Source: an uncultured Planctomycetaceae bacterium (GTDB lineage: Bacteria > Planctomycetota > Planctomycetia > Isosphaerales > Isosphaeraceae). From it: DNA of 64,000 nucleotides. The translations under genes and the position numbers were made by a program. A model generated the notes under the pieces. The model did not search any database and had not been told where the DNA came from. It saw only the letters and a program-made list of their open reading frames with translations. Below are positions 1 through 64,000 of the stretch, piece after piece (the stretch's first letter is position 1; each line of letters begins with the position of its first letter). The stretch covers positions 2,208,001-2,272,000 of the forward strand of contig CAWIAD010000002.1 of the NCBI GenBank assembly GCA_963833985.1. Reading direction: 5' to 3'.

Positions 1-1828
1 CCGCTCGATCGCCATCCTCTTCTGCGTCTGCCTGCTTCCCGCAATCCCTGCCCGGTCCGCTCCCCCGGCCGGCATGGAGCCGATCATCGAGGAGTACCGC
101 GCAGACCAGGGAAGCGTCTCGGAATTCTACGACTTACCCTGGTCGCCCCGCCGGTTCGATCGCCTCGACGGGCTTCTGCACGACTGGCAACGGCGCATCC
201 GCGCCCTCGATTTTGACGCGCTGGACCACCACGCCCGGGTGGACTACCTGCTCTTGCGCACCAGGATTGGCGCCGGGCTGGACAATCAGACAACCGATCG
301 CAAGCGTCTGGAAGAGATTGCCGAGCTGATTCCCTTCCGGGAGCAGATCCAGTCTCTGGAAGCGGCCCGCTGGCGGCTCGAGCCGGTGGACGCCGAGCAC
401 GCGGCCGCGCGGCTGGCCGAGCTTCCCGACCAGATCCGGAAGCTCCGGGAGCGGATCGAGCAGGGGAAGAAGGCTCAGGCGGAGACCAAGAAAGAGAAGG
501 ACGGCACGGCCAGAGCCGCGGCGCAGCCCCCAGCCGGAACCACCAGGCAAAGTGCCGGTGCGGAGCCCGCCAGGGACGGCCCGCCCGCGCTCAGGCCGTC
601 GCCCATTCTGGCACAGCAGGCAGCCTCCGCCGTGGGCTCGCTCCGCCAGTCGCTACGGACCTGGTTCACGTTTTACGATGGGTTCACCCCCGAGTTCTCA
701 TGGTGGGTGCGCAAGCCGCACGAGGCGGCCGACAAGGCACTCGAGGAGTATGCCAAGCTCCTCCGTGAAGAGATTGCCGGGCTGCACGGCAAGGATGAGG
801 ATCCGCTCGTCGGCTATCCGATCGGCGAGGACGCACTGAAGCGACTGCTGGCCGCGGAGATGATCGCCTACACGCCGCAGGAGATTGTCAGCATCGGCGA
901 GCGGCAGCTCGCCTGGTGTGGCGCACAGATGCGCCAGGCCGCACGCGAGATGGGCTGCGGCGATGACTGGAAGGCCGCGCTCGCCCGGGTGAAGTCGCGG
1001 TTCGCGCCCCCCGGCCGCCAGGACGACCTGGTTGCCGAGCAGGCCAGGGAAGCGATCCGGTTCGTCAAGGACCGCGATCTGATCACCGTCCCGGCGCTCT
1101 GCGAGGAGACGTGGCGGCTCACCATGACGGCGCCTGAGGCACAGAAGACGATGCCCTACGCGGCTTACGGCGGCCAGGAGATGACGGTCGCCTACGCCAG
1201 CGAATCGATGAAACATGATGACAAGTTGATGGCGATGCGCGGTAATAACCGGTACTTCACCCGGATTGTGACCGCGCACGAGCTCATTCCCGGTCATCAC
1301 CTGGAGCGCTACCAGTCCGGCCGGCATCGCACCTACCGGCGCATCTTCTCCACGCCTTTCTTTGTGGAGGGCTGGGGCCTGTACTGGGAAATGCGGCTCT
1401 GGGACCTGGGTTACGCGCAAGGTCCCGAGGATCGTATCGGCATGCTCTTCTGGAGGATGAACCGCGCGGCCCGCATCATCGTCTCGTTCAAGTTCCACCT
1501 GAAGACGATGACTCCCGCGGAGATGGTCGATTTCCTGGTCCAGAAAGTGGGGAACGAGCAGTTCGGTGCCACGGGTGAGGTCCGGCGTTACCTCCAGTAT
1601 CCACCGCTCTACCAGGCTGCCTACATGCTCGGCGGCTTGCAGCTCCACGCACTGCACGGGGAGGCGGTTCATTCCGGCAAGATGACGGAGAAGGCGTTTC
1701 ACGACGCCGTGCTCTCCGGCCACGCAATGCCCGTGGAAATGGTCCGCGCCGAGGTGCTGAACCTGCCGCTGTCTCGCGACTTCAAGCCGAGCTGGCGGTT
1801 CGCGGAGCCTCGTTCCGAGAATCCCTGA
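1..1828 (+). CDS. DUF885 family secreted protein (5' end lies upstream of the window)
   Basis: Frame is open from base 2 and reads RSIAILFCVCLLPAIPARSAP (signal-peptide-like). HELIPGHHLE, FVEGWGLYWE and YQAAYMLGGLQL are DUF885-type motifs. Confidence 0.85.
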   Translation, partial: RSIAILFCVCLLPAIPARSAPPAGMEPIIEEYRADQGSVSEFYDLPWSPRRFDRLDGLLHDWQRRIRALDFDALDHHARVDYLLLRTRIGAGLDNQTTDRKRLEEIAELIPFREQIQSLEAARWRLEPVDAEHAAARLAELPDQIRKLRERIEQGKKAQAETKKEKDGTARAAAQPPAGTTRQSAGAEPARDGPPALRPSPILAQQAASAVGSLRQSLRTWFTFYDGFTPEFSWWVRKPHEAADKALEEYAKLLREEIAGLHGKDEDPLVGYPIGEDALKRLLAAEMIAYTPQEIVSIGERQLAWCGAQMRQAAREMGCGDDWKAALARVKSRFAPPGRQDDLVAEQAREAIRFVKDRDLITVPALCEETWRLTMTAPEAQKTMPYAAYGGQEMTVAYASESMKHDDKLMAMRGNNRYFTRIVTAHELIPGHHLERYQSGRHRTYRRIFSTPFFVEGWGLYWEMRLWDLGYAQGPEDRIGMLFWRMNRAARIIVSFKFHLKTMTPAEMVDFLVQKVGNEQFGATGEVRRYLQYPPLYQAAYMLGGLQLHALHGEAVHSGKMTEKAFHDAVLSGHAMPVEMVRAEVLNLPLSRDFKPSWRFAEPRSENP

Positions 1829-1876
1829 GCGGAGCCCGCGCGGAGCATCCCGGGTACCTGGAGGCAGCCGTCAGAG

Positions 1877-2458
1877 ATGACCCAGCCGGCAAATCCCTGG
1901 ACGACCTTGAGCAGCCGCCTGGTTTACCAGAACCCATGGATCCGCGTGCGCGAGGACCAGGTGCTGCGGCCCGACGGCAACCCCGGCGTCTACGGAGTCG
2001 TCGAGTTCAAGAACCGGGCGGTGGGTGTGCTGCCCGTGGATGAGAACGGCCATGTGTGGCTGGTTGGACAGTACCGTTATCCGCTCAAGCAGTATTCCTG
2101 GGAGATCCCCGAGGGAGGCAGCCCGTCCTCCGAAACTCCTGAAGAGACGGCGGTGCGCGAGCTGAAGGAAGAAACCGGTCTGTCCGCCGGCAAGCTCGAG
2201 CTGATCGCCACCGCTCATCTTTCCAATTCCGTCTGCGACGAGGTGGCCTACATCTACCGGGCGACCCAGCTCACACACGGTTCGAGCGCGCCTGAGGGAA
2301 CGGAAGAGCTGCACGCCAGGTGCGTGTCCTGGAGCGAGGCGTGGGCGATGCTGAAACGTGGCGAGATCACGGATTCGATGTCGGTGATCGCGCTGCTGGA
2401 TGAGGCAGTGCGGCGACTGGCGGGAAGCGGACCGGTGGATGCGGCCGCGGCAGGGTGA
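1877..2458 (+). CDS. NUDIX hydrolase (ADP-ribose pyrophosphatase-like)
   Basis: Nudix box GGSPSSETPEETAVRELKEETGL preceded by QYRYP..WEIP. Confidence 0.9.
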   Translation: MTQPANPWTTLSSRLVYQNPWIRVREDQVLRPDGNPGVYGVVEFKNRAVGVLPVDENGHVWLVGQYRYPLKQYSWEIPEGGSPSSETPEETAVRELKEETGLSAGKLELIATAHLSNSVCDEVAYIYRATQLTHGSSAPEGTEELHARCVSWSEAWAMLKRGEITDSMSVIALLDEAVRRLAGSGPVDAAAAG

Positions 2459-2531
2459 GGGGGAAACACCCGCGTCCTTGCGGGTTGGAGATGGCTCGGG
2501 TATGAGCTGAAGTGGCTGTGGATCGAGCGAT

Positions 2532-3704
2532 TTAGCGGGTTTCGAGCCCGGGCCCGCGGGCCACGCGCCAGGCCGTGGGAACGGGGCCGTTCACGCCCGT
2601 CTTCTCATGGTTCGGGCGGGCATCGTCAGCGAGCAAGGAGTCGATGGGGAAGTGCCGGCCAGGGCAGACGGTCGGCGTCGCCGCCAGGTGGGCGTGGGTT
2701 TCCACGCGGGCGCGGGCAATGCCGTAGCGCGCGCTCAGGTAGGCAACCAGGGCCCTGGCTGCCGCGACCTGTCGCGGCGTGGGGGGCTCCTTATCCAGGT
2801 CGCCCACGAAGCAGATACCGATGCCGTACTCGTCGATCTCGGAGCTTTTGGCGTTCCGGCAGTGCACTCCATGCTTCTGGTTGACCCAGCGCTGGGCGAC
2901 CTCGATCTGGCCGTCCTCGCTACCGCTGCCGTTGCCGATCACAAAGTGATAGCCGCAGCCGTCGTAGCCCAGCACCTTGCGGTGCTCGCGATCGATCTGG
3001 TCGTAGCTGCCCGATGTGCTGGCGCTGTGGTGCAGCACGATGTACTTCCAGGGGCGGTCGGCCTTGCTGGGGTAGAACAGCTCGTCGCCGCCGGACTCTC
3101 CAAAATAAGGGCTGAGGCGCTTCTGAAAGCTCGCCTGCCGCACCGGGCCGCTGGCCGATGTGGTGCGCAGGCCATCCGGGGAGATCATCGACGACGAGCC
3201 CGATGTGCCCGGCCCGCTCAGCGGAGGTTTGGCGGAGGGCGTGGGCGAGGGTGACGAAGTCGTGCCGCGCGGCCGCGTCGATTGCGATGGGATCATGTTC
3301 AGATCGGGCTCGCTACCGATCGAGGCGCGCGGAGCCCGCTCGGGGAGCGGGCTGCGCTGCGATGATCGGGAGGAGCCATTCTGCGAGCCGAGCGCAGGCA
3401 CCGACGATTCGGTCACGCCTCCGGCCGGCTCATCGATGGCCGGCTCGGAGGACAGGGACCGCGACGTGGAGCCCATGCCGCCGGGCGACGATGGCGCGGT
3501 GATGACGGGTGCCGAGCCAGCCCCCGCGCCGCAATTGGTGCACGGAGCCGCAATGGTCTGGGGCGCGGTGTAGACCGGCCTGAGCGTGGCCCGGCGGTGA
3601 TGATTGCCGCAGCCGGAGGTTGTCAGGAGCGCCAGCGACACGATGCCGATGAGCCAGACTCGCGGCGGGCGCAGCGCGATCCGGGCCATGAATTTCAGGG
3701 CCAT
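2532..3704 (-). CDS. N-acetylmuramoyl-L-alanine amidase (Amidase_2/PGRP-like) lipoprotein with long Ser/Pro linker
   Basis: AGGAGA RBS before ATG 3704; lipobox-like LLTTSGC; IVLHHSA, GYHFVIGNG, IGICFVGD and H..TVCPG Zn-amidase motifs. Confidence 0.85.
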   Translation of the reverse strand: MALKFMARIALRPPRVWLIGIVSLALLTTSGCGNHHRRATLRPVYTAPQTIAAPCTNCGAGAGSAPVITAPSSPGGMGSTSRSLSSEPAIDEPAGGVTESSVPALGSQNGSSRSSQRSPLPERAPRASIGSEPDLNMIPSQSTRPRGTTSSPSPTPSAKPPLSGPGTSGSSSMISPDGLRTTSASGPVRQASFQKRLSPYFGESGGDELFYPSKADRPWKYIVLHHSASTSGSYDQIDREHRKVLGYDGCGYHFVIGNGSGSEDGQIEVAQRWVNQKHGVHCRNAKSSEIDEYGIGICFVGDLDKEPPTPRQVAAARALVAYLSARYGIARARVETHAHLAATPTVCPGRHFPIDSLLADDARPNHEKTGVNGPVPTAWRVARGPGLETR

Positions 3705-4134
3705 CTTCCATCTCCTGGCCAGGGTTGAACAGGTTTCCCGACATCCGGGGTCGGGCCCTCGGCACACGTGGATCGCAATCGCGATGCCGAACGAGAGGCT
3801 CTTCTTCCACGGCGAGGGTTTCAATTTCCTGACCTTCGCCTCAAGTCTACACGCCGATTGGCCGACGCGCGATCACCCACAAAAAATTGTAAGATTTTCC
3901 TTCAAGTTCATCCGTCCCCTGACCGCGGCCCGTCCTGTGTCGTTCTTACCAGGATTGTAAAGTCGCTCGTGACGGCACCGTCTGCGGTGCTCTCGGCGCA
4001 GCCCGGCGTGGTCGTCCACCCGGGTACACCGCTTCAGAGCAGGACCCGTCCAGCGCAACCGTCTACCAGGGTCGGGCCGGCTCTGGGAGAATCCGTTCAT
4101 TCCGAATTCTCCATCACCGCTTGTCGAGGCCGAC

Positions 4135-4710
4135 ATGAGAGCCATTGCATCGCTGATCGTTGCAGGTTGCCTGCTGATGGCGGGGGCGCAGCCGCCCACG
4201 GCACCGAAGGATCCCGTTGCGCGCTTTGAGCCTTCCTCCCAGCCCGGGGCCGGACAGAAATACTTGCAGCAGATGGTGGGCCGGTGGGACGTTCAGAAGA
4301 TCTTCTACCCCCGTCAGGGTGAGCCGGTTCGCGCGAGCGGCGAGTGTCGCCAGTCCATGGTGCAGGACGGAAAATTCCTCCAGTCGGACTTCGTCTTCGA
4401 ACAGGGCGGCCAGAGGTCGACCGGCCAGGGCATCATCGGCTTCGAGCCGGAATCCGGCCGGTTCACCAGCTTCTGGATCGATTCCCGGCAGACCCGGATC
4501 TCCGCGCGCCAGAGCCGCGAGCCATTCGACGGCGCCAGGATCGTTCTCTACAGCCTGACGCTGGACCCGCAGGAAAAGGAGCCACGACGGTCCAGAACCA
4601 TCTCGGAGGTCGAGGACGACGGCCGGAAGATCAGCCACCGGCAATTCAACTTCGGCAGCGGGGGCGAGGAGCGATTGATCATGGAACTGATCATGACCCG
4701 GAAACCCTGA
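4135..4710 (+). CDS. DUF1579-like secreted protein
   Basis: Signal peptide; LQQMVGRWDV...GKFLQSDF...GFEPESGRFTSFWIDS pattern. Confidence 0.7.
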   Translation: MRAIASLIVAGCLLMAGAQPPTAPKDPVARFEPSSQPGAGQKYLQQMVGRWDVQKIFYPRQGEPVRASGECRQSMVQDGKFLQSDFVFEQGGQRSTGQGIIGFEPESGRFTSFWIDSRQTRISARQSREPFDGARIVLYSLTLDPQEKEPRRSRTISEVEDDGRKISHRQFNFGSGGEERLIMELIMTRKP

Positions 4711-4878
4711 CTGGAAAGACCCGTAAAACCCGCTGCGCTTGCCTCACGCAAGCAAATTGTCGGCTATGCTTTACGCAGCCCGCATGAGACGATATCATTG
4801 TGCATGGGTGAATGCGCACTTGATGTGGCGCGGCCTCTGGAAATCCTGGTCTCTTCCTGTCTCGAACGGAGCGGTTGC

Positions 4879-5934
4879 ATGAGGTCCAAGCAGGATCGCA
4901 ATCGGGTCAGTCTGCGTAGCGGGTTCACGCTCATCGAGCTATTGGTGGTCATCGCCATCATCGCGGTCCTGATCTCGCTCTTGCTGCCGGCCGTGCAGTC
5001 CGCGCGCGAAGCGGCGCGGCGGATGCAATGCTCGAACAATCTCAAGCAGATGGGCCTGGCGATGCACAACTATGAGTCGATCGCCGGCACCTTTCCGATG
5101 ACCGGAGTGATTGATACGCGGCCGACCGCCTATGCGGCCTGGGTCGGCTGGAGCGGACACGCCAGGATCCTGCCACTGCTCGAGCAAGGTTCCATGTTCA
5201 ACTCCATGAACATCACGCTCCCTTACACGCTGCCGGACAACTACACGGTCGCCTCGACCACGGTTTCCAGCTTTGTCTGCCCCAGCGAGGTGGACCCATT
5301 ACCCACGCCGGCGAGTGCGTTTTTCAACATTCCCAAGGCGGTGTCGAACTACGGTCTGAACATGGGCGACTGGTTCGTCTTCGCGCCGGGTGGACCTCCC
5401 ACGCGCGGGGTATTCGCGCCCAACCTGAGCCGCCGGATTGCCAGTTTCACCGACGGCACCACCAACACGCTGATGGTCAGCGAAGTGAAGGTACGCAGCC
5501 CTGAGTACAACTGCATCCCGCAGGGCCTGTCCCAGATCAACAACGCCAACAGCGTGCCCGATGCCATGGCAAACCCGTACACCGTCGCTCCCGAGTATGG
5601 CGGGAGCTGTGGTCCGGTGGGGCAAAGCCACACAGCCTGGGTGGATGGCAACGCCCAGGAGACCGGCATGACCACGGCCTGGCCGCCCAACAAGCAGATC
5701 CTCGGCCAGCATGGCGAGGGCGATCTGGACCTCCAGGGGCTGCCGCTGTTTCTGGGCGGGAAGGTCGGCCCCACGTTCGCGGCCATCACCTCGCGCAGCT
5801 ATCACCCCGGCGGCGTCAACGCCCTGTTCGCCGACGGCAGCGTGCACTTCATCAAGTCATCGATCGCCGGCTCCGTGTGGCGGGCCCTGGGAACGGTGGC
5901 TGGCGGAGAGGTGATCAGCGGCGATTCGTACTGA
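4879..5934 (+). CDS. DUF1559 prepilin-type N-terminal cleavage/methylation protein
   Basis: [50 protein letters not shown]-terminal [16 protein letters not shown] (H-X9-DG). Confidence 0.95.
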
Positions 5935-6090
5935 TTCGAGTTGTCCGAGCTTTCCCGGTTGTGTTGCCTTGGCAGCCGGGCAGATGTCTCCGAGGGTGCG
6001 CGCGGGTCGGGATGCCGAGGCCCGAGAGCGAGCTGACCCTTCCCCGGCCGCCCTCGAAACGGTATCTTCAAAGAGAAACGCGGCGCCCCG

Positions 6091-6118
6091 GCCCCCGAAC
6101 TTGCGGCGGGCTTTTTTT
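6091..6118 (+). terminator. Intrinsic terminator-like hairpin plus T7 tract, ~75 nt upstream of leuS
   Basis: GCCCCCG-aacttg-CGGCGGGC (stem with one bulge) followed by TTTTTTT. Confidence 0.55.
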
Positions 6119-6191
6119 GTCGAGAGTATTGGCGTGGCCGTCTGGCCTTCCGCCGTTGAAGGATCGGGCCGCGAGGCCGGAGAAGCGATTC

Positions 6192-9083
<2,892 letters not shown>

Positions 9084-9187
9084 GCTTCCCGGGATGAACG
9101 AATGAGCGAGGCCGCCCAGCACGATCCATCGCGAGCATCCGCAACATACGGGATGATCGAGCCTATCTGTTGCTCCCGGGGCGAGGG

Positions 9188-9739
9188 TCAGTCAATTCCC
9201 TCTTGCTCACGGGCCCGTGAGACGCCGCCGATCTGGCGGAATCTCTGAATCATCGGTTCCTTGGCAAAAACATTGAGGTCCGTCGCCGTCGGGCCGGTCT
9301 CCGGTGAAGAGCCGAGCCGCTTGAGGAACGAAACGTTCTTCGGATCGTTGGCCACAAGCCTGAGAAACCGATCCATGGCCCGATTCTGAAGCAGCCGGCC
9401 TCTCTCCCAGCGCGAGATGGTCGCCTCGCCAATCCCGGTGAGTCGGGACAGTTCCGCCTGGGTAAGCTTGAGTTGCTCCCGCAGTTCGCGAATGGCCTTC
9501 GGATCCAGCAACCCGAGCGCACGGCAGATGGCCTGGTGCTTGACTTGCGCGGCCATCGGACCGCTGAATTCCTCTCCGCAGTGTTCGCAACGCTCGATCG
9601 GCACGCCGGTGACTTCGACCCTGGTCGGTTCGCCGTCGTAAGCAACCTCGACAACCTCAGTACGGATATCGTAGACAACCGGCCCGATCCCACAGATGGG
9701 GCATCCCGACCGTCTCGAGGTTTCTCCGGCAGTGTTCAT
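9188..9739 (-). CDS. MqsA-family antitoxin (Zn finger + HTH_XRE)
   Basis: CPICG...CEHCGE zinc finger followed by IRELREQLKLTQAELSRLTGIGEATISRWERG. Confidence 0.85.
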   Translation of the reverse strand: MNTAGETSRRSGCPICGIGPVVYDIRTEVVEVAYDGEPTRVEVTGVPIERCEHCGEEFSGPMAAQVKHQAICRALGLLDPKAIRELREQLKLTQAELSRLTGIGEATISRWERGRLLQNRAMDRFLRLVANDPKNVSFLKRLGSSPETGPTATDLNVFAKEPMIQRFRQIGGVSRAREQEGID

Positions 9740-9868
9740 GATCGAACCTCGCTGCCTCGGGAATCGTCGATCAGAAGCCCGAGGATGAATGGCCTGCGAT
9801 GCCTGCATGAAACCCGCACAATCACCGCCAATCCATCGATCGCGCACACTCCGCGCACGCCCAGCCTC

Positions 9869-10219
9869 TCAATAGTGAAAACTGATCAGGACAACAAGTT
9901 CATGGCCAAAGGATCGCTCATCGAGACCGAGCTTGATGTAGAGACCCGCAGGATTGGCTTGCCTTAGTTCGTAAGCGACACCGTGGCTCCCTGGCGGCTC
10001 GCCCTGAGGAACTTCGCGAATAGGATGACCCGCTTTCAATCGCTCAAGAACGAAGTCGATGAGCCCCTATTCCGTGGCAGCCACTCCTTAGTCCCTGAGG
10101 ATCTGAGAGCCCTCGTGCAGGGCCCTTCTGGTCACCCGGTACTCGTCCGCATCCAGCAGGCGAATGAGTCGCTGGCGAACTTCCTCGAGACGCGGATCCG
10201 ATTCCGAAGAACTCATCAT
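9869..10219 (-). pseudogene. MqsR-like toxin interrupted by two in-frame stop codons
   Basis: Hand translation MMSSSESDPRLEEVRQRLIRLLDADEYRVTRRALHEGSQILRD*GVAATE*GLIDFVLE...GLYIKLGLDERSFGHELVVLISFHY*; the LYIK...ISFH tail is MqsR-like; lies upstream of the MqsA-like gene. Confidence 0.7.
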
Positions 10220-10546
10220 ACGTCCCGATGGAGAAACGCTCGCGGTTCTCGATCTTCGTGCGATCAGGCGCGACGGAACCGCCCCTCACACCAGGGACTT
10301 GCCGCAGAAGGTTCCGGCGGCACTCTCTAATCATATGATAGGAAACCGGTGCCGTCAAGTTCGTCGGGGGACAACGGAAATCGGCACAGGTCGAGAGCCC
10401 GAGAGACTGGTCCGATTGCCGGACAACGTCTCACTTCGGGTGTGAAGTCTTTTCCAGCCGCGTTCCTTGCTCCGCGCCGGCTCGTCGGTGATCATGTACG
10501 TGTTGCGTACGCCGAGTCATGCGTTCAGCCCCGCGGAGGAGTGCCC

Positions 10547-13016
10547 GTGGCCAGCCTGACGACCGAGGAAAGCCTCAAGCCCTACGAGGCGGAGTTCCGG
10601 TTCGCGGATCGCGATTATTATGATCGCCACCTGGTTTTCGACCATGCCGTCAGCGCTGAGCAGGCCGACCAGCGGCAGCGGTTCGAGGCGATGGCGCGTT
10701 CGCTGCGCGACCTGCTCACCCAGCGCTGGCTGCTGACGCAATCGGTGCATCAGCGGACGAACCCCAAGCAGGTCTATTACCTGTCGATGGAGTTCCTCAT
10801 GGGCCGCACGCTCCAGAGCGCGGTGACGAATTTGCAGGTCCAGTCGTTCGTCGACGAGGACCTGCGCTCCGACCCGCATCAGGAGTGGCACCAGCTTCAG
10901 GACGCCGAGCCCGACGCCGGGCTGGGCAACGGCGGCCTGGGGCGGCTTGCGGCGTGCTTCCTGGACTCGCTGGCCACGCTCAAGATCCCCGCCATCGGCT
11001 ACGGCCTGCGCTACCAGTACGGCATGTTCCGCCAGGAGATCAAGAACGGCTACCAGGTGGAGCAGCCCGACAACTGGCTGCTCCATCCCGACCCCTGGGA
11101 AGTGGCACGGATGAACGAGACGGTCGACGTGCCGCTGAACTGCTCATTCCGGCTCGAGGGCGGGATGATCGAGGAGATTCCCCGCCAGCCGATTCATTTG
11201 CTGGGTGTGCCTTACGATCGTCCGGTCGTGGGCTATGGCGGCAAGACGATCAACACGCTGCGGCTCTGGAACGCCTCGTCGCCTGACTACTTCGATTTCG
11301 GCGAGTTCTCCGGGGGCGAGTTCTTCGGCGCGGTGCTGGACAAGACGGTCGCCGAATCGCTGACCCGCGTGCTTTACCCGGACGACTCGACCCCGCGCGG
11401 CCGGTCGTTGCGTTTCTTGCAGGAGTACTTCCTGGTTGCCTGCTCGATCGGGGATATCATCCGCCGGTTCCGCAGCCGCGGCAACGACTGGCCGGCCCTT
11501 GCCGACAAGGTCGCCATTCAGCTCAACGATACGCACCCCGCGATGGCCGTCGCGGAGCTCATGCGGGTGCTGCTGGACGAGGCGAAGCTGAGCTGGGACG
11601 AAGCCTGGAAGCTGACCGTCGGCACGCTCGCCTACACGAACCACACGCTGCTCCCCGAGGCACTCGAGAAGTGGCCGATCGAGCTCTTCGAGCTGTTCAT
11701 CCCCCGCCACCTGGAAATCATCTACGAGGTCAACGCGCGATTCTTGCGTGATGTCAGCGCACGGTTTCCGGGGGACGACGCCCGCGCCCGGCGAATGAGC
11801 CTGATCGAGGAGACGCCGCACCGCCAGGTGCGCATGGCGAACCTGGCCATCGTGGGAACCCACAGCACCAACGGCGTGGCCGAGATCCACAGCCGGCTGC
11901 TGCGCGAGCACACCGTGGCCGACTTCGCCCGCATGTTTCCGGAGCGCTTCAACAACAAGACCAACGGCGTGACGCCCCGGCGCTGGCTCTTGATGGCGAA
12001 TCCCGACCTGTCCGCCCTGCTCACCGAGGCCGCCGGCGATGGCTGGGTCACGGACCTTGACCGCCTCGCCGTGCTCCGGAAGCTGGCCCGTGATCAGGGT
12101 TTCCAGGACCGCTTCCGTCAGGCCAAGCAATCCGCGAAGTCACGGTTCGCGGACTGGGCGAAGCGAGAGCTGGGCATCAGCCTGGATGAATCATCCATCT
12201 TCGACAGCCAGATCAAGCGCATTCACGAGTACAAGCGGCAGTTGCTCAATGTCCTGCACATCATGGTGATTTATCACCGGTTGCGCATGGACCCGGGTTT
12301 CGACCCCGCGCCGCGGACCTTCTTCTTCGCCGGGAAGGCCGCACCGGCCTATCACCTGGCCAAGCTGATCATCAAGCTGATCAACGACGTGGCAGTGGCC
12401 ATCGACGCGGACGCGCGGGTGCGCGGCCGGCTCAAGGTGGTGTTCCTGCCCAACTACGGTGTCAGCCTGGCCGAGCGGCTGATTCCGGCGAGCGAGGTCT
12501 CCGAGCAGATCTCCACGGCCGGTTACGAGGCCAGCGGCACCAGCAACATGAAGCTCATGATGAACGGCGCCCTCACCATGGGCACGCGCGACGGCGCAAC
12601 CATCGAGATTGCCGAGGCGGTCGGCGAGGAGAACACCTTCCTCTTCGGCCTGACCGCCGAAGAGGTCGCCGGCAGCCGCTCCTGGTACAGCCCTTACTGG
12701 CATTATGATCATGAATCGGAAACGCGCGCGGCGGTTGACCTGCTGTTCAGCGACCACATCAATTCGGGACCGGCTGGACTCTACGAGCCCATCCGCCAGG
12801 CGCTGCTGTCCAGTGGAGATCACTACATGCACCTGGCAGACCTGAAGAGCTACACCCAGGCCCAGGAACGCCTGGCTGCACTGTACCGCCAGGACCCCAA
12901 GGAATGGACCGCGCGGGCCATCCTCAATGTCGCCGGCAGTGGACGCTTCTCGGCCGACCGTACCATCAGCGAGTATGCGCGAGATCTGGCACTCGCGCGC
13001 GTGCCCGGTGCCCTGA
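10547..13016 (+). CDS. glgP: Glycogen/alpha-glucan phosphorylase (frameshift ~12980, probably an assembly error)
   Basis: GLGNGGLGRLAACFLDS, IQLNDTHP, KRIHEYKRQLLN, EASGTSNMK PLP motif. The typical C-terminus EIWHSRACPVP* is in a shifted frame ending at TGA 13014-13016. Confidence 0.93.
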
Positions 13017-13078
13017 CGGGCGCTCCGCTGAAACGTCGTCCATGCCCCCCGAAATCCAGAGGATCAACCCGCCGTCAC

Positions 13079-14877
13079 ATGCCCCGATCCCGGAAGACTC
13101 TCGAACTCAAGCGCACAGTGCGGCTGGCCGCACTGGGTGCCGGCGTCGCGGTGAGCCTGGCTTTGCTGGCGGGTCTCTGCTTCTGGCTGGAGGACCACCT
13201 GCCTCGTACCGTGCTCTGGCGCCTCAAGCTCGCCGGCCTGCTTGCGCTCGAGCTCGGGTACGGCGTCCTGGTAGCGACCCTCTGTCTGGCGGCTCCGGTG
13301 CTGGCAGTCCTCCTCTACCGGGGACGCAAACAGCCGGGCCCGCGGCCGTCCTGGGCGCGCGTTCTGCTTCTGGCCGCGTCGTTACTGGTCTGTCTTGTCC
13401 TGGCGGAGGGGGCGTCGGCCGTCTGGTGGCAGCGCACGCACCAGAGGGCGGCCTTGCCGATTGGCGGGCTGAGGCGGCCGTACGGAACCAGGAAAGCGTT
13501 TCAGCTCCCCGCAGCGCCGGAACAGATTGCAATGCCGTTGAGCTTTCCTGACTCCACGAAGGACGTGGTGAACCTGGTCATGGTGGGTGAGTCGAGCGCG
13601 GAGGGTGTTCCGTATGACTGGTGGCTGTCCATCGCCACGATGGTCCGCTGGCAACTGGAGGAATTGTTTCCTGGCAGGAGATTCCAGTACCACCTCGTCG
13701 CAACCGCCGGTGATACGCTCGAGGCCCAGCACGCGCGGCTGGCGGAGCTGAAAGTCCGCCCGGACGTGCTCATCGTTTACGCGGGGCACAACGAATTCAC
13801 GGCTCGATTCCCCTGGTCACGCGAGATCAGCCACTATGATGACGGCAAGCTGCCGGGGCGCTCGAACTCATGGTTCAGCAGGCCGAGACGCGCTCGTCGT
13901 TCTGCCGGCTTGTTCGAGAGGGCATCGACAAGTGCCGGGTGGCGCTGCCGCCCCCGCCGGGAGCGAATCGCAGTCTGGTGGATGAGCCGGCCTTCAGCCC
14001 CGCGGAGCTGCACATCCTGCGGAACGACTTCGAGCGGCGCCTGGAGTCCATCGTGAGCTTTGCGCGGCGCGTCGGTGCCGTGCCCATCCTGATCTTGCCT
14101 CCGGGGAACGATTCCGGTTTTGATCCGAATCGCTCGTATCTCCCCTCGAAGACGACGCGGGCCGAGCGGGAGGCCTTCGCCGCACGCTTCCTGGCGGCTC
14201 GGAAGCTCGAGGAAAGCGATCCTGCCGGCAGCCTGACGCGTTATCAGGCCCTGATCGATGAGCAACCCGGATTCGCCGAGCTGCACTACCGGCTGGCGCG
14301 GCTGCATGAACGCTCCGGACACTGGGATCAAGCCTACCATGAAGACGTCGCGGCGCGTGACCTCGACGGACTTCCGGAGCGCTGCCCGACGCCATTTCAG
14401 GAAGCCTACCGCACGGTGGCCAGGCGGCATCACTGCGCGTTGATCGACGGGCAATCGTATTTCCATAAGATCGGATTCCACGGTCTCCTGGACGATCATC
14501 TGTTTCATGACGCGGTCCATCCCTCGCTGCGCGGTCAAATTGCCCTGGCTCAGGCTGTGCTCGTGGCCCTGCAAAAAAGCGAGGCGTTCCAGTGGCCGGA
14601 CGCGCGATCCGTGAGGGTCATCGATCCCGCGCAGTGCGCCAGGCACTTCGGACTGACCTCCTGGTCTTGGCAGAAGATCTGCAACTTTGGGATCATGTTT
14701 TATGATGTGACCTCCGGGGCGCGATACGACCCGGGCGAACGGCTGGCGAAGCGACAGGCATTCGGCGCTGCGCTCGAGCGAATCGCGGCCGGTGCGGATC
14801 CCGGGGCGGTCGGGCTGCCAAATATCGGCCTGCCCGAGCCGGTTCCCCTGGTGCCCGAAGACGTGGTGATTCCCTGA
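13079..14877 (+). CDS. Membrane-anchored SGNH/GDSL-like protein with TPR-like segment (frameshift in G run ~13855)
   Basis: Three N-terminal hydrophobic helices; VGESSAEG, YAGHNE and DAVHP SGNH-block motifs are split across two frames that join if one G is added. Confidence 0.65.
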
Positions 14878-14935
14878 GCGATCAGCGTGCAGACGTGCTC
14901 ATATCAGCGACAGTTCCCAACCCGATCAACCCACC

Positions 14936-16036
14936 ATGCAACAGCCTTCACTGACGGACTATGAGGCCGCACAGGTGACGCGGATTGCCGCCTGGAAGGC
15001 ACGCAAGCCCGGCGTGCTGCGGCGCTCGCTGGCAACCCTCAAGTGGCCGCTCACCCGCGTTTTCGAGACGCTGCTGCCCTCGAAACGGGCCCGTGGATTG
15101 TTCGAACGGGTGCACCGGGCGGCCGACTGGAAACACGGCCGCAGCTTGATCGAGCGCTCTCTGGGAATCGATCATGTCCACGAGCTTGGCGCCGGTCCGC
15201 TGGAACGCTGCGATGCCCTGGTCAAGAAGGTGACCGACCTCAGCCGCGAGATCATCACCTCGGAAAGCCTGCTGGCCAACGCCGGGGGGCTGGCCACGGA
15301 ACTCCTTCAGTTGCCGGCGGAAATCATGCTCGCCTTGCGTACCGTGCATCGCGTGGCGGCGTGCTACGGCTATGCGCTGGAGGGTCCTCTGGACGAGACG
15401 CTCGTGATCAGCATCATCGGTCTTTCTCTACAGGAGGATCCCGAGGAAAAGCAGCGAACCGCTCGATTCATCCGGGCACTACAGGACGGCAGCCTGGCTC
15501 AGCAGGACCAGCAGCGTGTCACCACCTCCGCGGAGACCCGGCTCGAGGATGAGGTGGGAGACGACCTCGTGCGGGACATCGCTTCCACGCTGGTGGAAGA
15601 GAAGGTCGAGGAGGGCATCCCGCTCCTGGGTGCGGCGATCGGCGTGGTCCTTGACAACGCGTTCATCATTGGCGTCGAGGAAGCCGCCCGATACACGTTC
15701 CAGGAGCGCTGGCTGCGCGACCATGGCAAGCTCGACGAGATTGCCCCGGCGCCGGCGGAGCAAGGAGACGGCAGCACGCTGGGTGAGAACCTGTCCCAGG
15801 CGGTATATTCCACGAGCTACGCCGTCAGCTATGGCGTCGTCTTTCCGGCCGCCTTCGTGAGCTCTGCCCTGACGAGCATCCTTCCCGGGTCCGCAACCAC
15901 CGGTTTCAGCGCAGGCGCCGTCACCGCGGCGCGGGATGCGGATCGGCTCATCGCGGGACTGCGCGGCGAACCGGACCCTGCCCAGGGAGGGGCTGGAGGA
16001 GAGGCTTCAGCTCGTGCTACCGCTCTGAAGGGATAA
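14936..16036 (+). CDS. EcsC family protein
   Basis: ALRTVHRVAACYGY and IPLLGAAIGVVLDNAFI...ARYTFQERWL pattern. Confidence 0.7.
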   Translation: MQQPSLTDYEAAQVTRIAAWKARKPGVLRRSLATLKWPLTRVFETLLPSKRARGLFERVHRAADWKHGRSLIERSLGIDHVHELGAGPLERCDALVKKVTDLSREIITSESLLANAGGLATELLQLPAEIMLALRTVHRVAACYGYALEGPLDETLVISIIGLSLQEDPEEKQRTARFIRALQDGSLAQQDQQRVTTSAETRLEDEVGDDLVRDIASTLVEEKVEEGIPLLGAAIGVVLDNAFIIGVEEAARYTFQERWLRDHGKLDEIAPAPAEQGDGSTLGENLSQAVYSTSYAVSYGVVFPAAFVSSALTSILPGSATTGFSAGAVTAARDADRLIAGLRGEPDPAQGGAGGEASARATALKG

Positions 16037-16559
16037 GGTCGCGGTAGTAGACCGTCGTGCTGCATGGGCCTCCCTGCGGCATGAGCGCGTACCCGGGGAT
16101 ATCGCCGACGCGTACCCATCCCAGGCGCTGGTAGAGCCGTCCGGCATCGCCGCCGGTCACCGCGTCGAGCACGAGCAAGGTTTTGCCACATTCTCGGGCC
16201 GCGGTCTCCGCGGCGCGCATCAGCGCCTCTCCCAGCCCTTGGCGGCGCGCCCGGCGATGCACCAGCATCTTCGCCACGTCAGCACGATGCGGCTGGTTCT
16301 CGGGCATGGCGAGCACCAGTTGCACGGTCCCGCAAACGCCCTGGGCGTCCTCGGCGGCCAGCAGCACGCGTTCACCCGCCGCCACGCCCTGCGCCACACG
16401 GTGCCAGAACGCCAGTGCGCGGTCGCGCGTCAACGGCTGCATGAAGCCCACCGACGCCCCACCTTCGACACAGTCGATCAGGACGTCCGCCAACCCGTCG
16501 ATCGCGGCATCATCCAGTTCGTGCAAGCGGTGCGGCGACCACGGCGTTCGGGTGCTCAT
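16017..16559 (-). CDS. GNAT family acetyltransferase (Ttr-like)
   Basis: DCVEGGASVGFM, NQPHRADVAKMLVHRRARRQGLG, LYQRLGW..VGDIPGYA. Confidence 0.88.
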   Translation of the reverse strand: MSTRTPWSPHRLHELDDAAIDGLADVLIDCVEGGASVGFMQPLTRDRALAFWHRVAQGVAAGERVLLAAEDAQGVCGTVQLVLAMPENQPHRADVAKMLVHRRARRQGLGEALMRAAETAARECGKTLLVLDAVTGGDAGRLYQRLGWVRVGDIPGYALMPQGGPCSTTVYYRDLIPSER

Positions 16560-16848
16560 AGGCTCATCCTCGGGTCCGGACACTGGCGAAGGACGAAGAC
16601 TCGAAGTTACGACGGATCGACCCGGAATGGGAAGGCTCATCCAGCGCAAGCACAGGCTGCTGCGATCTCGGAATGACGCGTGGTCAAGCCACCCGCCTTG
16701 GCTGGTTGCGACGGCGGCCTTGAAACGACAAAAAGCGTAACGGGCCCACAACCAGCAGAATGGAAAGCACTCGCGCGGTGCAGGAAACGCCGGCCGGCCA
16801 TGTCGCGGGTGCGCCGGGTTTTGCTCGCGGCAGGCACAAGTCGACAGG

Positions 16849-17211
16849 CTAAGACCGGCTGCGTCGTGGTCTCGGCTTCGAGGACCTGGACCTGTCATTC
16901 TTGCTGACGCGGAGGTTCCAGGCGATCTCCAGGCCCTTGAGCATCTGTTCCGCAGTTGCGTTGGCGAACCGGATGTGCGTGCATCCCATCCGCCCCCAGC
17001 CACCGGGGACCGGCAGGAAGACGTCGGGCGCGTCCGCGACGAGCGTCTGCTGCAACGCTGGCGAGAGCATCAGGTTGCCGAATCCCAGGTGCTGCATGGC
17101 AAGCGTCGCGAAGATGCGGCCGCCAACCCGGAAATCGGCCGCGCCGCCGTGCGACCCTTCCTCCGCGCCGTCAAAGCTGAGCGCCAGCTCACGGAAATCT
17201 TCGGCGTCCAT
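16849..17211 (-). CDS. MmcQ/YjbR family protein
   Basis: FRELALSF..AEEGSH..ADFRVGGRIFATL...GGWGRMG.THIR. Confidence 0.8.
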   Translation of the reverse strand: MDAEDFRELALSFDGAEEGSHGGAADFRVGGRIFATLAMQHLGFGNLMLSPALQQTLVADAPDVFLPVPGGWGRMGCTHIRFANATAEQMLKGLEIAWNLRVSKNDRSRSSKPRPRRSRS

Positions 17212-17775
17212 CACGACTGCCCCATTCGTGTGCGATTTTCCTCGAATCCCAGCCATTCCGGCAGACGGGTCGCCATCGTCCGCCGAGGCGCGACGCATCG
17301 CGAGAGCCAGTCGGCCTCAAGTTCGAGCGTCCGCCGAACCGTGGACGGAGGAGCCTCGGAGCATGACGACGGGCGAATTGTGTTTTAGTCTATGGGCCAC
17401 CCGGCGAAACGGACAACGCCATCGTACACTGAATCAGGAGGGCAGAAGGTGCTTCCGAGCAGCAATTCTTCTCGCCGTCAGCGGTTGCGCCGTCGAAGCC
17501 GCAGCGCGCGAGGGAGTGATGCGAATCGACGTCAGAAGAGACCGTTCAGGCCAATGAATCACCGAGGGTAACGTGCGAGGGATTCGTTCCTGTTTGGCGC
17601 TCTGGAATCCGTTTTCCGCGGCAGTACGGATCCCAGGCCGGAGTTCGGCACGGTCGGTTCCGCGGTCTGGGAGAGGACGATCGCGATCTGGTTCTCCTGT
17701 CTGTTTTACGAACACGCCTGCTGCCCCTATGATGTTTCGTAGCACGCAGAGCCTGGAACGCGGGGTGAATACGGG

Positions 17776-20673
17776 ATGAGCCGGTCTCGGTATATCGTCG
17801 GCATTGATCTGGGGACGACCAACTGCGCGGTGGCGTATGTTGACACCAAGGGGCGCGAGCGGCCGGCGGCGGAGATCCGCATGTTCGACGTTCCGCAACT
17901 GGTGGCGGCGGGCGAATCGGCACCGCGGAGCATGCTGCCGTCATTCCTTTACCTGGCCGGCGGGCCGGAGCTGCCGCCGGGTGCAGCGCGGCTGCCCTGG
18001 GGCGACGGCGGCAACCGGATCGTCGGCGAGTTCGCGCGGATCCAGGGCGCCCGCGTGCCCGGCCGCCTGGTGCACAGCGCCAAGAGCTGGCTCTGCCATC
18101 CGGGCGTGGACCGCGAGGCCGACATCCTCCCCTGGGCGCGGGGCCGGAGATCCAGCGCGTCTCGCCCGTCGAGGCGTCGGCGGCCTACCTGCGGCACATC
18201 CGCGACGCCTGGAACCACAGCTTTGCCCTGGACGACCCGGCGCGCCGCCTGGAACAGCAAGAGGTCATCCTCACCGTGCCGGCCTCGTTCGATGAAGCGG
18301 TGCGCGAGCTGACCATCCTGGCCGCGAAGCAGGCCGACCTGAATTCGATCACGCTGCTGGAGGAGCCGCAGGCGGCGTTCTACTGCTGGATCGTCTCGCA
18401 CCAGGACCGCTGGCAGCGCGAGGTGCGGGCCGGCGAGCTCATCCTCGTCTGCGATATCGGCGGCGGCACCACCGACTTCAGCCTGATCACCGTGGTCGAG
18501 ACCCTCACCGGGCCGGGATTCCGCCGCGTGGCCGTGGGCGATCATCTCATGCTCGGCGGCGATAATATCGACCTGGCACTGGCGCACCAGGTGGAGACAA
18601 AACTGGGTGGCGTGCGGCTCGATACCGAGCAGTGGAGTGCCTTGCGCTTCGCCTGCCGGACGGCCAAGGAGAAGCTGCTCGTCGCGCAGCAGCCACTGCT
18701 CGAGCGCTGGCCCGTCACGATCGCCGGGCGCGGGTCGCGGATCATCGGCGGCAGCATCCAGTCGGAGCTGACGCGGCAGGACGTGCAGTCGATCGCGCTG
18801 GACGGGTTCTTCCCCCGGATTGGCCGCAGCGAGGAGCCGCAGCGCGGGGCGAAAACGGGGTTCCAGGAGTTTGGCCTCCCGTTCGTGGCCGACCCGGCCG
18901 TGCCCAGGCACCTGGCCGCCTTCCTGCGCCGGCACCGCTCCGAGGCGATCGGCCAGGGAGGCCACCAGAGCAACGACCGGCCGGCCCGGCCCGACGCGAT
19001 CCTCTTCAACGGCGGTGCACTCACGCCGGAGAGCGTGCGCAACCGGATCGTCGAGGTGGTGGCCTCGTGGTTCGGCGACGATCCGGGTCCGGCGTACTCC
19101 CCGCGCGTGCTCTCGAATTTTTCGCTGGACCTGGCCGTGGCCCAGGGCGCCGCGTACTACGGCGTGGTGCGCAGGGGCGGGGGAATCCGCATTGGGGGCG
19201 GTACGGCGCGTTCGTTCTACGTGGGGCTGGAGACGGGACAGGACGCCAGGCCATGGATGTGCGTGGTACCGCGTGATGCCCAGGAGGGCGACGAGACCAC
19301 GATCGACGGCCACGATTTCGACCTGCTCATGGGCCAGCCGGTGCTCTTCCCGCTGGCCAGCAGCTCGGTGCGGCCCGACGATCGGCCCGGGGACCTGGTC
19401 GCCGCCGACCCGGATTCCATTCGCGAGCTGCCTCCCTTGCAGAGCCTCATGAGGGTGGGCCGCAAGGCCAGGGCGGAGCGCGTGCCGGTGAGCCTGGTGG
19501 CACGAGTGACCGAGGTGGGTACCATCGAGCTCTGGTGCCAGTCGCGTACCGACACCCGCCGCTGGCGCTTGCAAATCCAGCTTCGAGGGCCGTCCGCCCA
19601 ACCCCAGCCGCGGACGACTGTCGCCGGAGTGGAGACCGACCGGGTGATCATCGAGCAATCCGAGCTCGATACGGCCATCGCCGCGATCCGCGATGCGTTC
19701 GCCGCACCGGCCTCGGCGGCTGGGTCCGAGACCGGTCCGGCCCGATTGATCAAGCGGCTCGAAGAGCTGATCGACGTTCCGCGCGACCAGTGGCCGCCCG
19801 CAGCCCTGCGCGCCTGGTGGGAGCCCGTGCGCGACGCGGCCGACCAGCGGCTGAAGAGCCCGCAGCACGAATCGCGCTGGTTCAACCTGGCCGGCTTCGC
19901 CTTGCGGCCCGGCCGCGGCTTCCCGCTTGACGAGATCCGCCTCAAGGCGCTCTGGCCGGTGTTTCACCAGGGAGTGAAGCACACCAGGGACGTGCAGTGC
20001 TGGGCCGAGTGGTGGATCCTCTGGCGGCGCGTGGCGGCCGGCCTGAGCCGCCAGCATCACGACGAGATCCATCGTCGCCTCGCCCCGTTCGTGGTGCCGG
20101 CGAAAGGCACCAGCCCGTCGAAGAAAGCCGGCCGGCCCAAGCCCGAGCCGCACGAGCTTGCAGAAATGTGGCGCTGCGCCGCCAGCCTGGAGCGGCTGGC
20201 GCCGGAGGTCAAGGAGGGATTGGGCAGCTCGCTGGCCAAGGAGCTGTCCCGGCCTTCCATTCCGAACTATCTGCTCTGGTGCCTGGGCCGGCTGGGCGCC
20301 CGCGTGCCGCTCTATGGACTGGCCAACACCGTGGTCCGACGCGAGGCCGCCGAGCGCTGGGTCGACGCGCTCCTCTCCCGCACGTTCGCCCCTGGCCGTG
20401 AGACCAGCGACGCGATCTTCGCCCTCTCTCAGCTTGCCCGCTCTTCCGGCGACCGTGCCCGCGATCTGCCGGAGGAGCTGCGCCAGCCGCGTCTTGAGCC
20501 GTCTCGAAGCACTGGGCGCCGACGAGTCCATTCTCCGCCCCGTCCGCGAATACCACGAGCTGGAAGCCGCACAGGAGAGCATCGCCCTGGGCGACGCGCT
20601 GCCGATCGGGCTGCGGCTGCGGGAGGAAAGTCCGCAACTCTCGCCGGCTGCGGATGCAGAGCCAGGAAAGTAA
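17776..20673 (+). CDS. Hsp70-family protein with extended C-terminal (DUF3731-like) domain; frameshifts ~18135 and ~20488
   Basis: VGIDLGTTNC, TVPASFD, LLEEPQAA, CDIGGGTTDFS, LGGDNID. Three ORF pieces join through single-base indels. Confidence 0.85.
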
Positions 20674-20830
20674 GTCTGGCCGACCGGAGCCAGGCTGCGT
20701 ACGCCCTTGACGTAGTGAGTCCCGACACCTGAAACTTGGGGCAACTTCTAATCTTGCCCGTGACCACTATCAACGCGTCGTGTCGATCTGGAGAAGAAGC
20801 AACTCTCTCACTCACCGGGACGAAACGGCC

Positions 20831-21455
20831 ATGACGACGATCGCACACCCCCCAGCCACCTTGATGTTGCCGCCGGGATTGACGCCTTACCGTCTCAGCG
20901 TCGACCAGTACGAGGCAATGGCTGAGGCCGGGATTTTGACCGAGCGCGACCGGATCGAGCTGATTGAAGGGCTGCTGGTAAGGAAAATGACCAGGAAACC
21001 CGACCACTCCACGGGCTCGGAGAAGTGCCGTCGAAGAATCGATCAGGCGCTGCCGCCCGGCTGGCACACGCGCCAGCAACAACCCATCCGCATCCCTCTG
21101 CGCAACAGTGAGCCTGAACCCGACATCGCCGTGGCTCGGGGCGACCTTGACGATTACGACACCGAGCACCCTGGTCCCGCCGACATCGCCCTCGTCGTCG
21201 AGGTCGCCCACTTCGAGCCTCCTTGCCGACCGGGCCCTCGCGAGAACCTACGGCGGAGGTGGCATTCCCACCTACTGGATCGTCAACCCGATCGACCGGC
21301 AGCTCGAGGTCTACGCGAACCCGACCGGCGGCGGCTATCCCGATCCCACCATGCTCGCCGAATCCGCGGCCGTCGAGCTGATCGTTGCCGGTGAGGTTGT
21401 CGCCCAGATCCCCGTTGTCGATCTCCTTCCTCGTAAGCCGAAGAAAGCCCTCTGA
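20831..21455 (+). CDS. Uma2 (DUF820) family endonuclease-fold protein; frameshift ~21210
   Basis: RLSVDQYEAM..GIL...RIELIEG, SEPEPDIAV, LVVEVA and, in the shifted frame, YGGGGIPTYWIVN. Confidence 0.85.
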
Positions 21456-21489
21456 GCATGGCCGGAAATTCACGCCGCTTGCTGTGATC

Positions 21490-21527
21490 GGCCTTGCGAT
21501 AGCAAATGGACAAAAAACCAACGCTCC
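21490..21527 (+). repeat. Left terminal inverted repeat (38 bp)
   Basis: GGCCTTGCGATAGCAAATGGACAAAAAACCAACGCTCC, preceded by TGATC. Confidence 0.85.
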
Positions 21528-21542
21528 GTCTATCTAAATGGC

Positions 21543-21916
21543 TCATAATTTGATGGAACGCAGCAGGTTCTTGCCGGCCCATCGATCGACTGGCAACTGA
21601 TGCCGGCCGTCCGGATTGATATGCTCGTACCTCGCCGGGGAGAGGTGCGCCAGGTCCTCGGGATCGATCCGCTGCCCCTTGGCCCTCGATCGGTCGATCA
21701 CCGCCCCCATGTAGACCGTGTTCCAGACGATCACGGCGTTGGTCACCAGGTTCAGGCAGCTCGCCTGGTTCGGCTGGCGTCATCGGTGCACCAATTGACC
21801 TGGGCCTTGTCCGCCTTCGTGAGGGTGTAGAAGGTGACCAGGTCCTCCCGGGGGACCTGCGGTGGATATCCAGCCAGCCGTTTCCGTTCGGCTTCGTTGA
21901 AGATCTGCCCCGGCAT
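21543..21916 (-). pseudogene. tnpA: Tn3-family transposase with large internal deletion
   Basis: N-terminus MPGQIFNEAERKRLAGYPPQVPREDLVTFYTLTKAD is joined out of frame (~21775) to the conserved C-terminus NQASCLNLVTNAVIVWNTVYM...LAHLSPARYEHINP. Confidence 0.85.
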
Positions 21917-21935
21917 GAGCTGGCACCCCCCGCCG

Positions 21936-22463
21936 TCACCACTTCCGCTCGAACTCCTCCTGGATGTGGGAGTCGGTGAAGTTGAGGTAGATGGCGGTCG
22001 TCTGGAGCCGGTCGTGGCCGAGGATCTTCTGGACGGTGGCCAGGCTTATGCCTTTCTCCAGGGCAGTCGCGGCGAAGGTGTGGCGGAGGACGTGCGGGGT
22101 CACGTCCTTGGCGAGGCCCGCCCGGTTGGCGACCTCCTTGATCAGCCCCTGGGCCCGCCGCGGCCGGACGGGGAAGTCCTTGCGAAGGGTGAAGTGATGC
22201 TCCAGCAGGCCGCGTAAGCGGCCGGACATGGGCACGACGCGGACCTTGGACTTCTTGCCGTAGGGGCCGCCCTTGCCCCGGACCCTGAGCTGACGTTGCT
22301 GCCAGAGGACATCCTTGGTGGTCAGGGCGCACAGCTCGTTAACGCGGAGGCCAGTGTCGAGCAGGGTCCAGACGATGAGGTGCTCGGTGGGCGTCTCGCA
22401 GGCGTTGGCAAGGATGTCGGCCTCCTCGGCGGTGAGGGGCTGGCGGACGTACTGGTAGGGCAT
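21936..22463 (-). CDS. Minimal tyrosine recombinase (catalytic domain only), probable cointegrate resolvase
   Basis: TGLRVNE (R), GKG (K), HVLRH, LGH and TTAIY catalytic residues; 175 aa. Confidence 0.92.
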   Translation of the reverse strand: MPYQYVRQPLTAEEADILANACETPTEHLIVWTLLDTGLRVNELCALTTKDVLWQQRQLRVRGKGGPYGKKSKVRVVPMSGRLRGLLEHHFTLRKDFPVRPRRAQGLIKEVANRAGLAKDVTPHVLRHTFAATALEKGISLATVQKILGHDRLQTTAIYLNFTDSHIQEEFERKW

Positions 22464-22490
22464 TGCTCCCCCCGAACCGTGCGCTTATAG

Positions 22491-22523
22491 TCACGGAAAG
22501 CGCAAAGATTGCGCCTTCCGCGA
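22491..22523. promoter_or_regulatory. Palindrome upstream of the recombinase, candidate binding/resolution site
   Basis: TCACGGAAAGCGCAA-aga-TTGCGCCTTCCGCGA (15-bp arms, 2 mismatches); ATTGCGCCTT recurs at ~22620. Confidence 0.5.
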
Positions 22524-22813
22524 TTCAGCCTACTCCGGCTGCATGGGGCGGAAAAGGGGCAGATGCCTGAGAAATTTTGGCTCCGGGCATATCGGGCTCG
22601 ATGGGGCACGCGGGGCCCGATTGCGCCTTTTTACGCGGAACGCGCGCACCGGGACCCTTCAGAAAGCCATCGCCTTCCTCGTTACTCTTGCGGTTGGGGA
22701 TAATGTCCGGTGGGTGGAACCATGGCGGCTTCGACCCACAGATCCTTGGGAAAAGCGGGACCGGGACCGGGTCGCCACCGCGGGGCTCCTGATTATATCG
22801 GGGACTGAGAGCT

Positions 22814-25800
22814 ATGGCGAATCGCTTCGATGCGTTCCTATCGCATGCCTCTTCCGATAAGCCCCTCATCGAGGAACTGGCCAGGCGCTGGAGCGCGAGA
22901 ATCTGAAACCATGGCTTGACAAGTGGAATCTGATTCCCGGCATGCCCTGGATGCCCGAGCTCGAGGCTGCCCTGAATTCCTGCGCCTCCGGCGTTGTGTT
23001 CATCGGGGCCGGGGGCTTCGGCCCCTGGCAGAACGAGGAGATGCGGACGGCCATCACCCGCCGCGTCGACGAGAGCCGGGCCGGGGCTCCCGGCGATGGC
23101 CGGCCGTTCCGCGTGATTCCGGTGCTCCTGCCTGGGGCCGGCCGGCCGGAGCGTAGCCAGCTGCCTGCATTCCTGGTCGCGACGACCTGGGTGGAGTTCC
23201 GCGACTCGCTCGACGACCCCGAGGCATTCCACCGGCTGGTTTGCGGGATCCGAGGCATCGAGCCGGCCGCCGGCCCCGGCGGGGCTGTGTTCGAGGGCCG
23301 GTGCCCTTATCGCGGCCTCGAGTTATTCGATGTGGAACACGCACCGCTCTTCTTCGGCCGAGAAGCGCTCACGGAGTGGTTGCTCGACAACCTCAAGCGC
23401 CAGCCGTCCGGCAGGGAGAGTCGGTTCCTGGCGATTGTTGGTGCCTCGGGAAGTGGCAAGTCGTCGGTGGTGCGCGCGGGATTGCTCGCTGCCCTCAAGA
23501 ACGGCAAGCTCGAAGGCAGTGAGGCGTGGCCGCGGGCGGTTTGCCGGCCAGGGGCGGAGCCGTTCTTCAACCTGGCGAAAGCACTCACCGGCTTGGCGCA
23601 GGAATCCGTGAGCGCCGTGGTCTTCGATCGGTTGCAGGGCCGCAAGGACGGTGAGCGGTCTCTGCACGTTGCCGCTGGCCTGGTCCTGGGCGAGCCTCCT
23701 CGCGGTGAGCGGCTGGTTTTGCTGGTAGATCAGTTCGAGGAGATCTTCACGCTTTGCAACGATGAAGCGGAACGCCGCGACTTCATCGCCAACCTCTTGC
23801 ATGCGGCGACGGTGGCCGGCGGTCGCGCCATCGTCGTCGTGACGATGCGGGCCGACTTCTACCATCGCTGTGCCGTTCACAACGATCTGGCCGCCGCTCT
23901 GTCGGATCATCAGGTACTGATCGGACCGATGACCGACGACGAGCTGCGGCGGGCCATCGAGCGGCCTGCGCGGCTGGCCGGCCTGGAACCGGAGGCGGGA
24001 CTCGTCGAACTGCTGCTGGATGACATCCGGGGCCGTGTCGGGGCCTTGCCGCTGCTGCAGTTCGCGCTTCAAGAGGTGTGGCGTCGTCGTGAAGATTATC
24101 GTCTGACCGTCCATACTTATCGTGAGATTGGTCAGCTCGAAGGAGCGCTTCAGCGCAAGGCAGACGCGGTTTACGGCAGGTTCACGCCTGAGCAGCAAGA
24201 ACTTTGCCGTCGTGTCTTCTTGAGGTTGGTTCATCCGGGCGAGGGGAGCGAGGACACGCGCCGGCGGGCCACGCTGCGCGAACTCTTGCCGAGCGACCCC
24301 GCGCAGGCCGCGGCGGTGCAGTCGATCATCGACCGGCTGGCCGATCCGGAATCGCGGCTCTTGACGACCGAGCGGCAAAAGACGGCCGCGGGCGAGGCAA
24401 CGGCCGAGGTCGCCCACGAAGCCTTGATTCGCGGCTGGCCGTTGCTGCGGAAGTGGATCGAGGCCGACCGCGACGGGTTGAAGCTCCAGCGGCGGCTGAC
24501 CGAGGCCGCGACGGGTTGGTTGTTGCACGATCGGGAGAGCAGCTTCCTGTACACCGGCATCCCGCTGGCACAGGCGCGAGAGTGGTTGAAGACGAACCCC
24601 GATGCGCTCAACACGGTGGAGACGCAGTTCCTCAATGCGAGCATGAGGCGGCGGCGCAGGGCCAAGGTCGCGCGACTCGGGGCCATCGCCGCGATCGTCG
24701 GCCTCGCTTTCCTGGGCTGGGAGGGGCTGCGCCTGCAACAACAGGCCCAGTTCGCCTCTTTATCGAAGCTGACCAACGACGACGTGCAAGAAGCCCGAAA
24801 ACTCTCACTCCAGTCCAAGTGGGGCGAGGCGATCACTGTGCTGGAGGGGGCCGAGAAACGGCTCGGGATTGGCGGCAGGTACGAGGAACTGCGTTCCCAG
24901 GTGGAACGTCCTCTGAGTACGTACAAGGCGAAGCAACAGGAGCATGACTCGGAGGTGCGCGACAAGACAATGATCGCGGCCCTCGAAGAGGCGCACACGT
25001 TGCTTGCTGAGAATACAAGATCAGGCGGTTTGCCGTCAGAACCCGATCTCAAGGTCTTGATTCCCGGCTATCGACAGGCACTTCGCGATGGAGGGATCGA
25101 CATTGACAACCTTCCTGACGAACGGGTCATCGAGTTGATCGGGGCCAAGCCGCCGCGGGCCCGTGAGATCGTGGCCGCGGCGCTCGACGATTGGGCCAGG
25201 GCCCTCGATGGAGCAGAGCAAGAGCGCTTTCGCCGGATTGCCCGAACCTCGGACCCCGATCCGTACCGCAGCGCCATCCGCGACGCTTGCCTGAGCCACA
25301 ATCTTGCCGCCCTGAAGAAGCTGGCAAACGATCCCGAGTTAACCAAGCAGCCCGCGTTCACGCTCAATCGGTTGTGTGAATCGCTGTTTGAAGAAGGCGG
25401 CGACAAGGAGTCGATACCGTTACTGCGCCGGGCCCAGGTCCTTCACCCCCGCGACTTCTGGATCACGGCAAGCCTCGCCGCGCGCCTATGCTGGGTCTCT
25501 CCCCCCCAGCCAAACGACGCCATTCGCTTTGCAACGGCCGCCGTCGCGCTCCGACCTGAGATTCCCAGCGTTCATCGCCGCCTGGCGGTCGCTCTCATCA
25601 GGTGTGGCCGCATCAACGACGCGCGCATTGCGCTCCAGGAAGCCTTTCGGCTGAATCCCAAAGACCCCTTTGCCTACAGCACGCAGGGTTGGATCTGGGC
25701 GGCGGAAAAGAATTTCGAGAAGGCCCTCGCCAACTATGACAAGGCCATAGCCCTCAACCCGAGCTACGGACTCTACAAGAGCCGCGGCGATACGTGGATT

Positions 25801-27036
25801 GACGCGGGTGATTACGGTAGGGGGCTCGCGGACTTCGACACAGCGCTCCGCATCAATCCCCAGGATGGAGGTTCGCATATGGGGCGCGGTCGGGCTCTAG
25901 GGTTCGCAAAACGATTTCCTGAGGCAATCAAGGCGTATGACGAGGCGATCAAGCTCAGCCCCCGAGACCCGTTTGCCTACCACAACCGCGGTCTGGCGCA
26001 CCTGAACCTGGGGGAAGAGCACAACGATAGGGCCGTTGCCGATTTCACCAAGGCACTGGAACTGTTTCCGCAATTTGGCGATCCCTACGCGCATCGTGCG
26101 GAAATATGGCTACGACACCGAGACGAAAAGAGCGCGCTAGACGACTTCGACCGTGCCATCAAGTATGGGGTCAGCTACGAGTTTGCTTACAACCGACGCG
26201 GGTCGATTCGGCACCGGAACGGCTACCTCCAGGGTGCGATCGCGGATTACACCAAGGCAATCGAGATCAACCCACGATCTGCATCCGCGTACCATGATCG
26301 TGGTCGGGCCTGGACGGAAATCGGCGATTTTGACAAGGCCATGAAAGACTACGACAAGGCCATCGAACTGAGTGGAACGTTCGCCACTGCATGGGGCAAT
26401 CGAGGTCGAGTGAAGAGATTGAAGGGAGATTACGCCGGCGCTCTCGCTGACTTCAACGAGGCGATCCGGCTCAATCCTCGCTACGCCTGGGCTTTCGCGG
26501 GTCGCGCGGCGGTATGGATCAAGAAAAAGGAATTTGACAAGGCCATCAACGATTACGACCAGGCAATCCGGCTCGACCCGAGTCGAGAGCTCGCCTGGGC
26601 TCACAGCGAACGAGGGTACGCGCGAAATTCCCTGCGTCAGTACGACAAGGCGTTCGCCGATTATGACGAAGCGATTCGACTCAACGATAAACTGGCCGAT
26701 CCCTACAACCGACGCGCCTGGATCCGGGCCACTTGCCCGGACTCGAAATGCCGTGATGGCAAGAAGGCCGTCGAGTCAGCCACCCGCGCCTGTGAGCTGA
26801 CGGCGTGGAAGAACGCCGAGTTCCTCACCACGCTCGCCGCGGCCTGCGCAGAGGCCGGAGACTTCGCCGGCGCGATGAAGTGGGAAGAGAAGGCCATCGG
26901 GCTGCCCGCGAAAGGCGAGCCCCGGCGCACGACCTTCGATTCCCGCATGGCGCTCTTCGAGGCCAAGAAACCATATCGCGAAGAGCCGGACGTCGGTAAT
27001 TCCCGAGGAAACGCAATCCAGGCTGCGCGGCCGTGA
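22814..27036 (+). CDS. TIR domain + nSTAND1-type NTPase + TM helix + multi-TPR protein (1-bp frameshift ~22887)
   Basis: MANRFDAFLSHASSDK..WLDKWNLIPG..GPWQNEE (TIR); CPYRGL..FFGRE, GASGSGKSS, LLVDQFEEIF, ALPLLQFAL, EVAHEAL (STAND); LGAIAAIVGLAFLGW (TM); about ten TPRs. Confidence 0.88.
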
Positions 27037-27145
27037 TTGCCCACGACGACGGGTCGTCCGGAATCCCCTCGACGCGATGTCAACCCAAAATCAAGAAGTG
27101 CGTCTTTCTGGGCCCGAAGCGCACACCTGAACCGGCGCTCACTAC

Positions 27146-27182
27146 CGAGCGTCGGTTTTTGTCCGTTTACTATCCCTAGCCC
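27146..27182 (-). repeat. Right terminal inverted repeat (37 bp)
   Basis: Reverse complement GGGCTAGGGATAGTAAACGGACAAAAACCGACGCTCG; followed on the + strand by TGATC. Confidence 0.85.
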
Positions 27183-27223
27183 TGATCGGCCGGCTGTGCC
27201 GAGGCGCATTGCCTCGTGATCGA

Positions 27224-28537
27224 TCATCCGCGAATCGTCCTCACCCACCGGGCAATGTCCTCGATGACACGCGGGTCGACGGGGGCGGGTTTGAGGTACT
27301 CAGCGGGAACGGCTTTCCCTTTGCCGGTCTGGAAGAAGTGATTCAGGTCGGGGTAGAGGTGAAAGGCCGTGTTGGGACGGCCGCGCAGGGCGGAGCAGAA
27401 GCCTTCATAATCGGCCTGGGTGGACTGATAGTCGCGCCCGCCCTGAAGCACCAGCACGGGCAGGGCCGGCACGCTCTTGAAGGTGCGCACCGGGTCGATC
27501 GCCAGCCAGGATTTCCAGTACGCCACGGGCGCTCCCATGATGATCTCGTCGTCGCGCGCCGTGCCGGCCTTCAGCCCTGAAAACATGCTCTCCAGTTGCT
27601 TCCGCAGTGCGCCGATCGCTTCGGCCTGGTCGTGGTCGGTGCTGGCGACGTGATCGAGCTGCTCGAAGAGGCCTTCCTTGAGGGGACGACTGCCGGCCGC
27701 GAGCAGGATGATGCCGGCGACCTTGCCGTCACGCTGAGCGATCAAAGGCGCCAGGCTGCCGCCTCCACTGTGGCCGAGGACGAAAACCCGGTCGGGGTTG
27801 ATTCCTGAAAGCCCTCGCGCCCGCGCGAGCGTCGCCAGGACATCGTCGATGACCTCCTGCTGGATGGTGATCGTCTTGTCGAGCCCGGCCTTGAAGAGCC
27901 TGTCCTTGTGGGCGAAGGTGCGCTTGTCGTAGCGCAGCACCGCGATCCCCCGGCTGGCCAGGCCGTGCGCCAGGTCGCGAAAGGGCTTGTTCGGGCCGAG
28001 GGTCTCGTCGCGGTCATTGGGGCCCGAGCCGTGCACCAGGATCACCAGCGGAGCCGGCGACACGGCCTTCGGGCGCGTCAGCGTCCCGGGCAAGGGCCAG
28101 TCGGGGGCGCCGACGGTGATCGGCTCTTCGGTGAACTTGCTGCGGTCGACGTAGGCGGGATCCGGCGTGGCGACCGTCTTTTCCGCGGGCACCAGGAAGA
28201 AGCCCTCGATCTGGCCCTGCGAGTTGAAGCTCACCAGTGCGTCGAGCGGCATGGTCTTGAACGCGCAGCGAATCTTCACGCGGGTCGAGTTGCCGACCCT
28301 GTCCGTGCGGGGCGGTCCCATCGCCTCGATCGGACCGAGCTGCTGTCCGAGCTTCTTCCAGAGGTCCTCGAGCTTCTCCGGCCCCAGCGCCTCCTTCATC
28401 CTGGTGTCGAAGTTCACGGTGGCCTCCGCGAACTTGCCGGCCTGGCACAGATTCAGGAATTGACGCGCTTGCTCTTGATGATCCGGGGGAGCGAGCAACG
28501 AAAAGAACAGCGGCACGAGCCGGGCGACGTGAATCAT
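27224..28537 (-). CDS. Alpha/beta hydrolase with N-terminal DUF3887-like domain
   Basis: LVHGSGPNDRDE, LRYDKR, nucleophile GHSGGG, QGGRDYQ, LNHFF; AAGGAG RBS. Confidence 0.85.
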   Translation of the reverse strand: MIHVARLVPLFFSLLAPPDHQEQARQFLNLCQAGKFAEATVNFDTRMKEALGPEKLEDLWKKLGQQLGPIEAMGPPRTDRVGNSTRVKIRCAFKTMPLDALVSFNSQGQIEGFFLVPAEKTVATPDPAYVDRSKFTEEPITVGAPDWPLPGTLTRPKAVSPAPLVILVHGSGPNDRDETLGPNKPFRDLAHGLASRGIAVLRYDKRTFAHKDRLFKAGLDKTITIQQEVIDDVLATLARARGLSGINPDRVFVLGHSGGGSLAPLIAQRDGKVAGIILLAAGSRPLKEGLFEQLDHVASTDHDQAEAIGALRKQLESMFSGLKAGTARDDEIIMGAPVAYWKSWLAIDPVRTFKSVPALPVLVLQGGRDYQSTQADYEGFCSALRGRPNTAFHLYPDLNHFFQTGKGKAVPAEYLKPAPVDPRVIEDIARWVRTIRG

Positions 28538-28685
28538 CGTCGATCTCCTTCGAGCGTCGGTCTCCAGGCCATCTGAGAAAACGCGGCAAGGGAACAGACT
28601 GGCCCGCGGCAACCGCGCCGCCTAGGATCATAAGGGTTCCAGGTGACCAGGTCGATGCCCCGCGGCCGATGGAAAGTACCTGCGC

Positions 28686-29342
28686 ATGCCGAATGAAGCG
28701 ATGCGACGGTTCTCGATTGCCCGCGCGATGCTGTTCATCGCACTGGTGGGTGGAAACTGTGCTCTGCTGCGCGAGTTTCCCTGGTGGAGCCTCGGCAATC
28801 CGACGATCTTGTGCTTGCTGGGGGTCGTGGACTTCGTGATTGTCTGGAAGGTCACTCTGAGCCGACCGTTCCAGGCTGCACAGTACACTTTTCTGACGGT
28901 GTTTGTGGTCGCGTATCTGGTCCTGGTCAACCTGGCAACCCGGGAGCTCATCCATCCCACGGGACCGCTCATCCCGTGGTATCAGCGGACAGGCGGGATG
29001 TGGGGGACGAACCTTTCGCTCCGATTCGCGTGGCTGGCCGACATCTGGGCGACGGTGCTCATCGCTTTTCTGCTGGCAGGGACCGTGGCGTGGCTCGCCG
29101 CCTGGCTGGAGCGGAAAAGAGGGTGGGACATCGCGGCCTTTTTCCGAGGCGCGTTGGTCGGCTTTGGGACTGCGAACGTCGTCGCATTGCTCAGCTTCCC
29201 CTTCCTGGGAGAAGCCGCACCCGGCAGTCTCGCTCGGTACCTCAACCTGGGATCACTGACCGTTTGCGTGGTTGCCGGGGGTTTCCTGGGATTGCGGTGG
29301 CTGAAGTCGAAGCCGGCTCGATCACCTGGGTCCGGAGACTGA
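28686..29342 (+). CDS. Hypothetical integral membrane protein
   Basis: Five to six hydrophobic segments; N-terminal RRFSIARAMLFIA motif of a kind common in planctomycete membrane proteins. Confidence 0.6.
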   Translation: MPNEAMRRFSIARAMLFIALVGGNCALLREFPWWSLGNPTILCLLGVVDFVIVWKVTLSRPFQAAQYTFLTVFVVAYLVLVNLATRELIHPTGPLIPWYQRTGGMWGTNLSLRFAWLADIWATVLIAFLLAGTVAWLAAWLERKRGWDIAAFFRGALVGFGTANVVALLSFPFLGEAAPGSLARYLNLGSLTVCVVAGGFLGLRWLKSKPARSPGSGD

Positions 29343-31001
29343 GAGCTTCTCAACGGTCGCCGGTGCGCTCAGGGCAGAAAGATCAAGCGTTTTGACAGTC
29401 TTCGTTGTGATGTCGACGACGCGGATCTTGTGGTTGTTGGTGTCGGCCACGTAGAGGCGCTCACCGGCCACGCTCAGGCCGCCCGGCTGATACAACCGCG
29501 CAGGGTCGTCGCTGCTGCCCGACTTGCCGTCGCCGACGAATGTCCGCACGGCGGAGGTGTCCAGGTCGCACACCTTGACCTTGTTGTTGTAGGTGTCGGC
29601 GATGAACAGCTTGCCAGGTGCGTACGCCAGGCCCAGGCAGTGCTGGAGCCGGACCTCCGCGCCCACGCCGTCGACGTCGCCGAACTTGAAGAGGCCCTGA
29701 CCCACGATCCGGCCGACCGTCGGCTGTTCGGTATGGATTCCCGAGATCACGCGCACGCCGGAGGCCTCGGAATCGGCCACGAACAGGTGCTTGCCATCCG
29801 TCGCCAGGCCGCTGGGCTGGGCGAACTTGGAGAATTCCAGGTTACCGTCCTCGATGTCCTCGTAGCCCGATCCCGCCCACGTCGCGATCTTGCCCGTCTT
29901 CAGGTTGAGCTTCCAGATCTGGTGCGGACCGGCCATGGCGATGTGGAGCGCGTGGTCGCCGGGAAGCTGGATGATGTCCCAGGGACTACTCAATCCGCTG
30001 GTCGCGGCATTGCCGACGTAACGTTCGAGCGGGCTGCGCGGAGACTGCGCCCCGTTCCCGGAGATCGTGCGCATGCGCCTGTTCTTCATGTCCACGGCCC
30101 GGATCGCGTGGTTCTCCGTGTCGGCCACGTAGAGCGTTTCGCCCACCAGGCAGAGGCCCTGCTGCCGGTTGAACTGGGCTTTCTGGAAGTCTCCGTCCAC
30201 CAGCCCTGCGCCGCCGGAGCCGATGACGGTGGGGGATTTTCCCTCCAGGTCCGTGACGACGACGCGGTTGTGTCCTGTGTCGGAGATGAACAGCCGCTTG
30301 CCGGCCGGGTCGGCCAGCACCTTGCCCGGGAAGAGCAACGGCTCCTGCACGATACGGTCGGCCTCGGCGGGGAACTCGATGGGCTTCAGGTTCATCTGCC
30401 CCTTGTACCTGGCCGCCACCTGGCCGATGACCCGATCAAGGTCCTGGAAAGGCACCTCGCCCCCGCGCGATCCGCCGTACCTGCCGTCCGGCGTGATGAG
30501 CACCAGCGTGGGCCAGCTCGTCACGCCGAAGCGCTCCCAGATCACCATGTTGGCGTCGTTGGCCACCGGGTGGCGGATACGGTACTCGGCCACCTTGCGG
30601 CGGATGTTCTCGGTGTTCCGCTCGGCGTCGAACTTGCCGGAGTGCACGCCGATGATTACCAGCTCGTTCTTGTACTTGGCCTCGAGCTTCGCCAGGGTGG
30701 GCAGCACGTGATGGCAGTTGATGCAGCAGTAGGTCCAGAAGTCGAGCAGCACGATCTTGCCCCTGAGCTGGGCCAGCGTGATCGGACCGGAATTGATCCA
30801 GCCGACCGCACCGTCCAGGCTGGGCTGCTCCACCTGGCGCAAAGACGCCAGGCGAAACAGGGGTGGAGGCGACGTCTGGAGAGGAAGGCTGCGTGGCGTG
30901 GGGGAGTCAATCAGGACGCGCGCAAGAATCACCACGGCGAAAAAGAGCAACACGGCACATGCCGTGAGCAATCGGGAACGGTTCAAGAAAGAGCGAATCA
31001 T
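29322..31001 (-). CDS. Thioredoxin-like + NHL repeat protein (NHLRC2/SOQ1-like)
   Basis: LLDFWTYCCINC redoxin motif; repeated LF/YVADT.NH NHL repeats; N-terminal TM anchor. Confidence 0.9.
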   Translation of the reverse strand: MIRSFLNRSRLLTACAVLLFFAVVILARVLIDSPTPRSLPLQTSPPPLFRLASLRQVEQPSLDGAVGWINSGPITLAQLRGKIVLLDFWTYCCINCHHVLPTLAKLEAKYKNELVIIGVHSGKFDAERNTENIRRKVAEYRIRHPVANDANMVIWERFGVTSWPTLVLITPDGRYGGSRGGEVPFQDLDRVIGQVAARYKGQMNLKPIEFPAEADRIVQEPLLFPGKVLADPAGKRLFISDTGHNRVVVTDLEGKSPTVIGSGGAGLVDGDFQKAQFNRQQGLCLVGETLYVADTENHAIRAVDMKNRRMRTISGNGAQSPRSPLERYVGNAATSGLSSPWDIIQLPGDHALHIAMAGPHQIWKLNLKTGKIATWAGSGYEDIEDGNLEFSKFAQPSGLATDGKHLFVADSEASGVRVISGIHTEQPTVGRIVGQGLFKFGDVDGVGAEVRLQHCLGLAYAPGKLFIADTYNNKVKVCDLDTSAVRTFVGDGKSGSSDDPARLYQPGGLSVAGERLYVADTNNHKIRVVDITTKTVKTLDLSALSAPATVEKLSVSGPR

Positions 31002-31303
31002 GCCAGGGACCTCACGGGTTGCCTGTGGTCTTGAATGCAACGCAAGCTCGTCCTGCTCCAGCATTCTAGTCGAGGCGGCAAAAAAGAGCAGGGGGGTGAC
31101 GGAGGAGCCGGCAGACGGGTCCAGGGGACGCGGGCCGTCCAACAGCCGCGCTGGCAGTCAATTCCCGAGCTTGTTAAGATATGAAGAGGATCGTTCAGGA
31201 CGAGGGACCGCGTCCACGGCCGGGCGCCAGGTGATTCGAGAGCCGCTCCTCCGCGTTTCTTCCGCGACACCCGAACCCGAGCAGCAGGACAACCGCCGTG
31301 GCC

Positions 31304-32308
31304 ATGGACAAGTCGCTGATTTGCTATGACGAGTCTTCCAAGCGGACTGACCCGTATGGCGAGCTGAAGATCTTCGCCGGCAGTGCAAGTGGCTCGCTGG
31401 GGCAGGCGATCTGCAATCACCTGGGAGTCGAGCTGGCTCAGTCCGAGACGCACGTCTTCAGCGAAGGCAACGTCTTCGTCCGCGTGCTTGAAAATGTCCG
31501 AGGGCGCGACGTCTTCGTGATCCAGGGGACCGACTACCCGGTCAACGACAACTTCATCGAGCTGCTGTTCTGGATCGACGCCTTCCGCCGCGCCAGCGCC
31601 ACGCAGGTGACGGCGGTGATTCCCTTTTTCTCGTACGCCAAGGGAGACAAGAAGGACGAGCCGCGGGTGTCGATCCGCGCCCGTGTGTGTGCCGACTGCA
31701 TCGAGGCCGCGGGGGCGGACCGGGTCCTCACCATGGACCTGCACAGCCCGCAGATCCAGGGCTTCTTCAAGATCCCTGTCGACCACCTCTACGCCATGCC
31801 CGTGCTCGTGGATTATTTCCGCGACAAGGAAATCCCCGACCTGGTGGTCGCCTCTCCGGACGTCGGCTTCGGCAAGCAGGCGTACAAGTTCGCCGAGATG
31901 ATCCACGCGCCGGGGCCGCCCCGCGTCGTCTTTGGCAACAAGGTCCGCCACCGGCATGATGAGCAGGCCGAGATGCTCGACATCGTCGGTGACGTGCGCG
32001 GCAAGAACGTGCTCATCGTCGACGACTTCACCATCTCCGGCGGCACCCTGATCGAGATGGCCATCGCCTGCAAGGAGCGCGGCTGCAAGGACGTCTATGC
32101 GTGCGTCTCGCACGGCGTCTTCTCGCGCGGGTCGGCCGCCAAGATCGCCCACAGCCCCATCAAGGAGCTGGTCTTCACCGACACCATCGAGTACCGATTC
32201 GAAGCGCTGCCCCCCTGCTGCAAGGTGATCAGCGTCGCCAGCCTCTTTGCCGACGCCATCATGTCCATCCACCGCCGTGAGAGTGTGAGCCGGCTCTTCA
32301 ATTATTGA
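31304..32308 (+). CDS. prs: Ribose-phosphate pyrophosphokinase
   Basis: FSEGNVFVR..ENVRGRDV, MDLHSPQIQGFF, ASPDVG, LIVDDFTISGGT. Confidence 0.93.
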   Translation: MDKSLICYDESSKRTDPYGELKIFAGSASGSLGQAICNHLGVELAQSETHVFSEGNVFVRVLENVRGRDVFVIQGTDYPVNDNFIELLFWIDAFRRASATQVTAVIPFFSYAKGDKKDEPRVSIRARVCADCIEAAGADRVLTMDLHSPQIQGFFKIPVDHLYAMPVLVDYFRDKEIPDLVVASPDVGFGKQAYKFAEMIHAPGPPRVVFGNKVRHRHDEQAEMLDIVGDVRGKNVLIVDDFTISGGTLIEMAIACKERGCKDVYACVSHGVFSRGSAAKIAHSPIKELVFTDTIEYRFEALPPCCKVISVASLFADAIMSIHRRESVSRLFNY

Positions 32309-32370
32309 GCGAGCCGTCCCGGCGCGCGACGCGGGGGCCGCTGGACGAAGGTGCTTCGATTTGATGGGGT

Positions 32371-32568
32371 CTCGCGGCGGTTCGCTCGGCACTCGATGCG
32401 CTGGGTATCGAGCTGATGAGCCGGCATCTTCGGTCCTGCGTCCTCGGACATGGGGGTGGGGGCGAGCATGAGAAGGCGAAGCCGTTGACCAGGGAACAGC
32501 TCGTCACCGAAGTGCAGGCGGTGCTCGCACGGTTCCTCAAGTCACGGCGGATCAAAAGGGCGGGCAAG
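32371..32568 (+). pseudogene. C-terminal half of a CsoR/RcnR-family repressor, in frame with copA
   Basis: [24 protein letters not shown] (H-x3-C) ...[11 protein letters not shown]; in-frame TGA at 32362 upstream; no stop before copA. Confidence 0.6.
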
Positions 32569-35136
32569 GTGGAGACAACATTCATCGCACCGGGCATCTC
32601 CTGCCAGGGCTGCGCGAACACCATCGAGAAGGCGCTGGGGGAGATCCCGGACGTCGCGAGCGTGCAGGTCGACGTGCCGGCGCGGCGCGTGACGGTGCGC
32701 CATGATGAGCACGTGGGCCGCAAAACCCTCGAGGGTGCCCTCACCCGTGCCGGTTACCCCGTGGCGCCTGGCGATCAGGATCACGATCACCATCACGATC
32801 GCCACGACCACCACGCCGACCGCGCTGCGGGGCCCGCGACGGCGGTCAGGGACCCGGTCTGCGGGATGCAGGTCGACCCGCGGGGGGCCGCGGCCAGCAG
32901 CGAGCATGAGGGGACGACCTACCACTTCTGCTCGGCGTCGTGCCAGCGGAAGTTTGCTGCCGACCCCTCTGCGTATCTTTCGGCCGAGCCGAAAAAGTCC
33001 GTCGCCAACCCGGCCGGCGGCGGCCCTTACACGTGCCCGATGCATCCGGAGATCGTGCGGGACCAGCCCGGAAGCTGCCCCATCTGCGGCATGGCCCTGG
33101 AACCGATGACCGCGACCGGTGACGATGCGAACCCCGAGCTCGCGGAGATGAGTCGGCGGTTCTGGGTGAGCCTTGCGCTCAGCGCGCCCCTGCTTCTCCT
33201 ATCGATGGGCGAGATGTTCATCGGCCAGCAGTCCATCGCCCGCATCTTCCCCGGGCGCTCGCTCGCAGCGCTCCAGCTCGCGCTCGCGACGCCCGTGGTC
33301 CTCTGGGGCGGGTTGCCGTTCTTCCAGCGCGGCGCGGCCTCGCTGGCGAACCGCAGCCTCAACATGTTCACACTCATCAGCCTGGGCACGGGCGCGGCCT
33401 ATCTTTACAGCGTCGTGGCGACGCTCCTCCCCGGCATCTTCCCCGCGTCGTTTCGCGATCACCTGGGGAACGTCCCGGTCTACTTCGAGGCGGCCGCGGT
33501 CATCACGACCCTCGTGCTCCTTGGCCAGGTGCTCGAGCTGCGGGCCAGGAGCCGTACCTCGAGCGCCATCAAGGCCCTTCTGGGCCTTCAGCCCAGGACA
33601 GCACGGCGGCTTGCCGAGAGTGGCCGCGAGGAGGACGTGTCGATCGAGGAGGTCCAGGTCGGGGACCGGCTGCGCGTCCGCCCCGGTGAGCGAGTGCCGG
33701 TCGACGGCGCGGTCCTCGAGGGGACAAGTGCCGTCGACGAGTCGATGGTCACGGGCGAGCCGATCCCGGTCGAGAAATCCACGGCTGACCGGCTCATCGG
33801 CGGCACTGTCAACGGCACCGGAAGCCTTGTCATGCGGGCCGAGCGGGTGGGCTCGGAAACGATGCTGGCCCGCATTGTCAAGCTGGTGGGAGAGGCCCAG
33901 CGCACGCGGGCCCCGATTCAGCGCCTGGCCGATGTGGTCTCCGGGTATTTCGTCCCGGCCGTCATCCTGGCGGCCGTGCTCACGTTCCTGGCGTGGGCGA
34001 CATACGGCCCTGAGCCGCGGCTGGCCTACGCGCTGGTGAACGCTGTCGCCGTCCTCATCATCGCCTGCCCGTGCGCCCTGGGTCTCGCCACGCCCATGTC
34101 GATCATGGTCGGCACGGGCCGTGGAGCACTCGCCGGGGTGCTCATCAAGAATGCCGAGGCGCTCGAAGTCATGGAGAAAGTCGACACGGTGGTCGTCGAT
34201 AAGACCGGGACACTCACGGAGGGAAAGCCCCGGCTCAGCTCGGTCGTCGCCGCAACGGGACACGACGAGCAAGAACTGCTGAGACTTGCCGCGACGCTCG
34301 AGGCCGGGAGTGAGCACCCGCTGGCGGCTGCCGTCGCCTCTGGTGCTTCCCAGCGAGGAATTGTTCTCTCGCGGGCCGAGTCGTTTCGGTCAGAGACGGG
34401 AAAGGGCATCCTGGGGACCGTCGAGGGTCACTCCGTTGCGGTGGGCAATCGGCGGCTGATGGAGCAAGAGAACGTTCCTCTGGAGGATGTGCGCGAGAAG
34501 GCCGAGGCGTTGCGGGCCAGGGGCCAGACCGTGGCGTTTGTTGCGGTCGACCGCAAGATTGCCGGGTTACTGGGAGTTTCTGACCCGGTGAAGGATTCAG
34601 CACGCGAGGCCATTGCCGCGCTTCAGGGCGAGGGCTTGCGCGTGGTGATGCTCACCGGCGACACCCGGACCACGGCGGAGGCGGTCGCCAGGGACCTTGG
34701 CCTGGACGACGTCCGCGCCGAGGTGCTGCCGGAGGAGAAGGGACAGGTCATCGACGCCCTTCGTTCGGAGGGGCGAGTCGTCGCCATGGCCGGTGACGGC
34801 ATCAATGACGCGCCCGCCCTGGCCCGGGCCCAGGTTGGAATTGCCATGGGCACCGGCACGGACGTGGCGATGGAATCGGCCGGAGTCACTCTCGTCCGGG
34901 GAGACCTGCGCGGCATCTTGCGGACGATCCGCCTGAGCCGGGCCACGATGCGAAACATTCGCCAGAACCTCGCCTTCGCGTTCCTTTACAACCTGCTCGG
35001 CGTGCCGGTGGCCGCGGGCGTCCTCTATCCAGCCTTTGGCTGGCTCTTGAGCCCGATGATCGCGAGCGCCGCGATGACCCTGAGCTCGGTCTCGGTCATC
35101 TCCAACGCACTCCGGCTCCGCCACGTCGAGCTCTGA
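32569..35136 (+). CDS. copA: Cu(I)-translocating P1B-type ATPase with HMA, His-rich, YHS and CPMHP metal-binding domains
   Basis: [52 protein letters not shown], MxxSS. Start may instead be 32416. Confidence 0.92.
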
Positions 35137-35253
35137 GGCCGGAAGCCCTGGGGCCGCTCAAAGCCGCGCTCCCCACCGCTGGCCGTACCGTGGGGACGCA
35201 CGGATTGCTTGCCGGCCGAAGTGGGCTGGTGCGAGAACGGCATTCGCCTCCAT

Positions 35254-36630
35254 TCACGACTCGTTCGCCAGTAGGTCCATCCAGCCTCGCAGCGTCTTGA
35301 TCACGATCGGGTTGAAATCGGCGACAGCGCCGGCCATCGCGGCCTTGTATCGCTCCTCGGCCGAAGCCGCCTGGTGCATGGCATGGTCGATGCCGTCGAG
35401 CACACGGAATGTCCCCCGCCCAGGTTTCCTGGAGTTGACCAGGTCCACCAGCATGTGATGGTCGGCCTCGGTCGAGACGTAATCAGACTTGCCCCACATG
35501 GCGAGGACGTGGGCGTCGACCCTGGACCAGTATTCCGAGATCGGCAGCGCCGCGACCTGCTGCATGAACACCACGCTGCGGCCGTACACGTGCAAGCCAT
35601 CGGGGCTGAGGGCCTGCTGAATCTCGGTCAGTTCGGGATGCTCGCGGGCGATCTGCTTCGGTCCCTTCTTCTCGATGTAGAGGTAATGCAAGAAAGCAGC
35701 GAAGCTGCGCAGTTTGCGGTCGATGGCGGGATAGGGCGTTTTCGGCAGAATCGCCTGCCGGCGGCGATTCTCCAGTTCGTACTCGAACCAGGGTTTGAAC
35801 ACCGTGCCGTAGACTGCGATGTCCCTCACGGGTTCCTCGGCAGCCAGGATGGGTGCCCAGAGTCCGCCCAGGCTGTGTCCCAGCAGAAAGACCTTGTTCG
35901 CGTCCACGCATTCCAGATGCTTGAGCGTTTGCAGTGCCTGGCGATAGCCGTCGAGTTCGGTAAAGAAGTCAACATCCGCGCACGGCCCCCCCTCGCTGTC
36001 GCCGCAGCCTGGTTTTTCCACGCGGAGCGTGACGTAGCCCGCTCCGGTCAGGTCGTCGGCGATCCGCTTGTATTCCGCGGGCCAGCCGGGAGCGCTTTCG
36101 ACTGATGAGCAGCCAATTCCCTGGATGAAGAGCAGCGCGGGGTGTTTTCCCGCGGTATCAGGGCGGGTGACGATCGTGCGGAGCCTGTCCGAACTGCTGG
36201 CCACCTCACCATAGATCGTCTCGAATGTCTTGCTCGACTCGCGCGGGCGTTCTCGGAGCGGAACCTTGAGAGTCAGCTTCCGGGTCTCGCGGATCAGTTC
36301 CAGAGCAATCACGTCGCCAGCCTTCCGCGCCGAGATGGGTGCCACAGCCTGTGTCGGTGACATGACCTCAGCGCCGTTGATCGCCACCAGGACGTCTCCT
36401 GGCAAGATCCCACCGGCCTCGGCGGCCGAGCCCGGAATGACTTCGCGCACCTCGGCCCCGTTGTCCGTGGCCATCCTCTGCGTTGTCTTCGTCTCGACAC
36501 TCACGGGGCCGAGCTGGGCGCCGAAGAATCCGCGCCGCCTGAGCGGCTTCGGCGCCTCGTGCGCGCCGGCTCCGATCACGACAACGAGGACAGTCATCAC
36601 GATCGGCGCACACTTGAGAATCATACGCAT
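35254..36630 (-). CDS. Secreted PDZ-domain alpha/beta hydrolase
   Basis: Signal peptide; PDZ (GFFGAQL..EVIPGSAAEAGGILPGD); GHSLGG nucleophile motif. Confidence 0.82.
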   Translation of the reverse strand: MRMILKCAPIVMTVLVVVIGAGAHEAPKPLRRRGFFGAQLGPVSVETKTTQRMATDNGAEVREVIPGSAAEAGGILPGDVLVAINGAEVMSPTQAVAPISARKAGDVIALELIRETRKLTLKVPLRERPRESSKTFETIYGEVASSSDRLRTIVTRPDTAGKHPALLFIQGIGCSSVESAPGWPAEYKRIADDLTGAGYVTLRVEKPGCGDSEGGPCADVDFFTELDGYRQALQTLKHLECVDANKVFLLGHSLGGLWAPILAAEEPVRDIAVYGTVFKPWFEYELENRRRQAILPKTPYPAIDRKLRSFAAFLHYLYIEKKGPKQIAREHPELTEIQQALSPDGLHVYGRSVVFMQQVAALPISEYWSRVDAHVLAMWGKSDYVSTEADHHMLVDLVNSRKPGRGTFRVLDGIDHAMHQAASAEERYKAAMAGAVADFNPIVIKTLRGWMDLLANES

Positions 36631-36671
36631 GCGATTACTCCCCGATGTGCAGATTGGGACTGGCGTCGCTG

Positions 36672-38031
36672 TCAGCGCAGAGGTTGCGTACCGGCACGCT
36701 CGGGAAACGGCTCGGCCTCATCTCGATCGGGCGTGTCTCCGGGCATGGGAAGATAGTGCCGCAGGGCCTCGGCGGACGAGGCGGGCGGGCGGCCTTGCTG
36801 TCGTGTGAAAAGCGGCACGGCGACCGCCTCCGCGAGCCGGCCCAGGGACCAGCGGTCGATCCGCTCCCCGTTTTCCAGTTCGCCCATGCGCCAGGGCATT
36901 CCGGGGTTGATCAGGCTCGAGTCGACCCACCGGGCCAGCCCGTCGGCCGGGAGGGCCTGCGCGGCCGGCGGCGTGGACGGGTCGGCCTGGTAGATCCGCA
37001 GCCGCGGTTCCGCGAAACGCGGCCGCTCCGAGGCCGGTCGGTCGCACCAGGCCAGGTCATTCGCGGCCAGCAGGCGGAGCACCCGGCGGGACCGCTCCGG
37101 CTCACCTCGGAGGAACGCGTCCAGCTCCGGAGCGATGAGCGAGAGCTCACTTCCCGCGACATCGGTGCGATGCCGCGCCCGCTCGGCAATCAGCGGTTGC
37201 AGGTTCTTCGAGCGACTCTTCCAACACCTGGTATTCTCCCCTGTAGAACTGCGACAGGGGTGGCGTGAGGGCCCTGGCGACTGCCAGGTCGTCGAGGGCC
37301 TGGCGCAGCAGCGCGACGCTGACCGAGGGATCCTGCGCCCAATCGGAGACGGGTTCGCGCGCGTACTGGACCAGGATGAGGGCCGTGGTCCGGCACCAGG
37401 CTGTCGGCACGGCACGCTCCATGTCCCGGCTGGCGCGGACGACAGCCCTCAGCAAGGCCCAGGCACCGGCGGGATCACCCTCGGTGCGCAGCCGCCCGGC
37501 CTCGAAAAGCGCGGCGTCGCCGATCCACGACAGTTGCCGTATGACCTCCTGCCTTGCTGTGAGGGCCAATGCGCCCGTGGGACGATGCGGAAGCTCGATA
37601 TACGCATCGGGACGTTCCGATCCAGCACGCAGGAGAGAGATCGCCTCTCGGTGCTCGCCAACCCAGCCGCGGAGCACGGCGTCAGCCCCGGACCAGTGGA
37701 GGTTGGCCCTGGAAAAGGACGTCTGCTCGGCGTTGCTCAGGTCGCGGGACCGCTCGACGGCCTGGCGATAGAGCACGAAGGCGTTGCGGTCATCGGCAGC
37801 TCCGGCGGTGGATCCGGAAGCGGTCACTGCGAACGTGTCCCCCACATCCGGAAGTCCGGCAAGCTGCGATCGACGCCAGAGCAGCGCCAGGATCGGCAAT
37901 GCGATCAACGCGTACAGGAGTAGAAGCCCGAGCCGCCGTCGGCCTCGTGTCCGCTCGATGGCCCGCAGCGGAAACAGCAAGGCCGCGGTGATGGACCACT
38001 CTTTGCGCGAGGGGACCGGCTCCGTGCTCAT
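36672..38031 (-). CDS. Hypothetical protein with N-terminal TM helix (frameshift ~37210)
   Basis: GGAGGA RBS; two ORFs join at LEESL/KNLQPLIAE; no recognisable domain. Confidence 0.55.
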
Positions 38032-38242
38032 CGCGAGACGTCCTCCCAGGCGGTTCACCGGTCGGAAGCGTTGTTTGCTCGCCGACGCGCATTGTCTGGG
38101 AATGATCCGGGACGATCAAGCTCGCCGATCGTTGCTGTCGAACAGGGGCCTTGCCCAGACGTGGACCCGGCAACGGCCGTCTGAAACGGCTGGCAGGCTG
38201 TGCCGCAGCAGTCATCTGGCCAGCCTCTTGTTGCAAGGAGAG

Positions 38243-38614
38243 TCACATGGTCTTGTGAAAGAGCGCGGCGATGCCGAAATACGGTACGGCGAACGGATAG
38301 GCGAGTATGCCCCCCAGGTTCAAGTGGGTGTGAGCGACGCCGTGCAAGCCTCGATTCTTTCCCATGACCTGGGTGCTGACCTGGGCCGCGGGCAGCCTCG
38401 TTCCATGACGCATCGGTGTCGCAGTCACGGCAACAACTGAGGTCACGGTCGCCTGGGCCAAAGGGAGCGAGCGTACGTGTTGCGGCGGTACATGGGCGAG
38501 ATGGGCCGCCACTCCTGCCCCCGGGTGCGTCCCGGCCGGGTAAGTGGGGGCCAGTAACGTCAGGAGACGGCGCCCTTCGAGCTGGTGGACCGACGGGCGC
38601 AGAGATCGAGCCAT
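38243..38614 (-). CDS. Small protein with planctomycete LExRxLL export-type motif
   Basis: MARSLRPSVHQLEGRRLLT; GAGGA RBS. Confidence 0.55.
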   Translation of the reverse strand: MARSLRPSVHQLEGRRLLTLLAPTYPAGTHPGAGVAAHLAHVPPQHVRSLPLAQATVTSVVAVTATPMRHGTRLPAAQVSTQVMGKNRGLHGVAHTHLNLGGILAYPFAVPYFGIAALFHKTM

Positions 38615-38800
38615 GGGCAGTCCTCTTGTTTGGTGGCGGCGCAGAACCCGTGTCGCGGTGGCCTGACCTCCACGTTCGACCTGAGATCATCGGGAGTTCC
38701 TGACCGAGACTTGAATGGGATCGAGAAATGCAAACGGATACTTGCTCACGGGCCGCGTGCACAAGCGCGGTACAGGCCGGTCCCATCACACTGGCCTCGG

Positions 38801-39460
38801 TCAATAGAGCCACGGGATCAGCCGCCAGGTGCGGGCGCGGTAGGCGTCGTACTCACTTCCGAACGTGGTGCCCAGAAGCGACTCCTCGGCCCGCATGCGA
38901 GCGACCAGCGGCGGAATGAGAAGCGCCGTGAGCACCAGGCCGACGCCGGAGCGGAAGGCAAGCGCCCAACCCACGCAATAAATCAGCAGCCCGAGGTAGC
39001 TGGGGTTGCGGATGGTGGAGTAGAGGCCGGTGGTCACCATAGTATGGCCGGGCTGGATGGCGACGAGTCCGCTGAACCGGCGGCCGAGCACGAACACGGG
39101 CCAGATGCGCAGCGCTCCGCCAGCGGCCAGCAGGATGACGCCGACCCAGCGGATGCTCTCTCCATCAAGCGTCCAGAACTCCTTCCTGTCGGTGTAGGCC
39201 GGCAGGTAGGCGGAAAGCAGCCCGATGAGCCCGAAGGCCACGAAAACCCAGCGGTTGGCGCGATCCTCGCGCTCGCCCGGGCTGACATTGCCCGGCGAGA
39301 AAAGGGCGATGACGGCCATCGTGCAGACCGCGACCGAGAGCACGATCAGGGCCGGGTGGGAGAAGAAGGCCGCGAACCCTCCCCAGCCGAGGACGGCGAG
39401 CCCAAGATAGGCCAGGGTCGACACGATGGTGAAGACTGCCAGTCTGGGTGTGATTGCCAT
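38801..39460 (-). CDS. Isoprenylcysteine carboxylmethyltransferase family membrane protein
   Basis: LGRRFS...HTMVTTGLYSTIRNPSYLG...EESLL..FGSEYDAY. Confidence 0.88.
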   Translation of the reverse strand: MAITPRLAVFTIVSTLAYLGLAVLGWGGFAAFFSHPALIVLSVAVCTMAVIALFSPGNVSPGEREDRANRWVFVAFGLIGLLSAYLPAYTDRKEFWTLDGESIRWVGVILLAAGGALRIWPVFVLGRRFSGLVAIQPGHTMVTTGLYSTIRNPSYLGLLIYCVGWALAFRSGVGLVLTALLIPPLVARMRAEESLLGTTFGSEYDAYRARTWRLIPWLY

Positions 39461-39831
39461 TGCCAGGTCTCGTGGTACCACAGAGGCAGAAAGCACCCAC
39501 AATACGCCTCTCAAACGGGCTAGGTGTCGGCGTTTTCGACCATCGAGGCGAGTTGATCATGCGCCTTGGTGGGCGAGCGGTCGAGATCAGAGTATGGGCG
39601 CACGCTCGGTCCGGCTGGTCCGCCCTTGTCAAGGAGTCTCACGAGTCGCCATGGGAATGAACGGACGAGTGCACAAAATTTAGAACATTCTGAAATACCT
39701 GTTGCATCGGACGAATCGCGAGGGCCAGAATGTGCGCAGCCTCTACAGACGCCTGACCCGCATGTTTGCTGGAGGTCAAAATGTGCATGCGTAACACATC
39801 GCGGCCCGAAGCCGGAATCGCGCGGCCCGCC

Positions 39832-40952
39832 ATGTCTTCACCACGGCTCCCCTCGGCTCGTTTGGCGACGACATGGGCTTGCCTCTTCATACTGTCGACA
39901 CAGAGCGGATGCGCCAAATCGGCGGTCCCCTGTCCGGGCGAATCGTTTGATGCAGGACCGGTGTTCGTGACGTCCACCAACCTGATCAGGCATCGCTTCG
40001 AGGTTACGAACACGACTGACTGTCTCGTCAGGATCCTTGGGAAGACCCAGTCGTGCTCCTACACCGCTGCAAACCTGCCCCGAGAAACCCTGAAGCCGGG
40101 TGAGTCCGCTTGGCTTGACGTTGAAGTGCGCGTGCCGGATGGGTATGCGCGACTTGCTCCGGCGATTCTTATCAATACCGATCATCCGAGCTACCCCGAA
40201 TGGCGGTATCAAATAAGGGCGGAGGTTTTCCCGACCTCGAGGATTGATCCGCCGGTCGTGGATCTCGGCGTCAGGTCCCCGGGGAGGGTGGCGCCCGAGG
40301 GCAGCGGGGGCGGCACCGAAACTCCCCAGCACGCCTGGCTTGAGTGCTTTGCCCCCGACGGGGCGTCGCCCCCGTTACCTGTGCGGATCGAGTGCCGAGG
40401 GGGGGGTTAATCCCGTCACTCGCTAGGGATCCCGTCGTCGAGGTGCTCGGCGGAGGGGTACGCAGGGCGCGTTACCGCATCACCTTCCGCCTGGAGGAAG
40501 GGGACGGCGTCGCGCGCACTCATGTGCAACCTCTTGTTGTCTTGACGAGCTTCGGCCCTCCTGCTTCCGCAAATGTCACCTGGGTCGATGGAGGACCCCT
40601 CTCGATAAACTCGAGCGCTGTCCACTTCGGAATGATCCAACCCGGCGTTCGATCAGTTCGGAGAACTCTGGTCGTGTCATCATCTGGCACGACGGAATTT
40701 CGGCTCTTGGCTGCCGATGGCGGTAAGCCTGGCGTTCGGGTTTGCCTGCCCTCTGTCGATCGCGGTGGCTCGGAGCCCGCGCTGACCCACGACCTGGAAC
40801 TGGTTCTTTCGGTTCCGGAGCTTGCCCCCAAGGGGCTTGCCGTCTCCGGAATTGCGCACTTGAGGACTGACCTGGCATCCGCCAAGGAGATTGAGATCCC
40901 CTGGTCGGCATTCTTCCGCGCCGCTCAGGCCGAACGCATTCGTGGCGAGTGA
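39832..40952 (+). CDS. DUF1573-domain lipoprotein (frame break at G8 tract 40399-40406)
   Basis: Lipobox-like STQSGC; HRFEVTNT...SCSYT...LKPGES (DUF1573 Ig-like); second half has the VHFG... repeat; start codon uncertain. Confidence 0.7.
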
Positions 40953-40989
40953 CGTTTGACGTGTCCATTTCATGGAAAGGGATTGAGTT

Positions 40990-41373
40990 ATGCGTACTTC
41001 CAAGAGTCTCTTTGTCACGCTATGTGCATTCGTTGTGTTCACCTTCGAGGGGACCATCGCCGGGTCTCAGAACAACATGGCTTGCGTGATGTTTCACACG
41101 GGGTGTCAAGGATACACCTGCTACTCGGTGGGCGACTCCACGTGCACTGACCAAAATGGCGTCCAGCACAACTGGAACCGGATGACGCAAGGTAACGGGA
41201 CTGGCTTCTTGCTGGGGACCTGCCAGCCGGGAAGTGGGAATTGCAACATGGCCACGTTTCCGTGCAACGTGCAGAAATATTGGAACACAAGGTCTAAAGA
41301 CGAGATTTGCGATCAGACAACGTTCCAGTGCACGGACGCTGGGTCGGCCGGTCCGGGATGCAAGGGGAGTTGA
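40990..41373 (+). CDS. Small secreted cysteine-rich protein (10 Cys after the signal peptide)
   Basis: AAAGGGA RBS; hydrophobic signal peptide; ~100-aa Gly/Thr/Asn/Gln-rich mature region with 10 Cys. Confidence 0.75.
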   Translation: MRTSKSLFVTLCAFVVFTFEGTIAGSQNNMACVMFHTGCQGYTCYSVGDSTCTDQNGVQHNWNRMTQGNGTGFLLGTCQPGSGNCNMATFPCNVQKYWNTRSKDEICDQTTFQCTDAGSAGPGCKGS

Positions 41374-41503
41374 TCTTGAAGGGCGCGGTTGAGAACCGTC
41401 GCCAGGAACGCTCGAAGCAGTCATGTGAGCGGCCCCTACCGCTGCTGGTCACTGAGCGGACGGCGCCGCTTGCTGAGCCTCTGAGTGGAAAGGCGCGTGA
41501 ACA

Positions 41504-42594
41504 ATGCAGATTGGAACCTTCCTCCTCGCTTGCGCGTGGGTGTCGGTTGCGAGCGCTGACGACTCGGACCTCGTTTCCGCGGTACGCACGGCCTACGCGG
41601 CGAACCGGGTCGCCATGCCTTTTGGCACCTTGAAATTCGAGTTCGCGGTAGGCTATGCGGCCGGCATCGACGCGGTGCGCAGGGGTGAGCTCTCAAAAAA
41701 GATCGCCCGCGAGGGATCATACTTCTACGACGGATCGATGCCCGGTTCGAGCTGGTTTACAGCGACGAGGAGATGGACCGGTTCAGCACGAACGTGCAGT
41801 CCCGTCGCGTTCTGACCAACGGACGCCTCACGCTCTGGGACCACATCGATCTCGACCCCCAAGAGCGGAAGCGGCGCCATTCAGCGCAGATTGACGCGGG
41901 GACACGCGTCTTCTTCCATTACGTCCTTTGCCCGCTCGACCTGGGAAATCCCCAACCCCAGGGGTATGACATGGGGTACAACTTGGACACCGCTCTGAAA
42001 CCAGGCGAGTGGAACGTTGCCGTGGCCCCGGACGCAGTCTACACCGATGGCTCTCCGACGGTTCACCTTGTGATGACCGATTCCTCTGGTTTTGCTCGGC
42101 ATTACTGGGTGGACGTCGAGCGAGGGGCCATGCCTCGGGAGGTCCGCGACGTCCCCAAGGAGGGCATGGGCATGCGCATCTGCTACGACGACCTGCACCG
42201 TGTCAACGACGTGGCCTGGCTTCCTTTCAAGATGACAATTTATGATGACGCGGGCTTTACAAAGCAACTGGTGGTTCGCGAGGCGAGTTTTAGCAAGCAC
42301 CCCGTCCGCAAAGATTTCTCTCTCGAATTCCCCGAGCCAGAGCCCATGATTAACTCGGCCGCGCTTGTTCATTACGCTCCACAGAAGGTCTGGGACCTTG
42401 AGAAGCTGCCAGCGCCCGGGTCTCGGGGGGCGCACCGGATCACTCTCGTGGAACCCTCAGTGGCTGTACCTGATGCACCCGCTGACGGCGGGGCCGGACT
42501 CGGTATGATCCTGGCCTACGCAATAACCTTAATTGCCATTATCATTGCAGCCACGGGCGTTCGAGTCTGGGGGAAGCGACGCCATGGTCCTTAG
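41504..42594 (+). CDS. Exported beta-rich protein with C-terminal membrane anchor (frameshift ~41735)
   Basis: Signal peptide ending ASA-DD; YWVDVERG and WLPFK motifs reminiscent of LolA-like folds; C-terminal MILAYAITLIAIIIAATGVRVWGKRR. Confidence 0.6.
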
Positions 42595-43633
42595 CCCACG
42601 ATGCCTGTCGTCCTCAGCCGGTGATCGGCAATCGCGCCGTGCGCTGAGTCTCATTGAGCTTCTGGCCGTCGTCGCGACCATTGGGCTCCTTTTTGGATTG
42701 CTGATCCCCGCGGTCCAACAGAGCAGGGAGGCCGCGCGGCGCTTGCAGTGCATCAACAATCTCAAGCAGATCGGACTGGCTCTCAATTCGTACGTGGCGT
42801 CGAACGGGTTTTACCCCGGGATCAACACACCATCCGGTTTGGACACTAACGGAAAGCTCTACTCAGGGCACCATTTCAGCCCGCTGGCCAGGATGTTGCC
42901 CGAGCTGGGGGACGCCCCGACATTCAACGCGACGAATTTTACCTGGCACCCGTGTGAGAAGATCGCGGTGAGCTCCAACTTCACCGTGATGTCGACGCAT
43001 GTTTCGCTATTCCTGTGCCCCTCCGACTCCACTCCTTCAGGTCCGGGCTACGGCCGGGCGAATTATCGCTTCAACGTAGGCCCGACTCCCTGGATGTCAC
43101 CGGGCCCCGAAGATCCAACCCCGTGGAGCGGTCCATTCACGTGCCATCGTTACTATCGCCCGGCCGACTTTCAAGACGGGCTCTCCCAGACCATAGGCGC
43201 GTCGGAACGCATCCGCGGCAGCGGCGCGGGAGGACGACAGGGTTACGGCTGCTACCGGCTAACCGATGCGGGGGATGACAAGCTGATGGGCGGCGCCGAT
43301 GAGGCCCTTATGATCTGTTCCACCGCTGCCGCGACGCTTCCCTTGGAGACGCGAAGTGGAGAAGCGTGGTTTCTGTCCGGATTCCACTTCACGGACTACA
43401 ACCACTGCGCTACCCCGAACTCGATGATTCCGGACTGTGGCTTCCTTCCCAGTGTAAGCACCCTTCACGAGCGCTTCCTTGAGGAAGGCTTGTTCACGGC
43501 GCGGTCCTACCATCCGGGAGGAGTCAACGCCCTGCTCATGGACGGCAGCGTTCAGCATTTCAAGAACTCCATCGAGTTAAGTGTCTGGCGCGCTCTCGCC
43601 ACTCGGTCGAATGGCGAGGTTGTCTCCTGGTGA
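42584..43633 (+). CDS. DUF1559 prepilin-type protein
   Basis: [65 protein letters not shown]. Confidence 0.93.
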   Translation: MVLSPRCLSSSAGDRQSRRALSLIELLAVVATIGLLFGLLIPAVQQSREAARRLQCINNLKQIGLALNSYVASNGFYPGINTPSGLDTNGKLYSGHHFSPLARMLPELGDAPTFNATNFTWHPCEKIAVSSNFTVMSTHVSLFLCPSDSTPSGPGYGRANYRFNVGPTPWMSPGPEDPTPWSGPFTCHRYYRPADFQDGLSQTIGASERIRGSGAGGRQGYGCYRLTDAGDDKLMGGADEALMICSTAAATLPLETRSGEAWFLSGFHFTDYNHCATPNSMIPDCGFLPSVSTLHERFLEEGLFTARSYHPGGVNALLMDGSVQHFKNSIELSVWRALATRSNGEVVSW

Positions 43634-43649
43634 GGCCCGCACGTCGATC

Positions 43650-43671
43650 AGGAACCGTCTAGGAACCGTCT
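43650..43671. repeat. Perfect 11-bp tandem duplication
   Basis: AGGAACCGTCT AGGAACCGTCT. Confidence 0.85.
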
Positions 43672-43779
43672 GGACGGGCAGGGAATTCGGGACCACCTAT
43701 TTCAAACATCGCCTTCCGAGCCAGAGGTCGGTACCCTGACTGGAGACGCGAGTGGTTCAGACTCGCCACCAGCCAGCGG

Positions 43780-43798
43780 CCACTGTCCACTGTCCACT
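43780..43798. repeat. Short heptamer tandem repeat (CCACTGT, ~2.7 copies)
   Basis: CCACTGTCCACTGTCCACT. Confidence 0.6.
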
Positions 43799-43929
43799 AT
43801 TCCGGCACAAGCGGCGATTGCACGCAAGCATTGTGCCATTTCGTTGACTTCACTTTGCGGCCTGCCTAGCATAACTACGGTTTATCGGGATCGTCTTTCA
43901 GCATTGAAGCTCACCGGAGAGGCAGGCGC

Positions 43930-45378
43930 GTGATGGGGACGGATCGACCCCGAACTCTGGGCGAATTACGGGCAAGCGGCTATCGCATGGAGTCGGTGAA
44001 GGACGAGATGAGACGCAACCTCGTCCAGAAGCTGCGCACGGGCGAATCGCTTTTCCCTGACATCCTCGGCTATGAAGAGACCGTGGTCCCGCAGATTCAG
44101 AACGCGATTCTCTCGCGGCATGACATGCTGCTGCTGGGATTGCGCGGACAGGCCAAGACGCGGATGCTCCGGCAACTGGTACATCTGCTCGACGAATTCC
44201 TGCCGGTCGTGGCCGGCTCCGAGCTGAACGACCATCCATTCCACCCGATCTCGAAGTACGCGCGCGACCTGGTGGCCAAGGAGGGGGATGCAACGCCCAT
44301 CGCCTGGATTCGCCGCGAACAGCGCTATCATGAAAAGCTGGCCACGCCCGACGTGACGATCGCCGACCTGATCGGCGAGGTGGACATGATCAAGCACGCC
44401 GAGGGCCGCTACCTTTCGAGCGAGCTGACCATGCACTTCGGGCTGATTCCGCGCACCAACCGCGGTATCTTCTGCATCAACGAACTGCCCGACCTGGCAC
44501 CCAAGATCCAGGTGGGCCTGTTCAACGTCCTCGAGGAGCGCGACATCCAGATCCGCGGCTACCCGATCCGCCTTGAACTCGATGTTTGCATGGTCTTCTC
44601 CGCCAATCCGGAAGACTACACCAACCGCGGCCGGATTGTCACGCCGCTGAAGGACCGCATCGGCTCGGTCGTCCGCACGCATTACCCGCTCACGCGCGAG
44701 ATCGGCATCGCCATCAGCGAGCAGAACGCCTGGCTCGACCGCGACACGGGCGACGGTCCGGCGCGGCCGGCGCTCGCCGTCCCGATCTACGTCAAGGAGG
44801 TGGTCGAGGAGATCTCACGGTTGGCTCGGACCTCGCCGCACGTGAACCAGCAATCGGGCGTCTCGGTGCGGATGTCGATCGCGAACCTGGAGAACGTGGT
44901 CTCGAACGCCGAGCGGCGTTCCCTGGTGCATGGCGAGAACTGGATCATCCCGCGCGTCTCCGACCTTGGCTTCACCGCATCCAGCTCACGCGGGAAGCTG
45001 GAACTGGCAATGAACGAGGAAGACGGCCACGAGGACAAGCTGATCGGCCGGATCATGGGTGAGGCGGTCAAGAACATCTTCGGTGCTCACTTCGACGTCC
45101 GCGAGTTCAAGCCCATGGTCGAATACTTCGAAGGCGGCCAGAACGTCGAGATCGGCGACATGCTACCGACGAAGGCCGTTCTGGAACGCATTGCCAAGGT
45201 CCCCGGCTTGCGCAAGCGCGCCGAGGAGATCGCCGCGAACCTGCTTCCCGACCTGAAGGATCGCGAGGCGCGCGAGGCCGCCACGGCGAGCGCAGCGGAG
45301 TTCATCCTGGAAGGCCTGCACGTGCATAACAAGCTGAACAAGGCGGCCAAGACGGGCGGATCGACCTACAGGCGATAA
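43930..45378 (+). CDS. Mg-chelatase-like AAA+ ATPase
   Basis: GLRGQAKT Walker A variant, INELPDL Walker B variant, SANPEDYTNRGRIVTPLKDR. Confidence 0.88.
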   Translation: MMGTDRPRTLGELRASGYRMESVKDEMRRNLVQKLRTGESLFPDILGYEETVVPQIQNAILSRHDMLLLGLRGQAKTRMLRQLVHLLDEFLPVVAGSELNDHPFHPISKYARDLVAKEGDATPIAWIRREQRYHEKLATPDVTIADLIGEVDMIKHAEGRYLSSELTMHFGLIPRTNRGIFCINELPDLAPKIQVGLFNVLEERDIQIRGYPIRLELDVCMVFSANPEDYTNRGRIVTPLKDRIGSVVRTHYPLTREIGIAISEQNAWLDRDTGDGPARPALAVPIYVKEVVEEISRLARTSPHVNQQSGVSVRMSIANLENVVSNAERRSLVHGENWIIPRVSDLGFTASSSRGKLELAMNEEDGHEDKLIGRIMGEAVKNIFGAHFDVREFKPMVEYFEGGQNVEIGDMLPTKAVLERIAKVPGLRKRAEEIAANLLPDLKDREAREAATASAAEFILEGLHVHNKLNKAAKTGGSTYRR

Positions 45379-45423
45379 ACAAGAATCGCGGAAATTCAAA
45401 GGTGGCTGCCGGCCACTCACCGG

Positions 45424-46575
45424 ATGGTGTTCATGTCGCTCTTCGAGTACTCGAAATGGGACGGATCGCACGAATTCCTGCCCCAGTCGGCCGACAAGCT
45501 GTTCGAACAACTTTCGGAGTACCTGCTTCAGTACGGTGAGGACGTGCTGCGCAACCTCGAGGACGTCGCTGAAGACGACCTGCCGGAAGTGATCAAGCTG
45601 ATCGAGAAAGAGGGGCTGATCGAGCGCGACGAGGAGGGCCAGTGGGTCGTCACGCCCAAGGGCATCCGCAAAATTCAGAACAAGGCCCTGGATGATCTCT
45701 TCCAGACGATGCGGCGCGACGGCCTGGGCCGGCACGACACCGAGCAGAAGGGCGAGGGGACCGTCAAGCTCGAGGATACGAGGCCCTACGTCTACGGCGA
45801 CTCCCTGGCCAACATCAACATGCACGAGACGCTCAAGAACGCCTACGTGCGGCAGGGTGGTGGGGTGCCCATCCGCTTGCAGCATGAGGATTACGTGGTG
45901 CACGAGACCGAGTACCAGTCGCGCTGCGCCACGGTGGTGCTCATCGATATGAGCGGCTCGATGGGCCGTTACGGCAAGTACACCACGACCAAGAAGGTAG
46001 CGATTGCCTTGCAGGCCATGGTCCGTGCCCAGTATCCGCAAGACGCGATCGAGATGATCGGCTTTTACACCTTCGCCAGCCCGATGACCGAGCGGCAGCT
46101 TCTGAACTCGGCACCCAAGCCGGTAAGCATGTACGACAGCCGGATCCACCTGCGGTTCGACATGGACGCCCCGCCGAAGCGGGTGCCGCAGCATTTCACC
46201 AACATCCACGCCGGGCTTCGGCTGGCCCGCAGCCGGCTCATGAGGCAGCCGGCAAACAACAAGCAGATCATCGTCATCACCGACGGCGAGCCCACGGCGC
46301 ACATCGAGGGCCGCGAGGTGGTGCTGATCTACCCTCCTGCCGAGAAGACCGCCACGCACACACTCCACGAGGTCCGACAGTGCGCCAGCGCGGGCATCCG
46401 CGTCTCCAGCTTCGCCCTCATCGAGGACTACTTCTATCTGGGCCTCGTCAACTTCGTGCAGGAGATGGCGCGTGTCTCCGGCGGCGTCGCCGCGTACTGC
46501 TCGGTGGACGACCTGGGCAAGCTCGTCTTCGAGAGCTTTGTCGGCGGCCGGCATACCAGGCGGTACAATCAATAA
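45424..46575 (+). CDS. VWA domain protein (probable partner of the AAA ATPase)
   Basis: DMSGSM MIDAS motif, FTNIHAGL, ITDGEPTA. Confidence 0.9.
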   Translation: MVFMSLFEYSKWDGSHEFLPQSADKLFEQLSEYLLQYGEDVLRNLEDVAEDDLPEVIKLIEKEGLIERDEEGQWVVTPKGIRKIQNKALDDLFQTMRRDGLGRHDTEQKGEGTVKLEDTRPYVYGDSLANINMHETLKNAYVRQGGGVPIRLQHEDYVVHETEYQSRCATVVLIDMSGSMGRYGKYTTTKKVAIALQAMVRAQYPQDAIEMIGFYTFASPMTERQLLNSAPKPVSMYDSRIHLRFDMDAPPKRVPQHFTNIHAGLRLARSRLMRQPANNKQIIVITDGEPTAHIEGREVVLIYPPAEKTATHTLHEVRQCASAGIRVSSFALIEDYFYLGLVNFVQEMARVSGGVAAYCSVDDLGKLVFESFVGGRHTRRYNQ

Positions 46576-46860
46576 TTTTGAGAGTGTTCACGACACTCGT
46601 TTGCGGGTCCCCGAGTGATTGCGCCAGCGCCCGCGGCGTCATTGGCCTTCCGGGCGACCGGGATCAGAGGGCCGGCTGAAGCATGCGGCGACATCGATCT
46701 GACGGGATGTCGCGCGGCGAGCGCACGGGTGGCGCCTGCCAGCATGTCGCTGTGCATCCGGATGACAAGGACGATCTGAGCGAGGCCCGCATGGGGCTGT
46801 CCGGGGGCTTCTTCTGCCCCCGCGGTCGCAGCACCGGAGTGCCTTTGCTGGGCCACCGGC

Positions 46861-46875
46861 GGCATCGGGTTTGCA
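46861..46875 (+). promoter_or_regulatory. Candidate sigma-54 (-24/-12) promoter
   Basis: GGCATCGGGTTTGCA has GG-N10-GC spacing and matches GGCAy-N5-TTGCW; ~85 nt upstream of the stress-protein gene. Confidence 0.5.
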
Positions 46876-46959
46876 CTAATTTCTTGATGAAACCGGTTTC
46901 CGATGTTCGCAATCAGGGAGCTCCAGCGCGGGCTTCTTTCAGCACCCAGGAGGAATCTC

Positions 46960-47988
46960 ATGACAGCAGCCAGACAACGCACCACAGTTGTCGGAATCTT
47001 CGAGGATCGCGAGAGAGCCAATGAGGCCGTCAGCGAGCTGATGAAATCGGGGTTTCGCCAGGACCAGATCGGCGTCGCGATGCGGGACGCCGAACGGCGC
47101 GGCGACACGACCACAACCACAACCGGGGCCGCCGATGAGTCGCATTCCGGCTCCGGGGCAATGGCCGGTGCACTCACCGGACTGGGCCTCGGTACGCTCG
47201 CGGGGCTGGGGGTTCTGGCCGGAGTGATACCGGTCGTCGGTCCAGCGATCGCTGGCGGCACGCTTGGAATCATCCTTTCCAATGCGGCCGCGGGAGCCGG
47301 CATCGCGGGCCTGGCCGGCGCACTCATCGGAGCCGGCGTACCGGAGCACGAAGCCCGGTACTATGACGAGGAGTTCCAGGCAGGGCGCACCATCGTCACC
47401 GTCACCGCCGATGGCATGGCGGACGAGGCGATGGCAATCCTCCGGAAGTACGGCGCGTACGACGTGACCAACCGCAACGAGCTGGCGGACAGGACGAGCC
47501 ACGCCGAGACCCGAACCGCCGGCGCCGCCGCGGCGACGGCCCAGCCGGCTGCCCATCGTCAGACTGGTACCGAGGGCGACTCGTTCCAGGTCAAGGAGGA
47601 GAGGCTTCATGCGCAGAAGCACCCGGTGGAGACGGGATCCGTCAACGTGCGCAAGGAGGTACACACCGAAACCCGGACCATGGAAGTTCCCGTCCAGCGT
47701 GAGGAGGTGATTGTCGAGCGGAACCCGGTGCACGGCCGTGCCGCGACCGAGGGCGTAGCCGGCGACATTCGCGAGGGCGAGGAGATCCGCGTTCCGGTGC
47801 GCGAGGAGCACGTCACCGTGACCAAGGAACCCGTCGTGACCGAGGAAGTCCGGGTTGGCAAGCGGACGGTGCAGGATTCCGAGCGCGTCTCGGGCGAGGT
47901 GCGCAAGGAGGAGGTCAAGGTCGAGAAGACCGGCAACGTCGATGTCAAGAATCGAGGCGCCGGCACCAGGGGCCCCGGCACCACGTGA
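46960..47988 (+). CDS. General stress protein (YflT-like/glycine zipper) fused to YsnF/AvaK (DUF2382) domain
   Basis: AGGAGG RBS; VVGIFEDRERA..AV..L...GF; Gly-rich hairpin; KEERLHAQKH..ETGSVNVRKEVHTE..EVPVQREEV. Confidence 0.85.
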   Translation: MTAARQRTTVVGIFEDRERANEAVSELMKSGFRQDQIGVAMRDAERRGDTTTTTTGAADESHSGSGAMAGALTGLGLGTLAGLGVLAGVIPVVGPAIAGGTLGIILSNAAAGAGIAGLAGALIGAGVPEHEARYYDEEFQAGRTIVTVTADGMADEAMAILRKYGAYDVTNRNELADRTSHAETRTAGAAAATAQPAAHRQTGTEGDSFQVKEERLHAQKHPVETGSVNVRKEVHTETRTMEVPVQREEVIVERNPVHGRAATEGVAGDIREGEEIRVPVREEHVTVTKEPVVTEEVRVGKRTVQDSERVSGEVRKEEVKVEKTGNVDVKNRGAGTRGPGTT

Positions 47989-48079
47989 GCTCGGCAATGG
48001 CACTCGCGCGGTCGATCGCAGGTCGGCCGCCGTTGCATTACGCAAGCCGCTTGCAAGCGCGTGATGGTTTGCGCAATGG

Positions 48080-48110
48080 AAGAACGGGGAGCGATCGCGC
48101 CCCCGTTCTT
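48080..48110. terminator. Hairpin between convergent genes
   Basis: AAGAACGGGG / CCCCGTTCTT perfect 10-bp stem. Confidence 0.55.
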
Positions 48111-48128
48111 GACTCTCATTCGGTCTCG

Positions 48129-48353
48129 TCAGTCGAGGGTTGCGATGTACCCGCTGATCACGCTCAGGAGGCGGCCCACTTCCTCGGTATCGAGATTCGC
48201 GTTGTGACTGACGGCGAACTCGCGCTCGCCGTCCCAGTGGCGCTCCCTGGCGCCGCCGACGGCGTGAACGACGACGCCCTGGAACGTGGTTCGCCTCAGG
48301 AGCTCGTCGATCAGGTCCTGCGTGGCGAAGAGTTCGATTTCACCCGCGTTCAT
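48129..48353 (-). CDS. Small hypothetical protein (74 aa)
   Basis: AAGGAG RBS; host-like codon usage; MNAGEIELFATQDLIDELLRR. Confidence 0.6.
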   Translation of the reverse strand: MNAGEIELFATQDLIDELLRRTTFQGVVVHAVGGARERHWDGEREFAVSHNANLDTEEVGRLLSVISGYIATLD

Positions 48354-48496
48354 CGGCTCTCCTTGTTGAATCCGGGGACCGGCTACGTCCCCATGCCCTC
48401 GCCGCCTCCCTGCTGTCTCTCCAGCGGCTCCAGATCCTATCATGGCGGCCGTACCGCGGTACAGGCGGGATTGGCACCGTGATCGTGAAGCTGGGC

Positions 48497-50452
48497 TCAG
48501 ATGCGCGGCAAGCCCAGGAGGGCAGCCAGCACGTTGTAATCCACGGGCTTGACCAGATGATGGTCGAACCCCGCCTCGCGTGAAAGCTTGCGGTCCTCGG
48601 GGTTGCCGTAGCCGGTGATCGCGATGATCGTGGAACCAGCCAGTCCCTGCCGGCGAACCCGCCGGGCGACCTCGTAGCCGTCCAGCCCCGGCAGGCCGAT
48701 GTCCAGCAGGATGATCTCCGGACGCGTGGCCAGAGCCGCGGCGATGGCGGAGTGGCCTTCGTGTGCCGTCGCGACCTTGTGCCCCATCAGCTCCAGTAGC
48801 TGGGCCAGTGCGATGGCCGTGTCCTCGTTATCGTCCACGATCAAGAAGCTCATGGGGCGATCGGCGACCGGCGTGCCGCGTGCACCCGGCCGGCTTTCCT
48901 CGGGCGGATGCGGTTCGCTCGGAATCCTCACGGTGAACTCGCTGCCGCGGCCGGGACCTGCGCTGAATGCTTCCGCAGAACCGCCGTGAAGCTCGGCCAG
49001 GTGTTTGACCACGGTCAGGCCAATCCCCAGCCCGCCTTCCGATCTGGCGATTGTGCGGTCGCCCTGCGCGAAGAGTTCGAAGACGTGTGCGATTGTCTCC
49101 GGCGGCATGCCGATGCCGGTATCCTTGACGGAAAAGACCGTCTGGCCGGGCTCCGCGCGAGCGCTCAGCGAGACCATTCCCCCGGCCGCGGTGTAACGCG
49201 AGGCGTTGGTCAGCAGGTTGACCAGGATCTGTTCCACGCGCGTCGGGTCGACATCGCACCAGAGCACCTCCGGCTCGCACGAGGCCGAAAGGTCTTGCTG
49301 CTTGGCGATGAACTGCGGCCGGACCGCCTCGATGGCGCTGGCGACGATGCGGGCTCCGTCGACGCGCTGTTTCCGCAGCTCGATGCTGCCGCGTGTGATC
49401 CGCGAGACGTCGAGCAGGTCGTCGATCATCCGAGCGAGGTGCTCGACCTGCCGCTCGATGACCTTCTGAAATCGCTCCGACTGGTCGCCGCTGATCTGGG
49501 GCATGCGCAGAAGGCGAATGGCGTGGGCGACGGCGGCAAGCGGGTTCCGCAGCTCGTGAGCCAGCATCGCCAGGAACTCGTTCTTGCGGCGATCGGCCTC
49601 GATGAGCCGCACCGCGCGGTCGTGCAGCTCGCGCTCGAGCTTTCTGCGGTCGCCGATGTCATGGAAGATCAGCACGGTGCCTCGGATCTCGCCGCCCTCC
49701 TCGCGGATGGGGGCGGCGGTGTCGTCGATGGCATGCTCCGTACCGTCCCGGGCCACCAGCACGGTGTGATCGGCGAGACCGACTGTCTCGCCATCGCGTA
49801 GTGCCTGCGCCACCGGGTTCTCGACGCTGCTTCGCGAGTCCTCGTTGACAATCCGGAACACCCGCGCGAGCGGAACGCCCTCGGCTTCGGCCTGGGACCA
49901 GCCGGTGAGCTTCTCGGCGACGCGGTTCATGAAGATCACCCGACCGGCGGTGTCCGTCGCAATCACTCCGTCGCCCATGCTGGCAAGGGTCACGCTCAGC
50001 CACTTGCGTTGCTCGTGGAGCTTTTGCTCGGCGAGCGTCCGGCGATGGATCTCCTGGCTCAGCTCGTCGATCTTCTGGTTCAGTGCAAGAAACTGGCTGC
50101 TCGTGGCTGCCCTGGGAATCAGCCGCAGGACAAGCACGGCCTCGCCATGCGGCGTCGCGGGGTCCAGCAATGCGCCATAGGCGCGACAGAAGGTTGCGTC
50201 GCCATTCTTGCCTGCAACACCCAGGGCTCCCGGCACGTTGTCCGTGGTTCGCGAGCACAGTCTCAGGTAGGCAGCCAGGCTTTCCGGAGGGCCCACGACA
50301 AAGTCGGCGAGCGGCTGGTCCTGGAGCTCGTGCGGCTGCCGGCCGAAGAGTTCACTCGCCCTGCGATTCAGGGACTTGATGCGACCGCCCGAGAGCAAGA
50401 TCATGGCGTCCGGCAAGAGCTCGGAAAGACGGCCGGCGAGTTCAGTAGACAT
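48497..50452 (-). CDS. PAS-PAS hybrid sensor histidine kinase/receiver
   Basis: AMLAHELRNPL (H box), NLLTNA, DTGIG, GGLGIGL, receiver IVDDN..LLDIGLP..HLVKP. Confidence 0.93.
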   Translation of the reverse strand: MSTELAGRLSELLPDAMILLSGGRIKSLNRRASELFGRQPHELQDQPLADFVVGPPESLAAYLRLCSRTTDNVPGALGVAGKNGDATFCRAYGALLDPATPHGEAVLVLRLIPRAATSSQFLALNQKIDELSQEIHRRTLAEQKLHEQRKWLSVTLASMGDGVIATDTAGRVIFMNRVAEKLTGWSQAEAEGVPLARVFRIVNEDSRSSVENPVAQALRDGETVGLADHTVLVARDGTEHAIDDTAAPIREEGGEIRGTVLIFHDIGDRRKLERELHDRAVRLIEADRRKNEFLAMLAHELRNPLAAVAHAIRLLRMPQISGDQSERFQKVIERQVEHLARMIDDLLDVSRITRGSIELRKQRVDGARIVASAIEAVRPQFIAKQQDLSASCEPEVLWCDVDPTRVEQILVNLLTNASRYTAAGGMVSLSARAEPGQTVFSVKDTGIGMPPETIAHVFELFAQGDRTIARSEGGLGIGLTVVKHLAELHGGSAEAFSAGPGRGSEFTVRIPSEPHPPEESRPGARGTPVADRPMSFLIVDDNEDTAIALAQLLELMGHKVATAHEGHSAIAAALATRPEIILLDIGLPGLDGYEVARRVRRQGLAGSTIIAITGYGNPEDRKLSREAGFDHHLVKPVDYNVLAALLGLPRI

Positions 50453-50461
50453 GGCCTGACT

Positions 50462-51022
50462 TCACGCCTTGAAGTATTCCCGGCCGGGAGGACGTGCCGC
50501 GGAGGCCACCGGACGGAGATGAATGATCACCCGGCACTCCGTGTGGCCCTGGGCGATGGTCTCCTCGAGCACGACGCGAGCATATCCCAGATTGTCGGCC
50601 GCAATGCTGCCGAAGACGTTCGAGGTCATCATGCACATCGCCGGCCGGCCCAAGACCTTCTCGGCGAAGGGACACGTCCGGTTGCCGAAGATGATCTTCT
50701 CGTCGTCTTCCTCGATGATGTAGAAGTCTCCCTGGATCCTCCGTTTCAGGTCTATCAGCACTGCCGCCACCTGCGGCCGCGACAGAACCGGTAAGTCGAG
50801 CGCCGCCTTGTAGCTCGCGTTGATCTGTTCGCCGACCCGCTGGCCGACCACGCTCACGAAGCCCGACGCCTCCTCGAGACCCACAACGTCCTGAAGTGTT
50901 CCGGAAAGCTCGCGGATCAACGTCCGCAAGAACACGTCGCGCTCCAGGGGCACCGGTAGCTGTTGCAGTCGTTCCAGCGCGGTAGTGGAGTTTTCCTCGA
51001 TCGCGGTTGTCGCAGCGGTCAT
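50462..51022 (-). CDS. Methanogen output domain 1 (MetOD1, V4R-like) protein
   Basis: [54 protein letters not shown]. Confidence 0.8.
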
Positions 51023-51425
51023 CTTGTCGCTCCCTATCCTTTAACTCCCATGAAATCGATTAAATCGCAGCATTCTCCACCGCGTCAAGAGAGAGACCAC
51101 GCCCGGACTCGATTGCCAGTCGAACCGTGAATGCGATCGCCCCGTTTCCCTGTACGGGCCACTCCCTGCAAGCGGCCCTGCCGGTGGAACCGGCACCCTC
51201 CGCCCTGCGCGTGTGTACAAGGAGACAAACCTCGGTCGCAGGTTGGCACCCGGGGTTGGAAACCGGCGCGCGCTGCACTCGCTCACGCATTGCACATTGG
51301 TGTGCATCGGAAAAGATACGTGTGACCTGTCGCGGCGCAAGCCGCACGCCGGCAGCCGAAGGCCCCGTTTCTTCGCGTGGACGCCTTCTCGGCACGCATG
51401 TTCATGTTCCAGAGCACGGCCAGGC

Positions 51426-51979
51426 ATGCACGCACAAGCCCCTCTCTCGGGACAGACCCTCGAACGGTACCGGGCGTACCTGTGGACCCTGGCGCATCCA
51501 GCTTGGCGGCAGTCGAGTGCTGACCGCCAGCCGCGACGGCACGGCGCAGTTTTGGGATGTCACGATGCGCATATCGCGTCAACCGGCGGGTGATTCGCCA
51601 TGACCAGGCGGTTCGCAACGCGGTCTTCAGCCCCGATGGCGAGCGCGTGGCGACCGCTGGCCTTGATGGAATTGCCCGGATCTGGGACGCGCTGACCGGC
51701 GAACCGCTCACACCCCGACTGGCGCACAAGTCGCGGCTGCTGAGCGTTGCGTTCACTCCCTCCGGAGACCGGCTGCTCACGGGTGACATGGACGGAATCG
51801 TCAAGCTCTGGACCCTGCCGCTGGATCGCCGCCCGCTGCTCGACGTGATTCAGCGCGCTCAGTTCCTCTCCGGTCACAAGATTGATGAGACCGGCGGACT
51901 GGTCCCGCTCTCCCCCTCTGAAGTAGTGGATGCCTGGCGCGCACTTCAAAGCGGCGGCGCGGAAAGCCCGCAAGAGTGA
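51426..51979 (+). pseudogene. Remnant: N-terminus of an ECF sigma factor joined to C-terminal WD40 repeats
   Basis: LERYRAYLWTLA(R)IQL (planctomycete ECF start) runs into RVLTASRDGTAQFWD, HDQAVRNAVFSPDGERVATAGLDGIARIWD and further WD40 units, with frameshifts. Confidence 0.6.
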
Positions 51980-52128
51980 TGAGCCGTTCGAACACCCGGC
52001 GCGCGTGTGGTGAGCCAGCCCGTCACGGGACCCGGCACGTCTTTTGCTTTCCTGGAGGCTGGGTCGTAGAGAGTCAGCCACCGCGAGGACGTCCTCGCAG
52101 GCAGCCTTCCGCCAGATCGAGAGCACGC

Positions 52129-53712
52129 ATGCCGCAGCAAACGTACGCGGAGAAGTCGCGCGACCGCGCCGGGCTGGTGCGCCGGTTGCGCGAGCATTTC
52201 GGGTTCCGCAGGTTCCGGCCCGGTCAGGAACGGGTCGTTCAGTCTGCCCTGGATGGGCGTGACACGCTCGTGATCATGCCCACGGGCTCCGGCAAGAGTC
52301 TTTGTTTTCAACTTCCCGCGCTGGTCATCGGGGGCACGACTGTTGTGGTCAGTCCGCTCATCGCCCTGATGAGGGACCAGGCCGAGGCGCTGCTGGCCCG
52401 GGGAATTGACGTCGTGGCGATCAACAGCACGATGTCCGCGGCCGAGCGGCGGGACGCCGAAGAGTCGATTGCGGCCCGGCGCTCCACCTTCATTTACACC
52501 ACGCCCGAGCAGCTCGCCGATCCGGAGTTCCGCGCCCTCCTGCACCGGGTGGACGTCGACCTGTTCGTCGTCGACGAGGCGCACTCGGTCAGCCAGTGGG
52601 GCCATGACTTTCGCCCCGAATACCTGGCGCTCGGGGCCGTCATCGAGGACCTTGGCCATCCGACGGTGCTGGCCCTCACGGCCACGGCAACGCAGGAAGT
52701 GATCGACGACGTCCTCGTGCAACTTCACATTCCCGACGCCGACGTCGTGCACACGGGATTCTACCGTTCCAACCTGCATCTGGGCGTACTGATTGCGGGC
52801 GACGAGGACGTGCGCCGCCAGCAGCTCATCGAGCAGATCGGAACGCAGCAAGGCAGCGGGATCGTCTATGTGGCCACGGTCAAGGCGCTCGGGGAGCTGG
52901 AAGAATTGCTCAGGAGCTCCGGCTGCCGCCTGACCACCTACCACGGCCGGATGAAGGCAGCCGACCGCGAAGAGAATCAGGATCGGTTCATGAATGGCGA
53001 TGTGCCGCTCATGATCGCGACCAATGCGTTCGGGATGGGTATCGACAAGCCCGACATTCGCTTCGTCATCCACGCCCATCTCCCCGGCACGATGGAGGCG
53101 TACTCGCAGGAATTTGGCCGCGCCGGCCGCGATGGCGAGCCCGCGCGGTGCACGCTGCTGTTCCGGGCCGAGGACCAGAGGTTGCATCGCTTTTTCCAGG
53201 CCGGCAGGTATCCCTCGGCCGAGGACCTCACCAACGCGCACCACGCATTGAAACGCCTGGCCGATGAGCCGCCCTTGCTTGGCGAAATCGAGGCCATCGC
53301 ACCGCTGCCCAGAACGCGCCTGAAGGCTGCGCTCAACCTGCTGCGCTCCCGGGGCGTGATCAAGGAAGACCTCTCGGGCCGGTATTTCTTGATCGAGCCC
53401 GAACTGACCATCGACGACATGACGCGGCTGGCGCGCGGCTACGAGGAGCGCGACGAGCGCGACCAGCTCAAGCTCCGCCAGCTCGTGGATTACGCCGAGT
53501 CCCGGCAGTGCCGCTGGCGTGTGCTGCTGGACTACTTCGGGCAGAGCAATGAGCTCTCGTCGGCCTGCGGCCATTGCGACAACTGCGCGGCCGGCTGGAC
53601 GGCGGCGCCCGGCGACGAACCAGGCAAGGCCGGCGCGGGGCGATCGGCTCCCAACGGTCACAAGCTGGAAGCGGACACCGGCGTCCAGGGGGTGAACGGC
53701 CCCATCGCGTGA
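52129..53712 (+). CDS. recQ: RecQ-family ATP-dependent DNA helicase
   Basis: MPTGSGKSLCFQ, DEAH, SQWGHDFRPEY, ALTATAT, QEFGRAGRDG, Zn motif CRW...CGHCDNC. Confidence 0.92.
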   Translation: MPQQTYAEKSRDRAGLVRRLREHFGFRRFRPGQERVVQSALDGRDTLVIMPTGSGKSLCFQLPALVIGGTTVVVSPLIALMRDQAEALLARGIDVVAINSTMSAAERRDAEESIAARRSTFIYTTPEQLADPEFRALLHRVDVDLFVVDEAHSVSQWGHDFRPEYLALGAVIEDLGHPTVLALTATATQEVIDDVLVQLHIPDADVVHTGFYRSNLHLGVLIAGDEDVRRQQLIEQIGTQQGSGIVYVATVKALGELEELLRSSGCRLTTYHGRMKAADREENQDRFMNGDVPLMIATNAFGMGIDKPDIRFVIHAHLPGTMEAYSQEFGRAGRDGEPARCTLLFRAEDQRLHRFFQAGRYPSAEDLTNAHHALKRLADEPPLLGEIEAIAPLPRTRLKAALNLLRSRGVIKEDLSGRYFLIEPELTIDDMTRLARGYEERDERDQLKLRQLVDYAESRQCRWRVLLDYFGQSNELSSACGHCDNCAAGWTAAPGDEPGKAGAGRSAPNGHKLEADTGVQGVNGPIA

Positions 53713-55897
53713 ACCTTGACCTTGCGCTTCCAGATGGTCTTTCCGCAGAAGGCAAAGAGCGTATTCATGCCGGGGCCGCCCAGGCAGACTCCGATGGGCC
53801 GGCTGCGCTCGGGAGGAGGCAAGATCACCTGCGTGGGCCCGTCGTCGGCACAGACCTGGATGCCGGAGCGTGTCGCCGCCAGTAGCTGGCCTTCCCGGGC
53901 ATAACAGACCGATGCCACGCCAGCGTCGTCGTCGCCGTCGGCGACGTGGAGCCAGAAGAACCGCTCCTTGTTGTGGAGCGTCCCATCCGCGGCCATCTGG
54001 TAGCTGTACACCCACCGGGAACGCTCATCGGCCACGGATAGCAGCCACTGGTCGGGTCGATAGGCCAGCCCGGCGGCGCGCTTCAAACCGGCGTCGACCA
54101 GGGTCCTCCCGCCGGCTTTCAGGAACCACACCTCACCGGTACTGTCCATTGCGAACCTGTTCGTGGTGACGTAAAGACCGCCGCCGGGCGCGGCCAGGAG
54201 GTGCTCTCCGCTGAGGCCGTCGGCCACCAGGCTTGCCGCGCGGACGCGTCGTATTTCATGACTTTTCCGGTCTGGCTGGAAACGGTGAAGAGCTCACCTG
54301 CCGGGCCAACCGTAAGACCGCTGGCATGACTGGAGTCGGCAATGAACTCGCGGATCGAGCCGTCCAGCCCGATGCGAAAAACCTTGCTGTCGACTTCCTC
54401 GACAAAGAAGACTTCGCCGCGTTCGTTGCAGGCCGGTCCGGTTGCCCCGTGCCGGTTGGCGCGGCCACGCGCCAGGGCTCGCCCGGAAGGATGATGTCAC
54501 GGACCCGCGGGGCACTCGACCCTGCGCTCACCGGCCTCGGCCAGCCTTTCCAGAGAAAGCTCATCGCCTCGCGGTAGAGGTTGTGGTAGCCCGCGCCGTG
54601 GCCTCCGTTCAGGACCCGGAACCGATAATCGTAACCCGAGAATTTCAGCGCCTTGTCCATCTCCTGATCAAGCAGGAACCAGTCCCCGGCGAAGTTTTCC
54701 ATGTCGCGCGTGCCGGTGGTGAGGAACGCGCGGAGGGGCCTTGCCTCGAACTTGCGGACCAGCGTGGGGAATTCATTTCCGCCCCGGAAGGCCACGAAAC
54801 TACCGCTGCAAGCATAAACGCGACTGAACGCATCGGGACGTTCCCAGGCCGCGTTGAAGGCGGCAATCCCGCCACTGCTGCCGCCGGCGATGCAGCGGTC
54901 GTTGCCGCTTGTCGAGAGTTTGAGCCGGAGCGTGTCGGCGACAAAGGGCAGGAGCTCATCGACCAGGAACCGGACGTTGTTGTCGCCCATGCCGTCGTAC
55001 TCGAAGCAGCGGTTGCGGCGGGCGCTGGTCCCCCGGACGGGAGCCTTGAGTTCTCCCGGCGGCACGAACACCGCGATGGTCACGGGCATTTCGCCAGTGG
55101 CGATGAGAGTCTCCAGCAGGGGTTTTTCCGCCGGATCGTATCCGTCGGTCCTGACGTAGACGCAGGCCGGCTGAGCGCCGTCGTACTGGGCCGGGATGAA
55201 GACGGTCACCTCTCGCCGGGTGCCCGGAAAGATCGTGCTGCCGGAGAAGGTGCACCGCTTGAGCTGGCCCTGGCGAATGGCTTCCGGGTGGATGCCTGGT
55301 GCCATGTAGTTTCCACCCGGCGATGCGCCCTCACCCGTGCTGAACGGCCCCGGCGAGCCGGCCAGCGGCTTGATGATCCACTCGAGGTGGGGATCGCCGT
55401 TCTGGTTCCCCCAGAGATCGATGACCGCCCCGGGTTCGGGCCGGCCGCCCAGGTGATCGAGGCCCTTCTCCGGGGCATGTCCGGCAAGCAAGCAGTAGGA
55501 CCCGTTCTCGTTCTTCCGGAGCGTCCACGCCTGCCATGGCCGCGATGAGTCGGCTTCCAGCACGATGGGTGTGCCCATCGTGGTGCCGCCCCGCGCCGCG
55601 GCCAGTACGAGCTTGCCGCCGGAAAATGGCCTGACGGAACAGGAGCCGTCGCCCCTGGGCGTGATGATCCATTTTTGCCTGTCTGATCCATCCGGCTTGC
55701 CGATCGAGACCGGCGTTCCGGCGCTCGCCTCGGGAGCCCTGGCTTCGAGTACGAGCCAGGGGGCGCTCGCGGGGATCAGCGCATACGCGCCCCAGTCCTC
55801 AGCGTACGAGGCATGTGCGCTCACCAGTAAGAATGCGACGGCGAGCAGGGCGGCGCCCCGCCCCGCCCCGGATCGTCAGGATTGATTTGATGTTCAT
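53658..55897 (-). CDS. Secreted ricin-B lectin + esterase + SMP-30/gluconolactonase multidomain protein (frameshifts ~55860, ~54455, ~54240)
   Basis: QKW/QAW/LEW lectin repeats; GGSSGG esterase nucleophile in a Fes-like context; C-terminal beta-propeller (GIQVC..GP...CLGG...LFA). Confidence 0.75.
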
Positions 55898-56648
55898 CAG
55901 GCCATTTCAGCGGCGCGGTCCGGAAGGAATCAGCGGCCTGGACCGCGCGTGGCAAGCCGGCCGTCCGCAAGTGCATGGACTTGCTCGGTGGGGACTGCGA
56001 GGGCATGGAGGCGGGGGTCACGAGGGGCGTGGCGGGGGGCCGGCGCTGGTTCCTGGGGATGTCGCCGCGCAGGAATGCATTGAGCTCGTCGCGGTTGTCG
56101 AGGTCCAGTTCGAACGGAATCCACTTGCCTGTTGATTCGTCGAGCACGGCGGCCCGGGTCTTGCCCTGGAGGTTCATCCGCGGGTCGCACCAGACGAGTC
56201 GGTCTGCCTCGTTGGTGAACCCGTGGCCGTCCCACTGGCCGATCCCCCCGACGGCGTCATGCAGCGCGGTGCGAACCGCGTAAACCGCGTCCAGCGCGTC
56301 GGGATGAGCCAGGATGGCATCGGGATAAATCCGGATCGCGTAGATGGCCCGGGTCGTCTCGAGGTAGTCGCTCAGCCAGCGCACGGCCGATGGCGGGCCC
56401 CCGGAATCCAGGCTATCAATGAATTCTGCAACTTCCTCGGCACCTAAAGTGTTCGGGCCGACTGGGTTGCGTTCAACGGTGGCCCAGAGGTTATGTTGCT
56501 CGTTGGGTTCCGGGCCAATGGCAAGGTAGTTCCCGAGCATCCCGGGGTGATCGACCGACCAGACAGCGCCGAAAGGAACGGCACGCTGGAGCGCAGCCAG
56601 CGGAACATCCCGGTCATTGACGGTCAACAGGCGGAGATAATCACCCAT
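55821..56648 (-). CDS. Hypothetical protein (true 3' end uncertain)
   Basis: GGAG RBS; host-like codon usage over the first ~200 aa; low-complexity tail overlaps the next gene. Confidence 0.6.
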   Translation of the reverse strand: MGDYLRLLTVNDRDVPLAALQRAVPFGAVWSVDHPGMLGNYLAIGPEPNEQHNLWATVERNPVGPNTLGAEEVAEFIDSLDSGGPPSAVRWLSDYLETTRAIYAIRIYPDAILAHPDALDAVYAVRTALHDAVGGIGQWDGHGFTNEADRLVWCDPRMNLQGKTRAAVLDESTGKWIPFELDLDNRDELNAFLRGDIPRNQRRPPATPLVTPASMPSQSPPSKSMHLRTAGLPRAVQAADSFRTAPLKWPDEHQINPDDPGRGGAPPCSPSHSYW

Positions 56649-56928
56649 CGGCCGGCTCCGTCACAAGGTTTCCAAGGACGCGACCGTCCCTCGCATCGGA
56701 AGCATGTTGCGGGAGTGGTTCGGCGGATCTTCTGCCGCCCCGGTTCACGGTCGAGCCATGCGTTCGAAACCCCGTCTGGAGATAGGTTAGCATCGCTCCA
56801 CCGATCACGCAAGGGATGAGGAACACGGGAACATCATGGTCCGCGTCGCACGTCGGGCCCGATCGGCATGGTGTGCCGGCCTGTGCTGGATTTCCTTTGC
56901 CCGCTTCCCATCACGGCCGGGCGCCGGC

Positions 56929-57768
56929 ATGATGAATTCTCTGCACAAGACGACGGTCGAGACTTCCTTGTATGCCTTGCTTCCGAACGCACACGTGAGC
57001 CTCCTCTGCTTTCAGTTACCCTATGAACTCCGCGGCGGGCCAGCCAACATGGCGCTCGACGAGGCCCTCCTCGACCATGCCGCCGGGTCTCCCGGCGCAG
57101 CGCTCCTGCGGACATATGGATGGATCGAGCCGACACTGAGCCTGGGTTACTTCCAGGCGCTGGAAGAGGCGATTGCCCAGCCGCGGTGGCGCGATGTTCC
57201 CGTGGTTCGCCGCCCCACGGGAGGCGGGGCGATCTGGCATGATCGCGAGCTGACCTACGCCCTGGTCCTGCCCGCGGACCATCCTCATGCCAGGCCCAGC
57301 CGGGTGCTCTATCAGTGTGTGCACCTGGCCATTGCGACCGTCTTGCGGGGGCACGGCGTGGACGCCCGGCGCCGGGCCGACACGCAGGTGGATCTGGTCC
57401 AGCCGCGACATCGAAGCACGGGTTCTACCCGGCCGCTTCTCTGCTTCACGGACGGCGATCCGGAGGACCTCATTGTGGACGGCCGCAAGGTCGTTGGCAG
57501 CGCGCAGCGGCGCCGCCAGCAGGCCATCTTGCAACATGGGTCGCTGCTGCTGGAGCAATCCGGACGAACTCCCGAATTGCCGGGGATCGCAGACCTGGCC
57601 GGTGTTTCGCCCGATCCGCGGTTCTGGAACGGGCTGATCCAGGAGGCGATCCTGCGGGCACTCGGCCTGGACGGGGTCATGGAAGAAGTGCCGGGCGTCA
57701 TCCGCCGCAGGGCCAGCGAACTGGAGCATCGGGTCTACGAAACGGCGGAGTGGACCGCACGGCGCTGA
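56929..57768 (+). CDS. Lipoate--protein ligase family (LipM/LplA-like)
   Basis: NMALDEALL, LSLGYFQ, VRRPTGGGAIWH, KVVGSAQ, LQHGS; start uncertain (56929 or 56995). Confidence 0.9.
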   Translation: MMNSLHKTTVETSLYALLPNAHVSLLCFQLPYELRGGPANMALDEALLDHAAGSPGAALLRTYGWIEPTLSLGYFQALEEAIAQPRWRDVPVVRRPTGGGAIWHDRELTYALVLPADHPHARPSRVLYQCVHLAIATVLRGHGVDARRRADTQVDLVQPRHRSTGSTRPLLCFTDGDPEDLIVDGRKVVGSAQRRRQQAILQHGSLLLEQSGRTPELPGIADLAGVSPDPRFWNGLIQEAILRALGLDGVMEEVPGVIRRRASELEHRVYETAEWTARR

Positions 57769-58248
57769 TCTGCCTTGGGTGCGTGCACGTGCTCAGTACT
57801 GTTCAGTACAATCGGCCTCCCAGCCGCTCTGTTCCGAAAATCCAACGCGCGCAACTCTCCCAGGGATCTTGGAACGCCGAAACATTCAGTTACAATGGAA
57901 CCGACGCCTGGGCGGAAACTCTGTCCAGAGCACTTCGTTTGGGTGAGGCGGACGATACACCTCCAGTGGTCGGTACGGAACGGCCCGTGAAGAAACGCGG
58001 AGCGCCTGGTCATCTCGCATGCAGGCGGGGTGATGGAAACGGCATGGGAACCGGAAAGAATGGATGGTACAGGCAGACCCGCGTCGAACTGTTCCGGGAC
58101 CTTGGTGGTGGTCCCCGCGCCGGGGCTATGAGACGTTGGGGCACGTCCGGGTCTCGTCGTGCGGGCTGCTGTTCGGTGAGTGGATACCGTGTTGCGAATT
58201 GACGCTGGCCATCATCGTTGTTGACCGCACAAGGTCGGGACGGTTTTC

Positions 58249-59109
58249 ATGAAAGTCCAGTTGATTGTCGTCCGAGGGAAGCCCGAGGGGAAGGTGATCC
58301 CCCTGGCTGGCCCCAAGTTCAAGATCGGCCGCGGTGAAACGTGCCACCTCCGGCCGAACAGCGAGCAGGTCAGCCGGGAGCATGCGGAATTCACCGTGGA
58401 AGGCAGCGCCTTGATCGTGCGCGATCTGGGTAGCCGCAACGGCACCCTGGTCAATGGCAAGGCGCTCACCACGGACGCGTGCGCTCTCAAGGACCGCGAC
58501 CTTGTCCAGGTGGGTCCGCTGACGTTCGCCGTCTCCATTCAGGATGCTCCCCAAACCGCCGCCAAGCCCGCCACCGCACCCGCGGGCCCGGCGGCCGCGC
58601 CGGCACTAGCACAGCCCAAGGCCAAGGCATCGCCGGATGACGTCCCCGCCGAGGACATCGACTCCTGGCTCTTCGGCGACAACTCCAGCGCATCCGCCGA
58701 CCAACCGACCGCCGTGTACGGCGGCGACACGATCACCATCACCGCCTTCAAGGATTCCCAGTCGCCCCGGCCCCAGCCGGCCAAACCTCCCTCGGTGGCC
58801 GATGACACCGAGTATGAGCGCCAGCCCGAGCAAGAGGAGATGGAAGCTGAGGAGGAACTGGACGACGAAGCCGGCAACGACGAGCAGAACGACGAGGAGG
58901 CCGAGGACGAGGCGGAGGAGGAGCCTCAGATCGAAGAAGAACTGATGGATCCGAATAACCCGTTCTATGTCGCCAAGAAAGCCCAGAAAGATCAGGGCAA
59001 GGCCGGGACTGGCGGCGGATCGCACAAGCAGGAATTCAAGGACAGCAGCGATGCGGCCAACGACATCCTCCGCAAGCTGATGGAGCGCCGGCGGGCGTCC
59101 AAGTCGTAA
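58249..59109 (+). CDS. FHA domain protein with acidic disordered C-terminus
   Basis: IGR, VSREHA, DLGSRNGTLVNG. Confidence 0.9.
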   Translation: MKVQLIVVRGKPEGKVIPLAGPKFKIGRGETCHLRPNSEQVSREHAEFTVEGSALIVRDLGSRNGTLVNGKALTTDACALKDRDLVQVGPLTFAVSIQDAPQTAAKPATAPAGPAAAPALAQPKAKASPDDVPAEDIDSWLFGDNSSASADQPTAVYGGDTITITAFKDSQSPRPQPAKPPSVADDTEYERQPEQEEMEAEEELDDEAGNDEQNDEEAEDEAEEEPQIEEELMDPNNPFYVAKKAQKDQGKAGTGGGSHKQEFKDSSDAANDILRKLMERRRASKS

Positions 59110-59152
59110 TGGCCATGGGACAGACACAGGGCCGCGAGGGATCCGCTCTTTC

Positions 59153-60166
59153 ATGACCACCGACGATCCCTCGCTGGCTCACTCGCCCATCGAGTCCGCC
59201 CAGGCAGGACTGAACGGTCTGATCGAGCGGCTCGAACATCTGGTCGTAGGCCAGCGAACCCTGCTCGACCGCCTTCTCATCGCGCTTCTGGCCGGGGGCC
59301 ACGTCCTCATCGAAGGCGTTCCAGGCCTGGCCAAGACCCGCGCCGTGCGGGCCCTGGCCCAGGCGCTCGACCTGCCATTCCGGCGCATTCAGTTCACTCC
59401 CGACCTGCTACCCGCCGACCTGACCGGCACCCAGATCTACCGCCCGGCCACCGGTGCGTTCGACGTGCGTCCCGGCCCCATCGTCACCAGCGTGCTCCTG
59501 GCCGACGAGATCAACCGGGCCCCCGCGAAGGTTCAAAGCGCACTCCTGGAGGCCATGCAGGAAGGGCAAATCACAGTGGGCGACGAGACGCTCGTCCTGC
59601 CCGAGACCTTCTGGGTCCTGGCCACCCAGAACCCCATCGAGCACGAAGGCACGTATCCCTTGCCCGAGGCCCAGCTCGACCGGTTCCTGATGAAGCTCGT
59701 CGTCGGCTATCCCGACCGGGACTCGGAGCTGGCCATGCTCGAGATTCCCAGCGTGGCGGAAAACTGCCGCCAAAGCGAATCCTGGACCGGAGATGAGCCC
59801 CCCCTCTTCACACCGGCGGACGTCATGGCCTTCCGCAAGCTGACCGCTTCCATCCGGGTGGCACCGGCGATCAAGGCCTACGTCGTGGACCTCGTCCGCG
59901 CGACGCGTGACCCGACCGCCTACGGTCTGGGGCTGGCTCCCCTGCTCGAGCTCGGCGCCAGTCCTCGCGCCACCATCGCACTGATACGCGCTGCACGCGG
60001 CCACGCGCTGCTGGCCGGCCGCGACTATGTCACTCCGCACGACGTCAAGTCCCTCGCCCGCGACATCATGCGGCATCGCATCCTGATCAGCTACGAGGCC
60101 GACGCCGAGGGGCTCTCCGCGGACGATATCCTGGGCCGCATCCTCGACCACATCCCCGTGCCTTGA
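59153..60166 (+). CDS. MoxR family AAA+ ATPase
   Basis: GVPGLAKT, RIQFTPDLLPAD, LADEINRAPAKVQSALLEAM, ATQNPIEHEGTYPLPEAQLDRF. Confidence 0.93.
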   Translation: MTTDDPSLAHSPIESAQAGLNGLIERLEHLVVGQRTLLDRLLIALLAGGHVLIEGVPGLAKTRAVRALAQALDLPFRRIQFTPDLLPADLTGTQIYRPATGAFDVRPGPIVTSVLLADEINRAPAKVQSALLEAMQEGQITVGDETLVLPETFWVLATQNPIEHEGTYPLPEAQLDRFLMKLVVGYPDRDSELAMLEIPSVAENCRQSESWTGDEPPLFTPADVMAFRKLTASIRVAPAIKAYVVDLVRATRDPTAYGLGLAPLLELGASPRATIALIRAARGHALLAGRDYVTPHDVKSLARDIMRHRILISYEADAEGLSADDILGRILDHIPVP

Positions 60167-60210
60167 GACCGAGCCTGACGGGTCGTATCGCGGGACCCGG
60201 AGCTCGAGGT

Positions 60211-61071
60211 TCAGGAATTTTCTTGCGGGCTCAGGGGCTCGCCCTGGCCGGGCGTGTCCGCGTACAAACCCTGGGGCTGACGCGAAAGCCAGAACCAGTA
60301 GAGAAACCCGCACGCCAGCAGCGCCAGGCTCACGTTCTGCGAGATGGTCATCCCGGCGTAGAAGACTCCCTCATCGTTGCGGAGGTACTCGATGAGGAAC
60401 CGCGTGACCGGGTAGGTGACCATCAACAGCCCCATCACCTCGCCGTCGCGCCTGCGGAGTGGGTAGAACGCCTGGAGCAGCACCAGGATCACCAGGGAGT
60501 CGAGCGCGGAATAAATCTGGGTCGGATGCAGGGGAAGAGACCCGGCGGCAGCCTTCTCGATCAAACCGCGGCTGACCTCGTAATCCCAGGGAGGGCTCGC
60601 CACGGGGAATGACACCGACCAGGGAAGGTCGCAGACGTCACCGTAGCAGCAGCCGTTCAAGAAGCAGCCAAGCCGGCCGAAGAACGTCCCGACCATGATC
60701 GCCGGCGCTTGCGCATCGAGATAAGGGCGAAGCGGAAACGGTCGGAATCTGCGGTAAACAAAAAAGGCGATTGTGCCCCCCAGGATTCCGCCATAGTAAA
60801 CAATGCCGCCCTTCCAGTACTGGACGACATCGAGCACGCTGTGGATACCGTGTCCCCAGTACTGGATGCAATAGAAGAGCCGGGCGCCAACGAGGCCGCA
60901 GAAGAAGACCCAGAACGCCATATCGAGGATCACTTCGGGGTTCAGCCGTTCACGGCGAGCGCGCCAGGTTGCCAGCCAGGTGGAGCCCACGAACGCGAGC
61001 ACGAGCATGGCACCATAACCGAAGACCTTGACGCCACCGAAGATCGGAATGGTGAAGAGGACTTGCCGCAT
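60211..61071 (-). CDS. lgt: Prolipoprotein diacylglyceryl transferase
   Basis: GYG, VGARLFY, GGIVYYGG, GRLGCFLNGCCYG, HPTQIY, RFLIEYLR. Confidence 0.92.
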   Translation of the reverse strand: MRQVLFTIPIFGGVKVFGYGAMLVLAFVGSTWLATWRARRERLNPEVILDMAFWVFFCGLVGARLFYCIQYWGHGIHSVLDVVQYWKGGIVYYGGILGGTIAFFVYRRFRPFPLRPYLDAQAPAIMVGTFFGRLGCFLNGCCYGDVCDLPWSVSFPVASPPWDYEVSRGLIEKAAAGSLPLHPTQIYSALDSLVILVLLQAFYPLRRRDGEVMGLLMVTYPVTRFLIEYLRNDEGVFYAGMTISQNVSLALLACGFLYWFWLSRQPQGLYADTPGQGEPLSPQENS

Positions 61072-61141
61072 GCAGGATGGGCCTCCGATTGAGGAAGGTC
61101 GATTCGCGGCTCGATTCCAGGGCGTTCCCGGCCCGGCCGAG

Positions 61142-61558
61142 TCAGCGCGATTCGAGCACGGAGAAGAACCCTGGCTCGCACGCCTGGGCGATGGGCGGGT
61201 AGTCGATCTGCTGCACGATGTGGTTGTGCTGATCGAGTGCCACGACCCGGGGGTGATGGCTTTCCACTTCCATTGGCTCCAGCTCGGCGAAGGCCATGAC
61301 GATGACGCGGTCACCCACGGCGCCAAGCCGCGCCATGGCGCCGTTGAGCTCGATCGAGCCGGAGCCGCGCCGCCCCGGCAGCACATACGTCTGTGCACGC
61401 AGGCCCGTGGCCACGTTGCTGACCAGGATCGCTTCGTAGGCGACCAGCCCCACGGCATCCATGAGGTTCGGGTCGATGGTCAAGCTGCCGTGATAATTGA
61501 GGTCGCTCCGGGTCACCGTGGCAAGATGGAGCTTGCTTTTGAGCAAAGTGATCCGCAT
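61142..61558 (-). CDS. panD: Aspartate 1-decarboxylase
   Basis: LKSKLHLATVT..LNYHGSLTID (G-S self-cleavage site), TY, LNGA.AR. Confidence 0.95.
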   Translation of the reverse strand: MRITLLKSKLHLATVTRSDLNYHGSLTIDPNLMDAVGLVAYEAILVSNVATGLRAQTYVLPGRRGSGSIELNGAMARLGAVGDRVIVMAFAELEPMEVESHHPRVVALDQHNHIVQQIDYPPIAQACEPGFFSVLESR

Positions 61559-61571
61559 GTGCGTGACCGTT

Positions 61572-62429
61572 TCACTCCAGGAGGAGCAGATTGTCGATCA
61601 GCCGGGTTGAACCGACCCGCGCCGCCACCAGTGCCACGACCCGGCACGCTGGCTCGATGAGGTCGAGGGGCTCGAGCGAATCGGCATCGGCGACCTCGAC
61701 GTAGTCCACCTCGACCGACCCGCACAATAATATCGTTTCGTCAAGGACTTGTCGAACCCGATTGGCCCTGCGTTCACCCTGGAGAACCAGCTCGCGGCCG
61801 CGGCAGAGGGCCCGGTAGAGCACGCCGGCCGACTGCCGCTGGGCCGGGGTGAGGTAGCGGTTCCGGCTGCTCATGGCCAGACCGTCGGCTTCGCGCACCG
61901 TGGGCGCCGTGATGATCTCCACGGGCACATGCAGGTCGCCGACCATCCTACGGATGAGCAATTGCTGCTGGAAATCTTTCTGGCCAAAGATGGCAATGTC
62001 GGGACGGACGATCTCGAAGAGTGCCAGCACCACGGTGGCCACGCCCCGGAAGTGAACCGGCCGGCTGGCTCCCTCGAGCACATGGGAAAGTCCGGGCACC
62101 TCCACGAAGGTGGCCGCGCGGCCGCGCGGATAGACCGTGGTCTCCGCTGGCACGAACACGAGGTCCGCGCCGGCGGCCTGGCACTTTTGCAGATCCTCGG
62201 CGAGCGTTCGGGGATAGCGCGCCAGGTCCTCGCTGGGACCGAACTGCGTGGGATTGACGAAGATGGACACGACCACCAGTCCGGCCTCGGCGCGGCACCG
62301 CTCGATGAGGCGGACATGCCCGTCGTGGAGGGCCCCCATTGTCGGAACCAGGCCGATCCGCTGGCCCCCCTGACGAGCCTCCGCCACGGCACCTCGAACG
62401 GCATCGATCGAACTGATCGGTCCTAGCAC
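61572..62429 (-). CDS. panC: Pantoate--beta-alanine ligase
   Basis: VPTMGALHDGH, SIFVNPTQF, RPVHFRGV, FGQKDFQQ, READGLAMSSRN, RLIDN. Confidence 0.95.
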   Translation of the reverse strand: MLGPISSIDAVRGAVAEARQGGQRIGLVPTMGALHDGHVRLIERCRAEAGLVVVSIFVNPTQFGPSEDLARYPRTLAEDLQKCQAAGADLVFVPAETTVYPRGRAATFVEVPGLSHVLEGASRPVHFRGVATVVLALFEIVRPDIAIFGQKDFQQQLLIRRMVGDLHVPVEIITAPTVREADGLAMSSRNRYLTPAQRQSAGVLYRALCRGRELVLQGERRANRVRQVLDETILLCGSVEVDYVEVADADSLEPLDLIEPACRVVALVAARVGSTRLIDNLLLLE

Positions 62430-62604
62430 CCGTTCCCCCTCCGTGAGTGATTTCCGTGGCGCACGCAACATAACAGACTTTCGCGATCCTCGAAACGCAT
62501 GTTGCTTGAGCACCGAAATAGCTGCCTCATCGCGCTGTCCTTCTCATCCGTCCTGTATTCCGCATGTCCTGGCTTACCCGTCAAGTTCCGCGTCCCAGAC
62601 GCCG

Positions 62605-62859
62605 TCACCAGTTTTCAGCCGGAACAGGGTGAACAAATTGCGGCGCTGGCCAGACTCCGTATTCCTTCAACGATCCCAGACGAGTACGGGCGCTCATGTC
62701 ATCACTGCGCCTCTCATCTCTCCGCGAGTACGATAGCAGGGTCCCACACTGCGGACACGGAGCATCACCGCTCACATGAGACGGCTCAATAATTGAACTG
62801 AAGCCACAGACAGGGCAGCGATTGGGAAGATCCTCTGGAGTCCTTGAGGAGATGACCAT
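62605..62859 (-). CDS. Small Zn-ribbon protein (SSRTPE..CPVC..CPQC type)
   Basis: MVISSRTPEDLPNRCPVCG...DAPCPQCGTLL. Confidence 0.55.
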   Translation of the reverse strand: MVISSRTPEDLPNRCPVCGFSSIIEPSHVSGDAPCPQCGTLLSYSRRDERRSDDMSARTRLGSLKEYGVWPAPQFVHPVPAENW

Positions 62860-62899
62860 TGGCGTCTCGACTGGAGGTAATGGCCTGGAAACTTCTGCG

Positions 62900-63060
62900 G
62901 CACGCCGCGGTTTCTTTCGACTTCTTGACTTCAAGCCATGGCCGTAGGTCGTGAAGCCGTCCTCCAGCGCCGTGCGCGGCCCGGCGCGACTGGTATGGCT
63001 CCGTTGCGGCGACTCCTGATACTTCACCCACCGGAACACCGGCTCGATCTCGTTGAGTCG
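62900..63060 (-). mobile_element. Probable IS630-family transposase C-terminal remnant
   Basis: LNEIEPVFRWVKYQE resembles the (SP)ELNxIE..W/F..K third-acid DDE motif; no start codon or upstream part. Confidence 0.45.
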
Positions 63061-63075
63061 CGTTTCCAGTGCGGC

Positions 63076-63501
63076 TCACTCGCGAAACGGCTCAAACCCG
63101 ATCGCAATCCTGCCTCCCAACGCATGAGCAACCCTGGCCAGTGTTCTTACCGTGGGGTTCGGGTTGGCACCACGTTCGAGCTTGGCCAGCGCGCTGCCCT
63201 CGACCCCTGAAGATCGGGCCGCGTCGTCGAGCGACAGCCCCAACGCTTCACGACGGACCCTCAACTCACGTCCAACCCGCGCCAGGTCAACACCCACCGA
63301 TTGGGCGGTCAGGATTCGATGGAAGGTTCCGTCGGCGGTTGTGATGCCGCCCGTCTTTTCAACTTCGGTCTCGATCGCATCAACCGCTTTGGACTGTCGG
63401 GCTCGAGCTTCCGCCGTCCGATGCTTGGCCATCAGTGCTTCGGCTTTGGCTCGACGCTCCGGCGTCATTCCTTCCAGCTGCTCTCGCGTTCTGGGATGCA
63501 T
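63076..63501 (-). CDS. XRE-family HTH protein, probable antitoxin
   Basis: GAGGAG RBS; LRVRREALGLSLDDAARSSGV..SALAKLERG.NPNPTVRTLARVAHALG. Confidence 0.85.
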   Translation of the reverse strand: MHPRTREQLEGMTPERRAKAEALMAKHRTAEARARQSKAVDAIETEVEKTGGITTADGTFHRILTAQSVGVDLARVGRELRVRREALGLSLDDAARSSGVEGSALAKLERGANPNPTVRTLARVAHALGGRIAIGFEPFRE

Positions 63502-63530
63502 GGCGATCGCTCTCCTCATTCGTCGGATTC

Positions 63531-63788
63531 TTAGGCGGATACGTGGCGCACGTAAATGAAGTCGTCGGACTCGTCGAGTTGGAACACAATCCGCAGATTC
63601 CGGCCCGAGTTCGTCTTGCCGACGCACGTCATGTTCTCCGGGTGCGACCGGCTCGTCTGTATATTGCGACGAGCGACCGTGGTCAAAACCTGTTCAAACT
63701 CCTTTGGCGTCACCCCGTTATGGCCGACGTGGCGGGTATTACTCCGCGAGTCTCCGTCGTTCTCCCAATCACAGAGATCGAAGTGCAT
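63531..63788 (-). CDS. BrnT/RelE-fold-like toxin, possibly truncated by a few residues
   Basis: DW...N.RHV.HNGVT..EFEQV...G.T.SGR.L.IVF; lies directly upstream of the HTH gene. Confidence 0.65.
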   Translation of the reverse strand: MHFDLCDWENDGDSRSNTRHVGHNGVTPKEFEQVLTTVARRNIQTSRSHPENMTCVGKTNSGRNLRIVFQLDESDDFIYVRHVSA

Positions 63789-63816
63789 CGCGACGCCTCG
63801 CCCACGTTGTTCACCA

Positions 63817-63853
63817 TTGGCAATATAATACCAACACCAACATCGACGCCTCA
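63817..63853 (-). promoter_or_regulatory. Candidate sigma-70 promoter with overlapping imperfect palindrome (TA autoregulation)
   Basis: Minus strand TTGAGG-N18-TATTAT; palindrome TTGGcaatataataCCAA at 63817-63834. Confidence 0.4.
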
Positions 63854-64000
63854 AGAATTGGCTTGGTATTCTGTTACCTCGGAATCGTTTGGGCGCGCGT
63901 CACGGCCTGATGAATGACCAGGGGATGAGTGGATCGTCACCACTTCCGTTCAAACTCTTGATGGATGTGCAGATCCGCGATTGTTGAGATGGATCGCCGC

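What the first reader, a model, noticed from the sequence alone, without database searches (positions are those of the whole stretch)
21485..27187. Fully delimited non-autonomous Tn3-family transposon whose only cargo is an NLR-like TIR-STAND gene
Seen: imperfect IRs (GGCCTTGCGATAGCAAATGGACAAAAAACCAACGCTCC versus GGGCTAGGGATAGTAAACGGACAAAAACCGACGCTCG), the same TGATC pentamer outside each end, a transposase reduced to its two termini, an intact tyrosine recombinase and one 4.2-kb cargo gene. Known: Tn3 elements have ~38-bp IRs and 5-bp target duplications, and some (e.g. Tn4430 TnpI) resolve cointegrates with a tyrosine recombinase. Inference: this is a vehicle spreading a candidate immune receptor among planctomycetes, now dependent on a transposase supplied in trans. 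The ORF track does not show its boundaries.
Basis: partly seen in the sequence, partly recalled or inferred. Interest (0 to 1): 0.85.

Follow-up and report, generated by a model that had tools for sequence, protein, structure and literature searches.

The report
Transposon with a gene-swapping cargo slot
This is a jumping gene that has lost its own transposase, and its single passenger, a predicted immune-type receptor gene, sits between two copies of a short DNA site that marks the exact border where related elements carry different genes, so the element's small recombinase likely loads and swaps cargo there, somewhat as an integron does.

Summary
Boundaries confirmed: imperfect terminal repeats, TGATC on both sides, tnpA cut to its two ends (2,569 bp lost against an intact sister), intact tyrosine recombinase. 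Two corrections: the recombinase is a 175-aa catalytic-domain-only protein, and the TIR-nSTAND1-TPR gene is frameshifted in this assembly (probably an assembly error) and has a predicted membrane helix. In relatives, empty elements have one site; loaded ones have two, with unrelated 1-9 kb cargo between; similarity breaks inside the sites; some carry modules in tandem. The recombinase most likely resolves cointegrates and also loads cargo at this site (about 0.7). No excised circle and no identical cassette in two backbones was found. The cargo is varied (kinases, CO2 uptake, hydrolases, some defence-like genes), so this is not a dedicated immune-receptor vehicle. Nine literature searches found no description of this family; earlier scan notes (unchecked) report the same idea on other DNA.

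The parts
21485..21489 (.). 5-bp target duplication TGATC, left copy
21490..21527 (+). terminal inverted repeat, tnpA side
   Evidence: 81% match to the end of L017
21543..21770 (-). 3' remnant of Tn3 tnpA (last ~75 codons)
   Evidence: PF01526 positions 342-388; alignment to L017
21771..21916 (-). 5' remnant of Tn3 tnpA (first ~48 codons); deletion joint at 21771/21770, out of frame
21936..22463 (-). 175-aa catalytic-domain-only tyrosine recombinase; R40, H124, R127, H150, Y159 present
22480..22534 (-). res subsites III (22480-22504) and II (22510-22534), predicted accessory/operator sites next to the recombinase start
   Evidence: conserved upstream of the recombinase in relatives; role inferred
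22622..22646 (-). res site I (inner site), 25-bp imperfect palindrome, predicted crossover site
   Evidence: 26.9 bits, best hit in the genome; similarity between loci ends at its cargo-side edge
22647..27098 (.). 4,452-bp cargo module between the two sites
   Evidence: absent from the empty mini-element L018
22814..27036 (+). TIR - nSTAND1 NTPase - predicted membrane helix - helical linker - TPR repeat gene (~1,407 aa read through); 1-bp frameshift near 22887 in this assembly
27099..27123 (-). outer site, direct copy of site I, 59 nt inside the repeat tip
   Evidence: 11.6 bits on the site I profile, a weak score, but at the same offset and in the same context as in relatives
27146..27182 (-). 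terminal inverted repeat, cargo side
27183..27187 (.). 5-bp target duplication TGATC, right copy

Best explanation
This is a Tn3-family transposon that lost most of its transposase gene and kept a 175-aa tyrosine recombinase, and its cargo sits between two copies of a 25-bp site where that recombinase likely inserted it. Shown: ends, duplication, deletion, intact recombinase, two direct sites, and relatives that are empty (one site) or carry other cargo between two sites. Inferred: (1) the recombinase resolves transposition cointegrates at site I with the help of subsites II and III, as TnpI does; (2) it sometimes recombines site I with a partner site on other DNA, crossing between positions 9 and 10, which splits site I into an outer and an inner hybrid around the new DNA; (3) later modules enter at the inner site and push older ones outward; (4) the outer hybrid has no accessory sites and a mismatched spacer, so it is a poor partner and the cargo is kept; (5) the whole element can move only if a cognate transposase arrives in trans. 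Whether donors are circulating circles or chance look-alike sites in chromosomes is open. The cargo protein is predicted to be a membrane-anchored TIR-STAND receptor; a defence role is inferred from its domains only.
For: Site I sits about 185 bp upstream of the recombinase in 82 of the 101 sequences examined (100 fetched loci plus the window; some too short or duplicates) and also on Rickettsiales and Bacteroidota plasmids. 78 loci with enough flank gave 51 different sequences just outside site I. Across 8 elements with this end type, pairwise identity is 0.75 outside the outer site and falls to 0.31 at site positions 13-16 and 0.26 beyond it; at the inner site it is 0.25 on the cargo side and 0.94 in the element-side arm. 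L042, L120 and L132 are identical up to the middle of a site and then carry three unrelated cargoes. Empty forms join the outer end straight to res through one site (L018, L166, L045, L046). In 22 clean pairs the outer spacer starts with T in 20 (G in 2, including this window) and the inner with C in 21; 2 further pairs were left out (L037 out of register, L120b an internal site); all 4 empty forms have C. Tandem modules: L120 and the L081 group. TnpI core sites without accessory motifs recombine between molecules (PMC2847244, passages).
Against: No excised circle was seen. No identical module was found in two different backbones (all-against-all); the one candidate (L051/L076) breaks just outside the site. 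Inner and outer spacers match at only 3.4 of 7 bases on average, whereas tyrosine recombinases normally test homology there (PMC2847244). Many recombinase loci show no second site within the DNA held. Most loci come from one bacterial family and are not independent; outer ends were fetched with a query that held the site. No biochemistry exists for this protein, and activity of a protein without a core-binding domain is assumed from conservation.
Confidence: 0.68

Rival explanations
1. Same crossover chemistry but no cassette pool: site I recombines with a chance look-alike site in a chromosome, and a second event at another look-alike site cuts the element out with the host genes between them. 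Cargo is captured once and rarely moves again.
For: Cargoes look like ordinary host genes or operons (Ser/Thr kinase-TPR, ECF sigma pairs, DabA with carbonic anhydrase, hydrolases), point either way and keep their leaders. The genome has 24 hits of 15 bits or more, most of them unrelated to elements. No module was found in two backbones. Only one arm of each donor site is visible.
Against: The donor-side arms fit the consensus well (pairwise identity 0.66 and 0.80), the T at position 10 is near constant, and genes often start or end within 6-120 bp of the sites (hand list, partly unverified ORFs). Strong look-alike sites lie hundreds of kb apart.
Confidence: 0.35
2. The outer site is a fixed binding site of the transposon end, like the DR2 copies near the ends of Tn5401; cargo came by ordinary insertion or homologous exchange, and empty forms are deletions between the two similar sites.
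For: [quoted passage not shown] The outer site keeps a constant 59-nt distance from the tip. This window's outer site scores weakly.
Against: Conservation stops in the middle of the outer site, and its inner arm varies with the cargo even between backbones that are 96-98% identical. Sites also occur between tandem modules far from any end (L120, L081 group).
Confidence: 0.15
3. The element is a dedicated vehicle for TIR-STAND immune receptors.
For: The closest genome homologue (76% over the TIR-STAND part) lies about 1.3 kb, past its WD40 end and a second gene, inside an outer site and repeat of this family (L205). Other modules hold TIR plus NACHT, SIR2 plus AAA, nSTAND7 or HNH genes.
Against: 11 of 12 homologue loci show no family end or recombinase; L205 has no inner site; many cargoes are metabolic or regulatory; the window protein has no PADLOC match at E 1e-5.
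Confidence: 0.12

Closest known systems
Tn4430 / Tn5401 with the TnpI-IRS resolution system (Tn3 family)
   Same: Tyrosine resolvase colinear with tnpA, recombination region upstream of it, core site farthest from the gene and accessory sites nearer (PMC7157771, PMC2847244, passages).
   Different: Recombinase here is 175 aa with no core-binding domain (TnpI has one; recalled). Accessory sites are two palindromes about 90 bp from the core, not DR1/DR2. A second core copy brackets variable cargo; Tn4430 has no passenger genes.
Tn4655 of plasmid NAH7
   Same: Tn3-type element whose tyrosine recombinase is said to excise and integrate its catabolic cluster (review passage, PMC13343209).
   Different: Original paper not held, so site layout could not be compared; one cluster, not a family of small modules, as far as the passage says.
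Integrons (IntI, attI, attC)
   Same: New modules appear at the site next to the recombinase; tandem modules are separated by sites; partner sites differ in their spacers.
   Different: Not an IntI (TIGR02249 78.5 bits, cut-off 265); sites are 25-bp palindromes, not attC hairpins; genes point both ways and keep their leaders; arrays seen are 1-2 modules.
Mobile insertion cassettes (MICs) of Bacillus and Xanthomonas
   Same: Passenger genes between Tn3-type repeats with 5-bp duplications, moved in trans (PMC4337579, passages).
   Different: Here res and the recombinase are kept and the cargo has its own site-defined borders.
XerC-like/dif-like pair of Tn6022
   Same: Transposon-borne tyrosine recombinase and site proposed to diversify elements (PMC11014353, passages).
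   Different: Tn7-like element, full-size XerC-like protein that needs host XerD; site is dif-like.
TIR-nSTAND1 receptor-like proteins of multicellular bacteria
   Same: N-terminal TIR, nSTAND1 NTPase, C-terminal repeat sensor; described as putative conflict systems (PMC10907252, passages).
   Different: None of substance; 492 relatives at E 1e-100 carry TPR, WD40, FGE, kinase or LRR ends. Function of this protein untested.

Membership tests
Tn3 family transposon | Tn3-type TnpA | tested here: met
   Remnants match PF01526 and are 65% identical to the 980-aa TnpA of sister L017, which passes NF033527. Broken in this copy.
Tn3 family transposon | ~38-bp terminal inverted repeats | tested here: met
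   30 of 37 with one gap; tips read GGCC and GGGC here, GGGG in several sisters.
Tn3 family transposon | 5-bp target duplication | tested here: met
   TGATC here; five sisters with other 5-mers, four without a clean one.
Tn3 family transposon | Replicative transposition with cointegrate resolution | not testable with these tools
   Inferred from layout.
TnpI/IRS system (Tn4430 subgroup) | Tyrosine resolvase colinear with tnpA, res upstream | tested here: met
TnpI/IRS system (Tn4430 subgroup) | Two-domain recombinase with core-binding domain | tested here: not met
   Alignment to XerA starts at residue 103 of 292; model folds as a catalytic domain only; 91 of the 120 best relatives are exactly 175 aa; 1 longer relative at E 1e-30 (weak search).
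TnpI/IRS system (Tn4430 subgroup) | IR1-IR2 core with DR1-DR2 accessory repeats | tested here: not met
   Core-like site I plus two palindromic subsites about 90 bp away; analogous, not the same motif.
TnpI/IRS system (Tn4430 subgroup) | Sequence kinship with TnpI itself | not tested
   No TnpI sequence was fetched.
Integron | IntI-family integrase | tested here: not met
   TIGR02249 78.5 bits against 265.
Integron | attC hairpin sites; promoterless cassettes in one orientation | tested here: not met
   25-bp palindromes; genes face both ways.
Integron | New cassettes enter at the recombinase-proximal site | tested here: inconclusive
   Fits L042/L120/L132; order of events is inferred.
Integron | Excised circular cassettes | not testable with these tools
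   No sequencing run was listed.
NLR-like TIR-STAND receptor | STAND NTPase with N-terminal effector and C-terminal repeats | tested here: met
   nSTAND1 427 bits, TPR repeats; TIR_2 weak on the cut ORF, listed for full orthologues.
NLR-like TIR-STAND receptor | Anti-phage activity or match to a known defence system | tested here: inconclusive
   No PADLOC match at E 1e-5; activity not testable.

The most novel reading that the evidence does not exclude
A widespread family of Tn3-type elements uses a minimal, catalytic-domain-only tyrosine recombinase as both resolvase and cassette integrase: modules with a TGC-type site circulate as circles, enter the CGC-type res site I without spacer homology in one fixed strand order, and build small arrays. 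That would be a third route of gene-cassette traffic beside integrons and pdif modules, loading receptors, kinases and defence genes in planctomycetes.
Probability: 0.33. Interest if true: 0.85.

Novelty: new variant of a known kind. Interest (0 to 1): 0.62.

Why it matters
How Tn3-family elements first acquire passenger genes is largely open (PMC7157771 says so for toxin-antitoxin pairs next to res site I). Here the acquisition point is visible to the base, with empty, single and tandem forms, and the parts list is tiny: one 175-aa protein and a 25-bp site. It can be tested on plasmids in E. coli. A naturally minimal recombinase that tolerates mismatched spacers would also be of interest as a tool. 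The receptor gene itself is an ordinary member of a known architecture.

Tried and rejected
Empty allele of the insertion site: in G009 the Hsp70-like gene and the hydrolase gene are neighbours without Uma2 or the element (L019), but the spacer has diverged, so a single TGATC could not be checked; L020 and L021 have another neighbour. Reads: none was listed, so the frameshift and excision stay unchecked. A helper transposase in the same genome: only fragments, the longest 26% identical. First fold with 3 sequences was poor (pLDDT 49.5); the 60-sequence fold replaced it. Longer site arms (12 bp) were tested and not supported. L051/L076 as a shuffled cassette: rejected, the break lies outside the site. 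A Fisher test used a mistyped table and dependent samples; not used. A 15-bit site-like hit inside the cargo gene (window 23343) is treated as chance. Self-comparison of loci for inverted repeats gave many GC-rich chance pairs. Viral contigs gave 6 loci, one with site I, none with a second site. Literature searches found no description of this recombinase family or its sites; the library lacks most subscription papers, and TnCentral/ISfinder could not be queried. The Tn4655 paper was not held.
Full report
1. Observation. The window lies in a two-contig 10.2-Mb assembly; record titles of related loci name Planctomycetota, mostly Isosphaeraceae. TGATC stands at 21485-21489 and 27183-27187, flush with imperfect inverted repeats (22 of 27 ungapped, 30 of 37 with one gap). 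Chance of the 5-mer match alone is 0.2%. Inside, on the minus strand, lie a 175-aa tyrosine recombinase (22463-21936, PF00589) and two out-of-frame pieces of a Tn3 tnpA. A same-genus sister (L017) has the same recombinase (88% identical), a 980-aa TnpA that passes NF033527, and the same end; against it the window has lost 2,569 bp at 21771/21770. No second copy and no full cognate tnpA is in the assembly, only fragments and two solo ends; the assembly is 96% complete, so a helper on missing DNA is not excluded. Sisters with their own 5-bp duplications (L038, L060, L041; L154, L161) confirm the ends; L018, L046, L146 and L166 show no clean duplication.

2. The cargo gene. It runs 22814-27036: TIR, nSTAND1 (427 bits), a hydrophobic stretch after a run of arginines (mean hydropathy 1.73, residues 617-635 of the read-through), a helical linker and TPR repeats. 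One base is missing near 22887 against homologues. Of 4 essential genes checked in this assembly, 2 (gyrA, valS) are also split, and an intact orthologue of 79% identity exists (P0122), so an assembly error is the likelier cause; no reads were listed to check it. The P-loop and Walker B are intact, and the TIR glutamate expected for NAD cleavage is present (motif recalled, not from a call). The search found 492 relatives at E 1e-100 among 7,996 candidates, with TPR, WD40, FGE, kinase or LRR ends. There is no PADLOC match. Such proteins are described as putative conflict systems (PMC10907252, passages). The gene is ordinary for its kind; a defence role is inference.

3. The recombinase. It has 2,525 relatives at E 1e-20 among 3,134 candidates of 96-307 aa; 91 of the best 120 are exactly 175 aa; a search of longer proteins gave 1 hit (weak evidence). 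The catalytic residues are conserved in a 60-sequence alignment. It aligns to archaeal XerA from residue 103 on, and the model (pLDDT 80) matches Xer catalytic domains (TM 0.76). So it lacks the core-binding domain that the classification of PMC8138268 (passages) treats as standard. It was found in 18 of 121 genomes of the order and on 5 plasmids of distant phyla.

4. Upstream of the recombinase lies a conserved ~185-bp region: two palindromic subsites next to the start codon, a spacer, and site I, a 25-bp palindrome at 22622-22646. Site I was found in 82 of 101 sequences (100 loci plus the window; short and duplicate loci included; 52 distinct sites; no hit of 12 bits in shuffled DNA) and beside the recombinase on Megaira and Cardinium plasmids. 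Beyond it relatives differ: 51 distinct flanks in 78 loci. A second, direct copy lies 1-9 kb farther out in many loci; in this end type it is 59 nt inside the repeat tip, here at 27099-27123. This copy scores only 11.6 bits, but 20 of 45 repeat hits in further loci had a site of 18 bits or more at that offset (the loci were fetched with a query that held the site, and some hits are the opposite end). Empty forms have one site joining the end to res: L018 and L166 (434-bp minis), L045 and L046 (another end type; L046 with a near-full, frameshifted tnpA). Across 8 elements of this end type, pairwise identity is 0.75 outside the outer site, 0.31 at its positions 13-16 and 0.26 just inside; at the inner site it is 0.25 on the cargo side and 0.94 in the element-side arm. 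L042, L120 and L132 are identical up to the middle of a site and then carry a HEAT-repeat pair, TIR plus NACHT, and SIR2-AAA-FGE genes. L120 and the L081 group carry two modules in tandem. In 22 clean pairs the outer spacer starts with T in 20 and G in 2, the inner with C in 21; two pairs were left out. All four empty forms have C, which puts the crossover between positions 9 and 10. Positions 13-16 do not match between partners. Other cargoes: DabA with carbonic anhydrases, Ser/Thr kinase-TPR or -WD40, acyltransferase, esterase, ECF sigma pair, oxidoreductases, nSTAND7, HNH, histidine kinase, facing either way (many ORFs had no family).

5. Mechanism. Best reading (0.68): the recombinase resolves cointegrates at site I with help from subsites II and III, as TnpI does with DR1-DR2 (PMC2847244, passages), and also recombines site I with a partner site on other DNA, splitting it into outer and inner hybrids. 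TnpI core sites without accessory motifs recombine between molecules (same paper), which makes the side reaction plausible. The outer hybrid lacks accessory sites and has a mismatched spacer, which would protect the cargo. The one-sided T/C pattern suggests a fixed strand order or selection against matched outer sites; I cannot tell which. All of this is inferred from comparison. Against it: no circle seen, no identical module in two backbones, the one candidate failed, spacers match at only 3.4 of 7 bases, and the loci are related. The main rival, one-off capture of host genes between look-alike sites (0.35), shares the chemistry and overlaps with the best reading; a fixed end-binding site as in Tn5401 (PMC7157771, passages) fits poorly (0.15).

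6. Is it a receptor vehicle? Of 12 homologue loci scanned (L022, L023, L030, L031, L205-L212), only L205 lies inside an outer site and repeat of this family, and it lacks an inner site. The family carries some defence-like modules, but no census was made.

7. Known and new. It is a Tn3-family member by transposase, repeats and duplication. It works like the TnpI system but fails its protein and site tests, and it is not an integron. Tn4655 is the closest published idea (review passage only; paper not held); MICs (PMC4337579, passages) and the Tn6022 XerC-like pair (PMC11014353, passages) are looser analogues. Nine searches found no description of this family. No supplements were read. Earlier scan notes describe the same idea on other DNA; I had written my reading before seeing them, they are unchecked, and a sequence look-up with this recombinase did not return them, so whether they concern the same family is unknown. 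Verdict: new variant of a known kind, interest 0.62.

Noticed in passing
window 63935-64000 (and 89 bases beyond the window end): A decayed 3' fragment of the same 175-aa recombinase gene (75% DNA identity), beside a small gene pair; a second, older visit of the family 42 kb away.
   Followed up: partly
G000:C1:2758856 and G000:C2:3816207: Solo ends of the same family: one with a 3' tnpA remnant cut by a short palindromic repeat, one upstream of an ECF sigma-like gene.
   Followed up: partly
window 17776-20732 and 20831-21455: The Hsp70-like gene and the Uma2 gene are each split by frameshifts; with gyrA and valS also split, the assembly has many 1-bp errors. Uma2 is missing at this place in G009 (L019).
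   Followed up: partly
L169, L172, L176-L182, L186: A repeat of up to ~450 bp, several copies per genome in related genera, holds a decayed end and outer site of this family plus a fixed 75-bp tail; the same tail follows the outer site in L053, which has another backbone.
   Followed up: partly
L041, L040, L050 left ends: A decayed end of the window's type is nested just inside a different Tn3-type end, so the recombinase-res module has been paired with at least two transposase lineages (TnpA of L046 35-45% identical to that of L017).
   Followed up: partly
L038 cargo (9.2 kb): A DabA-type inorganic carbon transporter cluster with two carbonic anhydrases rides in an otherwise near-intact sister transposon.
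   Followed up: no
L213:4537-5505: On a Megaira plasmid a TIR-domain gene is the first gene outside site I of the same recombinase family.
   Followed up: no
target duplications of the family: Six of six duplications read xxxTC or its like next to an end (TGATC, GGATC, GCCTC, GAGTC, AACTC, TATCC), hinting at a target preference.
   Followed up: no

Follow-up and report, generated by a model that had tools for sequence, protein, structure and literature searches.

Does the gene at 22814..27036 (forward strand) of the 64,000-nucleotide window analysed here encode a STAND receptor whose sensor and ATPase lie on opposite sides of the inner membrane? In the papers examined, the experimentally tested bacterial STAND receptors respond to phage proteins in the cell interior, and their sensor is packed against the ATPase. 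If a STAND protein were switched across a membrane, it would have to be activated in some other way, and the periplasm would come under surveillance as well; the present protein is compact, needs no partner gene and has a read-out that is easy to follow (NAD+).

The long reading frame begins at 22861 and ends with the stop codon at 27034-27036, and translation from the ATG at 22814 (MANRFDAFLSHASSDK...) loses frame after about 24 codons. DNA alignment with the TIR genes of two relatives revealed a one-base gap at about 22886, in agreement with the original prediction of a true N-terminus at 22814 masked by a 1-bp frameshift. The frameshift point is crossed without a break in 16 homologues among the matches listed, and the gene of a close homologue, P0002 (79% identical), is unbroken. 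A genome-wide test, run on 155 filtered genes, registered a frame switch in 16 of 77 test genes of the source genome; at the assembly's rate of 0.18 frame switches per kb, the probability that 4.2 kb contains one or more is 53%. Because of this rate and the unbroken close homologues, we judge the frameshift likely to be an assembly error. The gene product is likely a single protein of roughly 1,407 residues, intact in the cell. A search of the upstream DNA gave no sigma-70-like promoter in the forward direction.

The TIR domain spans 22814..23259 (+) and the nSTAND1 ATPase with its following helices 23305..24645 (+). Pfam profiles placed both expected families above cut-off, with 48.8 bits for TIR_2 (cut-off 28) on the part downstream of the frameshift and 426.6 bits for nSTAND1 (PF20703, cut-off 27.1, E 1.8e-127) over 23305-24540. 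Walker A (GASGSGKS, 23440), Walker B (DQFEE, Asp at 23728) and the downstream Arg/GxP-type motifs were all found, and the TIR Glu and both Walker motifs are invariant in 78/78 alignment rows, so that the STAND NTPase does appear intact, as claimed. A TIR profile matched solved TIR structures (E 2.5e-11 to 2.5e-9), and the alignment superposes the W-x-x-x-E motif, which the query has in common with the bacterial TIR NADases AbTIR (8g83, 7uwg), 7uxr and Cat1 (9mud). In the query's WQNEE, whose Glu residues had been placed at the expected catalytic position, it is the second Glu (23038-23040) that aligns with the Glu of all three, the catalytic residue in AbTIR. The TIR_2 match and this Glu position suggest a TIR of the NADase type, which here, unlike in AbTIR, 7uxr and Cat1, shares its chain with an ATPase and a membrane helix. 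A single-sequence search of solved structures returned no match for the TIR, and its hit to the ATPase proved to be a chance Walker A match; with a whole-protein profile, the best 60 matches listed were TPR proteins only.

An RRRRR-AK basic stretch and a predicted single membrane helix (N-in, C-out; 24646..24720, +) follow the ATPase, assigned from hydropathy and homologue comparison. The RRRRR (24646-24660) precedes a hydrophobic core of only 15 residues (24676-24720), whose 19-residue Kyte-Doolittle window is the protein's maximum at 1.73 (runner-up 1.56), consistent with the basic-flanked hydrophobic helix described initially. Using an in-house hydropathy filter with a background rate of 7/349 windows inside the soluble head, we called a helix after the ATPase in 73/78 repeat-tailed homologues (32/34 with TPR and 41/44 with WD40 tails) and in the one protein with a penicillin-binding-protein (PBP) tail (1/1), against 1/9 proteins with histidine-kinase, PAS/GAF or SpoIIE tails, counts that overstate independence because the homologue sets are interrelated. 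Within a clade of 13 on a quick tree (support 99), the helix is absent from seven kinase-tailed members and present in five WD40 proteins and one PBP. Among 84 genome loci it occurs in 77; both histidine-kinase tails lack it, as do four Nostocales nSTAND1-WD40 proteins, which represent soluble forms. Lys/Arg residues are in excess on the N side of the helix in 90/101 proteins (6 vs 1 in the query). Helix identity is 0.28 vs 0.40-0.56 for the STAND end, linker core, TPR and cap, with hydrophobicity kept and a low hydrophobic moment. The protein is therefore predicted to span the inner membrane once. The proposed placement of TIR and STAND inside and TPRs outside has gained comparative support from the split between repeat tails and cytoplasmic enzyme tails, and still stands as a prediction.

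Between helix and repeats lies a 210-residue helical linker (24733..25362, +), overlooked in the first reading, which has no Pfam family, no NCBIfam match and no Atlas match at 0.9 (best score 0.84); for the whole protein, NCBIfam matches fell below cut-off, the one exception being a short, generic model for TPRs, of which no stretch passed. The predicted periplasmic sensor (25363..26703, +), delimited by profile match and register alignment, contains ten canonical TPRs in register, as many as had been estimated, preceded by about three degenerate ones identified by eye. A two-repeat C-terminal cap, likewise recognized by eye, extends through the stop codon (26704..27036, +), and both cysteines of its conserved pair, which may form a disulfide, are present in 13/14 cap-bearing rows. 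Apart from the query, 49/51 proteins matching the helix-linker are Ser/Thr kinase-TPR proteins; in the source genome, 5/6 linker matches are kinases, an ECF-sigma-like protein also has the tail, and the cap lies behind a signal-peptide-like or membrane helix in 5/6 matches. Helix, linker, TPR array and cap all have homologous counterparts in planctomycete single-pass Ser/Thr kinases, whose TPRs are predicted to be periplasmic and for which, as for the query, an N-in, C-out topology is predicted (PMC11032199). By alignment, then, the tail is homologous to that of planctomycete receptor Ser/Thr kinases, with TIR and nSTAND1 in place of the kinase; a Pfam search found no protein kinase domain in the query.

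The gene is also the sole cargo, besides transposition genes, of a transposon overlooked in the first reading. This non-autonomous Tn3-family element of 5,693 bp (21490..27182) is flanked by the 5-bp direct repeat TGATC (21485-21489 and 27183-27187) and bounded by paired imperfect terminal inverted repeats (left, 21490..21527, +; right, 27146..27182, -); the end of the intact element that matches the left repeat begins GGGG. The inverted repeat alone ranked 6 of 776 pairs, and it carries weight only in combination with the target duplication, the remnant of the transposase and an intact relative of the element (G003:C248, 81-83% identical). The remnant (21560..21919, -, boundaries approximate) matches DDE_Tnp_Tn3 327-388 at 21603-21788 (E 1.5e-17) and retains the start and end of its gene, and a gap relative to the intact transposase of G003 marks a deletion of about 2.56 kb near 21771-21777. 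Beside it lies a 175-aa tyrosine recombinase (21936..22463, -; PF00589, E 1e-28), likely the element's resolvase; the same gene precedes tnpA in G003. Inverted repeats, 5-bp duplication and a Tn3 transposase next to a tyrosine recombinase place the element with Tn3-family transposons that use such a resolvase, the Tn4430/TnpI type, from which it differs in its internally deleted transposase and its TIR-STAND receptor cargo. Related genes do not regularly have the recombinase beside them: apart from the window's own copy, the loci examined gave two weak matches.

Only 6/13 same-genus genomes contain any match to the query, whose distribution is mobile and patchy. The tail type changes 23 times on the 62-row quick tree of the ATPase (minimum 7), and the head is also fused to histidine kinases and to PAS/GAF and SpoIIE domains; the head exchanges tails often. 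Query and P0002 are 91% identical in the ATPase, 72% in the TIR and 69% in the TPRs, where positions 5, 6 and 12 are least kept (0.40-0.45 vs 0.95-1.0 at 7 and 8). The query also shows that receptor kinases and conflict ATPases trade parts with each other, and its family offers ready controls, since this head occurs both with tails that lie outside and with tails that work in the cytoplasm.

By Pfam score the query is a member of the nSTAND1 NTPases of predicted conflict systems (PF20703; Kaur 2021, PMC8195603). In the accessible part of that source, Figure 2-source data 1 contains the string nSTAND1+TM 461 times, nSTAND1+TM+TPR 23 times, TIR+nSTAND1+TM 16 times (with beta-propeller/beta-helix tails) and the exact TIR+nSTAND1+TM+TPR string 0 times; its text on nSTAND1 discusses FGS tails, not membrane crossing, and we found there neither a kinase-derived tail nor transposon carriage. 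Judged by these near-identical architectures and by the STAND-helix-repeat order in 77/84 nSTAND1 loci, the layout is already catalogued and common, and its rarity finds no support. Avs/AVAST and bNACHT proteins (PMC13581612; 10.1101/2022.07.19.500537) resemble the query in effector-STAND-TPR order and catalytic-type effector. By PADLOC 2023 profile, however, the STAND family of Avs differs and the query is outside Avs; Avs proteins are soluble, with sensor and ATPase both cytoplasmic, whereas the predicted helix separates the two here, so the contrast originally drawn with Avs holds. Multi-helix NACHTs have been proposed to sense intramembrane or periplasmic signals (10.1101/2022.07.19.500537), and periplasmic NACHT/CLec targets have been predicted (10.1101/2023.09.22.558884). 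In the literature searched, where subscription papers were thinly covered, no nSTAND1 or TIR-STAND protein that spans the membrane was met with in a functional study.

PADLOC 2023, whose library predates Avs7-21, yielded no Avs match and only Walker A matches to mad3/mad8. A defence-island reading was dropped, as the nine window neighbours gave only one weak candidate-system match (PDC-S29, 7 kb away); no Thoeris/CBASS-type partner effector or cyclase gene was found on the element or among these neighbours. At related planctomycete loci most neighbours are not defence genes; defence-type neighbours occur at two, L053 (TIR and CBASS-type phospholipase) and L091 (ThsB-like). With no Avs match, no defence island and a tail from signalling kinases, the specifically anti-phage role originally suggested is not upheld. 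Several observations speak against a conflict receptor: the head fusions, together with the kinase and sigma-factor-like gene found by inspection next to the relative L037, point to ordinary signalling; the defence models match the query nowhere beyond Walker A; other copies of the recombinase lack defence-gene neighbours; and all Avs triggers in the accessible part of PMC13581612 are sensed inside the cell.

We nevertheless favour, with a probability of roughly 55%, a single-pass conflict receptor with TIR and nSTAND1 inside and a kinase-type linker-TPR tail outside. An outside ligand, such as a phage ejection protein, a rival's toxin, a predator or envelope damage, would bind the periplasmic TPR module and cluster the ATPase, which would switch on the TIR and NAD+ cleavage. 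By analogy with the STAND and TIR families, an ADP/ATP switch with oligomer formation would be expected, and NAD+ cleavage or a nucleotide signal would be followed by growth arrest. If a membrane separates the two, the sensor cannot inhibit the ATPase by direct contact as in soluble STAND proteins, and clustering or a push through the helix would have to take the place of that autoinhibition. More tentatively, the protein may be a one-chain NLR/Toll hybrid, in which an NLR-type ATPase and NAD-destroying TIR took over a receptor-kinase ectodomain, spread by transposon and detect invaders while these are still in the periplasm and have yet to enter the cytoplasm; if so, most nSTAND1 proteins would be bacterial immune receptors of this trans-membrane kind, a large class whose outside sensors can be exchanged.

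A serious rival to immunity is plain, non-lethal signalling with the same topology. The TIR-ATPase head would then stand where an ordinary planctomycete receptor has its kinase, and its TIR would make a second messenger or dock a partner to regulate development or stress responses. The tail's occurrence in Ser/Thr kinases and the ECF-sigma-like protein, the head's fusions to signalling domains and the lack of a defence island all suit it, but we consider it rather unlikely given the invariant NADase-type Glu, the lack of any partner gene beside it on the transposon, the fast tail swapping and patchy spread, and the definition of nSTAND1 in predicted counter-invader systems (PMC8195603, accessible part).

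A cytoplasmic, Avs-like TIR-STAND-TPR protein, whose helix would lie in the membrane plane as an anchor or belong to a soluble stalk, would explain the short core and its score so near that of a soluble segment (1.56), has precedent in the Nostocales proteins, and is favoured by the failure of a stricter helix filter on 2/6 linker-bearing proteins of the source genome. It is nonetheless quite improbable, since helix presence follows whether the tail needs the cytoplasm, there is a positive-inside bias, the sequence varies while hydrophobicity is kept, and the cap also occurs behind signal-peptide-like leaders. A further alternative is a genuine frameshift, by which a cargo gene that is toxic would have lost its TIR as the transposon decayed, leaving a pseudogene or a TIR-less protein starting at the ATG at 22942. 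The enclosing element has indeed lost its transposase, and in the one sequencing run compared, with 0.05 of the words, contigs were mostly <90% alike and none listed bridged 22886; yet the assembly's switch rate, twin kinase genes that are 98% alike and differ by one inserted base, a 4.2 kb gene otherwise free of lesions and the whole P0002 gene make this quite unlikely.

Our best reading of the analysis is that the gene at 22814-27036 (+) would encode a single-pass receptor with TIR-driven NAD+ cleavage. The original prediction described the gene accurately: the frame opened by the ATG at 22814 encodes the TIR start for about 24 codons before it is broken, and a second frame encodes the remainder up to the stop at 27036, giving 1,407 residues if the frameshift is read through with an X. 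In Pfam, TIR_2 scored 48.8 bits on the downstream portion, nSTAND1 matched with E = 1.8e-127, and numerous TPR models matched as well. Across 78 aligned homologues there was no variation in the W and second E of the TIR motif W-Q-N-E-E, in Walker A GKSS or in Walker B D..EE. A profile built from 16 TIR sequences matched solved bacterial TIRs (E = 2.5e-11 to 2.5e-9) and aligned the second Glu of WQNEE with the W-x-x-x-E Glu of AbTIR, 7uxr and Cat1, which we take to be the catalytic residue, suggesting a putative NADase-type TIR by motif and profile.

Membrane crossing was judged with a hydropathy filter and controls. Taken alone, the helix is marginal (core of 15 residues, hydropathy 1.73), but comparison across the family is informative because one TIR-nSTAND1 head bears many tails. 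Among 8,000 scored candidates, 2,863 matched TIR-nSTAND1, and tails were compared in the best 120 of these, counting a helix if it lay within 200 residues after the ATPase. It was present in 32/34 TPR-tailed, 41/44 WD40-tailed, 2/2 FGE, 1/1 LRR, 1/1 penicillin-binding-protein and 23/29 unannotated tails, and in only 1/9 with histidine kinase, PAS/GAF or SpoIIE tails, domains that have to be cytoplasmic to function. Of 349 control windows taken from the soluble head, the filter fired in 7, and Lys/Arg was more abundant on the N side of the helix in 90 of 101 proteins. The contrast by tail type was repeated within one clade of 13 and is therefore not due to ancestry alone. At genome loci from many phyla (90 tails, less six that repeated the same gene or the homologue P0012), 77 of 84 carried the helix; the seven exceptions were two histidine kinases, four Nostocales WD40 proteins and one unannotated short tail. 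Among proteins of the same architecture, conservation is lowest in the helix (0.28), yet its hydrophobicity is kept. Helix presence by tail type, the N-side bias and the kept hydrophobicity thus favor the cross-membrane topology proposed originally, which stands as a prediction; we put the probability that the helix crosses the membrane at roughly 80%.

With this topology, the TPRs would bind ligand outside and cluster the receptors; by analogy with STAND and TIR families, clustering would oligomerize the ATPase, allowing TIR domains to meet and cleave NAD+, and the cell would be arrested or a signal made. A non-lethal signaling receptor is an alternative, consistent with the kinase-type tail and with fusion of the same head to histidine kinases. 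The protein might instead be cytoplasmic and Avs-like. Membership tests place it in nSTAND1, not Avs, and the contrast with soluble Avs proteins drawn earlier holds. The STAND-TM-sensor layout to which this well-supported anatomy belongs is already catalogued: the accessible material of Kaur 2021 (PMC8195603) gives nSTAND1+TM 461 times, including TIR+nSTAND1+TM+BetaPropeller and Trypsin+nSTAND1+TM+TPR, and the exact string TIR+nSTAND1+TM+TPR did not occur in the 12 supplementary files searched, of 13. Lee 2026 (PMC13581612), in its accessible parts, deals with sensing within cells, and seven of its supplements held no matches. Periplasmic sensing has been proposed for some membrane NACHT proteins in the available text of 10.1101/2022.07.19.500537 and 10.1101/2023.09.22.558884; that of PMC7159879, 10.1101/2020.01.06.895854 and 10.64898/2025.12.03.692087 held nothing on the present layout, and our literature search found no functional study of it. 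What this locus adds is tail-dependent helix presence as a topology test, together with a kinase-derived ectodomain and transposon carriage.

A search with the helix and linker (best 7,999 candidates of 750-2,387 residues) returned Ser/Thr kinase-TPR proteins as 49 of 51 other matches, and 5/6 linker matches in the query's genome are kinases of this type. In the accessible text of PMC11032199, DeepTMHMM predicts that such kinases cross the membrane once and have their TPR or WD40 arrays in the periplasm. In the query's genome the C-terminal cap is also found at the end of a kinase, of an ECF-sigma-like protein and of a protein whose leader resembles a signal peptide, and 5/6 cap matches have an upstream hydrophobic segment; 13 of the 14 rows that have the cap share a cysteine pair, which could be a disulfide. 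In a quick ATPase tree (62 chosen of 120 rows), the query and its close homologue P0002 fall within a group of WD40-tailed and other proteins (72-83% identical); the remaining 18 proteins with the query-type tail lie elsewhere. Tail type changed 23 times, against a minimum of 7 and a shuffled mean of 35.9; tails are therefore clustered by descent yet often swapped. Between the query and P0002, identity is 91% in the ATPase and 69% in the TPRs, where positions 5, 6 and 12, which face ligand, are least kept, a pattern that any TPR array may have.

Unusual tails include a penicillin-binding-protein transpeptidase after the helix (P0085), an unannotated tail resembling, by eye, a solute-binding domain (P0076, P0080, P0082) and glycine-rich tails with five membrane helices (P0052, P0061, P0063). 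Helix-free fusions of TIR-nSTAND1 (or nSTAND1) to histidine kinase, PAS/GAF, receiver or SpoIIE domains (P0043, P0045, P0065, P0070, P0079, P0095, P0105, P0114, P0027; loci L041 and L087) form an odd union of conflict with two-component signaling. Two Ser/Thr kinase-TPR genes of genome G000 (C1:443407-447459 and C2:4093839-4097886) are 98% identical, with differences concentrated in the kinase half and a near-identical TPR half, which could reflect a recent duplication or gene conversion.

The gene is the sole cargo of a 5,693-bp Tn3-type element (21490-27182). The element has imperfect inverted repeats, is flanked by a duplicated TGATC, and carries a tyrosine recombinase and what remains of a Tn3 transposase. 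Genome G003 has the same element end, a 980-aa transposase and the same recombinase (81-83% DNA identity); the window copy lacks about 2.56 kb present there, and the G003 contig stops ahead of any cargo. Miniature elements of 434-437 bp with both inverted repeats of this family occur in two other genomes of the genus (L139:4572-5005, L146:598-1034), similar lone ends lie at G000 C1:2758865 and C2:3816216, and a fragment at 63935-64000 (+), extending beyond the window, is 75% similar to the end of the recombinase gene.

Alignment to the TIR genes of genomes G008 and G030 placed a one-base gap at ~22886. As a gauge of assembly error, 400 kb of a 99%-complete relative supplied 155 open genes for a search of the query's assembly; 133 had matches and 77 passed the orthologue filter. 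Frame switches affected 16/77 orthologues (17 switches in 96 kb, 0.18 per kb); at this rate a 4.2-kb gene has a 53% probability of carrying one or more. Two kinase genes, 98% alike, differ in length by one base, the Uma2 gene (PF05685; 20780-21455, +) adjoining the insertion on its left is likewise frameshift-split, and P0002 is uninterrupted, with 79% identity over residues 1-900. A search for sequencing reads at the site yielded none that could be used. The frameshift is thus very probably an assembly artefact; a true pseudogene is possible because the gene sits on a decayed transposon. A glycogen phosphorylase frame that reads into the next gene and a split Hsp70-like gene (10349-14877 and 17776-20732, +) look like additional single-base assembly errors. 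Locus L037 likewise has a Uma2-like gene close to its TIR-nSTAND1 gene.

No second full nSTAND1 gene turned up in this genome (10.16 Mb, 2 contigs, 96% complete). Of 61 related genomes, many of them incomplete, 16 gave a match of any kind, as did 6 of the 13 that belong to the genus. The protein of locus L036 (G008, same genus) starts identically to P0012, labelled Isosphaeraceae by NCBI, which suggests that the host is a planctomycete from this family. A defence island at the query locus was rejected, with one weak defence match among nine neighbors and otherwise housekeeping and stress genes. Among 43 neighbors of related loci, defence-type matches occur at L053 and L091, and the remaining matches look generic. 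L053:6134-12635 (Isosphaeraceae MAG) has in a row a TIR gene, an nSTAND1-helix-WD40 gene and a CBASS-type patatin phospholipase (E = 3.6e-91), possibly a three-gene system; no cyclase was matched among the neighbors scanned. At L091:6275-13931 (Paludisphaera soli), the gene after a TIR-nSTAND1 gene encodes a ThsB-like protein (PADLOC E = 9.9e-53).

Follow-up and report, generated by a model that had tools for sequence, protein, structure and literature searches.

Introduction

Systems that combine a double-glycine leader with a C39 peptidase are represented by the bacteriocin PCAT exporters. DUF1559 proteins, to our knowledge, are strongly expanded in planctomycetes and have no established function. 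The nearest described counterparts of the locus presented here are TcpB/TcpF of the Vibrio cholerae TCP and CofB/CofJ of ETEC CFA/III, in which, according to the relevant passage of PMC10120004, a minor pilin is required for export of a protein encoded in its operon; the N-terminal segment of TcpF is proteolysed upon secretion. The locus shares with the systems of that passage a pilin-family protein encoded beside a protein that is exported by Sec and would have to cross the outer membrane in a further step. Unlike the tcp and cof operons as presented there, it holds no major pilin, ATPase, secretin or assembly genes; its candidate cargo is a disulfide protein of ~95 aa, its pilin belongs to DUF1559, and binding between the two is putative. 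That passage has nothing equivalent to its LolA-fold and DUF1573 partners. An analogy with NVEALA of Bacteroidota was dropped, as none of the papers retrieved for it mentioned the term.

The four-gene cassette, located in a window of 64,000 nucleotides (the whole stretch of DNA analysed), is real and conserved. As its explanation we favour, tentatively and somewhat short of calling it probable, a pilin-coupled module for the maturation and export of one variable disulfide protein.

Results

Layout and composition of the cassette

All four genes lie on the + strand. Gene 1 (39781..40952) encodes a predicted DUF1573 lipoprotein, gene 2 (40990..41373) a predicted secreted, Cys-rich mini-protein of an unnamed hypervariable family, gene 3 (41504..42594) a predicted periplasmic, membrane-tethered LolA-superfamily domain, and gene 4 (42584..43633) a DUF1559/H-X9-DG prepilin-like protein. 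Gaps of 37 bp and 130 bp separate the first three genes, genes 3 and 4 overlap by 11 bp, and a non-coding gap of ~300 bp is found on either side of the cassette, in agreement with the co-oriented, closely spaced and bounded arrangement proposed in the preliminary description. The AT-richness claimed there is present but modest, with a GC content of 0.606 against 0.649 ± 0.027 (6.5th percentile of 2670 genome windows). The GC3 of 0.66-0.77, against a median of 0.82, occupies the 1st-18th percentile, and both measures are therefore lower than the genome background rather than equal to it. Scans for promoters and terminators remained at chance level, and the PADLOC models of anti-phage defence systems gave 0 matches for 6 proteins.

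Recurrence in other planctomycete loci

The four-gene combination, whose recurrence had been proposed as a check, is found widely in other planctomycete loci. Among 40 close and 40 distant loci gathered around relatives of gene 3, all four genes are present in 20/40 close loci, the pilin gene directly follows gene 3 in 34/40, and a Cys-rich ORF stands just upstream of gene 3 in 21/40, with a filter that fires ahead of only 87 of the 8102 genes in this genome. When metagenome loci are selected by the pilin, gene 3 lies just upstream in 16/18, the remaining two having no upstream DNA. Only 8 of the 82 DUF1559 loci in this genome are close to a gene-3 relative. A DUF1573 gene is absent beside gene 3 in 15/40 close loci, and gene 3 stands alone in 18/40 distant loci. 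The mini-protein gene is missing from 19/40 close loci, ten of which retain gene 3 and the pilin only and four gene 3 alone, so gene 3 and the pilin can persist without the cargo; this absence counts against the export reading. A pattern scan of the genome contigs returned one locus only, and the deep alignment is too variable for a pattern. Nothing was found in literature searches for DUF1559 together with DUF1573, for Planctomycetes with C39, double-glycine, cysteine-rich and pilin combinations, or for LolA-like with cysteine-rich and Planctomycetes, nor was a description found of either of the two cassette types distinguished below.

A hypervariable cysteine-rich mini-protein

The gene 2 product is the Cys-rich mini-protein that had been announced: 127 aa in length, it carries an N-terminal hydrophobic stretch and 10 Cys in the last 98 residues, all of them within the predicted mature part, and has no propeptide. 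Its family is mostly ten-cysteine, the cysteines being kept while the spacers vary, and identity reaches 46% to one copy (L049) and 17-30% to 17 others. A single-sequence search returns only the protein itself; a profile search with the family finds 6 proteins. The family has no convincing match in Pfam (32 members tested) and no match to a toxin family, and the mini-protein has no match among PDB sequences and no usable one in the Atlas. Its model (pLDDT 60) matches no fold, which is not evidence for a new one. The net charge of the mature mini-protein is zero or below in 27/32 and reaches +3 in none, on which ground a reading as a cationic antimicrobial peptide is rejected.

A sister type with a C39 protease

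The cassette pilins form two sister branches, a protease-free one, to which the window cassette belongs, and one accompanied by a C39 protease. The sister-type C39 domain (PF03412) is a stand-alone protein, none of the sister cassettes examined showed an ABC transporter, and C39 occurs in 0/40 close protease-free cassettes. A double-glycine-type propeptide is carried by 33/39 mini-proteins with C39 and 0/45 without, by a pattern composed after the sequences were seen; an earlier automatic rule, which misplaced several first cysteines, gave 24/43 against 1/41. The sister type thus resembles double-glycine/C39 systems in its C39 domain and matching propeptide, whereas the window cassette has neither. 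The N-terminal proteolysis of TcpF, as treated in the passage cited above, loosely resembles this propeptide.

In the sister type, the divergence of the mini-protein tracks that of gene 3 and not that of DUF1573, the pilin or C39 (partial r 0.35 on ranks, 0/500 permutations), in partial Mantel tests that overstate for related sequences. In the protease-free type, the association of mini-protein and gene 3 is weak (r 0.26 raw, 0.12 on ranks, p ~0.1) and is gone when restricted to close loci; on ranks, co-divergence is not upheld for this type, which counts against the export reading.

The hypervariability of the mini-protein, together with a bacteriocin-like pairing of propeptide and C39, would also suit polymorphic antagonism, in which the mini-protein would be a toxin directed at other bacteria and the anchored LolA-fold protein a periplasmic immunity factor, orphaned after toxin loss. 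Tandem duplication of mini-protein and gene 3 pairs (L097, L127), the occurrence of gene 3 singly or as tandem arrays where the mini-protein is absent (L081, L124, L126), and the low GC and variable chromosomal slot point the same way. The mature mini-proteins are, however, acidic or neutral, unlike cationic membrane-lytic peptides, they lack a toxin family match, and this reading leaves unexplained why gene 3 is linked to the pilin and fused with it. We consider such antagonism unlikely.

The DUF1573 lipoprotein

Gene 1 probably starts at 39781, downstream of a GGAGG site, rather than at the alternative start 39832. Its assignment to DUF1573 is borne out by PF07610 (31.6 bits, cut-off 26.1), the N-terminal Ig-like DUF1573 domain being followed by more beta-rich repeats and the N-terminus carrying a lipobox-type G↓C; a lipobox-type G/A-C column is present in most DUF1573 homologues. 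The part of PMC9312934 that covers DUF1573 counts it among the selenoprotein families, with the motif UGC. The gene 1 fragments match 23 homologues in order, all 23 of which contain a CxC motif; the window copy reads C-x-Y, with neither an intact CxC nor UGC. The NF041425 (seleno)protein model scores below its cut-off (23 against 100 bits).

A membrane-tethered protein with a predicted LolA fold

The earlier label of LolA-like for gene 3 is sustained by the predicted structure of an intact relative, but Pfam returns no LolA match for the window protein. Intact homologues comprise 363-380 aa, with a predicted N-terminal signal peptide and a C-terminal membrane helix followed by a basic tail; by hydropathy, the C-terminal helix is present in 125/127 family members and an N-terminal hydrophobic stretch in 116/127. 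The fold assignment is made on the AF2 model of the relative P0002 (pLDDT 94), which matches DUF1329 (4z48, Z 14.9), LolA3 (9tp6, 14.8) and 3bk5 (14.7), and LolA-like structures in Foldseek (E 1e-10); the gene 3 profile also reaches 9tp6 (E 0.004). Gene 3 is predicted to adopt a LolA-superfamily fold, an open beta-sheet clamp with covering helices. The predicted open sheet is shared with LolA, LolB, LolA3, DUF1329, 3bk5 and RseB/MucB over ~205 residues at an rmsd of ~4 Å, from which gene 3 differs in being only 9-14% identical, C-terminally anchored, hypervariable, multi-copy and pilin-fused. LolA proper, unlike this anchored family, is a soluble, unanchored Lol shuttle whose binding partners are lipoprotein acyl chains and LolC/LolB. 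The LolA folds known so far have lipids or lipoproteins as ligands, and the cargo here would be a disulfide protein, an observation that also counts against the export reading. The family comprises 554 clusters at 50% identity, and an Atlas search returned planctomycete clusters without names, recognition being below threshold. LolA3 pairs poorly with LolB, and the passage of PMC13103446 concerned suggests a separate function for it.

The predicted fold and the lipobox-type column would also be consistent with gene 3 acting as a private Lol-type carrier for DUF1573, the lipoprotein, pilin and mini-protein then forming an interchangeable surface tip. As described in the relevant part of PMC12075869, the Kil/Tad pilus of Myxococcus carries Tip complexes of minor pilins that are interchangeable and have variable domains, resembling the cassettes in that several pilin-linked modules occur per genome; those Tips contain several minor pilins, whereas only one of the four cassette products is a pilin. 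Because gene 3 is membrane-tethered, no shuttling would occur unless it is cut. It is, moreover, frequently found without DUF1573, whose divergence the mini-protein of the sister type does not follow, tracking that of gene 3 instead. Such a delivery role seems quite improbable to us.

A dedicated clade of DUF1559 pilins

Gene 4 matches DUF1559 (PF07596, 126.8 against 23.3 bits, E 2e-36), as proposed, and TIGR04294 H-X9-DG above its cut-off (32.7 against 19 bits). The type IV prepilin motif attributed to it is recovered in part: E5 and the hydrophobic helix are present, but the site A↓L is non-canonical, G↓F being found in 27/37 relatives, and N_methyl (PF07963) falls below its cut-off (13.8 against 21.2). 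The family profile matches solved pilins across residues 1-60 (best E 2e-9). In a tree of 161 pilin sequences, one cassette clade (support 0.96) unites 48 protease-free, 37 C39-type and 3 other members, gene 4 being placed in the cassette-specific, protease-free branch. The two subclades reach purities of 45/46 and 37/38, and the labels change 8 times on the tree, compared with 61 times or more in 200 shuffles; the choice of loci by their resemblance to cassette genes favours such purity. Where gene 3 is fused in frame to the pilin, six distinct junctions are seen, in the order of membrane helix, basic linker and G↓F-T-x-I-E.

Planctomycete genes combining N_methyl with SBP_bac_10 (DUF1559), the same domain pair as in the cassette pilins, are often flanked by genes for type I/II signal-peptide proteins (PMC8567305); the cassette clade differs in having fixed partners, the partner families being unnamed in the passage concerned. 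PMC2754498, where it touches on DUF1559, handles the family as solute-binding. The pilin and gene 3 might accordingly capture an incoming ligand, a kin-specific mini-protein or a nutrient, with no export involved, and their persistence without the mini-protein would then resemble a receptor in a non-producer. Few cytoplasmic residues follow the gene 3 membrane helix, however, leaving no evident output, and no recurring regulator or transporter appears among the neighbour families screened. Uptake or sensing is given little credence here.

State of the window copy

A single-base frameshift interrupts each of genes 1 and 3, in gene 1 at an eight-G run (40399-40406) and in gene 3 near 41732-41736; in both cases the fragments line up one after the other along intact homologues. 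As 13/59 ordinary genes in the assembly are also split (blastp on six-frame ORFs), the frameshifts are probably assembly errors. The sequencing runs listed for the genome comprised one soil DNA run (0.05 share) and no RNA run, and contigs of the former covered neither site. Decay of the window copy into a pseudogene cassette is a doubtful alternative, compatible with the two frameshifts, the lost CxC cysteine and the non-canonical pilin site, and with events elsewhere: DUF1573 genes are truncated and abut gene 3 in L066, L072 and L073, and L086 is interrupted by an IS-like ORF. Against this, the rate of splitting predicts 0.71 breaks across four genes (P(2 or more) = 0.16), the eight-G run holds one of the two, and there are no in-frame stops apart from the frameshifts. 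Given the frameshifts, C-x-Y and A↓L, the copy present here may nevertheless have lost its function.

Discussion

Comparative sequence evidence supports a functional link among the genes: their order is conserved, a pilin clade is dedicated to them, gene 3 fuses to the pilin, and protease and propeptide co-occur in the sister type. The roles once assigned to the products, namely cargo, chaperone, carrier or immunity factor, and coupling to T2SS/T4P, are best regarded as putative. In the export reading that we favour, the cassette would be a mobile-looking envelope module, likely maturing, exporting or displaying a variable disulfide mini-protein through a general T2SS or type IV pilus. All four products would enter the periplasm, where the DUF1573 lipoprotein may form or shuffle disulfides through CxC or serve as an Ig-fold chaperone, and the LolA-fold protein, tethered to the inner membrane, would bind its cognate mini-protein. 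The DUF1559 protein, cut by prepilin peptidase, would become a minor pilin and pass the cargo on to a filament whose genes lie outside the cassette, the same cut parting gene 3 from the pilin in fused forms. Genome-wide, 2 prepilin-peptidase, 3 secretin and 14 T2SSF domain matches lie outside the cassette; that the cassette itself contains no major pilin, ATPase or secretin counts against this reading. Once outside the cell, the mini-protein would be a candidate for recognition, adhesion or antagonism.

A bolder and rather less likely extension is that Planctomycetia possess an undescribed, diversified repertoire of disulfide mini-proteins, with at least 10 cassettes in some genomes, in each of which a private redox lipoprotein would mature the mini-protein, a cognate LolA-fold clamp in the inner membrane would hold it and a DUF1559 minor pilin reserved for it would be loaded with it. 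If true, type IV filament machines would have a new route of cargo recognition, serving kin recognition or antagonism, and the LolA fold would here bind proteins in place of lipids. The analysis reveals a large unnamed LolA-fold family and a disulfide mini-protein family barely found by sequence searches, and the sister types with and without protease and propeptide provide a natural control. With fixed partners and a candidate cargo now attached to one DUF1559 clade, knockouts and pull-downs can be designed as specific experiments, and a testable function is proposed for part of the large DUF1559 family.

Organisation of the cassette in the window

The cassette comprises four coding regions running from 39781 or 39832 to 43633, all co-oriented, as the preliminary description stated. 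Gene 1 (39781/39832-40952, two candidate starts) and gene 4 (42584-43633) are matched by Pfam to DUF1573 and DUF1559, the families originally assigned to them, while gene 2 (40990-41373) and gene 3 (41504-42594) have no Pfam match. In the CxC motif of gene 1, Tyr replaces the second Cys, with CxC kept in 23/23 homologues, and the pilin site of gene 4 is A|L. The source genome, from which the window spans C2:2208001-2272000, comprises 10.2 Mb in two contigs at 65% GC. A close homologue of gene 3 carries the source label Isosphaeraceae, which would place the genome in or near that planctomycete group. The cassette was also described as looking AT-rich, which holds to a modest degree: its GC of 0.606 lies at the 6.5th percentile of the genome, where the values for nine cassettes span 0.60-0.63.

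One frame change interrupts gene 1 and another gene 3. The halves of gene 3 align consecutively with intact homologues of 363-380 aa, and those of gene 1 with 23 other homologues. As a control for the break rate, 201 flanking ORFs of other genomes were compared with this assembly; 13/59 conserved ordinary genes, those matching at at least 55% identity, are split by frameshift. The expected number of breaks over the four cassette genes is 0.71, with P = 0.16 for two or more, so both breaks are likely assembly errors; the same rate calls for caution with apparent pseudogenes of this genome. At 36672-38058 (-), a pair of ORFs without Pfam match overlap in different frames and are probably one more frameshifted gene.

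Recurrence across the family and class

Relatives of gene 3 occur in 37/120 other genomes of the family and in 96/301 sampled from the class; a separate count gives 554 clusters at 50% identity. Three sets of 40 loci were picked for a strong match and flanking DNA: a close set (40/64 family-level gene-3 matches), a distant set (40/164 class-level matches) and a C39 set (40/136 C39 peptidase matches). The close set contains DUF1573 at 25 loci, the pilin at 35, C39 at 0 and a Cys-rich ORF at 21, the Cys filter firing before 87/8102 genes of the source genome. All four genes, whose combination had been proposed as one system, occur together at 20/40 close and 16/40 distant loci, with gene 3 alone at 18 distant loci. 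The exact gene order of the window is found in 18 close-set loci by an automatic rule, and by eye in 18 loci from 16 genomes. Conversely, in 18 metagenome loci retrieved with the pilin alignment, gene 3 lies immediately upstream in 16, and the remaining two have no upstream DNA.

Several loci depart from this layout. Gene-3 relatives stand in tandem in L124, L126 (three copies) and L081 (two copies), where the mini-protein gene was not detected. In L066, L072 and L073, from three genomes, a shortened DUF1573 gene adjoins gene 3, with loss of the mini-protein gene, which looks like a repeated internal deletion.

Features of the mini-protein and the tethered protein

Eight cysteines are invariant across 19 aligned gene-2 copies (17-46% identity to the window copy), and six are kept across 32 copies class-wide. 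Mature parts are acidic or neutral, and family and fold searches gave no assignment. Averaged over alignment columns, identity is 25-26% in gene 2, gene 3 and DUF1573, against 56% in the pilin.

Gene 3 was modelled on the intact relative P0002, using 127 sequences (pLDDT 94). The model matches the LolA superfamily with Z 14.9 (4z48), 14.8 (9tp6) and 14.7 (3bk5), at an rmsd of ~4 Å over 202-207 residues, and in Foldseek at E 1e-10; the LolA-like label is thereby supported through the predicted fold of this relative. By hydropathy, a C-terminal membrane helix is present in 125/127 family members and an N-terminal hydrophobic stretch in 116/127, from which a domain in the periplasm, anchored in the inner membrane, is predicted. 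Nearly invariant residues are mainly G, P, W, F and L, plus one Asn and one Asp, with no catalytic set evident among them.

In-frame fusions of gene 3 to the pilin occur in five long representatives and three loci, with six distinct junctions. At every junction, the membrane helix is followed by a short basic linker and G|F-T-x-I-E. Given this topology, prepilin peptidase could split the two proteins; a fusion between genes that overlap might also be just tolerated.

Comparison with C39-type cassettes

In the sister cassettes, the order DUF1573-pilin-Cys-gene 3-C39 is found at 25 of the 40 C39-set loci, and the Cys gene lies immediately 5' of gene 3 at 30. When 161 DUF1559 proteins, limited to lengths of 270-420 aa and to those whose site is recognisable, are arranged in a tree, 48 protease-free, 37 C39-type and 3 other sequences fall in one clade of support 0.96. 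Its two branches are pure at 45/46 and 37/38, a purity favoured by picking loci by similarity; a 14-member group outside consists mostly of protease-free pilins.

Mini-proteins adjoining C39 mostly carry eight cysteines. A double-glycine-type propeptide, by a pattern tuned on the same data, is present in 33/39 mini-proteins with C39 versus 0/45 without. This confinement links the mini-protein with the protease and shows that the window's type does without the protease/propeptide step. With the other genes allowed for, mini-protein similarity tracks gene 3 across 21 cassettes of the C39 type (raw r 0.56, rank r 0.35; 0/500 permutations), and only weakly across 22 protease-free ones (raw r 0.26, rank r 0.12; p ~0.1). 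C39 and DUF1573 matches inside one ORF (L122:5535-6992, L056:4819-5742) may represent another kind of fusion in the cassette family.

Chromosomal site and further loci

The neighbouring AAA ATPase gene (43987-46575, +) is present in 13/13 genus relatives (L189-L201), followed in the window by a presumably vWA-like gene. In the fetched DNA of these relatives, DUF1559 lies upstream of it in 0/13, one locus having no upstream DNA, which points to a variable slot as the cassette's chromosomal site. Five relatives share one gene there, which we take to be a candidate ribose-phosphate pyrophosphokinase; the others hold unrelated ORFs. On the other side of the cassette, a small ORF at 38243-38614 (-), without Pfam match, starts in a way that resembles the planctomycete cell-surface signal consensus given in PMC8567305.

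Ten more loci of this genome carry two to five cassette gene types in varied order. A C39 peptidase gene is present in 4/10, and in 3/10 the anchored protein is alike in architecture only, unmatched by gene-3 models. Only 8/82 DUF1559 loci have a gene-3 relative nearby, and three solitary DUF1573 genes (C1:931143, C1:1795893, C2:2620232) have no pilin or gene-3 neighbours. The gene at C1:2792951-2795104 (-), tail to tail with a cassette in L013, encodes a repetitive protein of 717 aa that contains 63 cysteines.

Proposed role

The mini-protein gene is often lost and gene 3 occurs in tandem arrays, both of which would suit a toxin/immunity system or a receptor, and the cassette may be either. 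The simplest reading using all four parts is that the products would mature and hold the mini-protein, which the pilin would couple to export or display; each physical step we infer. The genome encodes prepilin peptidase, secretin and T2SSF genes. The Vibrio cholerae minor pilin TcpB and the operon-linked exported protein TcpF, as presented in PMC10120004, would be the analogy for such pilin-coupled export. A literature search that covered only a minority of subscription papers found no description of such a cassette, which is apparently undescribed so far; all parts except the mini-protein have known folds or families. In conclusion, the cassette, whose function we infer, is a real and widespread module.
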